64,000 bases of DNA, from the IMG/VR virus record IMGVR_UViG_3300030104_003613; one strand, written 5' to 3'. Below the pieces are notes generated by a model. The model did no database searches and was not told the origin of the DNA. It saw only the letters and a program-made list of their open reading frames with translations. A program made the position numbers and the translations under genes. Position 1 is the stretch's first letter, and each line of letters starts with the position of its first letter. Positions 1-64,000 of the stretch are shown here, in pieces. This stretch comes from a virus.

Positions 1-1
1 C

Positions 2-844
2 CAGATACTTACAGAAAGCACGGTCTTCGATACCCAGATCGAGAGCGATACCCTCAATGATGCGTTGCTCTGTAGCAGCGGTAGGATAAGACTGCTCAAA
101 GGTGACACAGAAGCGTTCCAGGAATGCCTCGTTCAAGACATTGGTGCCAATGAAGCGACCATCGTCAGAACCCTTACCCTTGGTGTTAGCGGTGGCAATG
201 ACATTGAATCCCTTGGCAGGAGTCACAAAGCGACCAGTCTTCTTGAGGAAGACACCCTTACCTTCCAGAACAGACTGAAGACACAGGATCTTGTTAGATG
301 CCAGATCAACCTCGTCTAAAAGAAGAATTGCTCCACGCTCCAGAGCTTCGATGACTGGACCGTTATGCCAAACAGTTTCACCATTAACCAGACGGAAACC
401 ACCAATAAGGTCATCTTCGTCAGTCTCGATAGTAATGTTGACACGAATCAGTTCCCTCTTGAGTTGGGCACACGCTTGCTCAACACAGAACGTCTTACCG
501 TTGCCAGAAAGTCCTGTAAGGAATGTAGGATAAAATAGACCGGACTTAATAATCCTTTTAACATCCGTGAAATTACCAAAGCTGATAAAGGTATCATCTT
601 TCGCGGGAATAAGGTTTTGTTCTACAGCAGGAAGGGCAGCAGGTGCCTGATAGGTTTGCTCAAGTTGTTCAGTGACGGTCAGATCCCATTTGCCACGACC
701 AGTTTTATAATCATCAATTTTCTTTGAGACCGTTTGATAGGTGGTGCCGTTCATCGCACACCATGCTTTCACATCGCCAGAGGTGACTTTATCACCGTAC
801 AGTGCTTGAAGAGAAGAGACAACGTATTCGGTAGACAGTGCCAT
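2..844 (-). CDS. cobS: CobS/MoxR-like AAA+ ATPase (3' end runs off the window)
   Basis: Not in the ORF track; translated by hand from ATG 844: MALSTEYVVSSLQALYG...FYPTFLTGLSGNGKT (Walker A)...DLIGG...LLLDEVD (Walker B)...VIATAN...LNEAFLERF. This is the typical cyanophage cobS-annotated protein. Confidence 0.9.
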   Translation of the reverse strand, partial: MALSTEYVVSSLQALYGDKVTSGDVKAWCAMNGTTYQTVSKKIDDYKTGRGKWDLTVTEQLEQTYQAPAALPAVEQNLIPAKDDTFISFGNFTDVKRIIKSGLFYPTFLTGLSGNGKTFCVEQACAQLKRELIRVNITIETDEDDLIGGFRLVNGETVWHNGPVIEALERGAILLLDEVDLASNKILCLQSVLEGKGVFLKKTGRFVTPAKGFNVIATANTKGKGSDDGRFIGTNVLNEAFLERFCVTFEQSYPTAATEQRIIEGIALDLGIEDRAFCKYL

Positions 845-871
845 GATGTAGTGCGTTTGTTCAACAGGTTA

Positions 872-928
872 ATTATAGAGCAGGTTGGGACCGTTGCCGG
901 TCCCGAGTGGACGGTTTAAGGTCTGGTC
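872..928 (-). promoter_or_regulatory. Putative early promoter of cobS: TATAAT -10, GC hairpin and upstream CAG-N5-AAAC motif
   Basis: Minus strand reads GACCAGACCTTAAACCGTCCAC-TC-GGGACCG(GCAA)CGGTCCC-AACCTGCTC-TATAAT; the -10 is at 877-872. Confidence 0.6.
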
Positions 929-3068
929 AGCAGACCAAATCCATGAACTGACTCAGCACCTTTTTATTTAGTGCTTTTGCTTTAAGATTCTTCATAAAAG
1001 CAGACTTAATCTTTGTCTTACTAGCACCCTCTTCAACATCCAGTTCAGAGATGTTCTCAAGGGAAGCAGAAAGCATGGTAAACAGACTAGTGTATCCAGA
1101 CTCTTTAACAGCATAACTCTTGACCTTTTTGACTTTCTTGATTTGTTCATCCGACAGGAACTCATAACGACGGATGATATCACCCAGTTCACGACCATTA
1201 CAGAGACGAATACCAATGAAGTTAGTTTCAGGAAAAGACTGACGAAGATCCTTGAGGAGAACATCAGTGAACCTATAATAAGCATGATCAAACTTGTAGG
1301 TGTGACCTGTCTTACGGTTACGGAGATAGCAACCAGCGTATACAGTGGCGACTCCAAGACGTTCTACACCTTTATAATCAATGATGCGCTTGAACACTGG
1401 CAAACCACCTGATTCACCATCAGTCAAAATTACACAGTGAGTCTTTTGAACGCCATGCTTTGATTTAAATTGAGGAATAATCTGATGAAGACAAACAAGT
1501 GACTCATGAAGAGGAGTTCCAGACAAATTCAATTCACCAGGAATACTGTAATTGACCCAGTGCTTGAATGAGAAAGCAACTCTCCAAAGGTTGAGAATTT
1601 GTTTCTCCACCTCACTCTTCTTGACACTACTGGAAAGGATATTCATCAGACCGAAATGATTACCAGTAATGTTAAACATACCTACCTCATTTTCTTGAGT
1701 GTCAAGTTCACTCCAATCTATACCTCTTCTTTCCTCATCCCTTGCCCAGTTGTTTGTAAAAGCATAGACATCAAAAGGAATGTTGACCTTGTTACAGAAC
1801 CAGACAATGTTCAGAAGTTGTTTGACAGTTGGGACAATACAATCACCCATAGAACCAGACCAGTCAAGAACAAAGATAAGTCCATGATTCTTACCATCAG
1901 GCAGAATAGTCACTTTACGGAACAGGTCTTCATTGTACTTGTAGGTGTGAAGTTTGGAGCAATCAAGAACACCAGTGCGGGCAGTTGCTGAACGAGCATA
2001 AGCATCAGCAGACTTCTTACACTCAAACTCTTTTACCATGTAGTTGATTTCTTTTTGAGCAGACTTTTTGAATTTACCAAACTCACAATCAGCATAACCA
2101 AAATCATAAGGGTCAGGTGTTACATACTCCTGTGTCCAACGATCAAACGTAGGTTGAGGATTCAGACCAGATTCCCAAAAATCATTGAGTTTCTGATGAA
2201 CATCAGCGTTAGGAATAATGAAGTGCTCAAGTTTGACTTTAGGAACCTCACAATACATGGGGTCTTCATTCTTGTCTAGGTTACCGTTGAACTCTTCGGT
2301 GCCTTCTTCAAACATTTCATCAGTGGTTACCTTTGGTTCCTCTGGTTGCTGCTCCGCAGTCCCACCATAAGGAGTATTCTCATCTTGCTCAATCTGACTG
2401 CTGCCTTCTTCTTCGGAACCACTAGATTCACCACTCTCCTGTTCAACTGTACTATCAGAAGTGCCTTGCTGATCGGTGTTGGTGTTCTGTTCAGGAAGAT
2501 CGCCTTTGGGAGTCTCAAGTTTTTGAGCATCCTTACAGAAACGATACAACTCTTCTGCCACCATCAGAGCATCAGCAAAAGTCTCTGTCTCTCCCATCAT
2601 CTTGACAATCCTTTCTTCCTCTTTAGAGAAAGAAATATCAACGAAATTACCAATCTTGTAATACAGATTAGCACGGTCAGCAAGATTCATATCGCTGATA
2701 TTAGAACCTTCCAGACAGAAGAAGTCATCCTCCGCCAGTTCACTGTACCCTTTGTAAAAGCTTTTAGACAGACCAGGATACCGACGCTTCATCAGTTTCT
2801 CAATACGAGCGTCTTCCACCACATTCACAAACTGATGAGGGATACGATCCGACCAGTCCCACTCATTAGGGGTGTAAAGGGCATGACCAACCTCATGACC
2901 CACCAGCATGTCATATACGTTCTCACTTGCTCGCTTCCACATCGGCAGCGTCAACACACGGGTTTCCACATTAAACTGTGCCGTAGCGACATTGCGGTTC
3001 TCAACCAGCAGGTCCTCTGTAGCAAGCAGTCTAGCGAGTTGTGACTTGATTTCGTAGTTGACAGTCAT
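927..3068 (-). CDS. HEXXH metallopeptidase plus vWA (CobT-like) domain protein
   Basis: N-terminal HEVGH and NVVEDARIE; acidic linker; vWA MIDAS motif DWSGS followed by GTP and ILTDG; adjacent to cobS. Confidence 0.85.
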   Translation of the reverse strand: MTVNYEIKSQLARLLATEDLLVENRNVATAQFNVETRVLTLPMWKRASENVYDMLVGHEVGHALYTPNEWDWSDRIPHQFVNVVEDARIEKLMKRRYPGLSKSFYKGYSELAEDDFFCLEGSNISDMNLADRANLYYKIGNFVDISFSKEEERIVKMMGETETFADALMVAEELYRFCKDAQKLETPKGDLPEQNTNTDQQGTSDSTVEQESGESSGSEEEGSSQIEQDENTPYGGTAEQQPEEPKVTTDEMFEEGTEEFNGNLDKNEDPMYCEVPKVKLEHFIIPNADVHQKLNDFWESGLNPQPTFDRWTQEYVTPDPYDFGYADCEFGKFKKSAQKEINYMVKEFECKKSADAYARSATARTGVLDCSKLHTYKYNEDLFRKVTILPDGKNHGLIFVLDWSGSMGDCIVPTVKQLLNIVWFCNKVNIPFDVYAFTNNWARDEERRGIDWSELDTQENEVGMFNITGNHFGLMNILSSSVKKSEVEKQILNLWRVAFSFKHWVNYSIPGELNLSGTPLHESLVCLHQIIPQFKSKHGVQKTHCVILTDGESGGLPVFKRIIDYKGVERLGVATVYAGCYLRNRKTGHTYKFDHAYYRFTDVLLKDLRQSFPETNFIGIRLCNGRELGDIIRRYEFLSDEQIKKVKKVKSYAVKESGYTSLFTMLSASLENISELDVEEGASKTKIKSAFMKNLKAKALNKKVLSQFMDLVC

Positions 3069-3091
3069 CGTGCTTTGCTTTGTATATGGAT

Positions 3092-3148
3092 ATCATACCG
3101 CAGTCAGAGCAGTTTTAAGATGGGTCCGACCAGTTTGACAACTGTCAC
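3092..3148 (-). promoter_or_regulatory. Putative early promoter of the peptidase-vWA gene
   Basis: Minus strand GTGACAGTTGTCAAACTGGTC, then TATGAT (3097-3092) about 35 nt after the AAAC; same layout as the element upstream of cobS. Confidence 0.55.
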
Positions 3149-3157
3149 AATAACCAA

Positions 3158-3184
3158 TCCCCCGCACCTGATAGGTACGAGGGA
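3158..3184 (-). terminator. Stem-loop downstream of the 56-aa ORF (probable terminator)
   Basis: TCCCTCGTACCT-ATC-AGGTGCGGGGGA pairs fully, with G-U pairs, only on the minus strand; the U tract is weak. Confidence 0.5.
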
Positions 3185-3223
3185 CTTTGGTGGTATTGGC
3201 TCCGGTAATAAACTTTCTACTCT

Positions 3224-3394
3224 TTATTCTTCAGTTAGAATGTGTCTACAGACCCTCCTGGCGTTTTGATCGACTATCTCACAATCGGAAATGCATTGAA
3301 AGTATTCGGACACTTGGTCGTATTTTTGATCGATGGTTAGTTTTTCGTCCCACTTCCAGGATGCTAGTTCATTACGAGAAAAAAGATTACGCAT
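3224..3394 (-). CDS. Small conserved hypothetical protein with Cys-containing C-terminus (cyanobacterial/cyanophage type)
   Basis: ATG 3394 follows a GGAGG Shine-Dalgarno; MRNLFSRNELASW...YFQCISDC...VCRHIL. Confidence 0.65.
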   Translation of the reverse strand: MRNLFSRNELASWKWDEKLTIDQKYDQVSEYFQCISDCEIVDQNARRVCRHILTEE

Positions 3395-3462
3395 AATAAC
3401 CTCCGTCACTATATTATATAGTCATCGTATGCTAACTTAATAACTTTTAGTTAACTTGAAAT

Positions 3463-5175
3463 CTAACTCAACATTCTGCTAAATCCTTTAATCTTTTCAA
3501 ACTTCAACACTTCCTCAAACTTATCTTCAAGACCAGTCTTGTGGGAGATGACAAAGATATTGGCGTCCTTAATCACAAAACGAATAATCTTAAGGAACTC
3601 TTCTGTACCAAATCCATCAAGAGATGAATCAAACACTTCATCCATAATCAAGAGATTAGTGTTGACAGAGTTTTTAAGTCTGGCAATTTCTCTCCAGGTA
3701 AAAAGCAAAGACAAGTCAACCCTCATCTTCTCTCCTTCAGAGAAAGAAGAATAGGTAAAGTCTTCGTGAATCGGAGTTTCAATAGTCTCGTTAAACTCTT
3801 CATCCAACTTGAAATTGATATAGAAATCCATCATCTGCAGATAACGATTAACCTGCTGATTAATGAGTGGTAGATACTTATTGATAATCTTTGCCTTGAC
3901 TCCACCATCTTTGAGGAGGTTGTAGATGAAATCCTGATAGGATACCTTGTCTTTTCTTTCAGCAAGATTATCGTAGGTTGTTTGAAGAGTTTCGTTTAGT
4001 TCTGTTAGCTTCTCATGCTCAATACTTTGATTTTCGATTTCCGTGGTAATAGTTTGAATTTCTGATTCCAATCTACTGATCTGTCGTTGGAATCCAGTGA
4101 TTTCAGTATTGTTAGTAGAAATGCCATTAAGGAAAGAACTTACCTCTTCTGATAGTTGGGTGAAAGAGGACTCTCTCAACTCTTCGTCTTTAATTGCCTG
4201 TTGGAGTTCTTCATACCCCTTTCGCAATTCTGTTGCTTTATTTTGAGAGTCCGTAATTCTATTTACACGGAACGACTCCTCAATAGTCTGGTCACAAGTA
4301 GGGCATACCGTATTTTCATTAAAGAATTTGTGCTCCTTAACTATAGTATTGATACGCTGTGATAGTTTACCTTTAATACTACCGTACTCACGCAGACGCT
4401 TTGAAGCATCAGTGTACTTATCCATTTCTTCTTTCTTCTCAATCATACTATTTTCAAGTGCCATGCTTGTTTCATAGCGTTGATGAATAGTTGTATTCAG
4501 ACTATTGATTTGTGTTCTTTTCTGATCTACATCTTTCTTACTTTGACTCTCGATCTTCTTGATGAATCCTCTCTGCATATCAACTTTGTCTTTCAAAGAT
4601 TCTTTCTTGAGTTCAAGAGTCTTAATCTCATCTTTCAATAGTCTAATCTTTCCTTTGACAATATCATTCATCGAGGAGAAGATCTTGATGTCCAATAGAT
4701 CTTCTACAACTTCTCTACGACTTGATACTGGGAGTTGCATGAAGGGAACAAAAGTACTGCTACCCAGAATAACAATCTGACTAAAAGACTTATAGTTCAT
4801 CTTCAAGACATTCTGTTCCAACCATTTCTGCTGATCAATGGCAGAAGAGTTTTGATTTAGTTCTTCACCATTGCGATAGATTTTAAAGATATTAGGTTTG
4901 ATACCTCTTGATACTTTCCATTCAATACCATTGATATCAAACAAAATATCTACATAACAGTTCTTTTCATTAACACTATTAACCAGTTGCCCTTTGTTAA
5001 TCTTACGGAAGGACTTACCATACAGCGAGAACGTAAGAGCATCTAGAATGGTTGACTTACCAGCACCATTAGATCCAATGATAAGGGATGTAGATTTACT
5101 ATCAAGTTGAACGGTGGTCGGTTGATTCCCGGTTGATAGAAAGTTTTTCCAAGAGATAGTCTTAAAGGTAATCAT
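3463..5175 (-). CDS. gp46: Recombination endonuclease ATPase subunit (SbcC/Rad50-like)
   Basis: WKNFLSTGN, GSNGAGKST, coiled coil with CPTC zinc hook, FSEGEK signature, DEVFDSSLD, ISH. Confidence 0.97.
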   Translation of the reverse strand: MITFKTISWKNFLSTGNQPTTVQLDSKSTSLIIGSNGAGKSTILDALTFSLYGKSFRKINKGQLVNSVNEKNCYVDILFDINGIEWKVSRGIKPNIFKIYRNGEELNQNSSAIDQQKWLEQNVLKMNYKSFSQIVILGSSTFVPFMQLPVSSRREVVEDLLDIKIFSSMNDIVKGKIRLLKDEIKTLELKKESLKDKVDMQRGFIKKIESQSKKDVDQKRTQINSLNTTIHQRYETSMALENSMIEKKEEMDKYTDASKRLREYGSIKGKLSQRINTIVKEHKFFNENTVCPTCDQTIEESFRVNRITDSQNKATELRKGYEELQQAIKDEELRESSFTQLSEEVSSFLNGISTNNTEITGFQRQISRLESEIQTITTEIENQSIEHEKLTELNETLQTTYDNLAERKDKVSYQDFIYNLLKDGGVKAKIINKYLPLINQQVNRYLQMMDFYINFKLDEEFNETIETPIHEDFTYSSFSEGEKMRVDLSLLFTWREIARLKNSVNTNLLIMDEVFDSSLDGFGTEEFLKIIRFVIKDANIFVISHKTGLEDKFEEVLKFEKIKGFSRMLS

Positions 5176-5434
5176 TTGCGTTATCAGGGGGAATCACAAT
5201 GTCATTTTTAGTAATTACAGTATAGCGATGATCATGAATTTCGCATGTCTTAATCATCACTTCATCATCTACTTCTAGCACGTGCATCTCTGGATATCCA
5301 AGTTCTTCCAGATGCATCGCATATCGCATAGCATCATCTTCCTGGTCGAAGATATAGAGAACCTGTTCTCCGTCATCATCTACGACTGAATATGCTCCTT
5401 CTTTTTCTTTGCCAGCGATTGTTAATATAAACAT
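5162..5434 (-). CDS. Conserved hypothetical protein (DUF3110-like)
   Basis: IFDQEDDAMRYAMHLE motif; overlaps gp47 and gp46, as is usual in cyanomyoviruses. Confidence 0.7.
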   Translation of the reverse strand: MFILTIAGKEKEGAYSVVDDDGEQVLYIFDQEDDAMRYAMHLEELGYPEMHVLEVDDEVMIKTCEIHDHRYTVITKNDIVIPPDNANDYL

Positions 5435-6480
5435 TAGAAAATCAATTCACATGCCTCTTGATAGGTTGACCTCATGAGACTCTTGACTTTAGATTTATCC
5501 AAACTAATTTCTGCCTCTTCAATATATCTATCAAGAATAGAGAGAGTATCTTCTGTCTCTAAACCATCAGTGTCAACAGCATCGTCGTTGAGCACAAAGT
5601 TCTCGACAATCTTCAAATCAGCAACGTTTGAAGAGTACAACTTATCAATGAACTTCTCAAACTGAACGCTGTCAGACTTCTTACGAACGATTACCTTGAC
5701 GATCTTACCTTCGTATTCTCTGGTGTCAAACAGTTGATGGTCGGTATCTTCGTAGTAGATAATTTTAAACAGAGAGAACGGATTGTTGATGGGTGTGTGT
5801 TTCATTGTCTCTGTATCAAAGAGATGGAAACCTCTTACATCATTACAATCATTCCAGAACATCTCATAGGGATTGCCTAGGTAGAAGACTGTTCCGTTAT
5901 CTGATCTTGTATGGTAATGACCCGAGAACACCTTGTCGAACTTCTGATATAGTTCGCTTTCCATACCATGCTCCATGATGCAACCTCTATGAGCTCTAAA
6001 TCCTTGTAACTCAAGGTGCCCCATCGCGCATACGCTAGTTGAAGCTTTAATAGATTCAATAGAACTCTTTTCATTTTGCTCACATATCCATGGTATGTAA
6101 AGTATATTCAAACCACCAACCGTAACCTCTGTCGATTCAACATAGGTAGTAATGTTATCGTACTCTTTTAGGAGAAGTTCAATAGCATTAATCTCATTGG
6201 TATTTTTATAGTAAGCATCGTGATTACCAACCATAAGATCCATCGTGATACCTCTTTGTTTTAGAGGTTCAAAGAATACTCTCTTTGACCAGTCCAGGGA
6301 TTTGAACTCGATGCCTTTTCTGCTATCAAAAGCATCACCCATGTGAATAACATGAGTGATACCCATCTTGTCTAGGGTTGGAAAGAATATCTCATTATAA
6401 AATACTTCAAAGTAATCGTGAAAGAGTTTAGATCCTTTACGAGCACCAAAATGAGTATCAGTGATAATCGCTACGAGCAT
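5434..6480 (-). CDS. gp47: Recombination endonuclease nuclease subunit (SbcD/Mre11-like)
   Basis: Metallophosphoesterase motifs DTHFG, GDAFD, GNHD, GHYH. Confidence 0.97.
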   Translation of the reverse strand: MLVAIITDTHFGARKGSKLFHDYFEVFYNEIFFPTLDKMGITHVIHMGDAFDSRKGIEFKSLDWSKRVFFEPLKQRGITMDLMVGNHDAYYKNTNEINAIELLLKEYDNITTYVESTEVTVGGLNILYIPWICEQNEKSSIESIKASTSVCAMGHLELQGFRAHRGCIMEHGMESELYQKFDKVFSGHYHTRSDNGTVFYLGNPYEMFWNDCNDVRGFHLFDTETMKHTPINNPFSLFKIIYYEDTDHQLFDTREYEGKIVKVIVRKKSDSVQFEKFIDKLYSSNVADLKIVENFVLNDDAVDTDGLETEDTLSILDRYIEEAEISLDKSKVKSLMRSTYQEACELIF

Positions 6481-6983
6481 CAGTTACGAAGTTTGGAGTG
6501 GACAGCATCCTTGATGGAATTGTACTCGCTATAGTTGCTAGAGTCAATATCATTTGCGTCAAACACCTCGTCAAAATCTGTCTTCTCAAGTATCTTATTC
6601 TTGATCTCCAACTGCTTCTTCTCTTGCTGAATGCGTCTCAAGAAGGCGTAGTAAATGATTTGAGTGAAGTATGCGAAAGGGTTCTTTGATTTCTCTGGAT
6701 TAAAGTTATGAACGTATCTTACACAGTTCTCAATGCCGTCACAGATCATGTCATCCTTGAACATGTAGTTGACAAAGTTTGGTTTGTATGATAAGTGATT
6801 GGCGATCTTCAAGAAGCACTCACCGATGTATCTGGGGATTGGTGGTTTGGGTTGATCGTTGAGTTTCGCTCTCTCCACCTGTGCGAAATAAAGTTCTAAA
6901 GCAGCAAGGAAATCCTTGTTGTTAACGTAATGTTCTGATTTCTTCGGTCTTGGCATAACCCCATAAGCAGTATTAACGACCAT
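6480..6983 (-). CDS. gp55: Late transcription sigma factor
   Basis: HYVNNKDF, IGECFLKIA, NFVNYMFKDDMI, NPFAYFTQIIYYAFLRRI. Confidence 0.97.
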   Translation of the reverse strand: MVVNTAYGVMPRPKKSEHYVNNKDFLAALELYFAQVERAKLNDQPKPPIPRYIGECFLKIANHLSYKPNFVNYMFKDDMICDGIENCVRYVHNFNPEKSKNPFAYFTQIIYYAFLRRIQQEKKQLEIKNKILEKTDFDEVFDANDIDSSNYSEYNSIKDAVHSKLRN

Positions 6984-7007
6984 AATGTGTTCAAATCCGT
7001 TTCACTT

Positions 7008-7058
7008 ATTATAACAGATTAATCAATACTTGACAAGATCCTATTTACCCTTTAGACT
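7008..7058. promoter_or_regulatory. Overlapping divergent sigma70-type promoters
   Basis: Minus: TTGTCA(7036-7031)-N17-TATAAT(7013-7008) with a TG extended -10. Plus: TTGACA(7030-7035)-N17-TAGACT(7053-7058). Confidence 0.7.
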
Positions 7059-7085
7059 AAGTTTGTTGCTTTTCAAGGATCAGCT

Positions 7086-7472
7086 CTAGCTATTATTATA
7101 GAGTTTCTCTAGGACTTCTTTGGCTTCATGAACAGAAGACAGATATCCCATCTTCCTATCTAATTTAGCAAAGTTACCTTTGTTTGCTTTACGAGTGTAA
7201 TCTTGATAGTACAGGATCATCTCGATATCTTCTGATTCAGACATCGTTAAGACATCTTCCAGATTCAAGATGAACATATCTTCTTTAGTTGTCTTTAACC
7301 ATGGTTCAAAGTTATATCCTTGTACGTTCCCTCTAACTTTAATCTCTGATACTACAATGGGATTAGATACCAATAGCATGGTTCTTCCATCTTCCTCTGA
7401 TGCTGCTACCTTACAGAAGATTTCATCACCACATTTAAGTTTAATTGTTGCGTAAAAGTCGTCTTCTATCAT
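7086..7472 (-). CDS. Conserved hypothetical protein (possible Sm-like fold)
   Basis: ATIKLKCGDEIF...FEPW; conserved position between uvsW and gp55. Confidence 0.75.
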   Translation of the reverse strand: MIEDDFYATIKLKCGDEIFCKVAASEEDGRTMLLVSNPIVVSEIKVRGNVQGYNFEPWLKTTKEDMFILNLEDVLTMSESEDIEMILYYQDYTRKANKGNFAKLDRKMGYLSSVHEAKEVLEKLYNNS

Positions 7473-7486
7473 ACGGTTCTCCTTTT

Positions 7487-8950
7487 CTAGTCTTTGATGT
7501 CAATTGATACGATGTCATAGTTGAATTCTTCTTGAACGTAAATCTTAACTCTTTCAATAAAATGGTTGAGTGTATAATTCTTTCTTGATCCGATTGTCAG
7601 ATCATCAGCAATATCATAGAGTTTGGCACTTACTTTATCTTTGCCTTTGCGAAGGACTCTACCAATACTCTGCAGATTACGAATGCGAGATTTGGATGGA
7701 GAGGCAAAGATTACATTATGAAGATTTTTAATATTGATGCCTGTACTGAATGTACCATAAGATGCGACAATGATTGCATCTTTTTGTTGTTCTGTAATCT
7801 CCCTTACTGACTCACGATCTTCAGCATCTACACCGCCGTGAACAAAGAATACTTTTCTTCCTTCACTGACATTTTTATTTATGAGGTTGTAAAGTATAGC
7901 ACCATGTGCTTCCACACGACTGAATAGAATCAGAGTGTTACCTTTTAAATCAATTGCTAGATTCTTAATGAAATTGTTTCTTTTTTCATGACCGATAAGG
8001 AACTGAATCTCATCTTCATAGGTATCAAACTTCTTGGGTTTATACTTAAGGACAAGACATTGAATATCAAGAGTGGCAAGGTGTCCCTCATCAATTAATT
8101 TCTTGGTTCCTGTTACTTTATATGATGGTCCGAAGAGTCCCTCTAACACCCACTTATGCGTCTGTGTGCCGTCTAACGTGCCTGTAAACCCATATCTATA
8201 CTTTGCGTGATGTAACTTATCCATAATACCAACAAGAGACTTACTCTTGAAAAGGTGCGCCTCGTCACCAATGATTACATCATATTCTTCAAAGAATGTT
8301 CTATCTAACTGATAGACAGATTGCCAAGTAGTAATTGTCACCTCATTGGTATTAACTCTTTCACGTCCAGCATAGATCCTATGGCAGTGATTCTCTGCTG
8401 CCCATCCATAGTCTTGAAAGTCTTTGAACATCTGTTCTACAAGTGATGTGGTAGGAACCACAAGCAAGATCTTTTTGCCAGCATTCACAAAGAATCTGAC
8501 AATGGTGTAAATCATAAATGACTTACCAGATGCCGTAGGTGAGATAAGAAGTTTTCTATTATAACGTAGAGCATCAGACACTGCATCTATCTGATAATCT
8601 CTGGGTTTTAACGCTGTGATGGATGCCATAAAGTCTTTAACACCCTCTGGTGTTACCATCTCATTGACTTCAAATGGTAGACCGTAAAACTTATTCTTTG
8701 CGAACGTATAGGAATATCCTGACTTCTCACAGAAGGCAACTATCTTATCTAATAACCCAACATAAATTCTTTTTGTTCTAATATCAAACAGGTGAATTTC
8801 TCCGTTCCAATGCCTCTTGCGATATTGAGGCATGAACTTCATGTTGGGAACTTCAAACGTAAACCTATCTCGTAGTTCGTATTCTACATGAGGTTCAGTG
8901 TGAATTTTAAGATATACTTCATTAACCTTTTCAATAACCAGGTCAGCCAT
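7487..8950 (-). CDS. uvsW: SF2 DNA helicase UvsW
   Basis: PRDYQ, SPTASGKS, GDEAH, GFTGT, FSTGINI, QSIGRVLR. Confidence 0.97.
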   Translation of the reverse strand: MADLVIEKVNEVYLKIHTEPHVEYELRDRFTFEVPNMKFMPQYRKRHWNGEIHLFDIRTKRIYVGLLDKIVAFCEKSGYSYTFAKNKFYGLPFEVNEMVTPEGVKDFMASITALKPRDYQIDAVSDALRYNRKLLISPTASGKSFMIYTIVRFFVNAGKKILLVVPTTSLVEQMFKDFQDYGWAAENHCHRIYAGRERVNTNEVTITTWQSVYQLDRTFFEEYDVIIGDEAHLFKSKSLVGIMDKLHHAKYRYGFTGTLDGTQTHKWVLEGLFGPSYKVTGTKKLIDEGHLATLDIQCLVLKYKPKKFDTYEDEIQFLIGHEKRNNFIKNLAIDLKGNTLILFSRVEAHGAILYNLINKNVSEGRKVFFVHGGVDAEDRESVREITEQQKDAIIVASYGTFSTGINIKNLHNVIFASPSKSRIRNLQSIGRVLRKGKDKVSAKLYDIADDLTIGSRKNYTLNHFIERVKIYVQEEFNYDIVSIDIKD

Positions 8951-8976
8951 AATATAATCTCACCTAGAGATATTTA

Positions 8977-9165
8977 TTAGCTGTTTAAAAACTTGTGTTC
9001 TAAAATAATCCTATAGAAATGATCTCTCATAGCAAGTAAATCTTCTTGCTCCATAGGATCACCGCCAGACCATTTATTAGCAGCCTGTGATAATCCAGTG
9101 TGAATGACACGAACTGCCTCTATTGGCAATTCTAAACGATAATACTGATCGTCTTCTTCCATCAT
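8977..9165 (-). CDS. Hypothetical protein
   Basis: 62-aa ORF whose start overlaps the uvsY stop. Confidence 0.65.
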   Translation of the reverse strand: MMEEDDQYYRLELPIEAVRVIHTGLSQAANKWSGGDPMEQEDLLAMRDHFYRIILEHKFLNS

Positions 9166-9596
9166 CCTAGTCCTGAATTAAACCTCATGAATTCGATAGC
9201 GTTCTTAATCTGATATGTACGATTACCAACTTGTTTGAGTATCTCTTCTAGATATCTCAAAGTAGTTTCATAGTAATCGATTTTTAAACTGCAGTTAGAT
9301 AACTTTTCATCAGCGTCAAGATACTTTTGCATTGTATCCTTGTCCCGTATTTTCTTGGGGAAAGGATTTCTTATGTATACATCTGGGTCCGCTTTACCCG
9401 AGAAGTATTCGTATCTTTCATGTCTGATGTTCTTCCTCTGCTGCTCTGCCTTCTTGCGAAGGAGCATCACAGTGTTGTACATCTCATAATATTTAGCATG
9501 AAGGATAGGTATATTCAAAGATTCTGTGTGAAGATTATCAGGATCAATCTTTGAGTCACTTTCCCACATGGTTTGGATTGTTTCCAAATCAATCAT
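9162..9596 (-). CDS. uvsY: Recombination mediator UvsY
   Basis: DSKIDPDNLHTESLNIPILHAKY...YLDAD...RTYQIKNAIE; syntenic with uvsW. Confidence 0.92.
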   Translation of the reverse strand: MIDLETIQTMWESDSKIDPDNLHTESLNIPILHAKYYEMYNTVMLLRKKAEQQRKNIRHERYEYFSGKADPDVYIRNPFPKKIRDKDTMQKYLDADEKLSNCSLKIDYYETTLRYLEEILKQVGNRTYQIKNAIEFMRFNSGLG

Positions 9597-9599
9597 AAA

Positions 9600-10253
9600 T
9601 TAATCAGGGCAGCACCCCACCGATTCAATGTTGTATACATCATACTTGAAGGACACCTCTGCTGTAAAGTACTCCGTGTCCGCAAGTGTAGCGTCAAATT
9701 GAAGGGTTGTCAATGAATATGGAAACATATTTTCAAAGTGAACTTTAAAGTTTGGATTACTCAAGGAATCATATACAATCAACGTTCCATCAGAGTAGAT
9801 GTTCATAGTTGATTGTAAGTCAGGTCTAGCAACACCCTCTGTTTCATCTTGGAAATCATAAATCTGTTCTAGAGATTCTGGGAATCCAATACCACGAATC
9901 CAATTCTGAACCTCAATGTAGTTCTCCATGTTCTCGTCAACCAAGAAACGAAGTGTCAGGTCACCAAACTCGATGATCTCACCGGGTACAGGTAAGTTCT
10001 TCAATGCTTGAGTAGGTTGAATCGTTGTACCAAGCAGTAAGTCGGGAATATTAACAGCATTGCCAAAGAAAGCAATTTTAGGTGCCCTAGAAATAATCAT
10101 CTGAAATCCAGAGGGTTGCAGGAAATTCTTATCCTGAATCTGTTTCAGTTTAGTTTTCCTAAACAGAGTGTTACCCCTGATAGGTTGTCTAATTCTAACT
10201 TGAGCGGCAGTGCTAGTAGATCTAATACTAGAACGCCTTGGATTTGTTGCCAT
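9600..10253 (-). CDS. gp3: Tail tube terminator / tail completion protein
   Basis: NFLQPSGF, PGEIIEFGDLTLRFLVDENMENYIEVQNW, FENMFPYSL; T4-like synteny. Confidence 0.9.
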   Translation of the reverse strand: MATNPRRSSIRSTSTAAQVRIRQPIRGNTLFRKTKLKQIQDKNFLQPSGFQMIISRAPKIAFFGNAVNIPDLLLGTTIQPTQALKNLPVPGEIIEFGDLTLRFLVDENMENYIEVQNWIRGIGFPESLEQIYDFQDETEGVARPDLQSTMNIYSDGTLIVYDSLSNPNFKVHFENMFPYSLTTLQFDATLADTEYFTAEVSFKYDVYNIESVGCCPD

Positions 10254-10271
10254 ATCCTTTCTGACTATTTA

Positions 10272-10409
10272 TCAACAGCATAAAAAAGACCCCCCTTTGG
10301 GATCAAAGGAGGGATCGTATTCTGGTTCTCTGGGGTCAATACGAGGATCCCAGTAGTAGTACATACACTGATATAATCGCAGCGTCTTTAACGGTTTACT
10401 AAGTTTCAA
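10272..10409 (-). CDS. Small hypothetical protein (45 aa)
   Basis: Translated by hand: TTG start after an AAGGAG SD and a TATAAATA promoter (10439-10432); MKLSKPLKTLRLYQCMYYYWDPRIDPREPEYDPSFDPKGGSFLCC. Confidence 0.55.
   Translation of the reverse strand: MKLSKPLKTLRLYQCMYYYWDPRIDPREPEYDPSFDPKGGSFLCC
10281..10316 (-). terminator. Rho-independent terminator
   Basis: GATCCCTCCTTTG-ATCC-CAAAGGGGGGTC followed by TTTTTT. Confidence 0.75.
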
Positions 10410-10434
10410 AATTATCTCCTTTCTACTCGTTTAT

Positions 10435-10563
10435 TTATAACATACCATACAACATTATTAAGAAACAAATAATTGCGAAAGCAAGCAATCCAGCACAAGC
10501 AATTATTAATTGTTTTAATGTGGTACTCTCACCGTTTGGTTCATGATGTAAATGGTCAGACAT
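10435..10563 (-). CDS. Small single-pass membrane protein (42 aa)
   Basis: Translated by hand: MSDHLHHEPNGESTTLKQLIIACAGLLAFAIICFLIMLYGML; starts 3 nt after the psbN stop. Confidence 0.6.
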   Translation of the reverse strand: MSDHLHHEPNGESTTLKQLIIACAGLLAFAIICFLIMLYGML

Positions 10564-10566
10564 AAT

Positions 10567-10680
10567 TTAATGGTCGTGTTCATCAAATGAGTCATCCAAT
10601 TGTTTGGATGGTGGTCCAAATGACAGGTAGATACCATACGCTGTCATTACTACAACTATAGCACTAATCGTGGCAATCAT
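10567..10680 (-). CDS. psbN: Photosystem II assembly factor PsbN (Pbf1), auxiliary metabolic gene
   Basis: Translated by hand: MIATISAIVVVMTAYGIYLSFGPPSKQLDDSFDEHDH, a TM helix plus the PsbN signature FGPPSxxLxDxFxEH; ATGA overlap with the upstream ORF. Confidence 0.88.
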   Translation of the reverse strand: MIATISAIVVVMTAYGIYLSFGPPSKQLDDSFDEHDH

Positions 10681-10865
10681 TGGTTCGTAAGTTTCTCAAG
10701 GTAATCTTTTGATACTAATTTACTTTCGTACCCAGGAAAGTATTCTTTCACTTTAATTGGTACAGCCATAACTGTGGGCCAACCACTGGCGACATAGACG
10801 GAGACACTTTTTGTTTCTTCGTCAATGTGATGTGGCCATGGAAACTTTCTTTTTCTTCTACTCAT
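10677..10865 (-). CDS. Hypothetical protein (62 aa)
   Basis: Likely ATG at 10865 (MSRRKRKFPWPHH), overlapping the upstream stop. Confidence 0.65.
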   Translation of the reverse strand: MSRRKRKFPWPHHIDEETKSVSVYVASGWPTVMAVPIKVKEYFPGYESKLVSKDYLEKLTNQ

Positions 10866-11400
10866 AGGTAAATGTTTTGTTTTTAACTTTAGTGTCAAAT
10901 TCACCAGTGCGTCCTGGTCTCATCTTCCCTACCTTAACATTCTTACCCTTACCTGGCCAAGATGTTTTGGAAGTTCCTTTGAGTGTCGCAGATCCACCTT
11001 TCTTACGCTGGATTAGAACTGAATCTTGGTCATCTTTCCCTGACCCTGATTTTACATTCTTTTTGCGTTTAAGTCCACCCTCTGTGCCCAGTTTCTCAAC
11101 TGTCTTCTTGAACTTCCTCTTACCCATCTTGCCGGAAGAAACTACATGAGACTTCTCTCCCACTTTCTTCTCCTTATCAGTTCCAGGATTCTCTGTGTAC
11201 CTTCCAGAAACTTTTGTAGGACCAGGAAGACCAGCACCACGAATTCTTTTTTCAGTTCTCTTACTTCTTTCTTTATTCTCTTTGGATGACTTATCTCCAC
11301 GTTGTCCAGATAGAATTGCCATTCCACCTTTTTCGGACTTGGAACGAATTCTATTCAGAGAAGTCTCTTGAAGTTCTACAAATTCTGCGAATGTTCTCAT
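10858..11400 (-). CDS. Highly basic protein, putative internal head protein
   Basis: N-terminal MRTFAEFVELQE resembles the T4 capsid targeting sequence; K/G-rich; has its own TATAAATA late promoter. Confidence 0.7.
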   Translation of the reverse strand: MRTFAEFVELQETSLNRIRSKSEKGGMAILSGQRGDKSSKENKERSKRTEKRIRGAGLPGPTKVSGRYTENPGTDKEKKVGEKSHVVSSGKMGKRKFKKTVEKLGTEGGLKRKKNVKSGSGKDDQDSVLIQRKKGGSATLKGTSKTSWPGKGKNVKVGKMRPGRTGEFDTKVKNKTFTYE

Positions 11401-11418
11401 TTTCCAAGACTTTCTAGT

Positions 11419-11426
11419 TATTTATA
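11419..11426 (-). promoter_or_regulatory. T4-type late promoter TATAAATA
   Basis: Exact consensus 18 nt upstream of ATG 11400. Similar (A/C)TAAATA boxes occur near 8971, 10266, 10432, 14075, 15329, 15567, 17266, 20167, 24094, 25653, 28683, 29672, 34014, 43823, 46100 and 60934. Confidence 0.85.
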
Positions 11427-11434
11427 ATTAGGCA

Positions 11435-11460
11435 TAAAAAAAGGAGACCCGAAGGTCTCC
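11435..11460 (-). terminator. Rho-independent terminator after gp23
   Basis: GGAGACC-TTCG-GGTCTCC followed by TTTTTTT (cUUCGg tetraloop). Confidence 0.92.
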
Positions 11461-11480
11461 TGGAAATATGTGAACCGAAA

Positions 11481-12914
11481 TCACATGAGGTTCTTAACGG
11501 CAACGCGACGATAGTAGCGGTTGCTGTTGATACGCAGTCTACCCAGACCTTGGGTAGTACCTTCAGCGAAGGGGTTAGCAACAATACCGTAGCGGGTCTT
11601 GAAGCCAATCTTGGGCTGGAAGGTGTCCTCTCCAACGGCGCGAACCATCTGAAGGGGAACATAGGGGCAATAGAACAGACCAGCGTCATAAGGTGAAGAA
11701 CCCTTATAACCAACAACGTAGTACTGGTTGCCGCCGTTAGAAGCAGCGTTACCGGTGCTCAGGTTGGCAGCATAGGGGTCAATGTAGACGCGGAACTTAC
11801 CATTGATAGTGCCAGCGAAGGTGTTGCCGGTGTCATCAACGTTCAGGTTGCTGTTCAGAGCAGGGGTGTAATCCAGGATACCTGCCATGGTCAGTGCGGA
11901 GGCAACGTCTGCCGAGCACATGATCATGTTGCCCTTCCCTCTACGAGTTCTTTGTGCGATGGCGTTAGCATCACGCTCGATTTGGAAGAGGAGACCCTTG
12001 AACTTCTCAACGGACCAACGACCATTGGAGTCAACATCCAGGTCGAATACACCAGCAGTAGCGGTGTTAGAAACAGCGCCTTGCTCAGCAATCTTGTAGA
12101 TCGTTCTGATGACTTCTCTGTTGATCTCAGCGAGGATTTCAGTAGAGAGGATGTTAGCAAGTTCTGCTTCAGCGTTCAGACCGTGAATTGCCTTCAGGTC
12201 TTGTGCCAGTTCCAGGGAGTACTCTGCTTTCAGAGCTCTGGACTTAGCGGTAACAGTGACTTTCTCAATCGAGAATGCCATCTGGTTGAACTGGTTGCCA
12301 GTACCATTGCCCAGGTTCTCGGCGTCACCAGTAACCATACCCTGACCGACATTATAGGCGGTAGAGGTGGCGGTTCCGACAGGGTTGAGGACGGAAGGAT
12401 TGGTGCCTGCACCTTGTGAGGTAGTACCAAGACCAACAGGACCGTCAGAGAAACCAGCGGTCAGATCGTTACCATCATCCTGACCGGAGAATGCGGTGTT
12501 AACTTCGTCATAGAAGGTCTCAGGACCACCTTGACGGGTGTAGCGGGAGCGCATTGCGAAGATCAGTCCAGTAGGACCGTTCATCGGTTGAACGCCAGCG
12601 AGGTCATATGCGACCAGGTTAGGCATTGCGCGTCTGATCAGGGAGATCAGAACAGGGTCGAAACCGGCAACAGGGCCAGCATCAGGAGCGCCAGCACCGA
12701 AACCACCAGAAGCACCAGCAGCATTACCTGCGTTGGTGGGGGTTTCCATCAGGTTCATACCTGACGAGAATGCGGCTTCTTCCTTAAGGAATTTCTCTTG
12801 GTTCTCAAGCAGGACAGCGGTTACGGCTCTTCTGTGATTGTCTTTGATTGAATCAAGACCCTCATAGTCGAGAAGAGGACTCCACTTTTCCTGCAGATGC
12901 TCGGATTGGAACAT
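11481..12914 (-). CDS. gp23: Major capsid protein
   Basis: LISLIRRAMPNLVAYDLAGVQPMNGPTGLIFAMR, AKSRALKAEYSLELAQDLKAIHGLNAE, FQPKIGFKTRYG. Confidence 0.99.
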   Translation of the reverse strand: MFQSEHLQEKWSPLLDYEGLDSIKDNHRRAVTAVLLENQEKFLKEEAAFSSGMNLMETPTNAGNAAGASGGFGAGAPDAGPVAGFDPVLISLIRRAMPNLVAYDLAGVQPMNGPTGLIFAMRSRYTRQGGPETFYDEVNTAFSGQDDGNDLTAGFSDGPVGLGTTSQGAGTNPSVLNPVGTATSTAYNVGQGMVTGDAENLGNGTGNQFNQMAFSIEKVTVTAKSRALKAEYSLELAQDLKAIHGLNAEAELANILSTEILAEINREVIRTIYKIAEQGAVSNTATAGVFDLDVDSNGRWSVEKFKGLLFQIERDANAIAQRTRRGKGNMIMCSADVASALTMAGILDYTPALNSNLNVDDTGNTFAGTINGKFRVYIDPYAANLSTGNAASNGGNQYYVVGYKGSSPYDAGLFYCPYVPLQMVRAVGEDTFQPKIGFKTRYGIVANPFAEGTTQGLGRLRINSNRYYRRVAVKNLM

Positions 12915-12964
12915 TTGCTTTTACCTTTAAATTAACGTTATGTGTTTGTTTGAATTGATATAAT

Positions 12965-14032
12965 TCAAGAATTTCTAAACGCACCCAGTGCCTTCAGATA
13001 TGAATCCATTCCTGCGGATACAGGAGCATCAGTCGTATCTACACCTTCGGAAAGGGTTTGAGGGGCGGATGCTTTAGCAGCAGGAGTGCCTCTGGAGAAG
13101 TATGACTCCTTCAAAGTTTCCAGCTTCTCACGATATTCGTCCTCACTTTCAAACTCAACACTTTCGGCAAGTGAAGCGAGCTTCTCTTTCTGAGTAGACG
13201 CGAGTCCTTCAGAAACTTGATCGATGATGACATCAGCAGTGGACTCGGCGAGTCTCTTATTCAGTCCGATGTTCTTGTCGATCTGCTCATTGAGCTTGGT
13301 TTCCATTTCATCAAGTTTTTCTACCATGCTTTCCAGCACATCATATTTCTCTTCAGGGATAGTTACATAATGTTCTTCAAAAAGACCCTTCATTCCAGAA
13401 AGGAATGATTCGGTCATTTCGGTCTTCAGACCAGCTTCGACAGCCAGTTCGTTCTCGGACATCCACTCTTGGCAGACATACTCAAGATACGCATCGACTC
13501 TCTCAGTCAAGGTGTCCTTAAGACCTTCCTTTTCTTCTTCTAGTCTAGCAGCGTACTGCTCTTCTAGAACGTCTTGGATTTCTCTGATCTTAGAATTAAG
13601 TGCGGCTTCAAAGATGACTTTCGCCTTTTCTCTGAATTCTTCGGAGAGTTCTTCGCCACCGAGCAGAGCGTTAACGTCTTCTTCAACGTCATACTCTTCT
13701 ACAGTTTCTTCTTCCTCGGCAACGATTTCTTCAGTAGAAGTCTCCTCTTCTTCAAGAGTCTCCTCTTCTACCTCAGCTTCTTCGCCGTAGCTGCCTTTTT
13801 TAGATGAATCCATTGCGTCTGCCTTTTTAGCACCCTTGTTGACTACATCAGCGACAGTTTTGATCTTAGGCTCTTTGAGCTTTGCAGAATCATCATCGGG
13901 TTTGTAGTTCTCAGGGGTGGGTCCACCCAGATCCTCATAGGAACCTGAAAGACCTTCGCCCGTAAGACCCAACTTAGGCATTGGGTCAGCAGGTTTTGCG
14001 TTGGCATTCACAGCAGTTTTAGATTGCTCCAT
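12965..14032 (-). CDS. gp22: Prohead core scaffolding protein
   Basis: Acidic coiled coil, LSEEFREKAKVIFEAA, KLETLKESYF; lies between gp21 and gp23. Confidence 0.93.
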   Translation of the reverse strand: MEQSKTAVNANAKPADPMPKLGLTGEGLSGSYEDLGGPTPENYKPDDDSAKLKEPKIKTVADVVNKGAKKADAMDSSKKGSYGEEAEVEEETLEEEETSTEEIVAEEEETVEEYDVEEDVNALLGGEELSEEFREKAKVIFEAALNSKIREIQDVLEEQYAARLEEEKEGLKDTLTERVDAYLEYVCQEWMSENELAVEAGLKTEMTESFLSGMKGLFEEHYVTIPEEKYDVLESMVEKLDEMETKLNEQIDKNIGLNKRLAESTADVIIDQVSEGLASTQKEKLASLAESVEFESEDEYREKLETLKESYFSRGTPAAKASAPQTLSEGVDTTDAPVSAGMDSYLKALGAFRNS

Positions 14033-14074
14033 TTCTTGTAAATCTCCGAAAATTAACCTTAATTAATCTATATT

Positions 14075-14082
14075 TATTTATA
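14075..14082 (-). promoter_or_regulatory. Late promoter for gp22-gp23
   Basis: Exact TATAAATA in the gp21-gp22 spacer. Confidence 0.8.
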
Positions 14083-14094
14083 AATTAGAATCTT

Positions 14095-14745
14095 TTACAG
14101 ATTGTTCAGAAAATCATCAAAAAGTCTGATCTTCTGTTCGTCAAGTTGTTTTTGATCAACCAAGGTGTTGATCTGTTTGTATGTTTTGGCAGCTTGTTGT
14201 TCTCTTAAGATACCACCATCCCATACCCAGTTCTTCCCTTCCATGATTCCCTCAACAAAAGCGTCGGGGGCAGAAGGATCTGCTACAATATCAGCAGCAG
14301 TTGACAGCATAAAATCATCACCAACGATGTTTACGCCTTCTCTCGTTTGCTTGAGTGATCCGATGCCTCTAGAAGAAACACCAAGTTTAACTCCCTCGCT
14401 AATGAGAGACTCCGCAATCTTACCCATCGGAGTTGATAGGATCTTTGCCTTACCGATAAAATTGGTTCCGTTTTCCTTGAGCGAAACAATTTTGTGACTG
14501 ACGCGATCCAGATTAACAGTCGGGCCATCTGGATGTCCGAGTTCTCCAAGAGCCCTCCCAGAATTGACGTGGTTTTCAGTATATCTTTGGACTTCTTTTC
14601 TCAAAGTCTCCATAGGATACATACGACCATTCCTGTTCTTGAGATCTCCCTGAAGGAAGATGCCCTCAATGAACATGTTCTTTTTACCGTTGCGTTCTTC
14701 AACGATAAAATCAACTGTTTCGATTTCTTCTCTGATGAGTTTCAT
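14095..14745 (-). CDS. gp21: Prohead protease
   Basis: IEGIFLQ, NRNGRMYP, GELGHP, GVSSRGIGS, DIVADPSAPDAFV. Confidence 0.97.
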   Translation of the reverse strand: MKLIREEIETVDFIVEERNGKKNMFIEGIFLQGDLKNRNGRMYPMETLRKEVQRYTENHVNSGRALGELGHPDGPTVNLDRVSHKIVSLKENGTNFIGKAKILSTPMGKIAESLISEGVKLGVSSRGIGSLKQTREGVNIVGDDFMLSTAADIVADPSAPDAFVEGIMEGKNWVWDGGILREQQAAKTYKQINTLVDQKQLDEQKIRLFDDFLNNL

Positions 14746-14750
14746 TGTTT

Positions 14751-15299
14751 TCAGGATACTTGTACTTGTTGGATATATGCTTTGCCAGTTCCAGCCTCTG
14801 CTAAAACAGCGACCTTAATTGACTTTCTCAATTGAGTCCAGTTGTTAGGATCAAATGTATCTGTCACCGAGGATGTATCAACATCAACCACAATTCTCGT
14901 ATTAAAGAAACCAACTTCACCAGGGGTGTTGTCGATAGATTTTACGATTTTGTGAGTAAAGTCAAAGTTAGATTGACCAGCAGACAAAGTGACTGCTTCA
15001 CCTACGGCAAAAGGAGAACCTGTTCCCTCTGGGAAATCAATCGTTGTAGTAGTACCAGTAGTAATACCAACCACTCTTTGTGCTGACGCCTGCCCGATAG
15101 CAATTTCTTCAGCACCACCAGACACACCAACGTAAAAGTTTTCGTTAGTGGCAGTAGGATTAGTACCGATTGCGACATAGCAACCAACAGACTCCGCCAA
15201 GACTCTGATATTCTCAACCTGTTGTGAGAAAGCAGCGGATTGAGCAGACGAGTTAGATGTGGCAAGAACTGTGTTAATGCCTACTGGTTTGATGGCCAT
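14751..15299 (-). CDS. Hypothetical protein, probably virion-associated
   Basis: Beta-rich 182 aa; late promoter at 15335-15329; inside the head module. Confidence 0.7.
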   Translation of the reverse strand: MAIKPVGINTVLATSNSSAQSAAFSQQVENIRVLAESVGCYVAIGTNPTATNENFYVGVSGGAEEIAIGQASAQRVVGITTGTTTTIDFPEGTGSPFAVGEAVTLSAGQSNFDFTHKIVKSIDNTPGEVGFFNTRIVVDVDTSSVTDTFDPNNWTQLRKSIKVAVLAEAGTGKAYIQQVQVS

Positions 15300-15334
15300 T
15301 ATCTTAAATTACAATAAGTCCTAAACAATATTTA

Positions 15335-15541
15335 TTATACTTCTTCCTCTGGGGTATCATCTACTTCTACTTCTACCTCTTCTTCTTCCTCTACTTCAGG
15401 TTCGTCAAAGATAGATGCTGCCACTTGAGGGCGAATTTCTGTAATTCTGTCTGCTGATTTAGCAAAAAGAATATCTTTAATTTTGTCACTAATTTGAGCT
15501 GGAGACTCATCAGCAACAAGCAAATCCATTAATTCTTCCAT
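15335..15541 (-). CDS. Small acidic protein (positional equivalent of prohead core gp67)
   Basis: 68 aa with an E-rich tail, directly after the portal gene. Confidence 0.65.
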   Translation of the reverse strand: MEELMDLLVADESPAQISDKIKDILFAKSADRITEIRPQVAASIFDEPEVEEEEEVEVEVDDTPEEEV

Positions 15542-15569
15542 TTTGTGTAAAATACTTGTGTGTTGTTAT

Positions 15570-17234
15570 TTAGATTTCACCACCTTTGGGTGGTTTGATT
15601 TCTGGGGTAGTTGGCATCGGAGGCATTGCCGTTGCGTCAGCAGGAGCACCAGGTTCTGGCATCATAGGTTGTCCAGTAGCAGGATCGACTGCCATTTCAG
15701 CAGGATCAGGAATCATTCCTGAATCAATTTCTTTCTCGATCAACTTATCTTGCTCTTCAATTTCATCATCAGATTGACGCAGAACGTTTCTTCTGATGTA
15801 GTCATTGGAGTAATACTTACCAATGTATGGTTCATACAATTGTGCCAGATTGATTCTCTCTGTAGCAAGTTCTGCTTCTTTGAGTTCAGCAAAGTGATTG
15901 TCATACAGGAAATCATACTGAATATGATCTGCCATGACCTCCCAATCTTCGAGAGTGACAATGTTTTTCAGGATCAATTGAGTTTTCAACATGTCGTTAA
16001 ACATGTCCGAGAATCTCTTTCTCAGTCTGCCAACAAACTTGGAGAACTTAACTTCGTCTCTCAAAATTTCAGATGAACGACCCATTGAGAAACCAGTATC
16101 ACCTTGAATACGAGTTTCAGGAACGTTGAGTGATCTGTATAACTTCTTCTGGAAATAGTTAATATCGGTGATTTCGCCAAGGTTCTGACCACCAGGCAAC
16201 GTGGTAATTTCTGTACCACGACCACCTTCTCTTCTAGGTAACCAGAAGTCCTCCATCATGGACATAAACTTCTTATCATCTCTGACTTCACCTGTGTTAG
16301 CATCATAGACAAGTTTGTTTCTATAACGCATCATGACATCACGCAGATATTGTTCTGCCTTTTGTTTAGGCAGATTACCAACGTCAATGTAGAAGATTCT
16401 TCTTTCAGGTGCTCTTGATAGACGATAGATGACAAGCGAATCCTCAATCATCATCAACTGATTAAGAGGTTTGATTGCCTTATGCATCCAAGACAATGTG
16501 GTTCCTTTGTTTCTGTCTACCAAACCAGAGGTACAGTAAGTAACAGAATCGCGAGTCATCCTAACACCTTTGTTTCCTCCACCACCAGGATTATAACCAC
16601 CAGATGAACTAGAACTTCCTGGTGTATAAACAAAGTATTCTTCAATTTCTGGAAAGTTATAAGTAGCTGGATCTTCTTTATTAAAACTATTCCTTAAATT
16701 TTGTACGCTATCCTTACCTCTTTTCTTTAACTGACGAACATATTTCATTTTCGACGCATCAATATATCTCAACTCTTGAATACCATCTTGTGGATTCTTT
16801 TGGTCGATTACTTTATTATAGTAAAGTCTTCCGTCGATATACCAGTTACGAAAGATTTCATGCGCTTTCTTATCAAAGTCAAGCAGTTCTAGAATAAATC
16901 TAAACTCCTCTCTTACTTTCTTTTTAATTCCATCGCTTGCTCTCAGATTGGACAGTTCGATATTTACAGGACTGTCATTCGTATCTGATACAACCGCTTC
17001 ATTTACAACATCTTCAATCGCACTATCACATTCAGGATACAACGCCATTGTGCGGTATCTTCTGATTAGATCATTTTCATTTTTATATTTGCCTTCGATA
17101 TCAACGTATGAACCGTAAAAACCCGTCGAGACGTAGTGCTCGGAACCATCCTGATTAGAGGGTGGAACCGGGGATACTACACCCGGCGGGTTCTTATCGC
17201 TATCATCAATTGAGAATCCAAATAGTCTCGCCAT
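15570..17234 (-). CDS. gp20: Portal protein
   Basis: YRLSRAPERRIFYIDVGNLPK, EDFWLPRREGGRGTEITTLPGGQNLG. Confidence 0.98.
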   Translation of the reverse strand: MARLFGFSIDDSDKNPPGVVSPVPPSNQDGSEHYVSTGFYGSYVDIEGKYKNENDLIRRYRTMALYPECDSAIEDVVNEAVVSDTNDSPVNIELSNLRASDGIKKKVREEFRFILELLDFDKKAHEIFRNWYIDGRLYYNKVIDQKNPQDGIQELRYIDASKMKYVRQLKKRGKDSVQNLRNSFNKEDPATYNFPEIEEYFVYTPGSSSSSGGYNPGGGGNKGVRMTRDSVTYCTSGLVDRNKGTTLSWMHKAIKPLNQLMMIEDSLVIYRLSRAPERRIFYIDVGNLPKQKAEQYLRDVMMRYRNKLVYDANTGEVRDDKKFMSMMEDFWLPRREGGRGTEITTLPGGQNLGEITDINYFQKKLYRSLNVPETRIQGDTGFSMGRSSEILRDEVKFSKFVGRLRKRFSDMFNDMLKTQLILKNIVTLEDWEVMADHIQYDFLYDNHFAELKEAELATERINLAQLYEPYIGKYYSNDYIRRNVLRQSDDEIEEQDKLIEKEIDSGMIPDPAEMAVDPATGQPMMPEPGAPADATAMPPMPTTPEIKPPKGGEI

Positions 17235-17271
17235 TATTAATCAGACTAGAAACGTTCGTTCTAGTTATTTA

Positions 17272-17910
17272 TCACTGAATCAGTACCTGACCTCTAGCGC
17301 CTCTGTTTGCATTCAGAGCATTACCAATCGTGAAGAACTGAACCTGGAAGGTAACAGTGAATTCTTCAATCTGATCGGTGTTGTCGTAAGACAGCTCAAT
17401 AGCAGCAACTTCAGTCGGGAAGATGTCAAAGAACTTGTAGTTTCTAAGAACGGAGGATCTTCCACCTCTTCTGTTCTTGGTTGCTTCAGCAACTCTACCT
17501 CTACCCAACTGAGTGACATAAGCATCAGTCATGTAGGATGAAGGGTTGGTAACACCAGTAGCGTCATTGAGTTTACTCATGACGTTCATCCAAGTTTCAA
17601 AAGCAGTTCTGAGTTGGAAGTCCTCATCATTGATAATGGTAACGGTCCAGGTGTCAAAGGTTCTGTCTCCAGCAACCTTCAAGATTCTGCCTCTAAAGGG
17701 GACGGGAACTTCAGCAATAGTTGAGGCAGGCAGCTGTGCTGCCTTTGCCAAGAACTTGAAGTTACCATTCTCTCTTCTACCTCCATTTCTCCAAACTCTT
17801 CTACCCAAGGCAGAAGGGAATGATGGGATAGAGCATTCAAATAGATTGGGGCGGGCACCACCGCCCGCTAATCTATTCTTAAACTGTGATAAGGTTTTTG
17901 TAATTGCCAT
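17272..17910 (-). CDS. gp19: Tail tube protein
   Basis: GGGARPNLF, VPFRGRILKVAGDRTFDTWTVTIIND, IEEFTVTF. Confidence 0.97.
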   Translation of the reverse strand: MAITKTLSQFKNRLAGGGARPNLFECSIPSFPSALGRRVWRNGGRRENGNFKFLAKAAQLPASTIAEVPVPFRGRILKVAGDRTFDTWTVTIINDEDFQLRTAFETWMNVMSKLNDATGVTNPSSYMTDAYVTQLGRGRVAEATKNRRGGRSSVLRNYKFFDIFPTEVAAIELSYDNTDQIEEFTVTFQVQFFTIGNALNANRGARGQVLIQ

Positions 17911-17945
17911 TGGTTTTTCCTCGTTAAATGATTGATATTAGTAGA

Positions 17946-20132
17946 TCAGGCTGTTGTGCCAACCACTTCATCAAACGAGATTCCAGACCTGGTTGCGATG
18001 AACGTCAGTGTAATGTAGTTAATGGATCTCGCAGGTGAGATGAAGATGTCCGCTCTGAATTCATTGTTATCAACGACAGCAGGCGTGTTATTAGTCTCAT
18101 CACAAATAACTGTAAACTCTTCAATTCCTCTCTGTGCCTGAACATCTCTCAAATAAGGAATTACAATGTTAACAAAGTTCTCTCTTGTTTCCTCATCATT
18201 GAGTTCAAAGAGTTGATCATTTGCTGCTTCTTCAAGTGCTTGCTCAACTGTGAGGAACAGACGGCGAACGTTAATTCTGTCAAAAGCAGAACTATATGAA
18301 AGACCAGTCTTGTCACCGAATAGAATTACACCTTGACCATTTTGATTAATGACAGGGTTGATTCTGTTTCCATAAAGCACGTCTCTCTGTGCTTTGTTGG
18401 GGTTGTATGCTAGTTTGACAGCATTGTTGATGTTGCCTCTTTGCTGACCAGCAGGTGAGAACCATGGGAAAGACTCAATGCTAGTTCTAACCATCAGACC
18501 CGCGATGTCTCCGTTGAGGGGAACATAACGGAACTCATTATTAAATCTATCATAAGTGTACTTATAACCACTATCAAATACCGCGTAAGAAGATGAAGTG
18601 ATAGGAGAGTAGTACTTCAACAGATTGTTAGTCTGTGTGGTTGTGTTGGTTTCTCCAACAACATTTGCTCTATGAGGAGAAATGACTGCCATACAATCCT
18701 TTCTCAACTCGGCAATAGAGATGAGCAGATTTGCCTTGGCTTGGGATTGAACTTCGGTAGAACAACCAGGACCCATCATCAGGAAATCAACTTCGATCTC
18801 ATCTCTGTTAGAGAAGAGGTTGTAAGAAGTGAGAAGATCTCCAAGAGAAGCCGATTGACCACCATTTGCTCCGTAGTCAGCACCACCGAGAAGGTTGTAA
18901 CCAACGTTACCAAGCGCACTGAATTGAGTGTCTCTTGATTCCAGACCCCAAAGACCATCGCCTCTGCTTACAGGAGAGAAGTCAGTTGTGAATCCAGTTG
19001 CGACAGGAGTAGTGCCGTGGAAAGCATCTGCTGACTGTGAGGGGTTGAAACCAGGGAAGATCCAATCTGAGTTAAGTGCCAGATAGTTCTTATAGTAGGT
19101 TTTCAGAGGTGAATCACCATCTGCTTCAGCGTCAAGTGCCTTCGACAAGAAGGACCAGGACTCAAGCAGGTTGCCAGCGACACCAGTTACTGCGCCAGTA
19201 TCATCAACGACAGCAACGTGAATAGCATCACCACCGCCACCTTTTGAAGAAACGTAGTTCGTATCAACAGGTTTGGGGGCGATTGTCTTCCAGAAGATGG
19301 TGCTGTTGTTGATCTGCAGTTTCTGCTGATCGTACCAGTCTGAGGCGGAGGTAGCGGAAACAGTACCTTCTGAACCACCAGCGTTGTTGCGAATGGTGAC
19401 TACATCACTCGCTTCAAATGATTGAGCAGGGTTGTTCTCCTGATAATCAATTGCGAATTCTGTACCAGCACTGTTAACTCTTGAAACAACTTTAACGTTA
19501 ATCGTGCTGTTGCTGTTGGTAGCGTCGGTCGAAACACCAGTAATGATGCCTTTCAGCATTCCATTAAAGGTTGTGGTTGTTCCTGCGCCAGGGATTGCGA
19601 CGGATGAAAGTGCTGTCGTAACACCATATCCAACGGTAACTCCTAGACCAGCAAGACTTGTGGTTGCGATACCGATAACTTGGTCTGCTGCGTTATCAAT
19701 CGTACAAACTTTTAGTTGGTTTGCCCACTGACCGGGGTTTCTAGCAGCATAGTAGAACGACGTAGCAGAAGTGTAATCCTCCTGATAGTCATCGTAGTTC
19801 TTAATCTTAAGAGAGGCAGATGAACCAATTCCAACACCAGCATTAGCGTTGACCAGGTTGCTTCCGTCTGTTCTTACAACGCTCAGAATACCACCATAAT
19901 TGAGGTATTCGGAAGCTGTCATCCAGTATTCGTATTGTCTATCATTGCTCTGAGGAGTGCCGAAAACATCGATCAACTCCTGTTGAGTTGTAATAGTAGT
20001 AGGTTCATCAATCGGACCCAGTTTGAAGGGGGACGCAATCGCTCCGATGTTATCGAGAACGTTTTCAGCTCTTCCTACTGTAAGATCAATTTCCCTGACT
20101 AATACGCCTGGAGATAATTGAGGAGTTGCCAT
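17946..20132 (-). CDS. gp18: Tail sheath protein
   Basis: LSPGVLVREID, PWFSPAG, RINPV, GDKT, FDRINVRRLF. Confidence 0.98.
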   Translation of the reverse strand: MATPQLSPGVLVREIDLTVGRAENVLDNIGAIASPFKLGPIDEPTTITTQQELIDVFGTPQSNDRQYEYWMTASEYLNYGGILSVVRTDGSNLVNANAGVGIGSSASLKIKNYDDYQEDYTSATSFYYAARNPGQWANQLKVCTIDNAADQVIGIATTSLAGLGVTVGYGVTTALSSVAIPGAGTTTTFNGMLKGIITGVSTDATNSNSTINVKVVSRVNSAGTEFAIDYQENNPAQSFEASDVVTIRNNAGGSEGTVSATSASDWYDQQKLQINNSTIFWKTIAPKPVDTNYVSSKGGGGDAIHVAVVDDTGAVTGVAGNLLESWSFLSKALDAEADGDSPLKTYYKNYLALNSDWIFPGFNPSQSADAFHGTTPVATGFTTDFSPVSRGDGLWGLESRDTQFSALGNVGYNLLGGADYGANGGQSASLGDLLTSYNLFSNRDEIEVDFLMMGPGCSTEVQSQAKANLLISIAELRKDCMAVISPHRANVVGETNTTTQTNNLLKYYSPITSSSYAVFDSGYKYTYDRFNNEFRYVPLNGDIAGLMVRTSIESFPWFSPAGQQRGNINNAVKLAYNPNKAQRDVLYGNRINPVINQNGQGVILFGDKTGLSYSSAFDRINVRRLFLTVEQALEEAANDQLFELNDEETRENFVNIVIPYLRDVQAQRGIEEFTVICDETNNTPAVVDNNEFRADIFISPARSINYITLTFIATRSGISFDEVVGTTA

Positions 20133-20213
20133 GTTTCTCTCCTAAATGTCTCAAATTAACTATTAATATTTAGAAAAATAAGGTGCTTCATGGACGTGAA
20201 CAAGACGTGAACA

Positions 20214-20408
20214 TTACTTCTGTCTGCTTTTCTTTATTCTATCTATTGTACACTTTTTACATTCATATGAATATGAGGATACGACTTGACCTTTATCTTT
20301 TCTAGTTCTGTAAAATCCTTCTAATAAGTTTTTTGTTTCACCACAAGTCCGACATTTTCTTTCAGTCAGAAAGAGATGATTTACATCGAATTGAGCGTCT
20401 AAATCCAT
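20214..20408 (-). CDS. Small zinc-ribbon protein
   Basis: CRTCG...FYR...YECKKC, two CxxC pairs. Confidence 0.65.
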   Translation of the reverse strand: MDLDAQFDVNHLFLTERKCRTCGETKNLLEGFYRTRKDKGQVVSSYSYECKKCTIDRIKKSRQK

Positions 20409-20971
20409 TAGGGAGATGTTGTTTCATACTTCAAGACACATTCTTTCAATGATTTAGTGGTCATACCAGGTGTCGCTCCAGCCCATAGTGCCTCTCTTTC
20501 AATCCTTACGACGGTTGGATCTTTGATACCATACAACTTAATTGCATTTTCTGTATATTTGGGGGGAACGACACCGGAACTCAAGTATATCCTTTCTAGC
20601 GTTGTATTATAAAGACCATCCTTACAGTCCTGAACAACATGCCATCCCTCATGTCTTAGCACATCAATGAGTGCTTCGTAATCATTATCAATGTGACCCA
20701 TATTCAGATAAATCACATTAGCTTCTGGATAATATAGACCACGATAGTTTTCCTCAAAGTAATAAGGGAATGCCTTGTAAACGCCTACATTTAATTTTTC
20801 AAGATTAACAAGGATATCCCTTACCTCATCATCATACTCCTCTGATTTTAACTCATAAACCTCGTAAACACAATCATTTCTCCTCATACATCCCCTACCA
20901 TCATATTCAGATGACAATGCCGGTAATGTAATTAGTGATGCTGTTGCCAATAACGTAATTAGTTTTTTCAT
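20408..20971 (-). CDS. Exported HEXXH metallopeptidase-like protein
   Basis: Likely start ATG 20971 (ATGA overlap with gp17); signal peptide MKKLITLLATASLITLPALS; RHEGWHVVQ followed by a downstream EREA. Confidence 0.7.
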   Translation of the reverse strand: MKKLITLLATASLITLPALSSEYDGRGCMRRNDCVYEVYELKSEEYDDEVRDILVNLEKLNVGVYKAFPYYFEENYRGLYYPEANVIYLNMGHIDNDYEALIDVLRHEGWHVVQDCKDGLYNTTLERIYLSSGVVPPKYTENAIKLYGIKDPTVVRIEREALWAGATPGMTTKSLKECVLKYETTSP

Positions 20972-22614
20972 CCGTAATTCCACATATGACTCATGTCTCC
21001 GTATTCGTCGGTATGCCACCTGTCTCCGTCATCATCCACAAAAGAAGCATCATCGAGTCCATCGACAATAAAACCAAAGGGTGCCATATCTTGCTCGATT
21101 TGATTCTTTTGTTCTTCGTATAATCGTTTTCGGACATCCTGATCTGTTAACTCCTTAAAGTAATCTTGTGCTACCAACCAAGCATAGATGACGAGACACA
21201 TAGCAAGGTCATCATTACAACCCTCTTCTGCCTCAAAGGAATTATGCTTTGAAACAAAGGTGGTCAATTCTGATATAACTTCATAATCACAGAAGGTCAG
21301 TTTGTCCTCCTCAATCATGGTTTTTAGATTTAGAGATCCAATTTTCTTTACGGTCTTGGACATCTTAACACCTAATTGTGTTTTCTGACCAGAGAATCCT
21401 TGACCTACAATCTGTCCTGCTCTACCACGCATTGAACACATCAACAGGTTCTGATATTCAAGGTCATATTGAAGGATACTTGCTACCTGATCTCCAACAT
21501 CATTTACCTCACATAGAATGAATGCTTCATTATAACTTTTACATACTTCATAGATGACACTAGGGAATAGCATCGGTTTAATTGTATTATCTCTATACTT
21601 TGCTACTAGTTTATGTGGGAACTCTGTAATATCTAACACTGTGAAAGCAGAGTAATCGTTACCTACACCTCTTGCTACGTCAACAGTACAGACATAATCA
21701 CGTCCTTTCTGCGATGGTTCATATACATCCAATCCAGCATTTCTCTGTATGGGGTTATCATACACAAGTGATTTTAGTTTAGACGCAGCAATCAGAGTAT
21801 CAACAGATCCAAGGAATTCACACTCAAACTCAATCTTAAATTGTTGTTCTGATGTGTTGGCAATTGTTTGTTCTTTCCACACAGCGTCCCTACCAGGGAC
21901 CTCTGACCAGTGAACTTCTGTAGGAATGTATTCATTTCTATTTTTCTCCGCATCATGCCACATGCGGTAGAAATGATTCATACCGTGTGGCGTGGATACG
22001 ATAATTACCTTCGTACTTTGACCGGAAGTAATAGTAGGATAAACAGAGGCAAAGAAGGCATCTGCAATATGGTTCGGAACGAAGGCGAACTCGTCGAGGA
22101 AGAGAATGTTAAACGACATGCCTCGGACAGCACTTGCAGATGTAGAAGCTGCCAGAATCTTTGATCCATTTTCTAACTCCAAAGAACCCTTGTTCCAGGA
22201 TAGAATACCCTGCTGCATCCACTTTGGCAAGTTCTCATACGCAATCTGTAATCTGGAGAGAAGTTCCCTAGCAGTGGATGCTTTGTTTGCCAGGATGCCA
22301 ATATTCACACTGTCATTGAAAACAGCATAGTGTAAAAGAAAAGATACCACAGTCGTAGACTTACCAGTCTGACGTGGCATCTTACAGATGTTAAATCTAT
22401 TTTCGTGAAAGTTGCGAACTAACTTCTCTTGAAAGTCATACATCTTGAACGGTTGAAGACCGTGATCAAGGGTAACAATCTTTACATAGTTTTGAGCGAA
22501 GTATACCGGGTCATCCTTACACCTCAAATATTCTTGAATCTGTTCTTTCGTAAATTCAATTGGGGTGTTCGCCTTTTTAAGGTTCGGATTCCCAAGATAG
22601 ATATTTTCAGACAT
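20968..22614 (-). CDS. gp17: Terminase large subunit
   Basis: YLGNPNL, PRQTGKST, LDEFAF, STPHG, VDVARG, DDLAM. Confidence 0.98.
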   Translation of the reverse strand: MSENIYLGNPNLKKANTPIEFTKEQIQEYLRCKDDPVYFAQNYVKIVTLDHGLQPFKMYDFQEKLVRNFHENRFNICKMPRQTGKSTTVVSFLLHYAVFNDSVNIGILANKASTARELLSRLQIAYENLPKWMQQGILSWNKGSLELENGSKILAASTSASAVRGMSFNILFLDEFAFVPNHIADAFFASVYPTITSGQSTKVIIVSTPHGMNHFYRMWHDAEKNRNEYIPTEVHWSEVPGRDAVWKEQTIANTSEQQFKIEFECEFLGSVDTLIAASKLKSLVYDNPIQRNAGLDVYEPSQKGRDYVCTVDVARGVGNDYSAFTVLDITEFPHKLVAKYRDNTIKPMLFPSVIYEVCKSYNEAFILCEVNDVGDQVASILQYDLEYQNLLMCSMRGRAGQIVGQGFSGQKTQLGVKMSKTVKKIGSLNLKTMIEEDKLTFCDYEVISELTTFVSKHNSFEAEEGCNDDLAMCLVIYAWLVAQDYFKELTDQDVRKRLYEEQKNQIEQDMAPFGFIVDGLDDASFVDDDGDRWHTDEYGDMSHMWNYG

Positions 22615-22623
22615 AAAGAAGTA

Positions 22624-24069
22624 TTAGCAATTCCAAGCTCTTAATGACTTATTTATTCTGGAATCAGGATCATTAGCAGTTTTAGAAGAAGTTAATTTAG
22701 ATTTCATTCCTTTCATTCTCGCACAAAAACTTTTTCTACGAGGGTTCCCAGCTTTCTTTGAAGGTCTCTTAAGATCGCTTCCTGGGTTTTCACGTTCATA
22801 CGACTTCCGCCCTTTTTCATTCAATCCTCCTGATTGATTCTTACCAGACTTTTTTGTCCATGCTGCTGCCTCCTCGATCTCTCCATCGATTTCGGTTTCT
22901 TCAGACATGTCAGGTACTCTAATATATGTATCCTTATTGTCAAGCATGGAAGCATCAAATCTCATCACTTTGGAACCAGGATAAACTTTGTCCATCGCTG
23001 CTTGGACTTGCTGCTTATTGGGTTGCTTGAGTTCAGGGAAGAATAACTTCATCATCATATACTTCCCTCTCCAGAGGAATGATACAAGATAAACTTTTCC
23101 TGTTTCTGATGGGATTCTTTCAATACCCTCACCAAGATTCAATCTTTCAAGAACTCTTTCTTTCTCGGATTGAGTTTCCTCATTCTTGGGCACACAGTTG
23201 GGAACCATCTTACCACCCTTTTTCTTCATACCAACTTGCTTGTGACTATCCCAGCAAGGATCGCCATCACCTTCATTCATGTGATCGGCTGACTTATAAC
23301 GCTTGTCGCCTGCCTTGTAGTTCTGATATGCCTTGGTGTTTGCTTTCTTATCAGCATTAGTGACAACCATGCGAGTATCTTTTTTCTCTGGTTGAGCACC
23401 ACCATAGGTTGCCTCATAGACAGTCTCTTCTTTTTTGGTTTTCTTGACACAGTTTGGATATCTCTTACCAAACATAGTCTTCATACCCTTCTTCTCATAT
23501 CCTTTCCAACATGCCTCATCGACAACCTCAACCTCATATCCAGCATATTTGAGGGCACCGATCTGAACTTCGGTAAGTTCGGGAAGGTCGTAGAAACCTT
23601 CCAGTTCCTCTTTCTTGGTAGAGTTACCCCAATTATCCGCACCTTTCTTACGGCACTTAACTAGAGCACCCGAAGCATAAGCAGATGGCCATACGGAATA
23701 GCGTGACTTGACCTTATGGTAGCAGGCATCTTTCTTACCTGAACTCTTACCCTTCTTATCCGTTGCTTCGTTGACTTCTACTTCTTCTTTTTTCATTTTC
23801 TTCTTGGAATCAGTGGAAACATAGGTTGGTTTAGCAGCACCAGACTTTGATTGCTGTCCTGGATCTGCTTTCTTTTTTCTTCTTTGAGCAGATAGTCTTT
23901 CTGCTTTTGTCATAGATGCTCTCTTCGCGGAGGAAACGCACTTGGGTGTTCCTTCACCAGGTTTGTCACTGGCACAAGTTCCACCAGTAACAACATTAAC
24001 CCAACCACCTTTACCATCTTTTGATTTGGATTTACCAAACCAATCTCTGAGTCCCTCTTCGTTAATCAT
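22624..24069 (-). CDS. Modular basic/acidic hypothetical protein, possible internal-head polyprotein
   Basis: Basic Cys/Trp modules separated by acidic x-x-E linkers; two CW..G.K..GK..PNCV repeats; late promoter at 24100-24094. Confidence 0.7.
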   Translation of the reverse strand: MINEEGLRDWFGKSKSKDGKGGWVNVVTGGTCASDKPGEGTPKCVSSAKRASMTKAERLSAQRRKKKADPGQQSKSGAAKPTYVSTDSKKKMKKEEVEVNEATDKKGKSSGKKDACYHKVKSRYSVWPSAYASGALVKCRKKGADNWGNSTKKEELEGFYDLPELTEVQIGALKYAGYEVEVVDEACWKGYEKKGMKTMFGKRYPNCVKKTKKEETVYEATYGGAQPEKKDTRMVVTNADKKANTKAYQNYKAGDKRYKSADHMNEGDGDPCWDSHKQVGMKKKGGKMVPNCVPKNEETQSEKERVLERLNLGEGIERIPSETGKVYLVSFLWRGKYMMMKLFFPELKQPNKQQVQAAMDKVYPGSKVMRFDASMLDNKDTYIRVPDMSEETEIDGEIEEAAAWTKKSGKNQSGGLNEKGRKSYERENPGSDLKRPSKKAGNPRRKSFCARMKGMKSKLTSSKTANDPDSRINKSLRAWNC

Positions 24070-24099
24070 CCCAATAAGCAGATAATCTCTTTCTATTTA

Positions 24100-25602
24100 T
24101 TAAAAGGTTGTCTGTAAAACTTTGAATGTAGTGGATGATGCCGATGATGGTGTTGCCAACAATTGGAGAGTTGTTCCACTAATATTCATAGTGAATGATG
24201 CCAAACTAGCACCAGTCTTAATCACACCCACCTCTGTTATACTTACAGTAGTTCCATTATGTACGAAACTTACAGTTGTAAAGTGAGCTGCTGACCCTCT
24301 TGTTACCTGAATTTCAAGAACACCTGCTTTATATGTATCTTTCGCCAGATTGAGAATAGATGTCTCTGATGTAGAAGTAGTGGTTGTAGATGTGACACTC
24401 GCAGCACCAGTCGCAATTAGAGTTCTATCAAGATTAAAAACTGTGGTGGCAGATGAAGCAGGATAAGCAAGAAGTTCAAGATTAGAACCATTTATCCTAG
24501 CAGAGAAGGTTGATAATCCTGGTCCAGTTTGAATCGTGCCAAATTCATTTACATAGGCAAGTGAACCATCATGAACAATGTTGACATTGGTAAAATGAAC
24601 AGCAGTTTCACTAGTTACTTGAACCTTATAAATCGCAGCACTGTAAGTTATTTTTGCTATCGAATCAATGCTTACTTGACCAGTAGATGATGTTGTCGTG
24701 ACACCTGGTGATCCGCTCGATGATCCACTTTGATCGGCAAATCCCAGATTACCAGCGCCATCGGTGATCAAGACTTGGTTGGCAGTCCCGTCCGCCTGGG
24801 GATATCTCAATCCACTGATCGTAGTTATACCAGTAACTAATAAAGTATCAGCATTGACATCACCAACAGTAATATTTGGTGTACCAGTAAGTCCCTGAGC
24901 ATTTGTTGCTGTGGTTGCTGACGTTGCTGTATCAGCATTACCTGTGACATCTCCGGTCAGGTCTCCTACAAAACCAGGAGCAGTAACAATACCAGTGAAT
25001 TTAGCAGCACCATCGGCAAAGATGCTGGCACTGATAGGAGCACTATCAAAGGTCGGTGTGCCGTTATCATCAAAAGTATCTGATGTATTATCAAAAGATT
25101 CTGATGATGGATTTCTTAAAAAGAATCCACCGATAGACGTTGTAACACCTGTGGCAAATATATTCTTTGCCTGTAAATAATTAACATTCAGTCCATCAGA
25201 ATGAAGGTCTGAACTACCAACACGAAATCCTTGTGAGTGTAATGTAGCACCACCATGGGTAACACCACCACCTACATCAACAGAGGTTTCTGAAACTGTG
25301 ATACCACTGCCGACTTTTACATTATTATTAGATCCATCAATAACTACACTGGATGAACCAACAGTCAGTACACCGACGATACTTACATCGCCATCATACT
25401 CAATTTGTGTCGCCCCGAAATTCTCTGTCCAGGGGTTGATAATCGAGATCGTGGTGGCAATACCTACACCACTAGTATCTCTTCTCGTAAAAAGTTTACC
25501 ATCATAAGTATTCAGAGCTAACTCGCCTAGCTCTAATCCTGACAGCGTGGGTCGTTTACCAGCGACCGCAGACCGCTTAAACTTAATCTTTGGGTTGGCC
25601 AT
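24100..25602 (-). CDS. Tail fibre-like virion protein (Mtd_N-like N-terminus, duplicated C-terminal domain)
   Basis: IKFKRS..P..LELGELALNTYDGKLF; G/T/S-rich shaft; two similar ~95-aa C-terminal domains. Confidence 0.75.
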   Translation of the reverse strand: MANPKIKFKRSAVAGKRPTLSGLELGELALNTYDGKLFTRRDTSGVGIATTISIINPWTENFGATQIEYDGDVSIVGVLTVGSSSVVIDGSNNNVKVGSGITVSETSVDVGGGVTHGGATLHSQGFRVGSSDLHSDGLNVNYLQAKNIFATGVTTSIGGFFLRNPSSESFDNTSDTFDDNGTPTFDSAPISASIFADGAAKFTGIVTAPGFVGDLTGDVTGNADTATSATTATNAQGLTGTPNITVGDVNADTLLVTGITTISGLRYPQADGTANQVLITDGAGNLGFADQSGSSSGSPGVTTTSSTGQVSIDSIAKITYSAAIYKVQVTSETAVHFTNVNIVHDGSLAYVNEFGTIQTGPGLSTFSARINGSNLELLAYPASSATTVFNLDRTLIATGAASVTSTTTTSTSETSILNLAKDTYKAGVLEIQVTRGSAAHFTTVSFVHNGTTVSITEVGVIKTGASLASFTMNISGTTLQLLATPSSASSTTFKVLQTTF

Positions 25603-25655
25603 TACAATCCAGGTATATACCTATGAAAATACCGATATATATCGGCTAATAATAT

Positions 25656-25901
25656 TTATGACCAGTCCTCGGAGTTGGTAGATTTGGTTTTAGCACCAAC
25701 ACCTCGTTTCTTATCTAGATTTTTAATCTGATCTTGATACTCTTGGATACTTTTTTCCAACTCCTCAATCTTACTGTTTTGAGCAGTAATGATTTCGTTT
25801 TGATAGTTTATCTTTGATTCAAGTACAATGCTTTGAGAGAAATAATCAGTCACTTTTTTCTGTAATACATTCAAGTAATAGTTTAATTCATTCTGATCCA
25901 T
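25656..25901 (-). CDS. Small coiled-coil protein (possible fibre chaperone)
   Basis: 81-aa heptad-rich ORF between two fibre genes. Confidence 0.65.
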   Translation of the reverse strand: MDQNELNYYLNVLQKKVTDYFSQSIVLESKINYQNEIITAQNSKIEELEKSIQEYQDQIKNLDKKRGVGAKTKSTNSEDWS

Positions 25902-25929
25902 AACATAAGAGGTATCATCTCCTTATATA

Positions 25930-28656
25930 TCAGGTGAATGAACCACCATCCACGGTGATGTTTTCAAGGAATCTTGTAGAACCTGTACAGGAGATAACTT
26001 GTGACGATCCAGCACAGTCTCTAATCCAAAGTCCTTTTGCCTCAATGTCCGCCCAGTGGTTAACAGAGGCAACAGAAGCACCAGCACCAGTAGTATTAAC
26101 AACAACATCGGTAGCAAAACCGATTCTCATGTCTCCGCCATTCTTTACCTTAAAGAAGACTGCTGCTTTCTGTGCGTTAGTAGAGTTGATACCAACATGG
26201 TTGTAGTACGCAATTATACCAGCATTGGTGTTGGTTACATTAGCAGGTGGTTGAAGTGAACCATCAGCGAGTCTTTGAAGTCCCAGTTCAACAACAGGAG
26301 AAACGATTCTCAAGTCTTCAACATCAATGCTGGTAACAGAACCACCAACCGCAAGATTACCAGTGATCTCAACGTTACCACCGAATGTACCGTTGCCGGA
26401 CATTTCCAGTGAGGTGCCTTTAAATTGTGCTGCTGTGGCAACACCTGACAGATTAGCACTAATGCCTTTTACTTGTCTGATGTGACCTTCATCCCAGTTC
26501 AGTGATGTGGCACCTAAATCGCTAGTGCGATCCGCAATTGGCAGAAGATTAGAATCAAATCTACCAGTAACAGTAACTGTGTCAGTTGACTGATTACCAA
26601 TGTCAACATTGCCTTGAAGAACAGCGGCACCAGCAGCGGTAAATTGTCCCTGAACCTCATGATCAGTAGATGTTGTGACCTTACCTGTGCTGTCAGCAAT
26701 TGTTTGTGCTGCCGTTCCATCTGATGCTCGCAGTGCCCCAACATCAACTGTGGGAACATTCAGTTCCGTTGTGATGGTTACTGTGGCGGGAAGACCAAAT
26801 GTTACTGTATTTGTTGACGCATTGACCGCAGTATCAACTTCATTTGTTGTTCCAGATAAAGTTAAGGTTTGACCTGTCTGGAAGATATCAGTGGTGCCAC
26901 TATCAGCAGCAACTCCAAAGGTAACTGCAACACCAGAAACACTGCTATCAACATAAGTCTTGATCGCTTTGGATGAGGCGACAGTATCATCAGATCCAGA
27001 TACAGATGAAATATCAGTGTCAACGGATGTAATCGCGGTTCCACTGGTAAATGTTAAGTTATCAATGGTCGCATTAGTAGCATCTACCGTGCCAACATTT
27101 ATTTGGTTGGAACTTGGATTGTAGGTAAGTCCATTGTCTATTCCAAAAGCTCTACCAACGGAGGTATTAGAACCATCCGTCATGGTGAGAGTAAAATTAG
27201 TGTCAGTAGTCGATACGTTGGTAACACTAAGCTTATCAGCAAGATCAGCAGTGCCTTCCAAATCACCTACAAAAGTTGTAGCTGTTACTGAACTGATACC
27301 ACTAATATTGGTTGAGTTATCGCCAACAATGTTTCCATTAGCTTTAATATTTCCAGCAACAGTCAGAGCATTTGTTGAGGGATTAAATGAAATACCAGCG
27401 CCTGTTCTTATACTTTCCTGTGTAGGACTGGTGTTGTTATCAGATACAAAAGTAATAAAGTGAGTTGAGGCAACATCTGTTTGTCCAACAGCCACGGTAG
27501 CAGCAGAAGCACCACCACCAGCTACACTTTCAAGTTCAGTTTCAAGATCTTGAAGAGCACCTTTTACGGTTTCACTATCAGCAATGATAGAACCTGTAAA
27601 GGTTCCAAGGTTAGTGGCATCTCTTGCTACGCCGGATAGGGTTACAAGATTCTCGCCTGCTTGACCATCATCAAGGACATCTCTACCATCAACTGTCCCT
27701 GTTACGACAATATTACCATTGACTGTTAGGGCAGCACCAACAATGTTTCTAACAGTGATGTCAGGTGTGCCGGTAAGTCCCTGTGCGTTAGTAGCAAGTG
27801 TGGCAGTAGATGCTGTACCAGTTACATCACCGGTAACATTACCAACTACGTTTCCAGTAAAGCGAGTAGAAACCAGATTACCAGTTGATGGATTGTAATT
27901 TAATCCTGTATCAGTTTCAGCACCTTGGGTTCCAGTGGCACCATCAACAAATACTGGAAATACTGTTTCGTCTGTGGTATTATTAGCAGTAACCGTAAAG
28001 TTAGTAGATGTAGTGGCGGTATCAGCATTACCTGTAACATTACCTGTTAGGTTGCCAACAAATCCACCACCAGCAGTAATGATACCTGATTGACCAGCAT
28101 CAATACCACCAAGATTAATGGTAACAGCAGAACCAACAACTACGCTGTCAAATGAGGAACCTCCGCCTCCACCACCAAGAACATATGACTTAAGTCTTGA
28201 AGCAGTTGTCTTTCTGTTTGTACCTGTAGCACCATCATCAACAATAAACAGGTCGGCATCTACAATCGCCGCACCAATATCCGTGGCACCATCGATATCA
28301 ATATTGGATACATTGACATCACCGAACGATAGCGTTCCTGATCCGTTCGTCTGTAGTAACTGATTGGCACTCCCGTCCGTTACAGGGAATGTATATGTTA
28401 CTGCAGCACCGATAGTCGCGGGTGCTGCTAATTCAATAAACTCGGTTCCGTTATTAGTTGCTTCAAAAAGTCTTACACCACCACCCTCTGTGGTTGTGTT
28501 AATATTGAAAAAGTCTCCATCGCCAATCAGTTGGTTTCCATCCAAAGAACCAACAAAAAGTTGATAACGATCAGTTGTAAAACCTGGTTCACCAACAGCA
28601 AGTGTTGGAAGATTAGCAAACGCGCCTCTTTTAAACTTAAGGGTTGGTGATGCCAT
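25930..28656 (-). CDS. Tail fibre-like virion protein (Mtd_N-like N-terminus)
   Basis: LKFKRG..LPTLAVGEPGFTTD..LFVG; FVGNLTGNVTGNADTAT-type repeats; C-terminal VDGGSF. Confidence 0.78.
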   Translation of the reverse strand: MASPTLKFKRGAFANLPTLAVGEPGFTTDRYQLFVGSLDGNQLIGDGDFFNINTTTEGGGVRLFEATNNGTEFIELAAPATIGAAVTYTFPVTDGSANQLLQTNGSGTLSFGDVNVSNIDIDGATDIGAAIVDADLFIVDDGATGTNRKTTASRLKSYVLGGGGGGSSFDSVVVGSAVTINLGGIDAGQSGIITAGGGFVGNLTGNVTGNADTATTSTNFTVTANNTTDETVFPVFVDGATGTQGAETDTGLNYNPSTGNLVSTRFTGNVVGNVTGDVTGTASTATLATNAQGLTGTPDITVRNIVGAALTVNGNIVVTGTVDGRDVLDDGQAGENLVTLSGVARDATNLGTFTGSIIADSETVKGALQDLETELESVAGGGASAATVAVGQTDVASTHFITFVSDNNTSPTQESIRTGAGISFNPSTNALTVAGNIKANGNIVGDNSTNISGISSVTATTFVGDLEGTADLADKLSVTNVSTTDTNFTLTMTDGSNTSVGRAFGIDNGLTYNPSSNQINVGTVDATNATIDNLTFTSGTAITSVDTDISSVSGSDDTVASSKAIKTYVDSSVSGVAVTFGVAADSGTTDIFQTGQTLTLSGTTNEVDTAVNASTNTVTFGLPATVTITTELNVPTVDVGALRASDGTAAQTIADSTGKVTTSTDHEVQGQFTAAGAAVLQGNVDIGNQSTDTVTVTGRFDSNLLPIADRTSDLGATSLNWDEGHIRQVKGISANLSGVATAAQFKGTSLEMSGNGTFGGNVEITGNLAVGGSVTSIDVEDLRIVSPVVELGLQRLADGSLQPPANVTNTNAGIIAYYNHVGINSTNAQKAAVFFKVKNGGDMRIGFATDVVVNTTGAGASVASVNHWADIEAKGLWIRDCAGSSQVISCTGSTRFLENITVDGGSFT

Positions 28657-28685
28657 TACTTCAACTTATACCTTCGTAATTGTAT

Positions 28686-29645
28686 TTATGGACTAAATGA
28701 ACCAAAGTCTTGGTTACCATCTTCGGTGCCATCAGACAAATCAACAACCTGGAAGGGAGTATCGAATCCCCATTCGGAATCTCCTGCCTTGAAGACGATG
28801 AGATCGTTGTTCTGTGGAATGTCTGTAGAGATACTGTATCCAGCAAGGTTTGTAGTTGCTGCTCCGATTTGACTCGTAGCAATGAACTGACCAGACGTTG
28901 AGTCAAACGCTAGAACAGAACCGTTAAGGATAGTGGTAGCAGCAGTACCAGCGATGGTTTGAAGTGGTCCTAGATCGAGGTCTGCTGCCTTTGGTCTAGG
29001 AACCCACTTATTATTTGGATCATCCCAAACAAGAACATAACCACTTTGAAGTCCGACAATGCTTACATCATCTAAATCTTTGATAAATCCGGCACCACCA
29101 CCACCAATTGTAGAGGTTTGACGCACTGTTTCGTAGACCATCTTGCGAAGTTGGTCAATTTCACGCCTCAATCTGTTGACTTCACTGTCTTTTTCATCAT
29201 CAATTTTCTCTTCTTGAGGCATTTTGTCAAGAATTTCAATGCTTTTCAGCAAATTATTAGATTTATCTACCTTAACGTCCAAATCATCTCTGATTTTTGC
29301 CAAAGTTTCAAGTTCTTCAATCGATTCCTCGACTATTTCTGGTTCAGGAGCGGGTGCTAGGGGTTCTGGTTCGATGATATTGACAGTTTCAATCTCTAAT
29401 GGCTTGTAATTGTCCTTCCAATCGGTCGTATCAACCTCTTTTTTGGGTTCTGAGAACAGAAAACTTTCAAATGCCTTTGCTTCTTGAGATATTTTCTCCT
29501 TCTTTTTCTTAAGTTTTGCTTTTTCTTCACTCAAAGACGCAAAAAGGTCTCCGAGAGACAAATCGCCAATCAGTTCTTGTTGTTTTTCTTGCTTTTTCTT
29601 CTTCTCTTCACCAATTAAACTGAAGAAATCTCCTAAATCTTTCAT
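28686..29645 (-). CDS. Hypothetical protein (charged N-terminal half, fibre-like C-terminal half)
   Basis: GGGGAG..LDDV...VLVWD...KW repeats of phage fibre type; late promoter at 29678-29672. Confidence 0.65.
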   Translation of the reverse strand: MKDLGDFFSLIGEEKKKKQEKQQELIGDLSLGDLFASLSEEKAKLKKKKEKISQEAKAFESFLFSEPKKEVDTTDWKDNYKPLEIETVNIIEPEPLAPAPEPEIVEESIEELETLAKIRDDLDVKVDKSNNLLKSIEILDKMPQEEKIDDEKDSEVNRLRREIDQLRKMVYETVRQTSTIGGGGAGFIKDLDDVSIVGLQSGYVLVWDDPNNKWVPRPKAADLDLGPLQTIAGTAATTILNGSVLAFDSTSGQFIATSQIGAATTNLAGYSISTDIPQNNDLIVFKAGDSEWGFDTPFQVVDLSDGTEDGNQDFGSFSP

Positions 29646-29670
29646 TTTAAAGGTAGATTTTCCATTTTTA

Positions 29671-30096
29671 CTATTTATCCTGCTGTGCCTGCTTTAACAT
29701 TTTCTGTAAATCAGCAGTTGAACCAACAAATAAAGCATTATTCACTGTTGTTGGTCCTTTTTGATCCTTCTCTTCATTGACATCCTTCAGTTTCTTTTGA
29801 AGATCCATCAATTTGTCAGTCGCATCAGAGACATTTTTGATAAGTTGACCGGCAACCTCATATGCTCTGGGCATTTCGCTTTCTTGAGCAAGTTCAAGAA
29901 TGCCATTTATTGCTTCTTGACCTTTTTCAATGATCGAATAGAGATTACCCCTCGTATATTCGTAGTCTTTACGAATATCTTCAGAGGAAGATTTAATTTG
30001 TTCGATTTTACCATCGACTTTTTCTTTTGTAATTTCTGTTGCCTCTACATCAAAGGTTTCGTCTAACTTGTCATACTTTTTTGTCATAATAGTCAT
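29671..30096 (-). CDS. gp16: Terminase small subunit
   Basis: DYEYTRGNL, PRAYEVAGQLIK, NNALFVGSTADL. Confidence 0.95.
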   Translation of the reverse strand: MTIMTKKYDKLDETFDVEATEITKEKVDGKIEQIKSSSEDIRKDYEYTRGNLYSIIEKGQEAINGILELAQESEMPRAYEVAGQLIKNVSDATDKLMDLQKKLKDVNEEKDQKGPTTVNNALFVGSTADLQKMLKQAQQDK

Positions 30097-31112
30097 TAGA
30101 TAAATCCACCATCGAATCCGAAGTTGTCACCTACGTCAATGAATGGAGTGTCATCAACAGTAATACCATGTACCGCTGCTCCAGAGACGTGTGTTTCTAA
30201 CGTAGTCTGATCTTTCGCTCTATCGACAGTAATCTTGTTACCACTGACTTTTCTGACATACATCAGTTCTTCATCAATGTAGATATCAGTTTCTGCTGTA
30301 ATCTTGGTTCCGTCAACAACAGTGATTACAGTGTCTTCATCAGTGATGTCTTCTGCCAGGTTGGTAACAACAACACCGTCATAATCTTTAAGTGCTCTGG
30401 GTACAACTTTATAGTTGACATCTCTTTCATAAGATGCAGAGGAACCTTTAACAATGGATCTAGAACCACCAACGTATCCAATGTTGACCTTATTGATGAT
30501 ACTAGAGGATACATCCTTGACAGGGCCATACATGTAGACTTTAGCAGTAAATCTAAATGTATAGACTAGTGCTCGTCTAGTATCAAAATTACCCTCATAA
30601 TCGTCCTCCATCGAAATGTTATCCAGGACAACAGGGACGTTCATTACTTCATTCACACATCCAAGAATTTTGATGGGGATTGTAAAGGATGGTGCGAAAT
30701 ATGGAAGTACTTGTTCAGTAATTTGAAGCATATCATCATTGAGTTTTGTCATTGCTGACAATTCAAAGATCATATTGTATGGGACGGGCATGTATGCCCT
30801 TTTGGTTTGTGATCCATCTTCACAAGTTGCTACGAAACTTTGGGTTTTGGATACCTTTCTCTCTGGATCATAAACGAGATCGATAAATTCAAATGACATC
30901 CTAGGAAGTGTCATCTGAACAGGAGTGTTGAGTTTTGGAGTTTGCTCCAGTCTTGCTAAAAACTTCTGTGTTGGTCCATAAGCAAGAGGAACTTTGATGA
31001 CACTCCAAGTATCATCATTATCATCTTTATGTTTTATCTGTATATCGTTAAATAACGATCCAAACGCGATGATGGTGGATCTTAAGATCTCGTTATAAAA
31101 ATATTCAAACAT
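30096..31112 (-). CDS. gp15: Tail sheath stabilizer / terminator
   Basis: YFYNEILR..FGSLFN, VPLAYGP.QKF, LPRMSFE, PVPYN. Confidence 0.95.
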   Translation of the reverse strand: MFEYFYNEILRSTIIAFGSLFNDIQIKHKDDNDDTWSVIKVPLAYGPTQKFLARLEQTPKLNTPVQMTLPRMSFEFIDLVYDPERKVSKTQSFVATCEDGSQTKRAYMPVPYNMIFELSAMTKLNDDMLQITEQVLPYFAPSFTIPIKILGCVNEVMNVPVVLDNISMEDDYEGNFDTRRALVYTFRFTAKVYMYGPVKDVSSSIINKVNIGYVGGSRSIVKGSSASYERDVNYKVVPRALKDYDGVVVTNLAEDITDEDTVITVVDGTKITAETDIYIDEELMYVRKVSGNKITVDRAKDQTTLETHVSGAAVHGITVDDTPFIDVGDNFGFDGGFI

Positions 31113-31159
31113 GATCCCCAATCGTATATGAATATACTACTATTTAACCTTATTAAATG

Positions 31160-33121
31160 TTAAGGCATTCCGAATGGGTTTCTAGTTGTGAAGTCAATGA
31201 TCGCATCTGCCTCTGCTTCAATGTTATCATTATCGGCAAATGCGGTCACCTCATCGTATATTCCAACCCTACTAACAATTCCTACCGCTCCTGATTCGGA
31301 TCCAGTGATTGATTCTCCAGGAACAAAGTCTTTATCTACGATAGCAATCTCAAGTGTATTTGCTACCGCATTATATTCTTTGACTCTTGCTGTCGCTCCT
31401 GATGTTCCGCCCGTTACAATTTCATTGAATATGAATGAACCACTTGTAGTCGTAACACCAATATATGGGGGTGCTTCAATTACAACATCAGGTGTAAGAA
31501 CGTACTTGGCACCAGAGTTAGACAGGACAACAGAAGTAACAAATCCTGATACATTAACACTGGTGATACCAGTTGCCCTTACCACACCATCAACCTCTGT
31601 GGAGTAATTCTTCTCTGAAAGATCGTTGCTGATGGTAATTGTAGGAGCAACCGTATATCCACTACCAGCATTTGTAATGGTGATTCCAGTCACAATGCCA
31701 CAATTTTGAATACCAACTTCAACGGTTCTTGTGGTGGTAGCAATACCAGTTGTAGCGTTGTTCATGACAATCAGAGACGATCCAATGCTTGTTACGAAGG
31801 TCTCTCTTGGAATGATTTCAACCGATGGTTGTGGGTGATAACCACTCAATAGACGAACTCTATCACCTACAATCATGTTTGTTGTAGTGATACCAGTAAT
31901 GACAGTTGAACCTATGCCAATCGTTCCTGATGTCTCAATGGAATCAAATCTAATTGTAGAGATGCCAGCGGCAGTAGTGCCAATTCCTGGTGCGCTAAAT
32001 GTGACAGTGGGTGCCTGCTTATAGAAAACACCACCAGTTGTGCCATGTGGGAACAAATAAGTAGCAACACCAACACTGATAGTGGCAGCAATAACACTAG
32101 ATCCTGATCCAACTGGGTGGTCGATAGTTGCTGTTGCGGCAGCACCAACATGTTTAGGTGTAGAGATGCCAACGACGGGAGCAGTAAAGTATCCACCACC
32201 GCTGTTACCAATAGAGATGGATTGTACGGACGTGGTGGGGACCAGAAGAGAAGTTCCTGCTGCTCCGCTGCCTTTAGAACTATGGAATGTAACTAATGGT
32301 GCTTCTGTGTATCCACATCCAGCATTAGTAAGATTGATAGATATGACTCTACCTGTTTGTCCATCACATCCGATATAATCAAAAGACAATGATGCGAATC
32401 CAACCGCAGTAGTTCCTCCATCAGGGGCAGATGAGAATGCTACACGGGGTGGTTCGATATAACCCTTACCCATGTTAGATAGAATGACTTGTCCAACTGA
32501 ACCACCATCACACATATTAGCGGTTGCTGTTGCTTGCGTTCCTGCACCGACTGCTAGGAGTCGAAGTGTGGTGATATGACCAATTTGTTCAATCTCATCA
32601 TCGATAGTTTCAACACCAGTGTCAATGACTTCATCCTCGTATCTGAACAGTTCACATCTCAACTGGTAAACGTAGTTCTTTTGAAGTTGATAGAATGGTT
32701 GTTCGTGCTCTACATATTTAATTTCAAACAGTCTTTCACCCAGAGGAAAGTAAATTAAATCTCCTTCTTTAGGTCTAGTCGATAATTCAATATTAGGTAA
32801 GTTCTTAATTAATGGTGTAATATAATCTTCAAACCTTTCTCTCGAAACAATGAGTGTTAGGTCATCTTTCTCTTGAATACCAAACTTTGAAAGGATGGTT
32901 CCCTCACCACCATATCCATCATAACTATCCACATATGCCTCAATAGGATAGGCATTGTCAAACTCTGATTGGATTACTTCTTTAATTACAGTAAATTTCG
33001 TCAGGTATTTGCGAGGCATATAATATACCTCAATACCATACATCTTTATCTGTTCATTGACCAGGCTTTGAATTAAACTCTGTTCGCCTGATGTCCCGTT
33101 TTGGAAAAATGGATTAAGCAT
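31160..33121 (-). CDS. gp14: Neck protein with a large internal insertion
   Basis: LNPFF, EQIKMYG, YYMPR, RPKEGDLIYFP, FYQLQK, C-terminal NPFG. Confidence 0.92.
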   Translation of the reverse strand: MLNPFFQNGTSGEQSLIQSLVNEQIKMYGIEVYYMPRKYLTKFTVIKEVIQSEFDNAYPIEAYVDSYDGYGGEGTILSKFGIQEKDDLTLIVSRERFEDYITPLIKNLPNIELSTRPKEGDLIYFPLGERLFEIKYVEHEQPFYQLQKNYVYQLRCELFRYEDEVIDTGVETIDDEIEQIGHITTLRLLAVGAGTQATATANMCDGGSVGQVILSNMGKGYIEPPRVAFSSAPDGGTTAVGFASLSFDYIGCDGQTGRVISINLTNAGCGYTEAPLVTFHSSKGSGAAGTSLLVPTTSVQSISIGNSGGGYFTAPVVGISTPKHVGAAATATIDHPVGSGSSVIAATISVGVATYLFPHGTTGGVFYKQAPTVTFSAPGIGTTAAGISTIRFDSIETSGTIGIGSTVITGITTTNMIVGDRVRLLSGYHPQPSVEIIPRETFVTSIGSSLIVMNNATTGIATTTRTVEVGIQNCGIVTGITITNAGSGYTVAPTITISNDLSEKNYSTEVDGVVRATGITSVNVSGFVTSVVLSNSGAKYVLTPDVVIEAPPYIGVTTTSGSFIFNEIVTGGTSGATARVKEYNAVANTLEIAIVDKDFVPGESITGSESGAVGIVSRVGIYDEVTAFADNDNIEAEADAIIDFTTRNPFGMP

Positions 33122-33125
33122 ATCA

Positions 33126-33992
33126 TCAACCAATCAAGTCGAGTGGTGGTAACTCGTATGTGCTCAACATCTTTGCTTTAAGTTCATCAACCTCTCTTTG
33201 CCCGTCATCGTAGATTTGCCTGCCATTAAACTCTACACCACCTGGAAGTTTTACACCAGTAAACTTCAGAAGGTTTTGACCCCATTGACGCTTGATGAGA
33301 GCAGTAAGATACAGTTTTAGGAATGAATCATTCCAGACTCTACTATAATCATTACCATCCATCTGTCTCCAACAATCGATAATAATAAATTTATCCTTGC
33401 TTATAGTATCAAAGTTTGTATCCAAGTATAGTCTGTCTTGTCTCTGATTAAATCTAATTTGTTTATGTGTATTGAGCAGGAAGTTCAGAGTTTCTAGATA
33501 ACTCTTTGCCATTGAATATGATAAGATATCGGTTGTGCCGAAGAAGTAGATATCATTCAGAAACAACTGATACTCAAAGTTAAACATGTTAGCAGAATTA
33601 GTCTGCGTAGCACTATCGTCCCACTGAAATACTTTATTGATTCCAATAATTGATGGCGGAACCTGTATATAATTACTATTTTCGTAAAAAGTAAATGTGG
33701 TAGTAGATCCACCCATGGACGCGGTGGCACTTGTAGATGTAATTCCAGGGGAGGAACCAGCATCAGGTGCCCCAGGTGGACGTGCCTTTGCCCTATCAAT
33801 ATCATCCTGTGTGATTTGATATTTTAGATATACTTGCTCTACACCATCAAAATGTCTTTCATTGAAATATTGTACCGCGTCGTCTACGAGGTCTTGAAGT
33901 TGCTCTTCAGCGACATTAACTTCAACAACCGGAGCACCAAGTTGCCTTAAGCAATAATCGATAAGTTCTTGTCTGGTGGATGGTTGCGCCAT
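33126..33992 (-). CDS. gp13: Neck protein
   Basis: LIDYCLRQLGAPVVEVNV, QWGQNLLKF.GVKLPGGVEFNG. Confidence 0.96.
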   Translation of the reverse strand: MAQPSTRQELIDYCLRQLGAPVVEVNVAEEQLQDLVDDAVQYFNERHFDGVEQVYLKYQITQDDIDRAKARPPGAPDAGSSPGITSTSATASMGGSTTTFTFYENSNYIQVPPSIIGINKVFQWDDSATQTNSANMFNFEYQLFLNDIYFFGTTDILSYSMAKSYLETLNFLLNTHKQIRFNQRQDRLYLDTNFDTISKDKFIIIDCWRQMDGNDYSRVWNDSFLKLYLTALIKRQWGQNLLKFTGVKLPGGVEFNGRQIYDDGQREVDELKAKMLSTYELPPLDLIG

Positions 33993-34020
33993 TATGAGAC
34001 ATTACTTTTTTACTATTTAG

Positions 34021-34404
34021 TTAGACTGTGGAAATCCCTGTAAACACATTAATGTTGCCTCTAGCAATACTATAAGTGCTACTTCCTACGCCCATAAAGA
34101 TATCAAACTCATATCTTCCTTGTTTTATAGATGTGGTATCACTTCTGCCAAGACCAATCTTAAATTCACCACTAGTGGCACCAGTGATAGTTTCAGTAAA
34201 CTCCGCAGTTGGCACACCAGAAGAACCAACCGCAACAGTCTTTGTCATTCTTGAATACATTGTATGAGAAGTCAAATCATAGTTTGACCTATCATTATTC
34301 AAAATCTTGAATGTTTCTTCAAAATCAACACCTGTAAACATTGTAAGATTAACACCATAGGGTGTTCTTACTGTGGGATCGAAGGTGATTGTATTATTAG
34401 CCAT
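34021..34404 (-). CDS. Hypothetical virion-associated protein (beta-sandwich-like)
   Basis: 127 aa, GRYEFDI motif, in the structural operon. Confidence 0.7.
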   Translation of the reverse strand: MANNTITFDPTVRTPYGVNLTMFTGVDFEETFKILNNDRSNYDLTSHTMYSRMTKTVAVGSSGVPTAEFTETITGATSGEFKIGLGRSDTTSIKQGRYEFDIFMGVGSSTYSIARGNINVFTGISTV

Positions 34405-34618
34405 TTGTTAGAGACCTCAGCAAAGATTTGATTTCATCTAAATCACCTTTAATCCCATCAACTTTTTCTTCAAGTCGATCAACCCTTTCCTTTTCGGAAT
34501 TGAGTCTGTTTCTGGCGTTCATATAGTTTTGATAGTCAGTTTTGTTTGTATTAATGATGGCTCTACTGCTTGAATCGCGGTAGAGACCATCTTTTCCTTC
34601 AACTTTCAATCTTTTCAT
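34397..34618 (-). CDS. Small conserved hypothetical protein
   Basis: LYRDSSSRAIIN followed by a coiled coil; overlaps both neighbours. Confidence 0.7.
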   Translation of the reverse strand: MKRLKVEGKDGLYRDSSSRAIINTNKTDYQNYMNARNRLNSEKERVDRLEEKVDGIKGDLDEIKSLLRSLTNG

Positions 34619-37600
34619 TATACTGTGGCAATAACTCTAAGGTTTCTAAACTGTGGGACAACCGCCTGGTTGGTTGATGTTCCAACAAGTTTGATTCTAA
34701 AGAAGTTGAATGGATCCAACTCATCGATGGAGAACTTATACTCCTTGAAGAGATTCAAGGAAGGCATTTGAGTGTAAATATCCGACTTGGGAATGAACAC
34801 ATCAGGTCCACCATCAGCACTGAAGGGTTGAATAACCTTTCCAAATTCATCGGTGTTGTTGACACCAGGGAAGGGTGTAAATATACACTCTTCTGCTGGT
34901 AAGTCTTGATTGACAGCATAGAATGCTCTAACGTCATTGAAGTTGGAGACATATCCATCAATGAAGACTCTCAAAGATGTGGCAGGATTCTCAAGAATAA
35001 TATTCTTGCTAACATACATCAGACTGTTAGGATCATTGGGAATATCCTTAACTCTAACATCGCCCTTATAGTTAGTGACAGGTCGATTCGCTCTATTTGA
35101 TACAAAGATGATGGATGCGTGATCCAAGTCAATAGCAGGCGAAAGTCTAGCATCACTCGTATTCATATTGACATTCAATGTCATGGACTTTTGTCCAGGA
35201 AGAGAGGTCAGATATGTTCTCTCATTGACAGGCGAAACAACCATTCTTTGATTCTCAAAGTAGTTTTGCTCGTTCAAGGATACCTCTTGATATCCCTTGT
35301 CAAGGAAGGAAACTTCTGTTCCATCAACACTAGTTTCAGAAACAGTTCTAACAGATGCGTTAAGAGAAACACCACTAGGAGAAATGGTTCTAAGGTTAGG
35401 AATAACCATAGAGTATGGCAAGTTATATGTTCCTCTGGCAGCGATACCACCACCAGTTGTTCCTTGAGTGAAGTATCTAGAGGAATATGAAGAAGAAGTA
35501 GCACTTCTGTCAGTTCCACTCTGTGCCATGTTAATTTTGACATGGTAAGAGTCAATGCCAATGCCGTCTGTTATATCAGAATCAGCGAACAGGTGTTCTT
35601 TATTGATTCTTCTCAACGATACGCCACCAAACTCATATCTGAATACAAGTTCATTAAGCGCGTGTGATGCCGGTAATGTATTATCAACACCTCTACTAGT
35701 GATACCAGTCAGTGTGTTTCCAGCAACTCCAGTGTAGGAGATAATCTCATTACCAATTTTTACATATCCAGGGTTGGTAACACTAACAGGTAGTCCTTCA
35801 AAGTCTGCCATATTGCCAGTGCTTCCAACTGAGATTGGAGCATTGGAGGTTCTACTGTATACTGCTCCCAGAGCAGTGGCAGGAATGTCAGAGGCAACAT
35901 TTTGAAGTGTGACTCTGTTGGTATCAGCGTACATTCCATGATTTCTCTGGAATACCTTCACATGAAGACCATCATTAATAGCATCAACTCTTGCCGTAGC
36001 AAGAGGAACTACGCTTCCGCCTGTTCCAACGTTAACATCTGATGTGATACCTGTCTGTGTTGTAAATCTCAGGAAGTTAGCAGCACCATAAAGAAGTTCA
36101 CCTTGAACATTACTGACTTCAATTTCATTAAATCCTAGAAGTTCGGAGATAGAGAATTTCATATCTCTTCCAATATTGCCAAGTCCAACGAGGTTACCGT
36201 GAATAGGTGCTACAACGTCAGCAACATTATATCCACTACCACCACCACTGATTGTGGCAGCAATAGCAACCCCACCATTGACGGTGATATCTGCCCTAGC
36301 ATTGATACCATTTCCAGTGATTGAAGTTAGAGCAACACCCGTATGAGTGAACTGTCCAGAGGATGGCGTATAACCAATACCAGCATTGACGATGGAAATT
36401 GTTCCAGTCGCGGAACCAGCAAGACCAACAACAGTTCCTTTAAAGTCAGATCCGACCTGAATTAGGTCAGTTCCAGAAATTAAGTTGTTGCCAGCACTAT
36501 TGCCAGTATTACTAATCGTTGTACCAACACCAACATTCATTGATCTTGATCTGACAGATATACCATTCTTGGTAATCTTTTCAAGATCGACTGGTAGATT
36601 TGGATTAAAGAACTGTACCAAACCGTTAGATGTAAAACTACAACGATATGCTACGAACTTAAGATCCTCATACTGACTTGGTGTCCATACACTTGCGTTT
36701 TGAGACTTAAACAGAGAACCAAGTAATGGTTGTTCTGTAACAAGGATTGATCCTGCCTCTGTTGCCAGAGTGGTTACATCAGTTTCACCGAATCTAGAAA
36801 TCCAGACATTATATGTGGTCACATCCGAAAGGACAGTGATAGCATATTCTGTTTGTGGATTTAGATATACTGGCGATGAGAAGACAAATGAAGTTGGAGT
36901 AGTTCCATCTTCTGATACCGCTACCTGATTTGGTTCTAAGACCACAGTAGAGAACGGCACAATCATTTCAGTGGGAGTTCCGAGTCTTGTCTCACGAATT
37001 TGAACCGTTACAGGATGGTCAGTATCCTTCGACTGGAAGAATAACTCAACCCTGCTGAGGTATACACCCGTGATATCATCAACAAAGAATGTTTGAGCAA
37101 GAGGGTCTCCACGACGAGGCCGCGGCGGGTCGGGTGGACGCGGAGGATCCGGCGGCGGCGGTGGTGGTGGTGGAGGTGGTATTCTGACCGCGTTGATATT
37201 AGTGATAATACTTGTTTGATCAGTCACCCCAGCAAGAACTCTAGTTTCTGGATCAAGGTCCTCTGTCTCAACTTCAGCATTTCTAAGAGATAGAGTAACT
37301 TCTTGTGTATTATCGAGATCACCCTGTGAATAGAAGATTTGTTCAGCACTACTAGAAACAGATCCAGCGACATTGGAGTTAGTAGAACTACTCGACAACT
37401 TAAAGTTAGATCTACCAGTTTCAAACGTTGGATTGGCAGTATTTGCTGAATCAGGAACCCTATAGGAACCAATCAGTGTTCCAACTCTATCAGTAACCAG
37501 TGCGATTCTTGTAACAATCGCCTCTGCTCCACTGCTGTTGCCTCTGAGAATCATTCCCTGTTGAATATATCCAGAGAATTGTGAATCGTTTTCATTGGAG

Positions 37601-40600
37601 AGTGAATCGGTATCAACGTTTAGAAGCGTTGAGGATTCGGTATATGCTGTGGCGATTGAGTCTGTTCTATCATAAGGATTGCTATCAAAGATATCGGACG
37701 GAGCGTTGAAAGCACCATACTTATGATTGGCAACACAAGTTCTGAAATTAATAGCAGCAGAACCAGCGGATGATGTTTCTTGCGTATCAAGCGAAGACTG
37801 CATCACACCAGTTACAGTCTCACCAGTCTGGAATACACCAGATGACATAGTAATTTGAATTAGTTTTGGTACACAGAATCTACTAATATCAACAGCATCA
37901 AAGAAAGCAAACATTCTGGTGAATGGTTTTAATCTTTTTGCGGTAAACTTGATATTACGAGATCTCATAAAGTTAATGATCTCTCTGTTAATAATTCTAT
38001 TACCAAGACTTTCGGTGTTAATCACCTCATTGACTGTCTGCTGACTACCAGTTCTTCTCTGACTTAATGAAACAGATCCATCAAGAGTAATCGACTCAAC
38101 TGTTGTTCTTGCGGCATCAATTCTATTATTAACAACACCCTGAGATCTTAGAATATCTCCCTGACTACCTAAATTGCCAGCGTTAGTTGCTGCTTCCAGA
38201 GATTGTGTGGTTTGATCAAGAGAAATATTAAGTTGAGCACCTACGGTCTCCCAAGAGTCCCAAACAACAGGAGCAACACCAACTCTTGATCCGTCTTCAG
38301 CAGTTTCAACTTCTGCATCAAGAAGACTAGCAATACTTGAGAAAGCACCTTCTTGTAGAACATCACGAACTTCAAGATTATTTGGTTCAATCCATACATC
38401 AACTGATGGTTCTAGTTCAATTGAACCAAGATAATTGTTAACCAGGAAGGGAGTTACATTTTCAACTCTTGTGGCGAAGGGTTGCTCCAACCAACTGGTA
38501 TCTTGATAGTCCAGGGTGAGCATATTGCCTGTTCTACGAACACCGGCACCAAAGATGGTGTTTCCAATACCAAGTTGTAAGTTAAATGATGTGCTGTAAT
38601 GAGCAGGTCTCAGAATTTTCTTCTTGGTGTCAATAGAGTTCTTAATACCAATCGTATCATCTTGAGGAATTCTAGTTGAGAAGTTATCAACGAAAATACC
38701 TGATTTAAATCTATTCAGTCCATTCGTATCTGGAACGAAGGTATTCAAAGTGGATTGTTCAAGTTGATCCAATGATGTATAATATTCAAGATTCTTGACT
38801 CTTTGTTCGATCTTTGCGATATCAATCATCTGATATCTCTTATGATCAATAAAGTTCAATTTAGCATCCTTTACGTTGTAAAGGTAAGCAGGCATATAGA
38901 TGTTAGCAATATTCAGACCATCTGTTACAGGTGTTGGAAGTTGAGGGACATCATCAGGAGCGCCATATCTAACAGAGAATGAACCATACTTATCAACATA
39001 CAGTCTATCTGCTCTTGCCAGATAATAATTGTAAGATACAGTCAGTGATTCATCGGAGGCAATTACATTTTTAGAACTATGCTGTCCACCGTTAAAGTTT
39101 CTGCCAAAGAATTCAAGTGGAGATCTTGTTCCAGCAGCAGTGCTATATTCGCTAACGCGAGGTCTGGCATCGATAATATCGGTTACTCTTTTTCCACCAA
39201 CAATTGAAATATCTGAACTGTAATCAAATGAATCATAGGAATTAACTGTAGTAATGTCCCCTGTGTCGCTAGACTCATAGTAACCAGCAGAGAAATAAAC
39301 TCTTAATTTTCTTGTTGGTGCAGGGAAATTGCCCTTTTTGACAATTCTTGAGAAATCATAGAATGAAGATCTTTGACCTTTTGCCAAAGAGTAGTTTCTG
39401 GTGATATTTTTAGAACCAATATTAATACTTGAAATATTACCAGTTACTGTCGAGTCAGCAAAACTGATTAGTTCACCTGGTTCAAACACTATATCGTTTA
39501 AGTAAACATATCCGATTGAATTTGTTGTTAATTTTTCGATCAGTCTTGCTTTTGATCCACTGGTTTGTCCTGTGATAATCTCACCAATAACCAAATCATT
39601 TGTGCTATTTGAAGGTCCGTTTAATTGCGAAACAGCAGCATTAGGAGATTGAGGATCAGTAACTCCATCTGCTTCATAGATTCCATAGATGTCCATTACA
39701 TCGGGGACATTTAAAGAAATGGTAGAATCTTGAACTCTTGTTCCAAAAGCATATGATCCAAATCTCAAACCATCATTAAGTGTTCCAGTGCCAATACCGG
39801 AAGCACTATTAATTGAATTATTAATAATGATACTGGAATTTGACTTTAGTTTAACCTTATTAGTAACGTTTGACTTTCTAATAGTGGCGATCAGTTTTGA
39901 ATTAGGATCGGAACCACTTAATCCTTTAATTTGAAGTTGTGTAGAACCAACAGTAAATACAAATTTATCAGTAGTCAGTGCTTCTGTTGTGCCATCAGAT
40001 CTAATTAAGGAGTATCTCTCTTCATCAAAAGCAAGGAAAACCTCTTTTAATGGATCATTGACCTGTAATACTTGTGTATCACCATTAGCATCAATTTGAA
40101 CATCGAAGTTATTTCTGATGATGATATTTGAATTTGTCAGGTCTACATTCTGGACATTGCTTTTTCCAAGAGCACTGTAAATAGAGTCATTGCTCGATTC
40201 ATTTCCTGTTCCAGTGGAACCTTGAAGTCTTGAAATAGCAGTTGTCAGATCTGTCAGAGAAGCACTGTTTTCTGGTGGAGATCCTTCACATACACCAGGA
40301 ACAGTGGTAACACCAACAACAGTAGCATCAGCACCATTGATACCTGTAACTCTAACCAGAGTAGGATCGTTGTTTTCAGCAAGAGTAAACCTGAGAAGGT
40401 TGCCTGCTGTTACAATACCTACAAAACCACCAGTATTGAGCGATGGACTTGTGATGGTTGATACACCTGTAGTGGCTCTTCCTGTGATTGAAGCGATACC
40501 AATAGAAATTCCTTGATGCTGTACAAGATCACCACTAAATGTGTTACCTGCTCCAACAGCATCAACAAATACAGATTTGACATCTGAAATTGTATGATTA

Positions 40601-42225
40601 TTGATATTGGTGATGAATCTTGCGTTGTCTAGAACACCATTAAACTTGATTCTCTCGCCGAATGTAAAATCACCCTGCTTACTGTAAGCGGTCAAAGCAG
40701 TTCCAGCATTTACATCATATCTCAGGAAAGCAGTTGCTCCGCTAGATTCGCCTTCAATATGAATGGAGTTTGAAGCGTTCAGGGTAATGCTGATATTGAT
40801 ATCAATGTCAGTATATGTTTGTACATCAAACATAGACAGATCCCACAGGTTATCCTGGGGGGTGCTGGTATTATATGAACCAGATTCTAATACAAAGTCA
40901 TAAACCCTAGCAAGACCAATTTCAGATCCGGGTGCTGCTGTGGCAATTCCACCAACTCTTTGATCTCTGAGACTTAAAGTTGTAGAGGTGTTAAACCCAA
41001 CGAGAGGTGATCCACTTACATTATTGACTTCAACAGTAGGTCCAAACGCAAAGTTAACTGCCTGATTTTCTAACAGACGAGTTGTTCTTGGTTTTGCTAC
41101 GTCAATTAGAGAGGGTGATCTAACATCTACCTCATATCCCTTGACATATGCCCTACCAGGTGATATCTTATAAACCATCAAATCGTCAGTGGGTGTATTA
41201 CCCTGACGTGTGACTTGACCTGGTTCGTAGACGCCTCTATTTCCTTCTTGATTGTTTAGCGACTCTCTTACAGTCGTTATGAATTCTTTAATATAGTAGT
41301 TTCCAGATTCTTCATACGTTCTCTTGGCAAATTCATCACCAAGTAGATTATATTTTGTATCGTCTGATTTTCTTCTTAAAGCACCACTCTGAACTTCGGC
41401 AAGTTGAACAAAGTTCTCCTCATCGTAACTGTTAATATCTTTCTTTGATAGAGTGGCAGTAATGCTTAATCTATCAGCACCAGGAGCAGCAAAGTTGTTG
41501 AAACCAGAAGCATTATCAGTTAAAATTGGATCTGTATCGGCAGAGATAAGTTCTTCTCTAATAGTCAGACCAATTCTATAACTTGGTGTTGTGCCGTACT
41601 GATCGAGAATTAGCAGTTGAGAAGGAACAGTAACAAAAGAACCTCTAATGAAATAGACGCCCTCTGCTATAACAAATGCTGTGCCATCAGTAGTGGCATT
41701 TTCTACGATAGTATTGGCAAATCCTTCACCTGCTCCAATAAATGTTGAGGCATAGGTAATTGCTTCTTCAACTTGAAGAACTTCATTGTCAAAGAATGTT
41801 TCCGTAGTATCATCAGTGGTGCTTGAATTAAGATAATTTACATAGAGTGTACAATTACCTTTTGATGACTCGGCATCAGTAATATATGTAATAACTTCCG
41901 CAGTAATTCCAGATTCGGAACCAACGATTTTCTTTCCTAATAATTCCTCAAGATATACAGTTACAGGAATGCCAAGGAACTGTGATTGAACTTGAACAGC
42001 ATGAAAATTAGGGTTGTAGTTCGTAGAACCCGGAATAACAACTGTTCCTTCTTTGAAGATGTTCGTTCCCATCTTCTCAATCTGATCTTGAAGGATAGAT
42101 TGAAGATTATTTAACTCTCTTGCCTGAATAGGAAAGGCAGGTTTAAAGAGTACCTTGTAGTAATTGTTGCGGGGGTCAAAGTCGTCAAAATAAGGAGCAA
42201 CATTGAGATTAGTTTCCTGTGGCAT
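34618..42225 (-). CDS. Large virion structural protein (VrlC/DUF4815-like)
   Basis: NLNVAPYFDDFD..VLFKP..QARELNNLQSILQ, APGADR, RTYEESG, GIFVDNF, DPLAQTF. Confidence 0.88.
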   Translation of the reverse strand: MPQETNLNVAPYFDDFDPRNNYYKVLFKPAFPIQARELNNLQSILQDQIEKMGTNIFKEGTVVIPGSTNYNPNFHAVQVQSQFLGIPVTVYLEELLGKKIVGSESGITAEVITYITDAESSKGNCTLYVNYLNSSTTDDTTETFFDNEVLQVEEAITYASTFIGAGEGFANTIVENATTDGTAFVIAEGVYFIRGSFVTVPSQLLILDQYGTTPSYRIGLTIREELISADTDPILTDNASGFNNFAAPGADRLSITATLSKKDINSYDEENFVQLAEVQSGALRRKSDDTKYNLLGDEFAKRTYEESGNYYIKEFITTVRESLNNQEGNRGVYEPGQVTRQGNTPTDDLMVYKISPGRAYVKGYEVDVRSPSLIDVAKPRTTRLLENQAVNFAFGPTVEVNNVSGSPLVGFNTSTTLSLRDQRVGGIATAAPGSEIGLARVYDFVLESGSYNTSTPQDNLWDLSMFDVQTYTDIDINISITLNASNSIHIEGESSGATAFLRYDVNAGTALTAYSKQGDFTFGERIKFNGVLDNARFITNINNHTISDVKSVFVDAVGAGNTFSGDLVQHQGISIGIASITGRATTGVSTITSPSLNTGGFVGIVTAGNLLRFTLAENNDPTLVRVTGINGADATVVGVTTVPGVCEGSPPENSASLTDLTTAISRLQGSTGTGNESSNDSIYSALGKSNVQNVDLTNSNIIIRNNFDVQIDANGDTQVLQVNDPLKEVFLAFDEERYSLIRSDGTTEALTTDKFVFTVGSTQLQIKGLSGSDPNSKLIATIRKSNVTNKVKLKSNSSIIINNSINSASGIGTGTLNDGLRFGSYAFGTRVQDSTISLNVPDVMDIYGIYEADGVTDPQSPNAAVSQLNGPSNSTNDLVIGEIITGQTSGSKARLIEKLTTNSIGYVYLNDIVFEPGELISFADSTVTGNISSINIGSKNITRNYSLAKGQRSSFYDFSRIVKKGNFPAPTRKLRVYFSAGYYESSDTGDITTVNSYDSFDYSSDISIVGGKRVTDIIDARPRVSEYSTAAGTRSPLEFFGRNFNGGQHSSKNVIASDESLTVSYNYYLARADRLYVDKYGSFSVRYGAPDDVPQLPTPVTDGLNIANIYMPAYLYNVKDAKLNFIDHKRYQMIDIAKIEQRVKNLEYYTSLDQLEQSTLNTFVPDTNGLNRFKSGIFVDNFSTRIPQDDTIGIKNSIDTKKKILRPAHYSTSFNLQLGIGNTIFGAGVRRTGNMLTLDYQDTSWLEQPFATRVENVTPFLVNNYLGSIELEPSVDVWIEPNNLEVRDVLQEGAFSSIASLLDAEVETAEDGSRVGVAPVVWDSWETVGAQLNISLDQTTQSLEAATNAGNLGSQGDILRSQGVVNNRIDAARTTVESITLDGSVSLSQRRTGSQQTVNEVINTESLGNRIINREIINFMRSRNIKFTAKRLKPFTRMFAFFDAVDISRFCVPKLIQITMSSGVFQTGETVTGVMQSSLDTQETSSAGSAAINFRTCVANHKYGAFNAPSDIFDSNPYDRTDSIATAYTESSTLLNVDTDSLSNENDSQFSGYIQQGMILRGNSSGAEAIVTRIALVTDRVGTLIGSYRVPDSANTANPTFETGRSNFKLSSSSTNSNVAGSVSSSAEQIFYSQGDLDNTQEVTLSLRNAEVETEDLDPETRVLAGVTDQTSIITNINAVRIPPPPPPPPPPDPPRPPDPPRPRRGDPLAQTFFVDDITGVYLSRVELFFQSKDTDHPVTVQIRETRLGTPTEMIVPFSTVVLEPNQVAVSEDGTTPTSFVFSSPVYLNPQTEYAITVLSDVTTYNVWISRFGETDVTTLATEAGSILVTEQPLLGSLFKSQNASVWTPSQYEDLKFVAYRCSFTSNGLVQFFNPNLPVDLEKITKNGISVRSRSMNVGVGTTISNTGNSAGNNLISGTDLIQVGSDFKGTVVGLAGSATGTISIVNAGIGYTPSSGQFTHTGVALTSITGNGINARADITVNGGVAIAATISGGGSGYNVADVVAPIHGNLVGLGNIGRDMKFSISELLGFNEIEVSNVQGELLYGAANFLRFTTQTGITSDVNVGTGGSVVPLATARVDAINDGLHVKVFQRNHGMYADTNRVTLQNVASDIPATALGAVYSRTSNAPISVGSTGNMADFEGLPVSVTNPGYVKIGNEIISYTGVAGNTLTGITSRGVDNTLPASHALNELVFRYEFGGVSLRRINKEHLFADSDITDGIGIDSYHVKINMAQSGTDRSATSSSYSSRYFTQGTTGGGIAARGTYNLPYSMVIPNLRTISPSGVSLNASVRTVSETSVDGTEVSFLDKGYQEVSLNEQNYFENQRMVVSPVNERTYLTSLPGQKSMTLNVNMNTSDARLSPAIDLDHASIIFVSNRANRPVTNYKGDVRVKDIPNDPNSLMYVSKNIILENPATSLRVFIDGYVSNFNDVRAFYAVNQDLPAEECIFTPFPGVNNTDEFGKVIQPFSADGGPDVFIPKSDIYTQMPSLNLFKEYKFSIDELDPFNFFRIKLVGTSTNQAVVPQFRNLRVIATV
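37108..37180. repeat. GC-rich low-complexity tract encoding poly-Pro / PPDPPRP
   Basis: Plus strand (GGC)n/(GGT)n runs; the protein reads PPPPPPPPPPDPPRPPDPPRPRRG. Confidence 0.8.
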
Positions 42226-42231
42226 AATTCT

Positions 42232-43803
42232 TTAGAACTGCAAGATAATCTTTACGTCTTCTTTCTGTGAGGATGACCTAGTGACAGAAGGTCTATTATC
42301 CACATGGATAATATTTCCAGAATACTTCTTGGACTCTGGTTGTGCCACTCCTTGAACAAAACTCTGACCAAGAAAGTATGTACGACTATTTATTACGGTA
42401 CTTATACCCGGAGAAGCGATGCTTCCGAAGTTAGTATCAATTCCAAGAGTTTGAGAACCACCACGAATATCAAAAGAACCACCGCTTGCTGGATCTCCTG
42501 TAAATCTTAATGTTTCAAAACCATATGTTGGTGAGGTATTCGCAGTTCCGTCAGTGTTAAATCCAGAATTGGTTCTATCTTGCCAATATTTCAAAACACC
42601 AGTAACCTGATCGTAGGAGATAACTCTACCGACTGCAGTCGAACCAACTCCGACTGTCTGTTCAATCTGAACATCAGTTGCAAATGAAGCAGTCTGATAT
42701 TGATTTCCTTCACTAGTTAATTTAAGAGCATATACAGCACTTGCCTTATCTTTTGAAAGGACTGTGTTTGAATCATTATCAAGAGGATTTTCAATCAAAC
42801 CAATTCTGGCAAATTCATTACCAGTGATAAAGTCTGGATTTTCGCTATCGTTTTCAAATCTTGAATATGTAAGAACATTAAAAGCACCCAACTCGCGATA
42901 GATATCAGCACCATGTCCACCATTAGGAGGTATAATGATATCAAAAGTTGGAGAAGTTGTTCCGGTTGGAACTCTTCCTGTCAGATTTAATGTTCCAAAA
43001 GTATAGTCAGAACCACCTTTGGATATGGAGACTGATTCAATCTTGGAATCATTGTTAACTACAACCGTCGCTTCCGCCCCTCTTCCGTCACCTTCAATGG
43101 GAACTCTTGTATATGTCCTTGCTGTTCCGAGTCCTACACCACGACCCCTAATAGTTACAATCTTCAATTGACCACTAGTGGCAGCATTCTGTCTTATGGG
43201 AGCATCATCAGTATTTGTTTCCCATGCGTTGGGGACGGGAATGTAATTTGTAGAATCAAACTTAATCGCTTGACTTGGTTTGATAGTATACAGATATTTC
43301 CAGATGTATCCGTCACCGCTACTACCTGCTGCTCTTGGTTCTAAATCTGTAAAAGTAGGTTCATCAAGAGATGGACTGCCTTGATAGGCATTTTCTGGGT
43401 TAGCATTATTGAAGAGACAAATATAAACTCTAAAATCAGAGTTCATTACAAAATAATTAGCATCATAAATGTCAAATGAACCAGATGGTTGAGATGGGTT
43501 ATCTCTGGTAATATCATTTCTCCACATATCATATGTGGTTCCCGACGACCAAGTTACTTTCCTAACGACCTGACTAATATCACTACCAGAAATCTTCTTC
43601 ATGGCAATCATATTGTCCCAATAATCATTGGACTCATCCAATGCATCCTTGGGAGATGGCGGATTAGTATTCCAATCCGATTGGAAATCAGAAGCGTTGG
43701 GGAGACCAATAAAGGTATAATACGAATTCGTGCTAGATTGAACACCAGCAACGAAATTCTTCGCATTAAGAATTCTTAATTGGTCAGTTATAATCGCAGC
43801 CAT
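42232..43803 (-). CDS. gp8: Baseplate wedge subunit
   Basis: AIITDQLRILNA, VYICL.N, GDGYIWKYLYTI, PP.GGHG, SG.IIHVDNR..QKEDVKIILQF. Confidence 0.93.
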   Translation of the reverse strand: MAAIITDQLRILNAKNFVAGVQSSTNSYYTFIGLPNASDFQSDWNTNPPSPKDALDESNDYWDNMIAMKKISGSDISQVVRKVTWSSGTTYDMWRNDITRDNPSQPSGSFDIYDANYFVMNSDFRVYICLFNNANPENAYQGSPSLDEPTFTDLEPRAAGSSGDGYIWKYLYTIKPSQAIKFDSTNYIPVPNAWETNTDDAPIRQNAATSGQLKIVTIRGRGVGLGTARTYTRVPIEGDGRGAEATVVVNNDSKIESVSISKGGSDYTFGTLNLTGRVPTGTTSPTFDIIIPPNGGHGADIYRELGAFNVLTYSRFENDSENPDFITGNEFARIGLIENPLDNDSNTVLSKDKASAVYALKLTSEGNQYQTASFATDVQIEQTVGVGSTAVGRVISYDQVTGVLKYWQDRTNSGFNTDGTANTSPTYGFETLRFTGDPASGGSFDIRGGSQTLGIDTNFGSIASPGISTVINSRTYFLGQSFVQGVAQPESKKYSGNIIHVDNRPSVTRSSSQKEDVKIILQF

Positions 43804-43835
43804 TTTAAGTAGACTTTTTTCTTATTTAGTGAGAT

Positions 43836-46073
43836 TTAACGAAGTTGTGGATAGATGAAAATAGTTCCACCCATTCCAGAGTGTGATGTACACTGATAAT
43901 ACAACGTATTAGGTGCATTCATGGTGACTTCAAATTTCACTGTTCCATTTGAAGCATCATTGTTAGTAACACCATTATTATATTGTGTTCCAGTTGACCC
44001 ATTAGGTGTAGATTGAATGCGGAATGGGTGAGCGCCCATGTTATTAACAAACTCATATACACTACCTCTCGCGAGATAGAGATCTGGGTCATTTGTGGTT
44101 ACCGTAAAACCAACACCAGTAAAGGTGTAGTCACTACTACCATTAGCACCAAGTGTCCATTTACCGCTAACAAGATCTGATCCATCACCTTCAAACGAAC
44201 CTGCTGTTGAAACCCCAGTAACAGTTAGTCCATCATTTAAGAGGGTGTTACCGTTAACAACTAGTGATGTACTAATACCAGTCGCAGCTGTGACATCGTG
44301 AATTGCTACAAGTGGTCCAGCGGAGAAGTTTCCATTTACACCAAATTGGAATCCTGCCTGTTGATTCAGAGGAAGGGAACCACCACCACCTCCATCAGTC
44401 ACAAAACGAAGAACACCGTTTGATGTGAACATTTGTGCGGCTACAGGAGCACCAGGACCATTGTAGTAGAATCCGAGGTGATTTGCTCCTGATCCATCAA
44501 CGTTTTGACCAACAGTGAAAGCCGCAATTCCATTTGGATTGACAACTGCAAGTTGACCATTTGGTGCAGCAGCACCAACACCAGCACCAACTCTCAGTGA
44601 TCTAATAGTACCGATACCAGCAGTCGCAATGCCAGTGATGTTAATATCACTTGCTGTTGACACACCACTAACAACAAGAGTATTTGCTCTTACTTCAGCA
44701 GTAGAACCACTACCTGTGGCAGTAGAGGTAATAGTTGTAATACCAGCGTTAGTTGTTACTGTGATATTATTACCCGCAGAAATCAAAGTAGTGATTCCAG
44801 TGAGATTTACACCACTCCCAGTGAAAGAAGTAGCAGTTACAATACCCGCAAACTCCGCATTACCACCTGCTCTGATAGTAACACCAATACCAGTAGTGGT
44901 GATACCAGTGGTGGTGCCATAAACAACACCAGAACTCGCGACTGGTGTGTTTCTTCCACCTGTGGTTGTACTGCTAGCCGTTATACTATCTTCAAAGATA
45001 CCAGATGAACCAAGTGCCTGGTTATTAGTAATGTTACCTTCCCTGTAATCAGGATCATTGAAGTTATAGACAGCCATCCATGAGGAATCTTCTACACTGT
45101 AAATTACGATTCTATCTTCTGGATCAAATCCAGCCTGTGCCACATAATAGTAATAGTTACTATCTGCGTGGAACAAAGCATTACCAGAATCTACTGTTCC
45201 AGTATCAAGAACAAATCCTGTGCTCTGAGCCTGATAAATTTGGTTGAAAGAAGATGGAGATAGACCAGAAGTAGTTAAGTTCTGCCAGTCTGTTCCTGCT
45301 GCTCCTGTTTGAGCAGTACGTCCAGCTCCGATAAACAGATTGTCACTAATGCTGGAAATACCAGTAACGAGAATCTGGGATGCTGTTATAATACCAACAG
45401 TAGATACACCAGAAACAACTAATGTATTTGCCCTTACTTCGGCAGTAGAACCACTGCCTGTAGCAGTAGAAGCAATAGTTGTAATGCCAGCATTAGTCGT
45501 TACTGTGATGTTACTGCCCGCAGAAATAAGGGTAGTGATTCCAGTAAGGTTTACTCCGCTTCCAACAAAAGAAGTAGCAGTTACAACACCAGCGATATTT
45601 ACATTATCTAAGTTTGTATGTCCATCTACATCTAGATCGCCATTCGCATCAATATTTCCAGTGAATGTGGATACACCAGAAATAACTAACGTATTTGCCC
45701 TTACCTCAGCAGTTGACGCTGCTCCGGTGATACCAGTAAGTTCTGATCCATCACCATAATATTTTGTTGCCTGGATTGAAGTTACACTAGTAACAACACC
45801 CAGTGTTGACACACCAGTAACAACTAATGTGTTTGCCCTTACCTCAGAAGTCGTCGCTGTTCCGGTAATCGTAACCGAACCATATGCTGTGCTAACTCCA
45901 ATGTTATCACCAGCAACAATCTGGGTTACAATACCAACATAAGCATTAGTACCATCACCGATGATACCATAAACTTCACTGAAGTTGGAATTAATTTTAG
46001 TAGCACCCGCCAACAGGGTATCCCCTGTACCATCATTAGGAGTTGTGCCTGTACTAATGCCTAGTCTTGCCAT
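43836..46073 (-). CDS. Baseplate-attached fibre with gp9/gp10-like N-terminus and cupredoxin-like C-terminus
   Basis: GTTPNDGTGDTL..KINSNFSEVY N-terminus; four (S)TxEVRANTLV repeats; C-terminal HPF...YYQCTSHSGM. Confidence 0.8.
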   Translation of the reverse strand: MARLGISTGTTPNDGTGDTLLAGATKINSNFSEVYGIIGDGTNAYVGIVTQIVAGDNIGVSTAYGSVTITGTATTSEVRANTLVVTGVSTLGVVTSVTSIQATKYYGDGSELTGITGAASTAEVRANTLVISGVSTFTGNIDANGDLDVDGHTNLDNVNIAGVVTATSFVGSGVNLTGITTLISAGSNITVTTNAGITTIASTATGSGSTAEVRANTLVVSGVSTVGIITASQILVTGISSISDNLFIGAGRTAQTGAAGTDWQNLTTSGLSPSSFNQIYQAQSTGFVLDTGTVDSGNALFHADSNYYYYVAQAGFDPEDRIVIYSVEDSSWMAVYNFNDPDYREGNITNNQALGSSGIFEDSITASSTTTGGRNTPVASSGVVYGTTTGITTTGIGVTIRAGGNAEFAGIVTATSFTGSGVNLTGITTLISAGNNITVTTNAGITTITSTATGSGSTAEVRANTLVVSGVSTASDINITGIATAGIGTIRSLRVGAGVGAAAPNGQLAVVNPNGIAAFTVGQNVDGSGANHLGFYYNGPGAPVAAQMFTSNGVLRFVTDGGGGGSLPLNQQAGFQFGVNGNFSAGPLVAIHDVTAATGISTSLVVNGNTLLNDGLTVTGVSTAGSFEGDGSDLVSGKWTLGANGSSDYTFTGVGFTVTTNDPDLYLARGSVYEFVNNMGAHPFRIQSTPNGSTGTQYNNGVTNNDASNGTVKFEVTMNAPNTLYYQCTSHSGMGGTIFIYPQLR
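44656..45590. repeat. Two ~185-nt imperfect direct repeats (about 44656-44845 and 45401-45590) inside the fibre gene
   Basis: Both copies encode VTATSFxGSGVNLTGITTLISAGxNITVTTNAGITTIxSTATGSGSTAEVRANTLVVSGVST. Confidence 0.85.
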
Positions 46074-46106
46074 TTCCTACAGCCAGTTTTTCGTAAAAGT
46101 ATTTAG

Positions 46107-49100
46107 TTAGACGTAGTTATTAAATTTAAGTGGATTCAATCTTGTCACCACAGCAGATGTTGAAAGACCAGTGATTCCATCTTCACCATAGAAGTTAAAT
46201 GTGCCAGGTTCAATATTTCTAGAAACATTTATCTTACCCCAACTAAATCTACCAAAATTAAAGGAAGAACTAATTCCACCCTGGTAGATTGTAAAGACCT
46301 GACCATCAAATGTGAAATCAGTTTGATCAAAAGTGATTAGGTTTCCACCAGCAGTGACGGTACTGATATTGCCAACATTGGAGAAGACTCTTCTAACCGA
46401 AGTTGTTCCAACACCTACCACATTAACATCAATTGTTGTAACATTTTCTACTTGATAAACTGTGTCACAGAACGATGTTGTAATACCAAGAATAGTAGAA
46501 TTGTCATTATACAACGAATCAAGTGTTCCAGCAGCAGGTGTTCCAAGACCAATGTTTGATCTAGTAACAGTGTAATAATCACCAGTGGAGATACCACTAA
46601 TTGTTTGTGCTGTGCCGACTAAATCAGAATCGCGAAGGTAAGAGTCACCTGGAATAAAGAAGTCAAAGATTACCTGAGTCTGTGTTCCAAGTCCTGCGGT
46701 AAATGTAGTTGTTCCAAATCCAACGATGATACCGTTATCACCAATGTAGGAACTGACTGTCATATTCTCTTCAATCAGTTTGGGAGTTTCAATCAAGCAA
46801 ATAGGAGGATCGGAATGAGTATACCCAGAACCAGGATTGATAATACCTGCTGACAACAATCTACCATCCGAGGTCATCGTGCCAATGCCAATTGCCCTTG
46901 AACTAATACCGCTCTCTGGATTAGATACAAAAATTGATACAGTAGAGAATCCAGCGTATCCATATCCATTTTCGGTAATGCCAAATGATAGGATTCTGCC
47001 ATCATTCTCAACGATAGCAGTCACCGATGCTCCGATTGGGGCGTCTTGTGAATTTAGAGAAATCCTGTTCTGGAATCCTCTAAGATTCTGTTCATTTTGA
47101 GCGTCATAAATTGGTTTTACAGAATCAACGTGAATTGTTGTAGTTGTAAGACCAACATTCTGAATAATGTAGGATGCGGGGAAGATACTTGGTTCATAAG
47201 AGACTCTATCTTTACCAATTTCATCTCCGTTGATAATCTTATCAACGGTCTGCTTACACCAAGTTAGTGGTCTTACCACAGTTTGATCAGTGGTTACGCC
47301 AGGTCTGACATAAGCGTTTGTTTCGACAGTATCAAGAGTATTGATACCAACAACGGTTCTAGGATCTTGTTGTAGAGATTCACCTTGACCCCTAGATGGA
47401 TCATTGTTAAGTTGAATAGTATCACCGACCTTAATAGTCTCCTCAACATCAGTTAAAATAACGTCTACATCACCTGATCCTTTATAGAATAGGATCTTGG
47501 ACGTATCTCCTGTCAAAGCAGTTCCAACTGGTCCTTTTGGAGCTTCAGTGAATGTGATTACGCTACCACCTTCAAATTTATAACCTTCGTTTGGTTTTTG
47601 AAGAACATCATTAATAAACACCAGAAGTGTTTGTTCAACCTCAATATTAGATCCAGCAGCTGCTTTGATGGAAACAGGATTCTCATTCAGAAGAAGTCTA
47701 AATGATTTATTAACTCCATCAAATTCACCATCGAATCTATCAAACACCTGGAATTCACCAACAGACCATCCATTGAATTGATCAGAATAAACGCTATCAA
47801 TTGTAATTTGGAACTCATCAAATGTAAGTGATGTGTTAGTGGGAATACCAGTCAGACCACCTACATTAACAGTTAGGATGTCTCCTTCACGATATCCATA
47901 TCCCTGATTGTTCAGTTCAAAGTCAATAACACTTGAACCTTGTCCGACAACAATATCAACAGTTGCCTCGGCACCAGTCTGCGAGGGACTAGAAGAACTA
48001 TAAACAACAGGAACATTATAATATGAGAGAGGATCATCAAATACAACAACTGGTGGGTTGGTCGATGTGTAACCCGATCCAGGATTGGTGATCGCAACAC
48101 TTACAATATTACCACCTTGAATAGTGGCGGTGCCAATATTAACCAAATTAGGAAGAACACCACTGTAAGTTTGAACACCAACATTTACAACAGTATTGAT
48201 TCCTGCTCTGTATCCAGAACCACTATTGCCAATACTAATTGACTGAATAGTGCCAAGACCAGATACAACGGCAGTGCCACCTGCTGCTACAAGGGGTTGA
48301 TATCCAAATCCACCAGTTGAACCAACCGAGATAAATCTACCACCAACTGGCAGAGAAGATTTATTGGGATCATAACCCTGATTTACGGATTCACCAGTAA
48401 ATACAATGGAACTAACGCCAACACTTTCTTCAATATTATAATCACCTTTAAATGCCTGAACACCTTGATTTAACTGATAGATGCCATTAATCAGAACAAC
48501 TGCGCTAGTATCAATTCCAGATACATTAGCGCCACCGCTGGTCAGAGTATAAGTCTTACCAACACCTGTGAATCTATCGGTTATATCATCGAAGACATTG
48601 TTCAAATGATATGTCTCATTGGTTGAACCAACAGCAGCACGTTTCATAAAGGTTCTGCCCTGGAACATTGAACTGGTTGTAATTCCAGTCCAATCTCTCT
48701 CATTCGGGTTACCAGTTGTCGTGCTTAAGGGATTATTACCAAATGGTGCCTCAACAAAGTTAAGAGAGTTATTTGTAATATTGTAGTTACCAGTAAACTT
48801 GGTTACAGTGTCACCTGCTGTGTGAGAAGCAATAACAGAACCCAATTGTGCTCTTTCAACCACTACAGCAATAGTGTTACCAACACCAATGCCGTCAACC
48901 TTCATAAACTCATCTCCAACCTTGATGATGTCACCTGCGGTGAATGAGGTAAGTCCAGTGGTGTTGAATACAGTATCGAAAATTACATCTTGATCAAGTT
49001 GTGTAGTAATATCAGTTTCAGCAATGGGTGACTGAATAATGTTATCAATCGCCAGAATCGCTTTGGTATTTTGCTTGGTAGTATTAATTGTGTGAGAACT

Positions 49101-52100
49101 TCCAGCACCAACACTGGTAATATCAATCGCTGCTGGAGATTCTCTAAGAGCATCTTCAGCAGTTGCTGCGAATCTAATGGCAGACTCACTATCCTTAATC
49201 ACAAAGACATTTTGTGGTAATCTACTGGTGGCACCAATTCCTGGGAACGTAGTGCTGGCAATTTGAATTGCCATAGTTGTACCAGCGCCCGGATGACCGT
49301 ATTCAACTGCTTCGCCAGAATTAAAGAAGTGATTGGGTATGATAATTTGATTTGTAGTGGTATTACAAACAGTGGTATTAGATCCATCAAATACTCTTCT
49401 GAAAATATCCAGACCATCATGCTTAAGTTCAAATCCAGTCCTAACATCAAGAAGTGTGCCTTGATATGATTCAGCATCAGCAGTAATTTGAACATTTTCA
49501 ATATCAATTACATCAGATCTGAGATTTTCATCAAAGACCATCAATTCAGTAAAGTATGATCTAACGTCTACATTGATGCTTGGTTCTGGCGTGTATACAA
49601 CATTTACACCACCTGTGGCATTAGTTGTGACACCAACTGTTCCAATATGTCCACCAGTTTCAAGATTTGCCCACTCTACATAACACTCATTTGATGAGGA
49701 GTTGAGAGCAGCAAATTCAAACAACTCATATCTGTTATTCGTGGTATCCTCAACACTAAACAGGTAATAAGCAGATTCAATCGGGGAATCGTAAGATGCG
49801 ACAATATTAGCAGACGGCGATCCCGAAGCAGCGATTGTGCTATAAGATGAACCAACTTTTGAAACGTTAAGGAATTCATTACCTGTGGTTGTATTAGAAT
49901 CCGAGATAAGAATTGTACCAGTCGTACAGGTCATTGCGAAACCTATCGAGGCATCTGGTGTAAATTCAACTATTACGTTACTGCCAGAAATTGTAGAATC
50001 GAATGTACCGAATCCTACTCCTGTCAGACCTTGATTTTCACTAATCGCATTTGTTTCCATCTGATAGCAGTCGGTTCCATCATGAACGATATTCAGTTCA
50101 GTACCATACTTCTGATCATTGACACCATCAAATAGAGCAATAATTTTTGCTGCTCTATATGTTGTTCCAAACGATACAATCGTTGTTTTGGTGCTAGCGG
50201 GGATCGCTTGATAACCACCAACCGTGTATGCCACATCACCATAAGCATCTAACCCAGTATCTGAAAGATCAGAGAGGATACTGATAGCAGATGATGATAC
50301 ATCATATACATTGTTCTCAAACTTAACTGGGAAGAACAACAAATTCCATCCAGTGCCCGTAGTGATATAATCAAAGTATCCAAGATATGGATAAGACTCA
50401 ATTGACGCATATTGAGAAATATACCCAATACTATTATCCTGAAGAACACTTACAACAGCAAATTGTCTTTCATCGGTGAATGTTCTGTCTCTAACATATG
50501 TAAAGATTTTATTATAGCAATAATTTGAGCCATAACTAGCAACGACTTCAAAAGGAGTTGTTCTAGCATTGCTGTTAAATTGATCACTAATATCATCAAT
50601 TTCAAGAACCCTATTTCCAATTGATTGAAGGAAATCTGATAGAATTCTGTTCGTAAAAACGACTTCATTAGAGATGTAAACATCACCGATGAATTCTCCT
50701 CTCTCCGATGCTATATCGAAGTCCTGATAGCAGTTTAAATCCCCTTCACTGATAATATCAATAAGATTCTCAATATCACTATCTTCTGTGGAAACAATAG
50801 CAGATTCGCTGGTATTAGCGGTGCTATAAATTTGTAAATCAGCAAACTTTCTATATCCAGCAGTGTGAGTTAAGGCACTTACAGGATCATTCCACTTATC
50901 AAGGTCAATTTCAGATGAGATAGAGTATGACAGGTCTTGATAGTATTCATTATCAGGAATTCTTTGAAGATTATTATTCAGGAATCCAGTATCCTTTTGC
51001 CAACCCTCATAAATTGTTGCTCCAGCACCAATACTAATTTCTCCATCAAATACAGTCACCTCTTGAACAATTCCAATAGAACCAGATGTTAATCCTCTTA
51101 CAAAATCATTCCTAGAGGCAACACCATTAACAGATGTTTTTAATAATTCATTATTTGAATCATAACTCATAGCTCTTCCACTAAAATTATCACCAACAAT
51201 TCTTTCACCTTTTAAAAATAGGTTTTTAGACAGGGTTGGTTCAAATATTGGGAAATGAGACTCTGGTATAACCTTACCAAGTGAATCATTGTTGAAATTA
51301 CCAGGGAAACCATTGCTTCCTAGTTGTGTAGACAGGTCATACTCAACATAAGCACCACTACCACCAGCATTTGTGTTTACTCCGGTAACAGGGAACAATG
51401 TATAGTTGTAATTTTTGGAATTGAACCCAGAACCAGTCGATCCAACACCCACACTGATGTTCTCAACCAGAATGTTCTTTCCTACCTCAAATGGGAACTC
51501 TGAATTTGACGAGAACTGATGAGATAAGGAAAGTCTTACAATATTACTTGTCGAATTGTAATTGAGTGTAGAAACTGAGTAACCATTTGAGTTATTCGTA
51601 GGAATAAACTTGGGTGGTACAAAATAAACATTAGATGCGTTCTTAAGAACTTTAACTTCGGTGTCACCAAGAGAATATTCTAATATAACATCAAGTTGCT
51701 TATCTGTGATACCATCAAAAACAAGGATTTCAGGAGATGTAAGATAATTGATGCCCGAAGAGGTAATACCAATTGATTTGAACGACGAAAGAGGTTCTAA
51801 TTTCAGAACTTCTGGAATTCCAGCAATTGCGCTGATAGTAGGATCACTAGCATAGTCAAATCCAATGTTATTTGATACAAATCTAGCATCAAGAAGTTTT
51901 CCGATTTGATCACTAGTTGCTTCAACTAATCCACCTGTGCCCAGTCCACTTCTAATAGATGAAATTGAAGGAACTGACTTGTATCCATAACCATTATCAA
52001 TAATCTTGACAGAATTGATAGGTCCAAAAGCATTTGTAGAAGGTGTGCTATAAGAAGCTTCGCAATTCGTTGAACCATATGATACAATATTAGGAGTATC

Positions 52101-55100
52101 AGTAACAACGTATGTGAATGTCGTTAAACCGATACCAGAGAGTGTGACAAGTCCATCAATTTCAGTTTTTACAACATCAATCTGATTATATGCTTTGACA
52201 TCATTATCAATGATCAATCCACTCTTAACGGAGGGGATAATAGAGTTATTGATGGTGTTAAATCTATACCAAAGAGAAGTCGGGATGTTTTCAGTGACTC
52301 TGATTCTCAAATTAGCAGTGGTCGTGATTCCTGGTTGACCTGAAGATAGAACTTCAAAGGTATCATCTAATCCAGTCGTTAGGAATCTGTTATTAAATTG
52401 AGGATCCCTGAATATCTCCATTTCAAAGGCAGGATATCTAACACCATTTGATACAAATGAAAGTGATGGATCAGAAAGATCAAAATGTAGTATATTCTTT
52501 TTGTTTGTGTTAATAAAGGGGTTAATTCTGGAGAGAGTACCAGATGAAGTGCTTGTTAAATTGACAAAAGGAGGGGAAACCAGTTTAAGATCACTCTTGT
52601 TGTGAACAAACTTAATTCTAGTCTCCGAATAGAGATATACAAAATATACTCCTTGATCAACTAAACCACCCGATGGAGAAGTTGCGGTGTGAATTACTCT
52701 ATCACCCGTCTTGAATGGATTATTTGAGAACGCAATCGTATTTTGAACCAGATCAACATCTCCGGCAACAAAATCTACTGGATCAAAAACAATTCTTCTA
52801 TTATAATCATTATAGAGAACCTTAACATTCACCGTGTTGGTGGGTTTTAGATCAAAATTGACTTTATCAAGATAAGAAAGTCCATGAGTTCCTGCCGTTG
52901 AAACAATTACGCTGTTTCTAGAGGCGGATGATGTAAGAACGTTGGTAAGATCAGTTTTAAAACTGTGATTATCACCTGTTCCAATACCTACGAGGTAAAG
53001 AAGACTTGCTGTGGTGCTAATGCCAACATACTTACCAATAGTGTTAAGACCGACTAAATTGGAACTAATACCAACCGTGTCTAATGTAAGTGGCACTGCG
53101 AAAAGAGTTGAGATGCCTGTCAGACTTGTTGTTGCTGATCCGGCAATACCATTCCAATAAGTAATGGATGATCCACCATTGATGTTATATCTTAATTTGT
53201 CATTAAGTCTTAATCCATGATTTGGAAGGAAGATAGATCTTGGTTGAACGAAGACTTGAGTGACACCCGCTCCTGGATTTGAAATAGTAAGTGTTACACC
53301 AATTCCTGTTCCAGTTGTACTTCCAATACCAACGCATTCGCTTGGAGTAAAATACAACTCCTTATTGAAGTTGAGGATCTTGGTTGTACTGGCGGAACCA
53401 ACACTAATAGAAAATCTTCTAGGATCATTACTAATAGCGGTCGTAGCGGTATGTGCCGCAGATGTCGTCCCATCCTGCCCTCTGGCGACTCTCAAGCGGT
53501 TTGGTTCAATGTTAAGTACCTTTACCTTCTCTTCACCAATTTGAAGAATATCATTAATAACTAGGGAAGGATATCGTGTAGGACCAGATACTGGAATAAA
53601 AGTATTAATACCAGTGACAGATATATTACCAATTGCTTCTGTCAGAACAAAGTTGCTTGTAGTGACACCGATTCTATACTTGCCTTCTAATTGATTAAAG
53701 TATTCAGACTGTGAGTTAAATGTCAAGACATCATCATTGCTAAACCCATGAGGGGCAGATGACATACCAATATATTGTTGTCTTGACAGATACGGGATGA
53801 ACTCAATATTACTTACCGTAGTTGTGGCAATGCTCACGCTATGAACAGGTTTACCAGTAACTTCCTTAACCGATGCTCTTGCGGAGAATCCACCACCTCC
53901 ATCACTGTCGAAGAAAATCTTGTCACCGACCTTATAATTGGTTCCTCCAGTCACGATACCAATATTATCAATACTACCAGAAGAGGCAGCATTGATTTCT
54001 AATGTAGGAGGAGCAACTTTATTAGGATTGAAGATATACTTATAATCTCCTTTAAGTCCATCAAGATTATAGAATCTAGTATTTCTCAAATAATCTTCAT
54101 TCCCAATAGAATACTCTAATTGATTAGATGACTTTCTGAAGTTAAAGTTATTTGGTTTTGACTTGAAAGACGGACCTACAAGATATGGGAATACTGGTCT
54201 CTTAAACTTATCAAAAGGACCACTGGTATCTACCCTTGAGTCAAATGTGGCGAAGTAAGCATAGACCCCATTTGGGAAATCCGGTGTTACACAAGTTCTA
54301 CCATTATGCTCATCGAGATCTCCTGTTCCTCTATAAACATAGTCCTCTACAAAGAATCCTGCTCCGAAAACAGCAACAGGTGGTCTCTGTGCCTGACTAG
54401 TTACGAGTTCGTAACCAGAAATCATTTGCTTGACTGCGCCACCTGTTCCATTGCTATATCCAAATGGACCATAGATTGGGTTTCCATCATACGCCCAACC
54501 AATAATAGGAGAATGTTCATCAGCACTTACCTCAATTCCATTCTCCTTAACCAAGTCAGGAGATCCGTGAATTGAACTACCATTAGGATCAATTGATTCT
54601 ACCGCCTCTCTTAATTTGCGAGGAGCATAAACATGTGAATATTGAAGACAAGTTGAATCGATGTTATCTTCGATAAATCCATCATCATCGCCAATGTTAT
54701 TGAAATCATTGGCAAAGACATCAATGTTCCACTCATTAATGTTTGCTTCGGCAGTCGCTCCTCCTCCAGAAGGGACTACATTAATTCTGATATTACCCTG
54801 ATTGTATCCAATACCACCACTGATAACATTTACTGATACAAATGAACCATTATCGATAACTGGAGTTAATTTACAGAAACTTCCTACACCAACAATATTC
54901 AAATCTGGTGGTGAATTGTATCCAGTTCCGGGATTTTGAATGATAACATCAATAATCTTACCATCTGATACAACTGGGAATAGTTGAGCAGATGTTCCAC
55001 TTTCAAAAGCAATATTTGGTTGTCTGTTGAAATTGAGGATGGTTGATGAACCATATCCTACACCTTTTGAAATAACGTCAGCAGAAGTAATGGACCCTCT

Positions 55101-58100
55101 AAACACAGGTGTTACTCTGCATGTAAAATCTTGATTCGTCAGACTATTGACACCAACCGTACCCTCAACTAACATATGAATCGGTTCATAGTTAAGAGAA
55201 CCAGTTCCAGTTGATCCAATGCTTACGGGGATATCATTATTAAAGAAATAGTTCCTATTGGTGTTGCCAGTGCCAACCTCATACAGTTTGATTGTGTCTC
55301 TGTTTAAGGATTTGACAATGTAATCAGTAGAAGAACTCAATCCACTAATCGATGCATCACCAGGAGTATACCTAATAATATCTTTGGTGGAGTATCCATG
55401 ACTATCAATTGAGAAACAATTAAGTGCTGTGATGATACCAGCAGGATTGATATTCCTTCTGTTATTCTTATAACCCTCCCCTGGATCTGTAATAACAATA
55501 TTAGTAACAGTTCTTTTTCTCTCAAAAGAATCAATAGAGTGAATGTTATTACTAAACCCAGTCATTGTGATGGTATTGATACCAGATATGGCATCCAACT
55601 CACTTGGGTGAAGTTGAACTGTAAAGGCGTCCACCACATTAACATAGTAATAAGAGTTCGTAGAAAGTCCTGTAACAGGAGCAGTTCCCTCTGTTTTGTA
55701 GATTACCTTCTCATTATCTCTAAACTTATGGAATGTTGAAAAACCAATAGTATTATTTGGATTAAGTCTTAAGTTGGTGCTTCCTGCGCCAGCATTGAAT
55801 GGAACACTGTGTTTTACAGAAGATACATTAACTTCAGCAAGTGCGTCTCTGGTTGGGAATCCACCAGTAATTTTTACAACTGGGGTATCAACATAATCAT
55901 ACCCAGTATCAACAATATCAACTCTTTCCAATGAACCGGATACGGAAATCGTTCCTGTAACACCAACACCCAAGTTATCTGTAATATTAAGAGCGGGTGG
56001 ATTAATTACATCATATCCCTCACCTTTATTTTGAATGCTGATGGAATTAATCTTTCCATAGAAAACTGACTTGGATGATTTGAAGTTAAGAATCTCCGCA
56101 CCATTAATCAACATACCAGTATAACCTGGTTCAGTATCAAACACACCAGACTGATTATCTGGATTAATGAATTGTCTATAAAGATATTGATTCTTTAGTT
56201 CTTTATTGTAAAAATCAAAGAAGATTAGTTGATTGTCTTGAACTGCTCCAGAAGGAAGAATATATTTTCCACTAAACAGGTCAGATTTACTCTTGGCAAG
56301 TTGAATCCTAGTTGACGATAATCTTTTTACAAAGTAAACAAGTTCTTCCATGTTGCTGAACCTGTTCTCTGATTCGGTGATAGTTTGAAAACCATCAGGT
56401 GTAGTAATAACATTTTGAACTACACTGCCTTTGTAGAATACAGAGTCTCCTGTAAAGAATCCATGATCAGTGGTGGAGGTAACTTGAATTACTCCATTAG
56501 CATCTGCTTGACCAGAGAACTTTACAGTTTTATTATATGGATTAAGTTGAGTGTCTGAATAATTAGGCAGAGAGTTGGAAGCAACTATAACGTCTTCATT
56601 GAAGTTATTATAAACTGCCTGTATATTGGCGTAACTATTATTAAGTTGTGGGAATTTTGAAGAACTACCCTTCAAAATAAGATTTGTTACAGTATATGGA
56701 ACTGTAAGTTTGTTTGTTGGTATAAAAGAGGACAGTTTTACAGAGAAACTTTTCTTACTATTAACTTTCGTAATATTACCCTGCCTTTGAACCCCATCAG
56801 AACTTATCAGTCTGATTGCGTAACCCTTTTTGAAGAAGTGAGCAAGTTCTAAATCAATTTGATAGATTGCTTCGGAGAGGTCAACAACTTTAATACCGCT
56901 GACATCATATTCTGTTTTATTATTGTAAAACCAATTGGTTGATTTAATTTTAGTTAAAGGAAGACCAAGCGATTTAACATTGATAGTATCGCCTACTCGA
57001 AGAGATTTGGTTTGATCTTTTAACACCAAGTTTTTCAAAGTAGAAGTTATTCTAACTTTGATTTGATCCTCTGTGCCAATACCAACAAAAGCAAAGGCAT
57101 TATTGAAGTATCTTACAGGGGTCTGATCCGCGATTTCAGAAATAATATTGGATGAACTGATTCCAATAAATTGATTGTCATTTTTTGATGTATAACTTAC
57201 CTTTAATTCATCATTGTTTCTAGAAAAAACAGTGAGACTACCGCTATCTGGGAATCCAACGGTTGAATCAACATCAATAATTGTAGCGCCAACACCAACA
57301 GAATTAACTAATTGTGTTTTCGGGTTGGGTTGGAATGAACCATAGATGCTACCCTCTACGTTACTATCCCTATCGTATCCAAAGTCAACACTTATTTGAT
57401 AATACTGTCCTTTGTCATAATTAAGTCTTTCAATATTACATACAGATCCTCTGACAACCTTCTCCAACTCTGGACTACCATTGATAGAGTTAATTCCAGA
57501 CAAGGTGCCCATAGCACCTCTTCCACGTCCAAGACCCTGCCTTCCAACACCACCTTTATTGCCAAAGTTGATAATTGGTTGATATAATGTCTTGCCATGT
57601 AATCCCAGGGGATCTCCCACATAGGATTCAACAATAAAAGATTTGGAAATTCTATAATCAGCGTCAGATGGTCTAATCAGGAATTTGCTTGGAAGGATAA
57701 CCTCTGCTTCCTTGCCATACAATGCCCTAAACAGAATCTCAACCGAAGCATCTGTTCCCTTTGAACTGTAAAAACTATCTGATCCAAAGATAAAGTTTCT
57801 TTCATCCAGTCCATCAAACAGTTTTCTATTTTGAAATCCAGGTACAACTTGTCTCTTTAATTTCTTGAAAAACTGTTGTAAGAACAGAACGTTCAAGTTC
57901 TGAATCTTCGCACCTTTTGTGTGATTTGTAGATAGAGATGTCTCAAATACTAATTTGTCAGGTTCAGGACCAATGTATGATGTGATGCCACTGAAACCCC
58001 TTTTACAGTTCTCAAATGTAATATCTGTCTTAGTCTCATAAGAGATGATCTCATCATCAATTTTGATCAGTCCATTTTCATCGGGGAATCCATATGTGAA

Positions 58101-58361
58101 GTTACTATCAACACTTGTCTTAATGGTTGTAGAGGCAAAGTCAATATCCTCTTGTAAGATTGTTCCTGTTTCTAGTTTGAACAATTCATCAGTCTTGACA
58201 TATTGATCAAGATTTTGAATTAAATCAAATGTACCACCTGGTATTTCTTGTGATTTATAATACTCCTCTAGAAAAGTAACGAGCAGAGGAAAATCATCCT
58301 TAACATACTCAGGAACTTGAGACGCAAGGACATTTTGGAATTTTACTCTATCTTGTGCCAT
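46107..58361 (-). CDS. gp7: Giant baseplate wedge initiator (4084 aa)
   Basis: QVPEYV..FP..FLEEYY, FYSSKGT..LFRALYG, HSPIIGWAYDGNPIYGP, YYQDLSY..HTAG; lies between gp6 and gp8. Confidence 0.85.
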   Translation of the reverse strand: MAQDRVKFQNVLASQVPEYVKDDFPLLVTFLEEYYKSQEIPGGTFDLIQNLDQYVKTDELFKLETGTILQEDIDFASTTIKTSVDSNFTYGFPDENGLIKIDDEIISYETKTDITFENCKRGFSGITSYIGPEPDKLVFETSLSTNHTKGAKIQNLNVLFLQQFFKKLKRQVVPGFQNRKLFDGLDERNFIFGSDSFYSSKGTDASVEILFRALYGKEAEVILPSKFLIRPSDADYRISKSFIVESYVGDPLGLHGKTLYQPIINFGNKGGVGRQGLGRGRGAMGTLSGINSINGSPELEKVVRGSVCNIERLNYDKGQYYQISVDFGYDRDSNVEGSIYGSFQPNPKTQLVNSVGVGATIIDVDSTVGFPDSGSLTVFSRNNDELKVSYTSKNDNQFIGISSSNIISEIADQTPVRYFNNAFAFVGIGTEDQIKVRITSTLKNLVLKDQTKSLRVGDTINVKSLGLPLTKIKSTNWFYNNKTEYDVSGIKVVDLSEAIYQIDLELAHFFKKGYAIRLISSDGVQRQGNITKVNSKKSFSVKLSSFIPTNKLTVPYTVTNLILKGSSSKFPQLNNSYANIQAVYNNFNEDVIVASNSLPNYSDTQLNPYNKTVKFSGQADANGVIQVTSTTDHGFFTGDSVFYKGSVVQNVITTPDGFQTITESENRFSNMEELVYFVKRLSSTRIQLAKSKSDLFSGKYILPSGAVQDNQLIFFDFYNKELKNQYLYRQFINPDNQSGVFDTEPGYTGMLINGAEILNFKSSKSVFYGKINSISIQNKGEGYDVINPPALNITDNLGVGVTGTISVSGSLERVDIVDTGYDYVDTPVVKITGGFPTRDALAEVNVSSVKHSVPFNAGAGSTNLRLNPNNTIGFSTFHKFRDNEKVIYKTEGTAPVTGLSTNSYYYVNVVDAFTVQLHPSELDAISGINTITMTGFSNNIHSIDSFERKRTVTNIVITDPGEGYKNNRRNINPAGIITALNCFSIDSHGYSTKDIIRYTPGDASISGLSSSTDYIVKSLNRDTIKLYEVGTGNTNRNYFFNNDIPVSIGSTGTGSLNYEPIHMLVEGTVGVNSLTNQDFTCRVTPVFRGSITSADVISKGVGYGSSTILNFNRQPNIAFESGTSAQLFPVVSDGKIIDVIIQNPGTGYNSPPDLNIVGVGSFCKLTPVIDNGSFVSVNVISGGIGYNQGNIRINVVPSGGGATAEANINEWNIDVFANDFNNIGDDDGFIEDNIDSTCLQYSHVYAPRKLREAVESIDPNGSSIHGSPDLVKENGIEVSADEHSPIIGWAYDGNPIYGPFGYSNGTGGAVKQMISGYELVTSQAQRPPVAVFGAGFFVEDYVYRGTGDLDEHNGRTCVTPDFPNGVYAYFATFDSRVDTSGPFDKFKRPVFPYLVGPSFKSKPNNFNFRKSSNQLEYSIGNEDYLRNTRFYNLDGLKGDYKYIFNPNKVAPPTLEINAASSGSIDNIGIVTGGTNYKVGDKIFFDSDGGGGFSARASVKEVTGKPVHSVSIATTTVSNIEFIPYLSRQQYIGMSSAPHGFSNDDVLTFNSQSEYFNQLEGKYRIGVTTSNFVLTEAIGNISVTGINTFIPVSGPTRYPSLVINDILQIGEEKVKVLNIEPNRLRVARGQDGTTSAAHTATTAISNDPRRFSISVGSASTTKILNFNKELYFTPSECVGIGSTTGTGIGVTLTISNPGAGVTQVFVQPRSIFLPNHGLRLNDKLRYNINGGSSITYWNGIAGSATTSLTGISTLFAVPLTLDTVGISSNLVGLNTIGKYVGISTTASLLYLVGIGTGDNHSFKTDLTNVLTSSASRNSVIVSTAGTHGLSYLDKVNFDLKPTNTVNVKVLYNDYNRRIVFDPVDFVAGDVDLVQNTIAFSNNPFKTGDRVIHTATSPSGGLVDQGVYFVYLYSETRIKFVHNKSDLKLVSPPFVNLTSTSSGTLSRINPFINTNKKNILHFDLSDPSLSFVSNGVRYPAFEMEIFRDPQFNNRFLTTGLDDTFEVLSSGQPGITTTANLRIRVTENIPTSLWYRFNTINNSIIPSVKSGLIIDNDVKAYNQIDVVKTEIDGLVTLSGIGLTTFTYVVTDTPNIVSYGSTNCEASYSTPSTNAFGPINSVKIIDNGYGYKSVPSISSIRSGLGTGGLVEATSDQIGKLLDARFVSNNIGFDYASDPTISAIAGIPEVLKLEPLSSFKSIGITSSGINYLTSPEILVFDGITDKQLDVILEYSLGDTEVKVLKNASNVYFVPPKFIPTNNSNGYSVSTLNYNSTSNIVRLSLSHQFSSNSEFPFEVGKNILVENISVGVGSTGSGFNSKNYNYTLFPVTGVNTNAGGSGAYVEYDLSTQLGSNGFPGNFNNDSLGKVIPESHFPIFEPTLSKNLFLKGERIVGDNFSGRAMSYDSNNELLKTSVNGVASRNDFVRGLTSGSIGIVQEVTVFDGEISIGAGATIYEGWQKDTGFLNNNLQRIPDNEYYQDLSYSISSEIDLDKWNDPVSALTHTAGYRKFADLQIYSTANTSESAIVSTEDSDIENLIDIISEGDLNCYQDFDIASERGEFIGDVYISNEVVFTNRILSDFLQSIGNRVLEIDDISDQFNSNARTTPFEVVASYGSNYCYNKIFTYVRDRTFTDERQFAVVSVLQDNSIGYISQYASIESYPYLGYFDYITTGTGWNLLFFPVKFENNVYDVSSSAISILSDLSDTGLDAYGDVAYTVGGYQAIPASTKTTIVSFGTTYRAAKIIALFDGVNDQKYGTELNIVHDGTDCYQMETNAISENQGLTGVGFGTFDSTISGSNVIVEFTPDASIGFAMTCTTGTILISDSNTTTGNEFLNVSKVGSSYSTIAASGSPSANIVASYDSPIESAYYLFSVEDTTNNRYELFEFAALNSSSNECYVEWANLETGGHIGTVGVTTNATGGVNVVYTPEPSINVDVRSYFTELMVFDENLRSDVIDIENVQITADAESYQGTLLDVRTGFELKHDGLDIFRRVFDGSNTTVCNTTTNQIIIPNHFFNSGEAVEYGHPGAGTTMAIQIASTTFPGIGATSRLPQNVFVIKDSESAIRFAATAEDALRESPAAIDITSVGAGSSHTINTTKQNTKAILAIDNIIQSPIAETDITTQLDQDVIFDTVFNTTGLTSFTAGDIIKVGDEFMKVDGIGVGNTIAVVVERAQLGSVIASHTAGDTVTKFTGNYNITNNSLNFVEAPFGNNPLSTTTGNPNERDWTGITTSSMFQGRTFMKRAAVGSTNETYHLNNVFDDITDRFTGVGKTYTLTSGGANVSGIDTSAVVLINGIYQLNQGVQAFKGDYNIEESVGVSSIVFTGESVNQGYDPNKSSLPVGGRFISVGSTGGFGYQPLVAAGGTAVVSGLGTIQSISIGNSGSGYRAGINTVVNVGVQTYSGVLPNLVNIGTATIQGGNIVSVAITNPGSGYTSTNPPVVVFDDPLSYYNVPVVYSSSSPSQTGAEATVDIVVGQGSSVIDFELNNQGYGYREGDILTVNVGGLTGIPTNTSLTFDEFQITIDSVYSDQFNGWSVGEFQVFDRFDGEFDGVNKSFRLLLNENPVSIKAAAGSNIEVEQTLLVFINDVLQKPNEGYKFEGGSVITFTEAPKGPVGTALTGDTSKILFYKGSGDVDVILTDVEETIKVGDTIQLNNDPSRGQGESLQQDPRTVVGINTLDTVETNAYVRPGVTTDQTVVRPLTWCKQTVDKIINGDEIGKDRVSYEPSIFPASYIIQNVGLTTTTIHVDSVKPIYDAQNEQNLRGFQNRISLNSQDAPIGASVTAIVENDGRILSFGITENGYGYAGFSTVSIFVSNPESGISSRAIGIGTMTSDGRLLSAGIINPGSGYTHSDPPICLIETPKLIEENMTVSSYIGDNGIIVGFGTTTFTAGLGTQTQVIFDFFIPGDSYLRDSDLVGTAQTISGISTGDYYTVTRSNIGLGTPAAGTLDSLYNDNSTILGITTSFCDTVYQVENVTTIDVNVVGVGTTSVRRVFSNVGNISTVTAGGNLITFDQTDFTFDGQVFTIYQGGISSSFNFGRFSWGKINVSRNIEPGTFNFYGEDGITGLSTSAVVTRLNPLKFNNYV

Positions 58362-58367
58362 TTGATA

Positions 58368-60506
58368 TTAATAACCGGAGGAGGATCCTGAACTAGAAGA
58401 TGACGAAGATGGTGGGGTATATGATGTGCGTGGTACGGACGGTGTGGAAGTTGTTGTAGTCGTGCTTACTGTGGTTGAGGCAGCAACGGTCGGTGAAGGA
58501 GTGGTTTGAGCGGTCGATGCTCCTCCATTCTCACCCCCTACAAGAACAGGCACACCACGAACTAAAGCATTTCCATCAAAACTTGGAGACACAATATAGT
58601 TCGTTCCAGATACATCAGTTTTGGAATCAATCTGATCTATAACAGTATTTACACTTGTATAATTAAGGTCTAATTGAAGATAAAGATCTTGAAGACCAAT
58701 AACGTCGTTTGAGTAAGGAATAGCAGAAATTTCAATGATGGGAGTAGTTCCCTTTGTGAGAACTGTTGAAACAATCTTAACTGGGTTCAACATAATCTCA
58801 CCAATCTTATAATTTATGACTCCAATATTTCTCTTTACAATCACTGGTTGACGTGGAGAATTTAATTTGAAGAAGAACAAGCTTCCTGTTTCCATATCTG
58901 CGTTTGGAATATCGCCAATGTATACAGTATCAGCAACACCACTGATTTTGAATCCCGAGGATCTAACGTTGAATCCAACCATCCCACCTTCTGCGACAGA
59001 ACGGCAATGATTCTTGAGGCGGAATCTGTTTCCAAAACACAACTCATATTCGCCAAACTGGTTTAATTTTGGTTCTAAATCTCTTCTAACCTGAACATTG
59101 GTAATGTTTGATGTAATCGCAGGATTAGACTTATCAATAACACCCTGATACTTACTATACTTAAAACGTCCACCAAACTTGTTTAATTCAGTTGAATCAG
59201 AGTATCTACCAATCGCTGCTAGGGCATCATCCTTGACGGGGTTAGAGATGCTTCCATCACCCCCTAACTGCATTGGCGTCAGATTACTGTCATAGTATAC
59301 ATTCGATTCTGCTTCAACATAAAGGAATGAAAGGTCAATTATATCAGTCATGATGCCTGCCACCTTATACTTGGCAAGTTCAGAGCGAAGATTATCCTTC
59401 AAACAGTTTGAAAGGAATACACCATTGATAGGTTTAATGCTGATGAATACCTTACCATATTGTGGAGGATTCAATTCCTCACCACCATATGCCGATACAG
59501 ACTCTGCTTCAGAATAGATTTTAGGAATCAGTGCCTCATAGTCGGCAGCAGTGACTGCCCTGTTCTGTGAGGCATAGACTTGAGGTCCATACTTTTTAAC
59601 AGAATCAACAGATTCAATTACAGAACCACCTGCTGATGGTCCACCAACAGTCATGAATGAGAAACCCTTCGTAACTGGTGTGCCATTGTTAGTAACAACT
59701 GAACCAGCAAACGTTACGTTATCGATGTTATTACCAGACGACCCACTTGTAACAATATATCCAATATCTACTTGATTAGGTTCTTCTAATTTCTTCGCAA
59801 TGATACCATCACCAAAGAGTAGTTCATAACGCTCTCCATCAATCTCCTGGATGAAGAATATACGGGTTTCCGGTCCAACACCTATCAGACTGTTATACTG
59901 CTTGTATGAGGACTTTACAGTGGACGTAGCGGACTCGTTTACTGTGACATTGATAGTTGTCGTATCAACGCCTGTATTAGGTAAAATATATTTTTGATCA
60001 GGATTTCTTGAACTTACAGTATATGACTGCTCAAGATATGAACCTTCATATAGGATAATGTCAAAGAACTCTGCGACACCGTTAGCACCAACAGGAACTG
60101 TAATATCCTGTGGAATTGAGAACACAAAATCAGTATTGCCGAAACGCTGGGATGTAACAGCTGCTAAACCCTTCTTGAGCGTTACAGAGGCAACATTAGT
60201 AAGGTTTGATACCGTAAACGATGCAGACAGTCTTGCTGCTCTTCTAGAACGTGGTAGGTATCCAATATTTCTCGCTAGTGATACGACATTCTCTCGTAAC
60301 GTCGCACTATCAATGAACACCTCATTCGTCACCATATTGGCGTTGTATGAGTTGATATATGTGTTATATGCTAATGTATCAATGATTGTCGAAAGGTTTG
60401 ACCCTTCAAAATCATAATCGGTGAAATTAGAGTTCGCACGAATATAGTCCTTGATGGACGTTTTAATCTGATCGAAGTCTAGGTTGCTGAAATTGACTAG
60501 TGGCAT
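58368..60506 (-). CDS. gp6: Baseplate wedge subunit
   Basis: LDFDQIK, FTDYDFEGSNL, SATLRENVVSLA, QNRAVT..DY, YGKVFISIKP. Confidence 0.96.
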   Translation of the reverse strand: MPLVNFSNLDFDQIKTSIKDYIRANSNFTDYDFEGSNLSTIIDTLAYNTYINSYNANMVTNEVFIDSATLRENVVSLARNIGYLPRSRRAARLSASFTVSNLTNVASVTLKKGLAAVTSQRFGNTDFVFSIPQDITVPVGANGVAEFFDIILYEGSYLEQSYTVSSRNPDQKYILPNTGVDTTTINVTVNESATSTVKSSYKQYNSLIGVGPETRIFFIQEIDGERYELLFGDGIIAKKLEEPNQVDIGYIVTSGSSGNNIDNVTFAGSVVTNNGTPVTKGFSFMTVGGPSAGGSVIESVDSVKKYGPQVYASQNRAVTAADYEALIPKIYSEAESVSAYGGEELNPPQYGKVFISIKPINGVFLSNCLKDNLRSELAKYKVAGIMTDIIDLSFLYVEAESNVYYDSNLTPMQLGGDGSISNPVKDDALAAIGRYSDSTELNKFGGRFKYSKYQGVIDKSNPAITSNITNVQVRRDLEPKLNQFGEYELCFGNRFRLKNHCRSVAEGGMVGFNVRSSGFKISGVADTVYIGDIPNADMETGSLFFFKLNSPRQPVIVKRNIGVINYKIGEIMLNPVKIVSTVLTKGTTPIIEISAIPYSNDVIGLQDLYLQLDLNYTSVNTVIDQIDSKTDVSGTNYIVSPSFDGNALVRGVPVLVGGENGGASTAQTTPSPTVAASTTVSTTTTTSTPSVPRTSYTPPSSSSSSSGSSSGY

Positions 60507-60507
60507 C

Positions 60508-60912
60508 TTACCTAGTAGGAACTAATGCTATCTTGATTTCTTGTACGTCCAGAGGAAGTCCAACGATATAATATTTAATCAAAACATCGAACCTATGCCC
60601 TTCAGCATTTGGTTTCACAATCACCTCATTCAGTTCTATCCTAGGTTCAAAATTATCAAGCGTAGTTTCAATTTCACTTTTAATACTACTAGCAGTAATA
60701 TTATCAAGTGGATTGAACAATAGTGCTGTTACATTTGAACCAAGAATAGGATTGAAAGGTCTTTCGCCAGGAATAGTCAAGATAAGATTACGAACTGATC
60801 TTGCAATGGCATTATAGTTCACAAGACCAATCAAATCCTTATTGATAGGATTGATCTTGAATGTAGCACTAATGTCCTTGAAACCCTTCGATCTCCTTTC
60901 TTGAACTGACAA
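60508..60912 (-). CDS. gp25: Baseplate wedge subunit
   Basis: FKDIS, SVRNLILT.PGERPF.P.LGS, FEPRI. Confidence 0.95.
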   Translation of the reverse strand: MSVQERRSKGFKDISATFKINPINKDLIGLVNYNAIARSVRNLILTIPGERPFNPILGSNVTALLFNPLDNITASSIKSEIETTLDNFEPRIELNEVIVKPNAEGHRFDVLIKYYIVGLPLDVQEIKIALVPTR

Positions 60913-60944
60913 ACTGATACAAGAATTCTACCTTATTTAGAACA

Positions 60945-61136
60945 CTAATCTTCAGTAAGTGTTACCTGTTGAGAACCACAAGTACAGATATGATCAGGAT
61001 CAGAACAATCGCTTGTTTCAAAAAGACCATCAGTGTTAACCTTTCTCTTATTTCTTGGCGTTTGATTATCGTTATTAATCTCACGAAGCATCTTCTGATG
61101 CTGATCGTTTGCCAAATTATCTAGAAAGTCATTCAT
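60945..61136 (-). CDS. Small hypothetical protein with a C-terminal Cys/His cluster
   Basis: MNDFLDNLAN...CSDPDHICTC; ATGA overlap with the upstream gene. Confidence 0.65.
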   Translation of the reverse strand: MNDFLDNLANDQHQKMLREINNDNQTPRNKRKVNTDGLFETSDCSDPDHICTCGSQQVTLTED

Positions 61137-61792
61137 AATCCTGGAATGCGAGTGAGCGGTTCATTATCTAGTTGAGTTACCTCATACATGTAATCATCAC
61201 TGGTTTCAATCGTCCGGCGTCCTTCTACAGCATAGACGGTCAGATCAATCTCATAACCAGGGTTCTTTGTAATTCGTTCAAATGTCCAGGCATCATCATA
61301 CCAGATAATACGATTGTTCGGATAGGCATAGTAGTTACCATTCTCCATCTTAAAAAGGTGGGCACACTTATGCTCCGGTGTCTCCGAATAGTTCAGGTCA
61401 GGCATACCCTTATTCTCCCATGACCAGTCCATGGTGAACATATAATTACCAATTGCTTTCTTACCATCAGGACGAATTAACTCTGCCTTCAATCCTGCTA
61501 ACCTATGGCGTCTCTGAACGTCCACATAAGGCGAAAAGCAGTCCCAGTACATTGTGTCTTCTAACGGTTCTATTTCCGCATCAGGACGCCAACAGAACGC
61601 ATGTAATGGTCTCCGTGTCCAATTCACCCCATTCTCCAGGAATGCTTCAAACAGGGGAGTTCTTTTTTCAATACTCGCAACCGAATGGACATCACAACGA
61701 GTTACCTCGCCATGACCCTTCTTATGATTAAACAGAAACTCATTACGAATATAACAAGACCAATCAGGTAAACTATGATTTAAGTAAGCCAT
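61133..61792 (-). CDS. Conserved phage hypothetical protein
   Basis: ATG 61792 (TAATG overlap); MAYLNHSLP...WDCFS...EHKCAH...YPNNRIIW. Confidence 0.8.
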   Translation of the reverse strand: MAYLNHSLPDWSCYIRNEFLFNHKKGHGEVTRCDVHSVASIEKRTPLFEAFLENGVNWTRRPLHAFCWRPDAEIEPLEDTMYWDCFSPYVDVQRRHRLAGLKAELIRPDGKKAIGNYMFTMDWSWENKGMPDLNYSETPEHKCAHLFKMENGNYYAYPNNRIIWYDDAWTFERITKNPGYEIDLTVYAVEGRRTIETSDDYMYEVTQLDNEPLTRIPGL

Positions 61793-62274
61793 TAGTGCCA
61801 AATAACGTGATTGTTTTTAAATTTAAAAGTTTTGGTTACATCTGCAACCTCATACCCTTGAAGTTGTTTCTTATAGGGCATCGCAGGACCGAGATAATAA
61901 TAATCATATCCCAGTCTTTTGTAACGTGCGATTTCACTTCTGACAGATTTATTACCTATCCTTAATTCAGGATTAAGATAGTCCCAAGCGAAATAACTGG
62001 TATACAGTGAATTTACACTTGGTAGTTTCCAGATAACAGAGAATGCACAGAGACGATTGTCCTTATCAGTATAACCTATTCTTTCAGCAATATCAAGTGA
62101 AAACTCCTCCTTGAAGAGGGGAATCATATCACCAAATTGTTTGTATTGACAATACTTGATATAGATCTGAACACACTCCTCATATGCATCAGGTTCTAAT
62201 AAAACATAATTTGTCTCCTTGTAGTTCGTATCTTTAAGACGAATCCTACAATCACACTCCATCTCATTAAGCAT
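61792..62274 (-). CDS. ATE/Bpt-like aminoacyl-tRNA-protein transferase (GNAT-like ATE_C domain)
   Basis: ATG 62274 (TAATG overlap). RLCAFSV..SLYTSYFAWD..LRIG..EIARYKRLGYDYYYLG..YKKQ aligns by eye with the ATE_C pattern (L.AV..D..LS.VY.F.D....LG....EI..A...G..Y.YLG..YK). Confidence 0.7.
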   Translation of the reverse strand: MLNEMECDCRIRLKDTNYKETNYVLLEPDAYEECVQIYIKYCQYKQFGDMIPLFKEEFSLDIAERIGYTDKDNRLCAFSVIWKLPSVNSLYTSYFAWDYLNPELRIGNKSVRSEIARYKRLGYDYYYLGPAMPYKKQLQGYEVADVTKTFKFKNNHVIWH

Positions 62275-62651
62275 TACCAATCCCTCTCATAAGGAGGATA
62301 GAATTGAGTCAGTTCTTCCTTTGCCCTAATATCATCCATAGCGAATAGATCATATGTTGACTTATCAAAGTATACATTAGGTGTACGAGAATGATTCACA
62401 TAGTACGCGATATCAATACGATTAATATCACAATCAATGTAAAACCCCTCATCATCATGTTGACAAAGGGATCTTAACTGCTTATGAGCAGATGAATCAA
62501 CTTCCGTCCATAAGACCTTTCTATCAATTGGTCCTTTAGATTCCGGGAAGATAATTGTATCCTTGGGGATATCCACCAAAGAGAAAACACCCACCCCGTC
62601 ACAGATTTTACTCGGTGCGAGATAGGTGTAAAGCATCCTATCGTATATCAT
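62274..62651 (-). CDS. SET-domain protein lysine methyltransferase
   Basis: SKICDGVGVFS..DIPKDT (motif I), YYVNHSRTPN (NHS motif), A.DDI...EELTQFY (ELxxxY). Confidence 0.9.
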   Translation of the reverse strand: MIYDRMLYTYLAPSKICDGVGVFSLVDIPKDTIIFPESKGPIDRKVLWTEVDSSAHKQLRSLCQHDDEGFYIDCDINRIDIAYYVNHSRTPNVYFDKSTYDLFAMDDIRAKEELTQFYPPYERDW

Positions 62652-62797
62652 CCCCTACCCTGACCCCTATAACGCTTCTTGGCGTTATTACCACTGGACG
62701 CGGAATATTTGGTATTGCGTCCACTACCCTGTCGAGTGTTCTTGGGTTGACTATCAATCAACTGCTGTCCAAACTTACCAGTCTTGATTTTTGCCAT
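62648..62797 (-). CDS. Small basic peptide (49 aa)
   Basis: Translated by hand; AGAGGA SD; MAKIKTGKFGQQLIDSQPKNTRQGSGRNTKYSASSGNNAKKRYRGQGRG; ATGA overlap with the SET gene. Confidence 0.8.
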   Translation of the reverse strand: MAKIKTGKFGQQLIDSQPKNTRQGSGRNTKYSASSGNNAKKRYRGQGRG

Positions 62798-62816
62798 TTT
62801 TTGTTCCTCTTAATTA

Positions 62817-63608
62817 TCAGATAACACGGGTTTTCTCGTGACCCACACGAATCCTTGGATCACACCAGATCTCATAACCCGCCTCAATAGCATCTAAACA
62901 GAATGAGACATCCTCACCACACATGTCCTGTACCGCACCAGATTCAAAGACCTGCATTTTTGGAGCGAACCATGGGTACTTCATCTTGGGATGTTCAAAC
63001 ACACCATTCTGAATCATCACCCATCCAAAACCCGTGTAGTCAACAGTGAATGGTTTCTTACGCTTACTGATACCATCAACCATCTCATGATTCATGACAC
63101 CACCATTATTACGGAAGTCATCCTCTTCCAACCAGTGTGCTACTGATGTCGTGCGACCATCCTCTGTAGAATACCACCCACCGACAATCTCGCGTTCTGT
63201 GCCGTCCGCAGTAATTGCCATATCGCACAATTGCCAGAACTTCTCTGTATTGAAGATAATATCACTATCAATCCACAACTGATAATCATACTTCAACTTT
63301 CCGTCCCATGGCAACTGATCAGGTCCACGCAGTACATTCGCACCCAAACACTTACAACGTGCGAAGTTCACCATAGAACTATAGTCCTGTGAGATCTGAA
63401 TACTCATTCCATTCTGAACCAAGTCAAAACAAAGTTGAACGAAATTCTTCATGAAAACATATGAACATCCTCTCCCAGGCAAACAGAAGACAATCGCCTT
63501 CCCTTTCATCCTTGCTTTAATTGCCTCGTAATCCCATTCTGCTTTTGCTTCGCCAGACGCAGATGCCTTTACGGGCGTCTTTGCTTTCACTGTAAATCCT
63601 TTTGCCAT
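62817..63608 (-). CDS. GT-A fold glycosyltransferase-like protein
   Basis: YDYQLWIDSD (DxD motif), TGFGWVMI, PWF, GEDVSFC, IWCDP.I.VGH. Confidence 0.8.
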   Translation of the reverse strand: MAKGFTVKAKTPVKASASGEAKAEWDYEAIKARMKGKAIVFCLPGRGCSYVFMKNFVQLCFDLVQNGMSIQISQDYSSMVNFARCKCLGANVLRGPDQLPWDGKLKYDYQLWIDSDIIFNTEKFWQLCDMAITADGTEREIVGGWYSTEDGRTTSVAHWLEEDDFRNNGGVMNHEMVDGISKRKKPFTVDYTGFGWVMIQNGVFEHPKMKYPWFAPKMQVFESGAVQDMCGEDVSFCLDAIEAGYEIWCDPRIRVGHEKTRVI

Positions 63609-63629
63609 AAGTCTGAGTAACTCAATTCA

Positions 63630-63658
63630 ATTATAACGTGTTATATAGTCCTTGTCAA
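63630..63658 (-). promoter_or_regulatory. Perfect sigma70 consensus promoter
   Basis: TTGACA(63658-63653)-17 nt-TATAAT(63635-63630), ending 21 nt upstream of the glycosyltransferase ATG. Confidence 0.88.
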
Positions 63659-63849
63659 TATGACGACTCCTCTGCGGAAGGGGCGGTTTGTTCGACCTCC
63701 TCATATGACAAATCCTCAACGTCATAATCAGTCTTCATTAGACCAACCATTCCATTGAGGACATTCCAAGTATCTTTAAACTGTTCTTCTGTTAAGTTAT
63801 TATATAAACATTCCCCCTTTGCGTATATGTGAAAAACCTTCTGGGGCAT
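63655..63849 (-). CDS. Small conserved hypothetical protein
   Basis: Likely ATG 63849: MPQKVFHIYAKGECLYNNL...SY. Confidence 0.65.
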   Translation of the reverse strand: MPQKVFHIYAKGECLYNNLTEEQFKDTWNVLNGMVGLMKTDYDVEDLSYEEVEQTAPSAEESSY

Positions 63850-64000
63850 AATTTTACTGGCAGAAATTTTCATATAGGTTTTGTTTCATTCTTTGAATTA
63901 TATAGAGGGGGTTCGGTGTTGATACACCTCTGGGGGATAAACCCCTCGGGTATATACTTTTGTAGGTTACACAAAGTCGAAATATTATTAGGGGGGGGGG

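Follow-up and report, generated by a model that had tools for sequence, protein, structure and literature searches.

A virus-only, ATE_C-only protein family in T4-like marine phages: a stand-alone ATE/Bpt-superfamily GNAT core paired with the p222 family

The window analysed here, a stretch of 64,000 nucleotides from IMG/VR record IMGVR_UViG_3300030104_003613, encodes a 160-aa protein, P0001, which belongs to the ATE/Bpt superfamily as a divergent member found only in viruses and is cut down to a stand-alone catalytic GNAT core. From its sequence and its predicted structure, we put the probability that P0001 is an active aminoacyl transferase, probably an arginyl transferase, with a non-classical acceptor at roughly 0.55. 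What is new here is the virus-only, ATE_C-only clade itself, which consists of the bare GNAT core and is paired with a second family, p222. Our literature search did not turn up any work on an ATE or Bpt from a phage, and to our knowledge no virus-encoded aminoacyl-tRNA-protein transferase has been characterised.

The window is a fragment of a T4-like cyanomyovirus, with the baseplate genes gp25 and gp6 and giant structural proteins of 4084 aa and 2535 aa, and its nearest DNA belongs to the Synechococcus phages Bellamy and S-B05 (about 78-80%). All features located below lie on the minus strand. The ORF listing, translation, Pfam and the structural model agree on an ATE_C-only GNAT encoded at 61795..62274, with the stop codon at 61792-61794. 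Its ATG is at 62274 and an alternative TTG at 62280; homologues with 71% identity open with the same MLNE..DCRIRL, which supports the ATG start. The translated N-terminus is MLNEMECDCRIRLKDTNYKE, the opening residues are also written MLNEMECDCRIRL, and an internal segment reads RLGYDYYYLGPAMPYKKQLQGYE; with GYDYYYLG...YK further on, the frame and letters are exactly as the first-pass annotation had described them. Compared with a copy that is 99% identical, P0001 has a dN/dS of 0.012, and with copies of 92% and 72% identity the value is 0.06, so that P0001 is not a chance ORF; the frame is under strong purifying selection. The GC content of the gene is 35%, compared with 40% for the window. 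The short 'C.C' start that had been pointed out is present in P0001 (C7 and C9), but both positions vary across an alignment of family representatives, and the pair is therefore no metal site.

For the family assignment, a Pfam scan of P0001 gave a single match, ATE_C, with 29 bits (gathering cut-off 25), an E-value of 1.8e-6 and coverage of residues 67-143. The same scan gave no ATE_N at E up to 1 and no match to Acetyltransf, FemAB, LPG_synthase_C or Leu_Phe_trans (PF03588), so that only one of the two Pfam domains proposed for checking was recovered. NCBIfam offered 'arginyltransferase' below threshold only, no PHROGs family matched, and one identical copy of P0001 carries the JGI pipeline name 'arginyltransferase'. 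When a profile of 17 short homologues was compared with the PDB, ATE1 chains alone were found (E 7e-6), and profiles with longer viral relatives added reached 3e-11 and 6e-11, with ATE1 as the sole significant family. The W-x9-G-x6-E spacing of P0001 is that of Ate1 in the HMMER alignment, no canonical Bpt stood among the best 150 profile matches, and the long viral relatives also carried ATE_C alone, with ATE_N absent from 20/20 tested. On these sequence comparisons P0001 is almost certainly homologous to the ATE/Bpt core. The proposal of a minimal phage-encoded homologue of that core is borne out by the ATE_C score above cut-off and by the profiles that lead to ATE1 alone.

We then mapped the catalytic residues by HMMER alignment to K. 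lactis Ate1, for which the PDB chain numbering is native + 4. The Y134-K135 pair (codons 61870..61875) aligns with Y303-K304, and the Y303F and K304A mutants of Ate1 are inactive (PMC9351520). E114 (61933..61935) aligns with E277, the arginine-binding Glu that is required for Arg, while W97 (61984..61986) and Y41 align with W260 and Y173, whose W260A and Y173F variants have a higher Km (PMC9351520). As a set, T93, S110, E114 and Y126 correspond to S255, S273, E277 and Y289 of the Ate1 arginine pocket. The pocket of Bpt is formed by A168, A185, Q189 and L201 as printed in PMC9351520; these residues lie 17, 4 and 12 positions apart, exactly as in P0001, which supports the register of the alignment. 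With T/S/E/Y, like the S/S/E/Y of Ate1 and as opposed to the A/A/Q/L of Bpt, the donor pocket is predicted to be of the ATE1 type (arginine; polar and acidic) and not of the Bpt type (leucine).

Conservation was counted over about 164 family representatives (50% clusters), short and long forms together, and the equivalents of the key Ate1 residues are kept in about 90-100% of them, apart from Y134 in the long forms (40/48). Among the short forms Y134-K135, W97 and Y41 are 93-100% conserved. The counts for short and long forms, in that order, are 72/77 and 48/49 for W97, 77/77 and 49/49 for G107, 68/74 and 44/49 for E114, 64/69 and 47/47 for K135, and 84/84 and 45/48 for Y41; Y134 is present in all 69 short forms. 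By the alignment, P0001 keeps Y134-K135, W97 and Y41, whose counterparts in yeast Ate1 grip the aminoacyl-A76 end and carry out the transfer. Among the observations that count against the aminoacyl-transferase reading, the equivalent of Ate1 His178, which touches the phosphates of C75 and A76, is variable across the family.

Only about 9 residues stand upstream of the first core strand, the ATE_N domain with its zinc site and acidic-N-terminus pocket is wholly absent, and no separate gene for an N-domain was found in the window or in the short-form loci. Alignment with the viral relatives of 225-275 aa indicates that the basic tRNA acceptor-stem helix, which corresponds to Ate1 alpha-3 / alpha-f (K112-K123), was precisely deleted in the short forms; the AlphaFold2 (AF2) model of P0001 joins strand 8-12 to helix 28-45 by a linker of just 15 residues. 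In ATE1, FemX, L-PGS and LFTR the acceptor stem of the tRNA docks on the basic helix, and reversal of the helix charge kills Ate1 activity (PMC9351520; PMC10115844). The C-terminal region of Ate1 is absent from P0001 as well, and a 2026 article reports this region as essential in yeast Ate1 (PMC13592012). The losses of the helix, of ATE_N and of this region all count against the aminoacyl-transferase reading. The alignment of short and long forms falls into three tiers. In the first, of the P0095 type, a Cys-free N-terminal domain, a basic helix (NKKQKKLLQNN) and a C-terminal extension are all present; the basic helix is gone from proteins of the P0052 type; and the short forms (134-176 aa), P0001 included, have lost all three parts.

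An initial AF2 model from 17 sequences (pLDDT 72) was replaced by one from 90 sequences, with a pLDDT of 94.7 and a pTM of 0.87. The latter predicts one GNAT domain, with strand 8-12, helix 28-45, strands 63-69, 75-84 and 89-97, helix 106-120 and strand 125-130, followed by a short helix with Y134-K135 and the terminal strands; there is no second GNAT-like domain in these 160 residues. In an exhaustive VIA-align search the top folds were FemX (Z 14.5, 147 residues), L-PGS (14.2) and MprF (14.2), aligned over 137-147 residues, while VipF (Z 13.9) and another tandem acetyl-CoA GNAT (13.7) fell inside the tie margin of 1 Z. Sbb17 scored 12.4, many acetyl-CoA GNATs scored 11-14, and ATE1 was outside the top 50 in both runs, probably because of its large insertions. 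In Foldseek, N-myristoyltransferase led by E-value, and KlAte1 had the highest query-normalised TM (0.65) and identity (18%). Aminoacyl-tRNA transferases and tandem acetyl-CoA GNATs such as VipF are not told apart by the structural scores, and these ties point to a GNAT of the aminoacyl-tRNA / tandem-GNAT type while leaving the donor unsettled by structure alone. An acetyl-CoA GNAT as the best structural match, named at the outset as the outcome that would speak against a transferase, was not seen, since FemX, L-PGS and MprF lead with VipF tied within 1 Z. The acetyl-CoA pyrophosphate motif Q/R-x-x-G-x-G/A is absent from the beta4-alpha3 loop of P0001, which reads E-L-R-I-G-N-K-S (K-L-x-M-G-N-I-A in the family).

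The gene lies in an apparent operon with the local order promoter, glycosyltransferase-like gene, 49-aa peptide, SET, ATE-like gene, p222, 63-aa ORF and gp25. Upstream stands a sigma-70 consensus promoter (TTGACA-17-TATAAT, 12/12 matches; 63630..63658), followed by a glycosyltransferase-like protein of 263 aa as the first gene (62817..63608; phrog_1574, weak phrog_34859). A very basic 49-aa peptide (62648..62797; pI 11.5), conserved in 75 loci, comes next, and then a SET-domain protein of 125 aa (62274..62651), which is the coupled upstream gene and occurs in 17/94 loci compared. Both borders of the ATE-like gene are TAATG overlaps: the SET stop with the ATE-like start at 62272..62276, and the ATE-like stop with the p222 ATG at 61790..61794, the latter read from the sequence and from the 219-aa gene call in L001. 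The exact promoter motif also precedes the homologous first gene in L002-L004, L015, L021, L085 and phage Bellamy. A perfect promoter kept in other lineages suggests early transcription by the host RNA polymerase, and the ATE-like gene is probably transcribed in this way. Phages Bellamy and Sf-CH1b have the same slot without an ATE gene, which marks the gene as an accessory insertion. We found no tRNA genes in the window, and PADLOC gave no defence-family match for the ATE-like protein, p222, the SET protein, the glycosyltransferase-like protein, protein X (described below) or P0095.

The downstream neighbour p222 (61133..61792; 219 aa from its ATG) is a conserved viral protein (phrog_3704, mis-annotated as 'PurM/ferredoxin'), and 84 of 91 short-form loci have its gene immediately next to the ATE gene. 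Of the other seven, three have another conserved protein, X, in this place and four are truncated or fragmented. The long forms number 80 loci, and p222 adjoins the ATE gene in 67 of them, upstream in the same direction in 56 and convergently in 11, so that three different arrangements of the pair exist across short- and long-form loci. Protein X has PPCP[FY]A...LEDHP motifs and a weak DUF6875 match; it forms a trio with ATE and p222 in 56 loci, adjoins the long form P0052 convergently, and showed no relation to p222 in hhalign. That the two genes stay together while their order and orientation change and ATE identity is 25-35% speaks for a functional tie between ATE and p222, and suggests that the function of the ATE-like protein is tied to p222 as partner, substrate or pathway. 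Both neighbours also occur without ATE, p222 in 112 GenBank phage records, all without a match to the ATE queries, and X in 26. The dependence is thus one-way, and part of the adjacency may be inherited synteny. The p222 family comprises at least 2980 clusters and has no Pfam family, no PDB relative and nothing informative in Atlas; the 'PurM/ferredoxin' labels on it are unsupported. Prediction of an ATE + p222 complex scored 0.22 and 0.00 against a mark of 0.32, a result that we count neither for nor against such a tie.

The short form comprises 22 close clusters, and 173 representative matches were found at E < 1e-3 among 1.8 billion proteins; in IMG/VR at least 489 contigs carry short forms and at least 135 carry long forms. 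The context of the ATE-like gene was viral in every case examined, mostly T4-like. A tblastn search of 50,697 GenBank phage records gave no match to P0001, P0017 or P0095. Among 185,579 bacterial and archaeal species genomes there were three loci only, one of them on a T4-like phage contig of 148 kb binned into a MAG, the other two on short MAG contigs. The family is found in viruses only.

The first-pass annotation had proposed that the phage protein acts like Bpt and adds Leu to N-terminal Asp/Glu of host proteins, which would directly create degrons recognised by ClpS. Homology to the ATE/Bpt core is common ground, but we regard this activity as highly improbable, because P0001 is without the ATE_N domain that carries the acidic-N-terminus pocket (R80, Y25 and Y87) and the zinc site, without any separate gene found to supply it, and because its polar, Ate1-like donor pocket has Glu where the hydrophobic pocket of Bpt has Gln (per PMC9351520). 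On its side, a phage ClpS gene lies 3.5 kb from the ATE-like gene of one distant long-form relative (L012), and the cyanobacterial control genome, Synechococcus elongatus, contains ClpS; that genome also has the L/F-transferase Aat, with ATE_N absent. Against this, phmmer found no ClpS in the window, five viral relatives of 37-56 kb gave none either, the window contains no ClpS or Clp gene, only 1/80 long-form loci showed as much as a weak match to ClpS, and IMG/VR has no close relatives of the L012 ClpS. [quoted passage not shown] Marking of proteins for Clp degradation would be possible only indirectly, through the host Aat. The N-termini bound in vitro by the cyanobacterial proteins ClpS1 and ClpS2 are F/Y/W and L/F/Y/V/I (PMC7966870).

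Other readings keep the fold and change either the acceptor, the donor or the chemistry. An aminoacyl-tRNA-dependent transferase that serves a non-protein acceptor (a lipid, cell-wall precursor, nucleotide-sugar or small molecule) in the manner of FemX, MprF or Sbb17 would agree with FemX, L-PGS and MprF as top folds and Sbb17 at Z 12.4, with the loss of the classical protein-acceptor domain and with the glycosyltransferase-like gene in the operon. We consider it unlikely, as the sequence profiles lead to ATE1 alone with no FemAB, LPG_synthase_C or LFTR model matching, and FemX and MprF depend for their acceptor on a second GNAT-like domain, which P0001 is without. That P0001 is an ordinary acyl-CoA GNAT of ATE descent which has lost the use of tRNA is decidedly unlikely in our view: there is no Pfam acetyltransferase match, the loop L-R-I-G-N-K (family L-x-M-G-N-I) is without Q/R-x-x-G-x-G/A, and the Ate1-specific Y-K dyad, Trp and Glu are nearly invariant, something one would not expect had the donor changed. 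This reading would nevertheless account for the deleted acceptor-stem helix, for a single GNAT of about 160 aa, the usual size of an acetyltransferase, and for the many acetyl-CoA GNATs at Z 11-14 and N-myristoyltransferase (NMT) ranking first by Foldseek E-value. Little probability also falls to a non-catalytic binder that sequesters a particular aminoacyl-tRNA 3' end or regulates or scaffolds p222. The loss of the acceptor domain and tRNA-stem helix and the tight p222 linkage would suit such a role, but the catalytic Lys and Tyr are conserved in addition to the binding residues, and one-for-one sequestering of an abundant tRNA would be costly.

We favour an active aminoacyl, probably arginyl, transferase. 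A charged tRNA would give up the amino acid at its 3' end, most likely Arg or another basic residue, and P0001 would put it on an amino group of an acceptor. Since ATE_N is absent, the acceptor would be chosen without the classical Asp/Glu pocket, and since the basic acceptor-stem helix is deleted, the tRNA would be held differently from Ate1. The gene would be expressed early by the host RNA polymerase, and the action of its product would be linked to p222 as partner, substrate or pathway. If P0001 arginylates protein N-termini, the host Aat and ClpS could make degrons of them, which is speculative. In its widest form, which we offer tentatively and consider doubtful, the mini-ATE and p222 would be a virus-only module, widespread in marine T4-like phages, for the tRNA-dependent arginylation (or lysylation) of proteins in the infected cell. 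Its enzyme would be the smallest such transferase known, without an acceptor-stem helix or built-in acceptor domain, and in cyanobacteria, which have Aat and ClpS and no Bpt, it could form a new upstream tier of the N-degron pathway that redirects host proteolysis at an early stage of infection.

If P0001 is active, phages would be seen to divert charged tRNA to post-translational protein modification, and the minimal catalytic unit of the ATE/Bpt/FemX class would come down to 134-160 aa. The very large p222 family, mislabelled as PurM or ferredoxin, would gain a functional handle, and the cyanobacterial N-degron pathway would become testable during infection. If P0001 is inactive or uses another donor, it would clearly exemplify the repurposing of an aminoacyl-tRNA transferase scaffold.

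Compared with known systems, P0001 shares with ATE1 (K. lactis 7WFX, S. cerevisiae 7TIF and human 8TZV) the GNAT core, the W-x9-G-x6-E spacing, the Tyr-Lys dyad and, in the arginine pocket, Glu together with Ser/Thr and Tyr. ATE1 has about 500 aa to the 160 of P0001, and the difference includes ATE_N (the zinc finger and, in K. lactis numbering, the R80, Y25 and Y87 pocket), the basic alpha-f helix, the C-terminal domain and an equivalent of His178. Bpt belongs to the same superfamily and resembles P0001 in its compact, prokaryote-style size, with about 240 aa and the Pfam domains ATE_N (PF04376) and ATE_C (PF04377); unlike P0001, it has Cys motifs in ATE_N and a hydrophobic A/A/Q/L pocket. 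FemX, L-PGS and the C-terminal domain of MprF have the closest folds (Z 14.5, 14.2 and 14.2) with no match at the level of sequence, and differ from P0001 in their tandem GNAT-like domains and basic tRNA-docking helix. The viral long forms of 225-275 aa, such as P0095 and P0052, are clear homologues (profile E 1e-13 to 1e-23) and have the key residues and the p222 neighbour in common with P0001. They differ from it in a Cys-free N-terminal domain of about 60 aa and, in the P0095 group, in two further parts, a basic helix like alpha-f and an extension, 'GFEWWTG..W', at the C-terminus.

In the window, the ATE-like gene is translationally coupled to a gene encoding a 125-aa SET-domain protein (62274-62651, minus strand; Pfam SET, E 1e-10). 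In phage Sf-CH1b, the same SET gene is directly joined to p222, without an ATE gene. The SET gene is preceded in the window by the gene of a 49-aa peptide (62648-62797, minus strand), which is rich in Gly, Ser, Lys and Arg with a pI of 11.5. The peptide gene is kept in 75 loci and is independent of the SET gene that follows it in the window, because SET was found in only 17 of the 94 compared loci. The slot from this basic peptide to gp25 forms a variable island, whose cassettes differ by phage (SET, ATE-like, AdoMet decarboxylase-like, DenV or X); variable-island loci were located at 1550-1891 of L006 and 4127-4672 of L096, two related loci. A perfect promoter, TTGACA-17-TATAAT (63630-63658, minus strand), lies upstream of the glycosyltransferase-like gene; several other lineages, phage Bellamy among them, carry an exact copy ahead of their homologue of this gene.

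p222 itself (61133-61792, minus strand) is a member of a very large family, which comprises at least 2980 clusters. The proteins of this family share a YPNNR motif and an N-terminus, MAYLNH.LP, whose conservation is striking. Many phage records and phrog_3704 label p222 'PurM', 'phosphoribosylaminoimidazole synthetase' or 'ferredoxin'. We obtained no Pfam match for p222, AIRS and ferredoxin included, and found no relative in the PDB. p222 also occurs with a long-form ATE-like gene on L012, a 45-kb viral contig with UvsW, which additionally encodes a ClpS (2178-2465, minus strand; Pfam ClpS); for this ClpS, IMG/VR yielded no close relatives.

ATE-like genes have a second conserved neighbour, X, which is absent from the window. 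It is a protein of about 175-210 aa with the motifs PPCP[FY]A...LEDHP...MNxG and a weak DUF6875 match. In four non-cyanophage lineages, X directly adjoins the ATE-like gene; examples of X were found in the related loci L098 (5357-5986), L008 (3463-3984), L099 (2-439) and L009 (3158-3691), with a further one in L094 (4171-4677). In 56 cyanophage-type loci, p222 is followed by X, and 26 GenBank cyanophage records carry X, among them S-PM2, Syn1 and S-RIM44.
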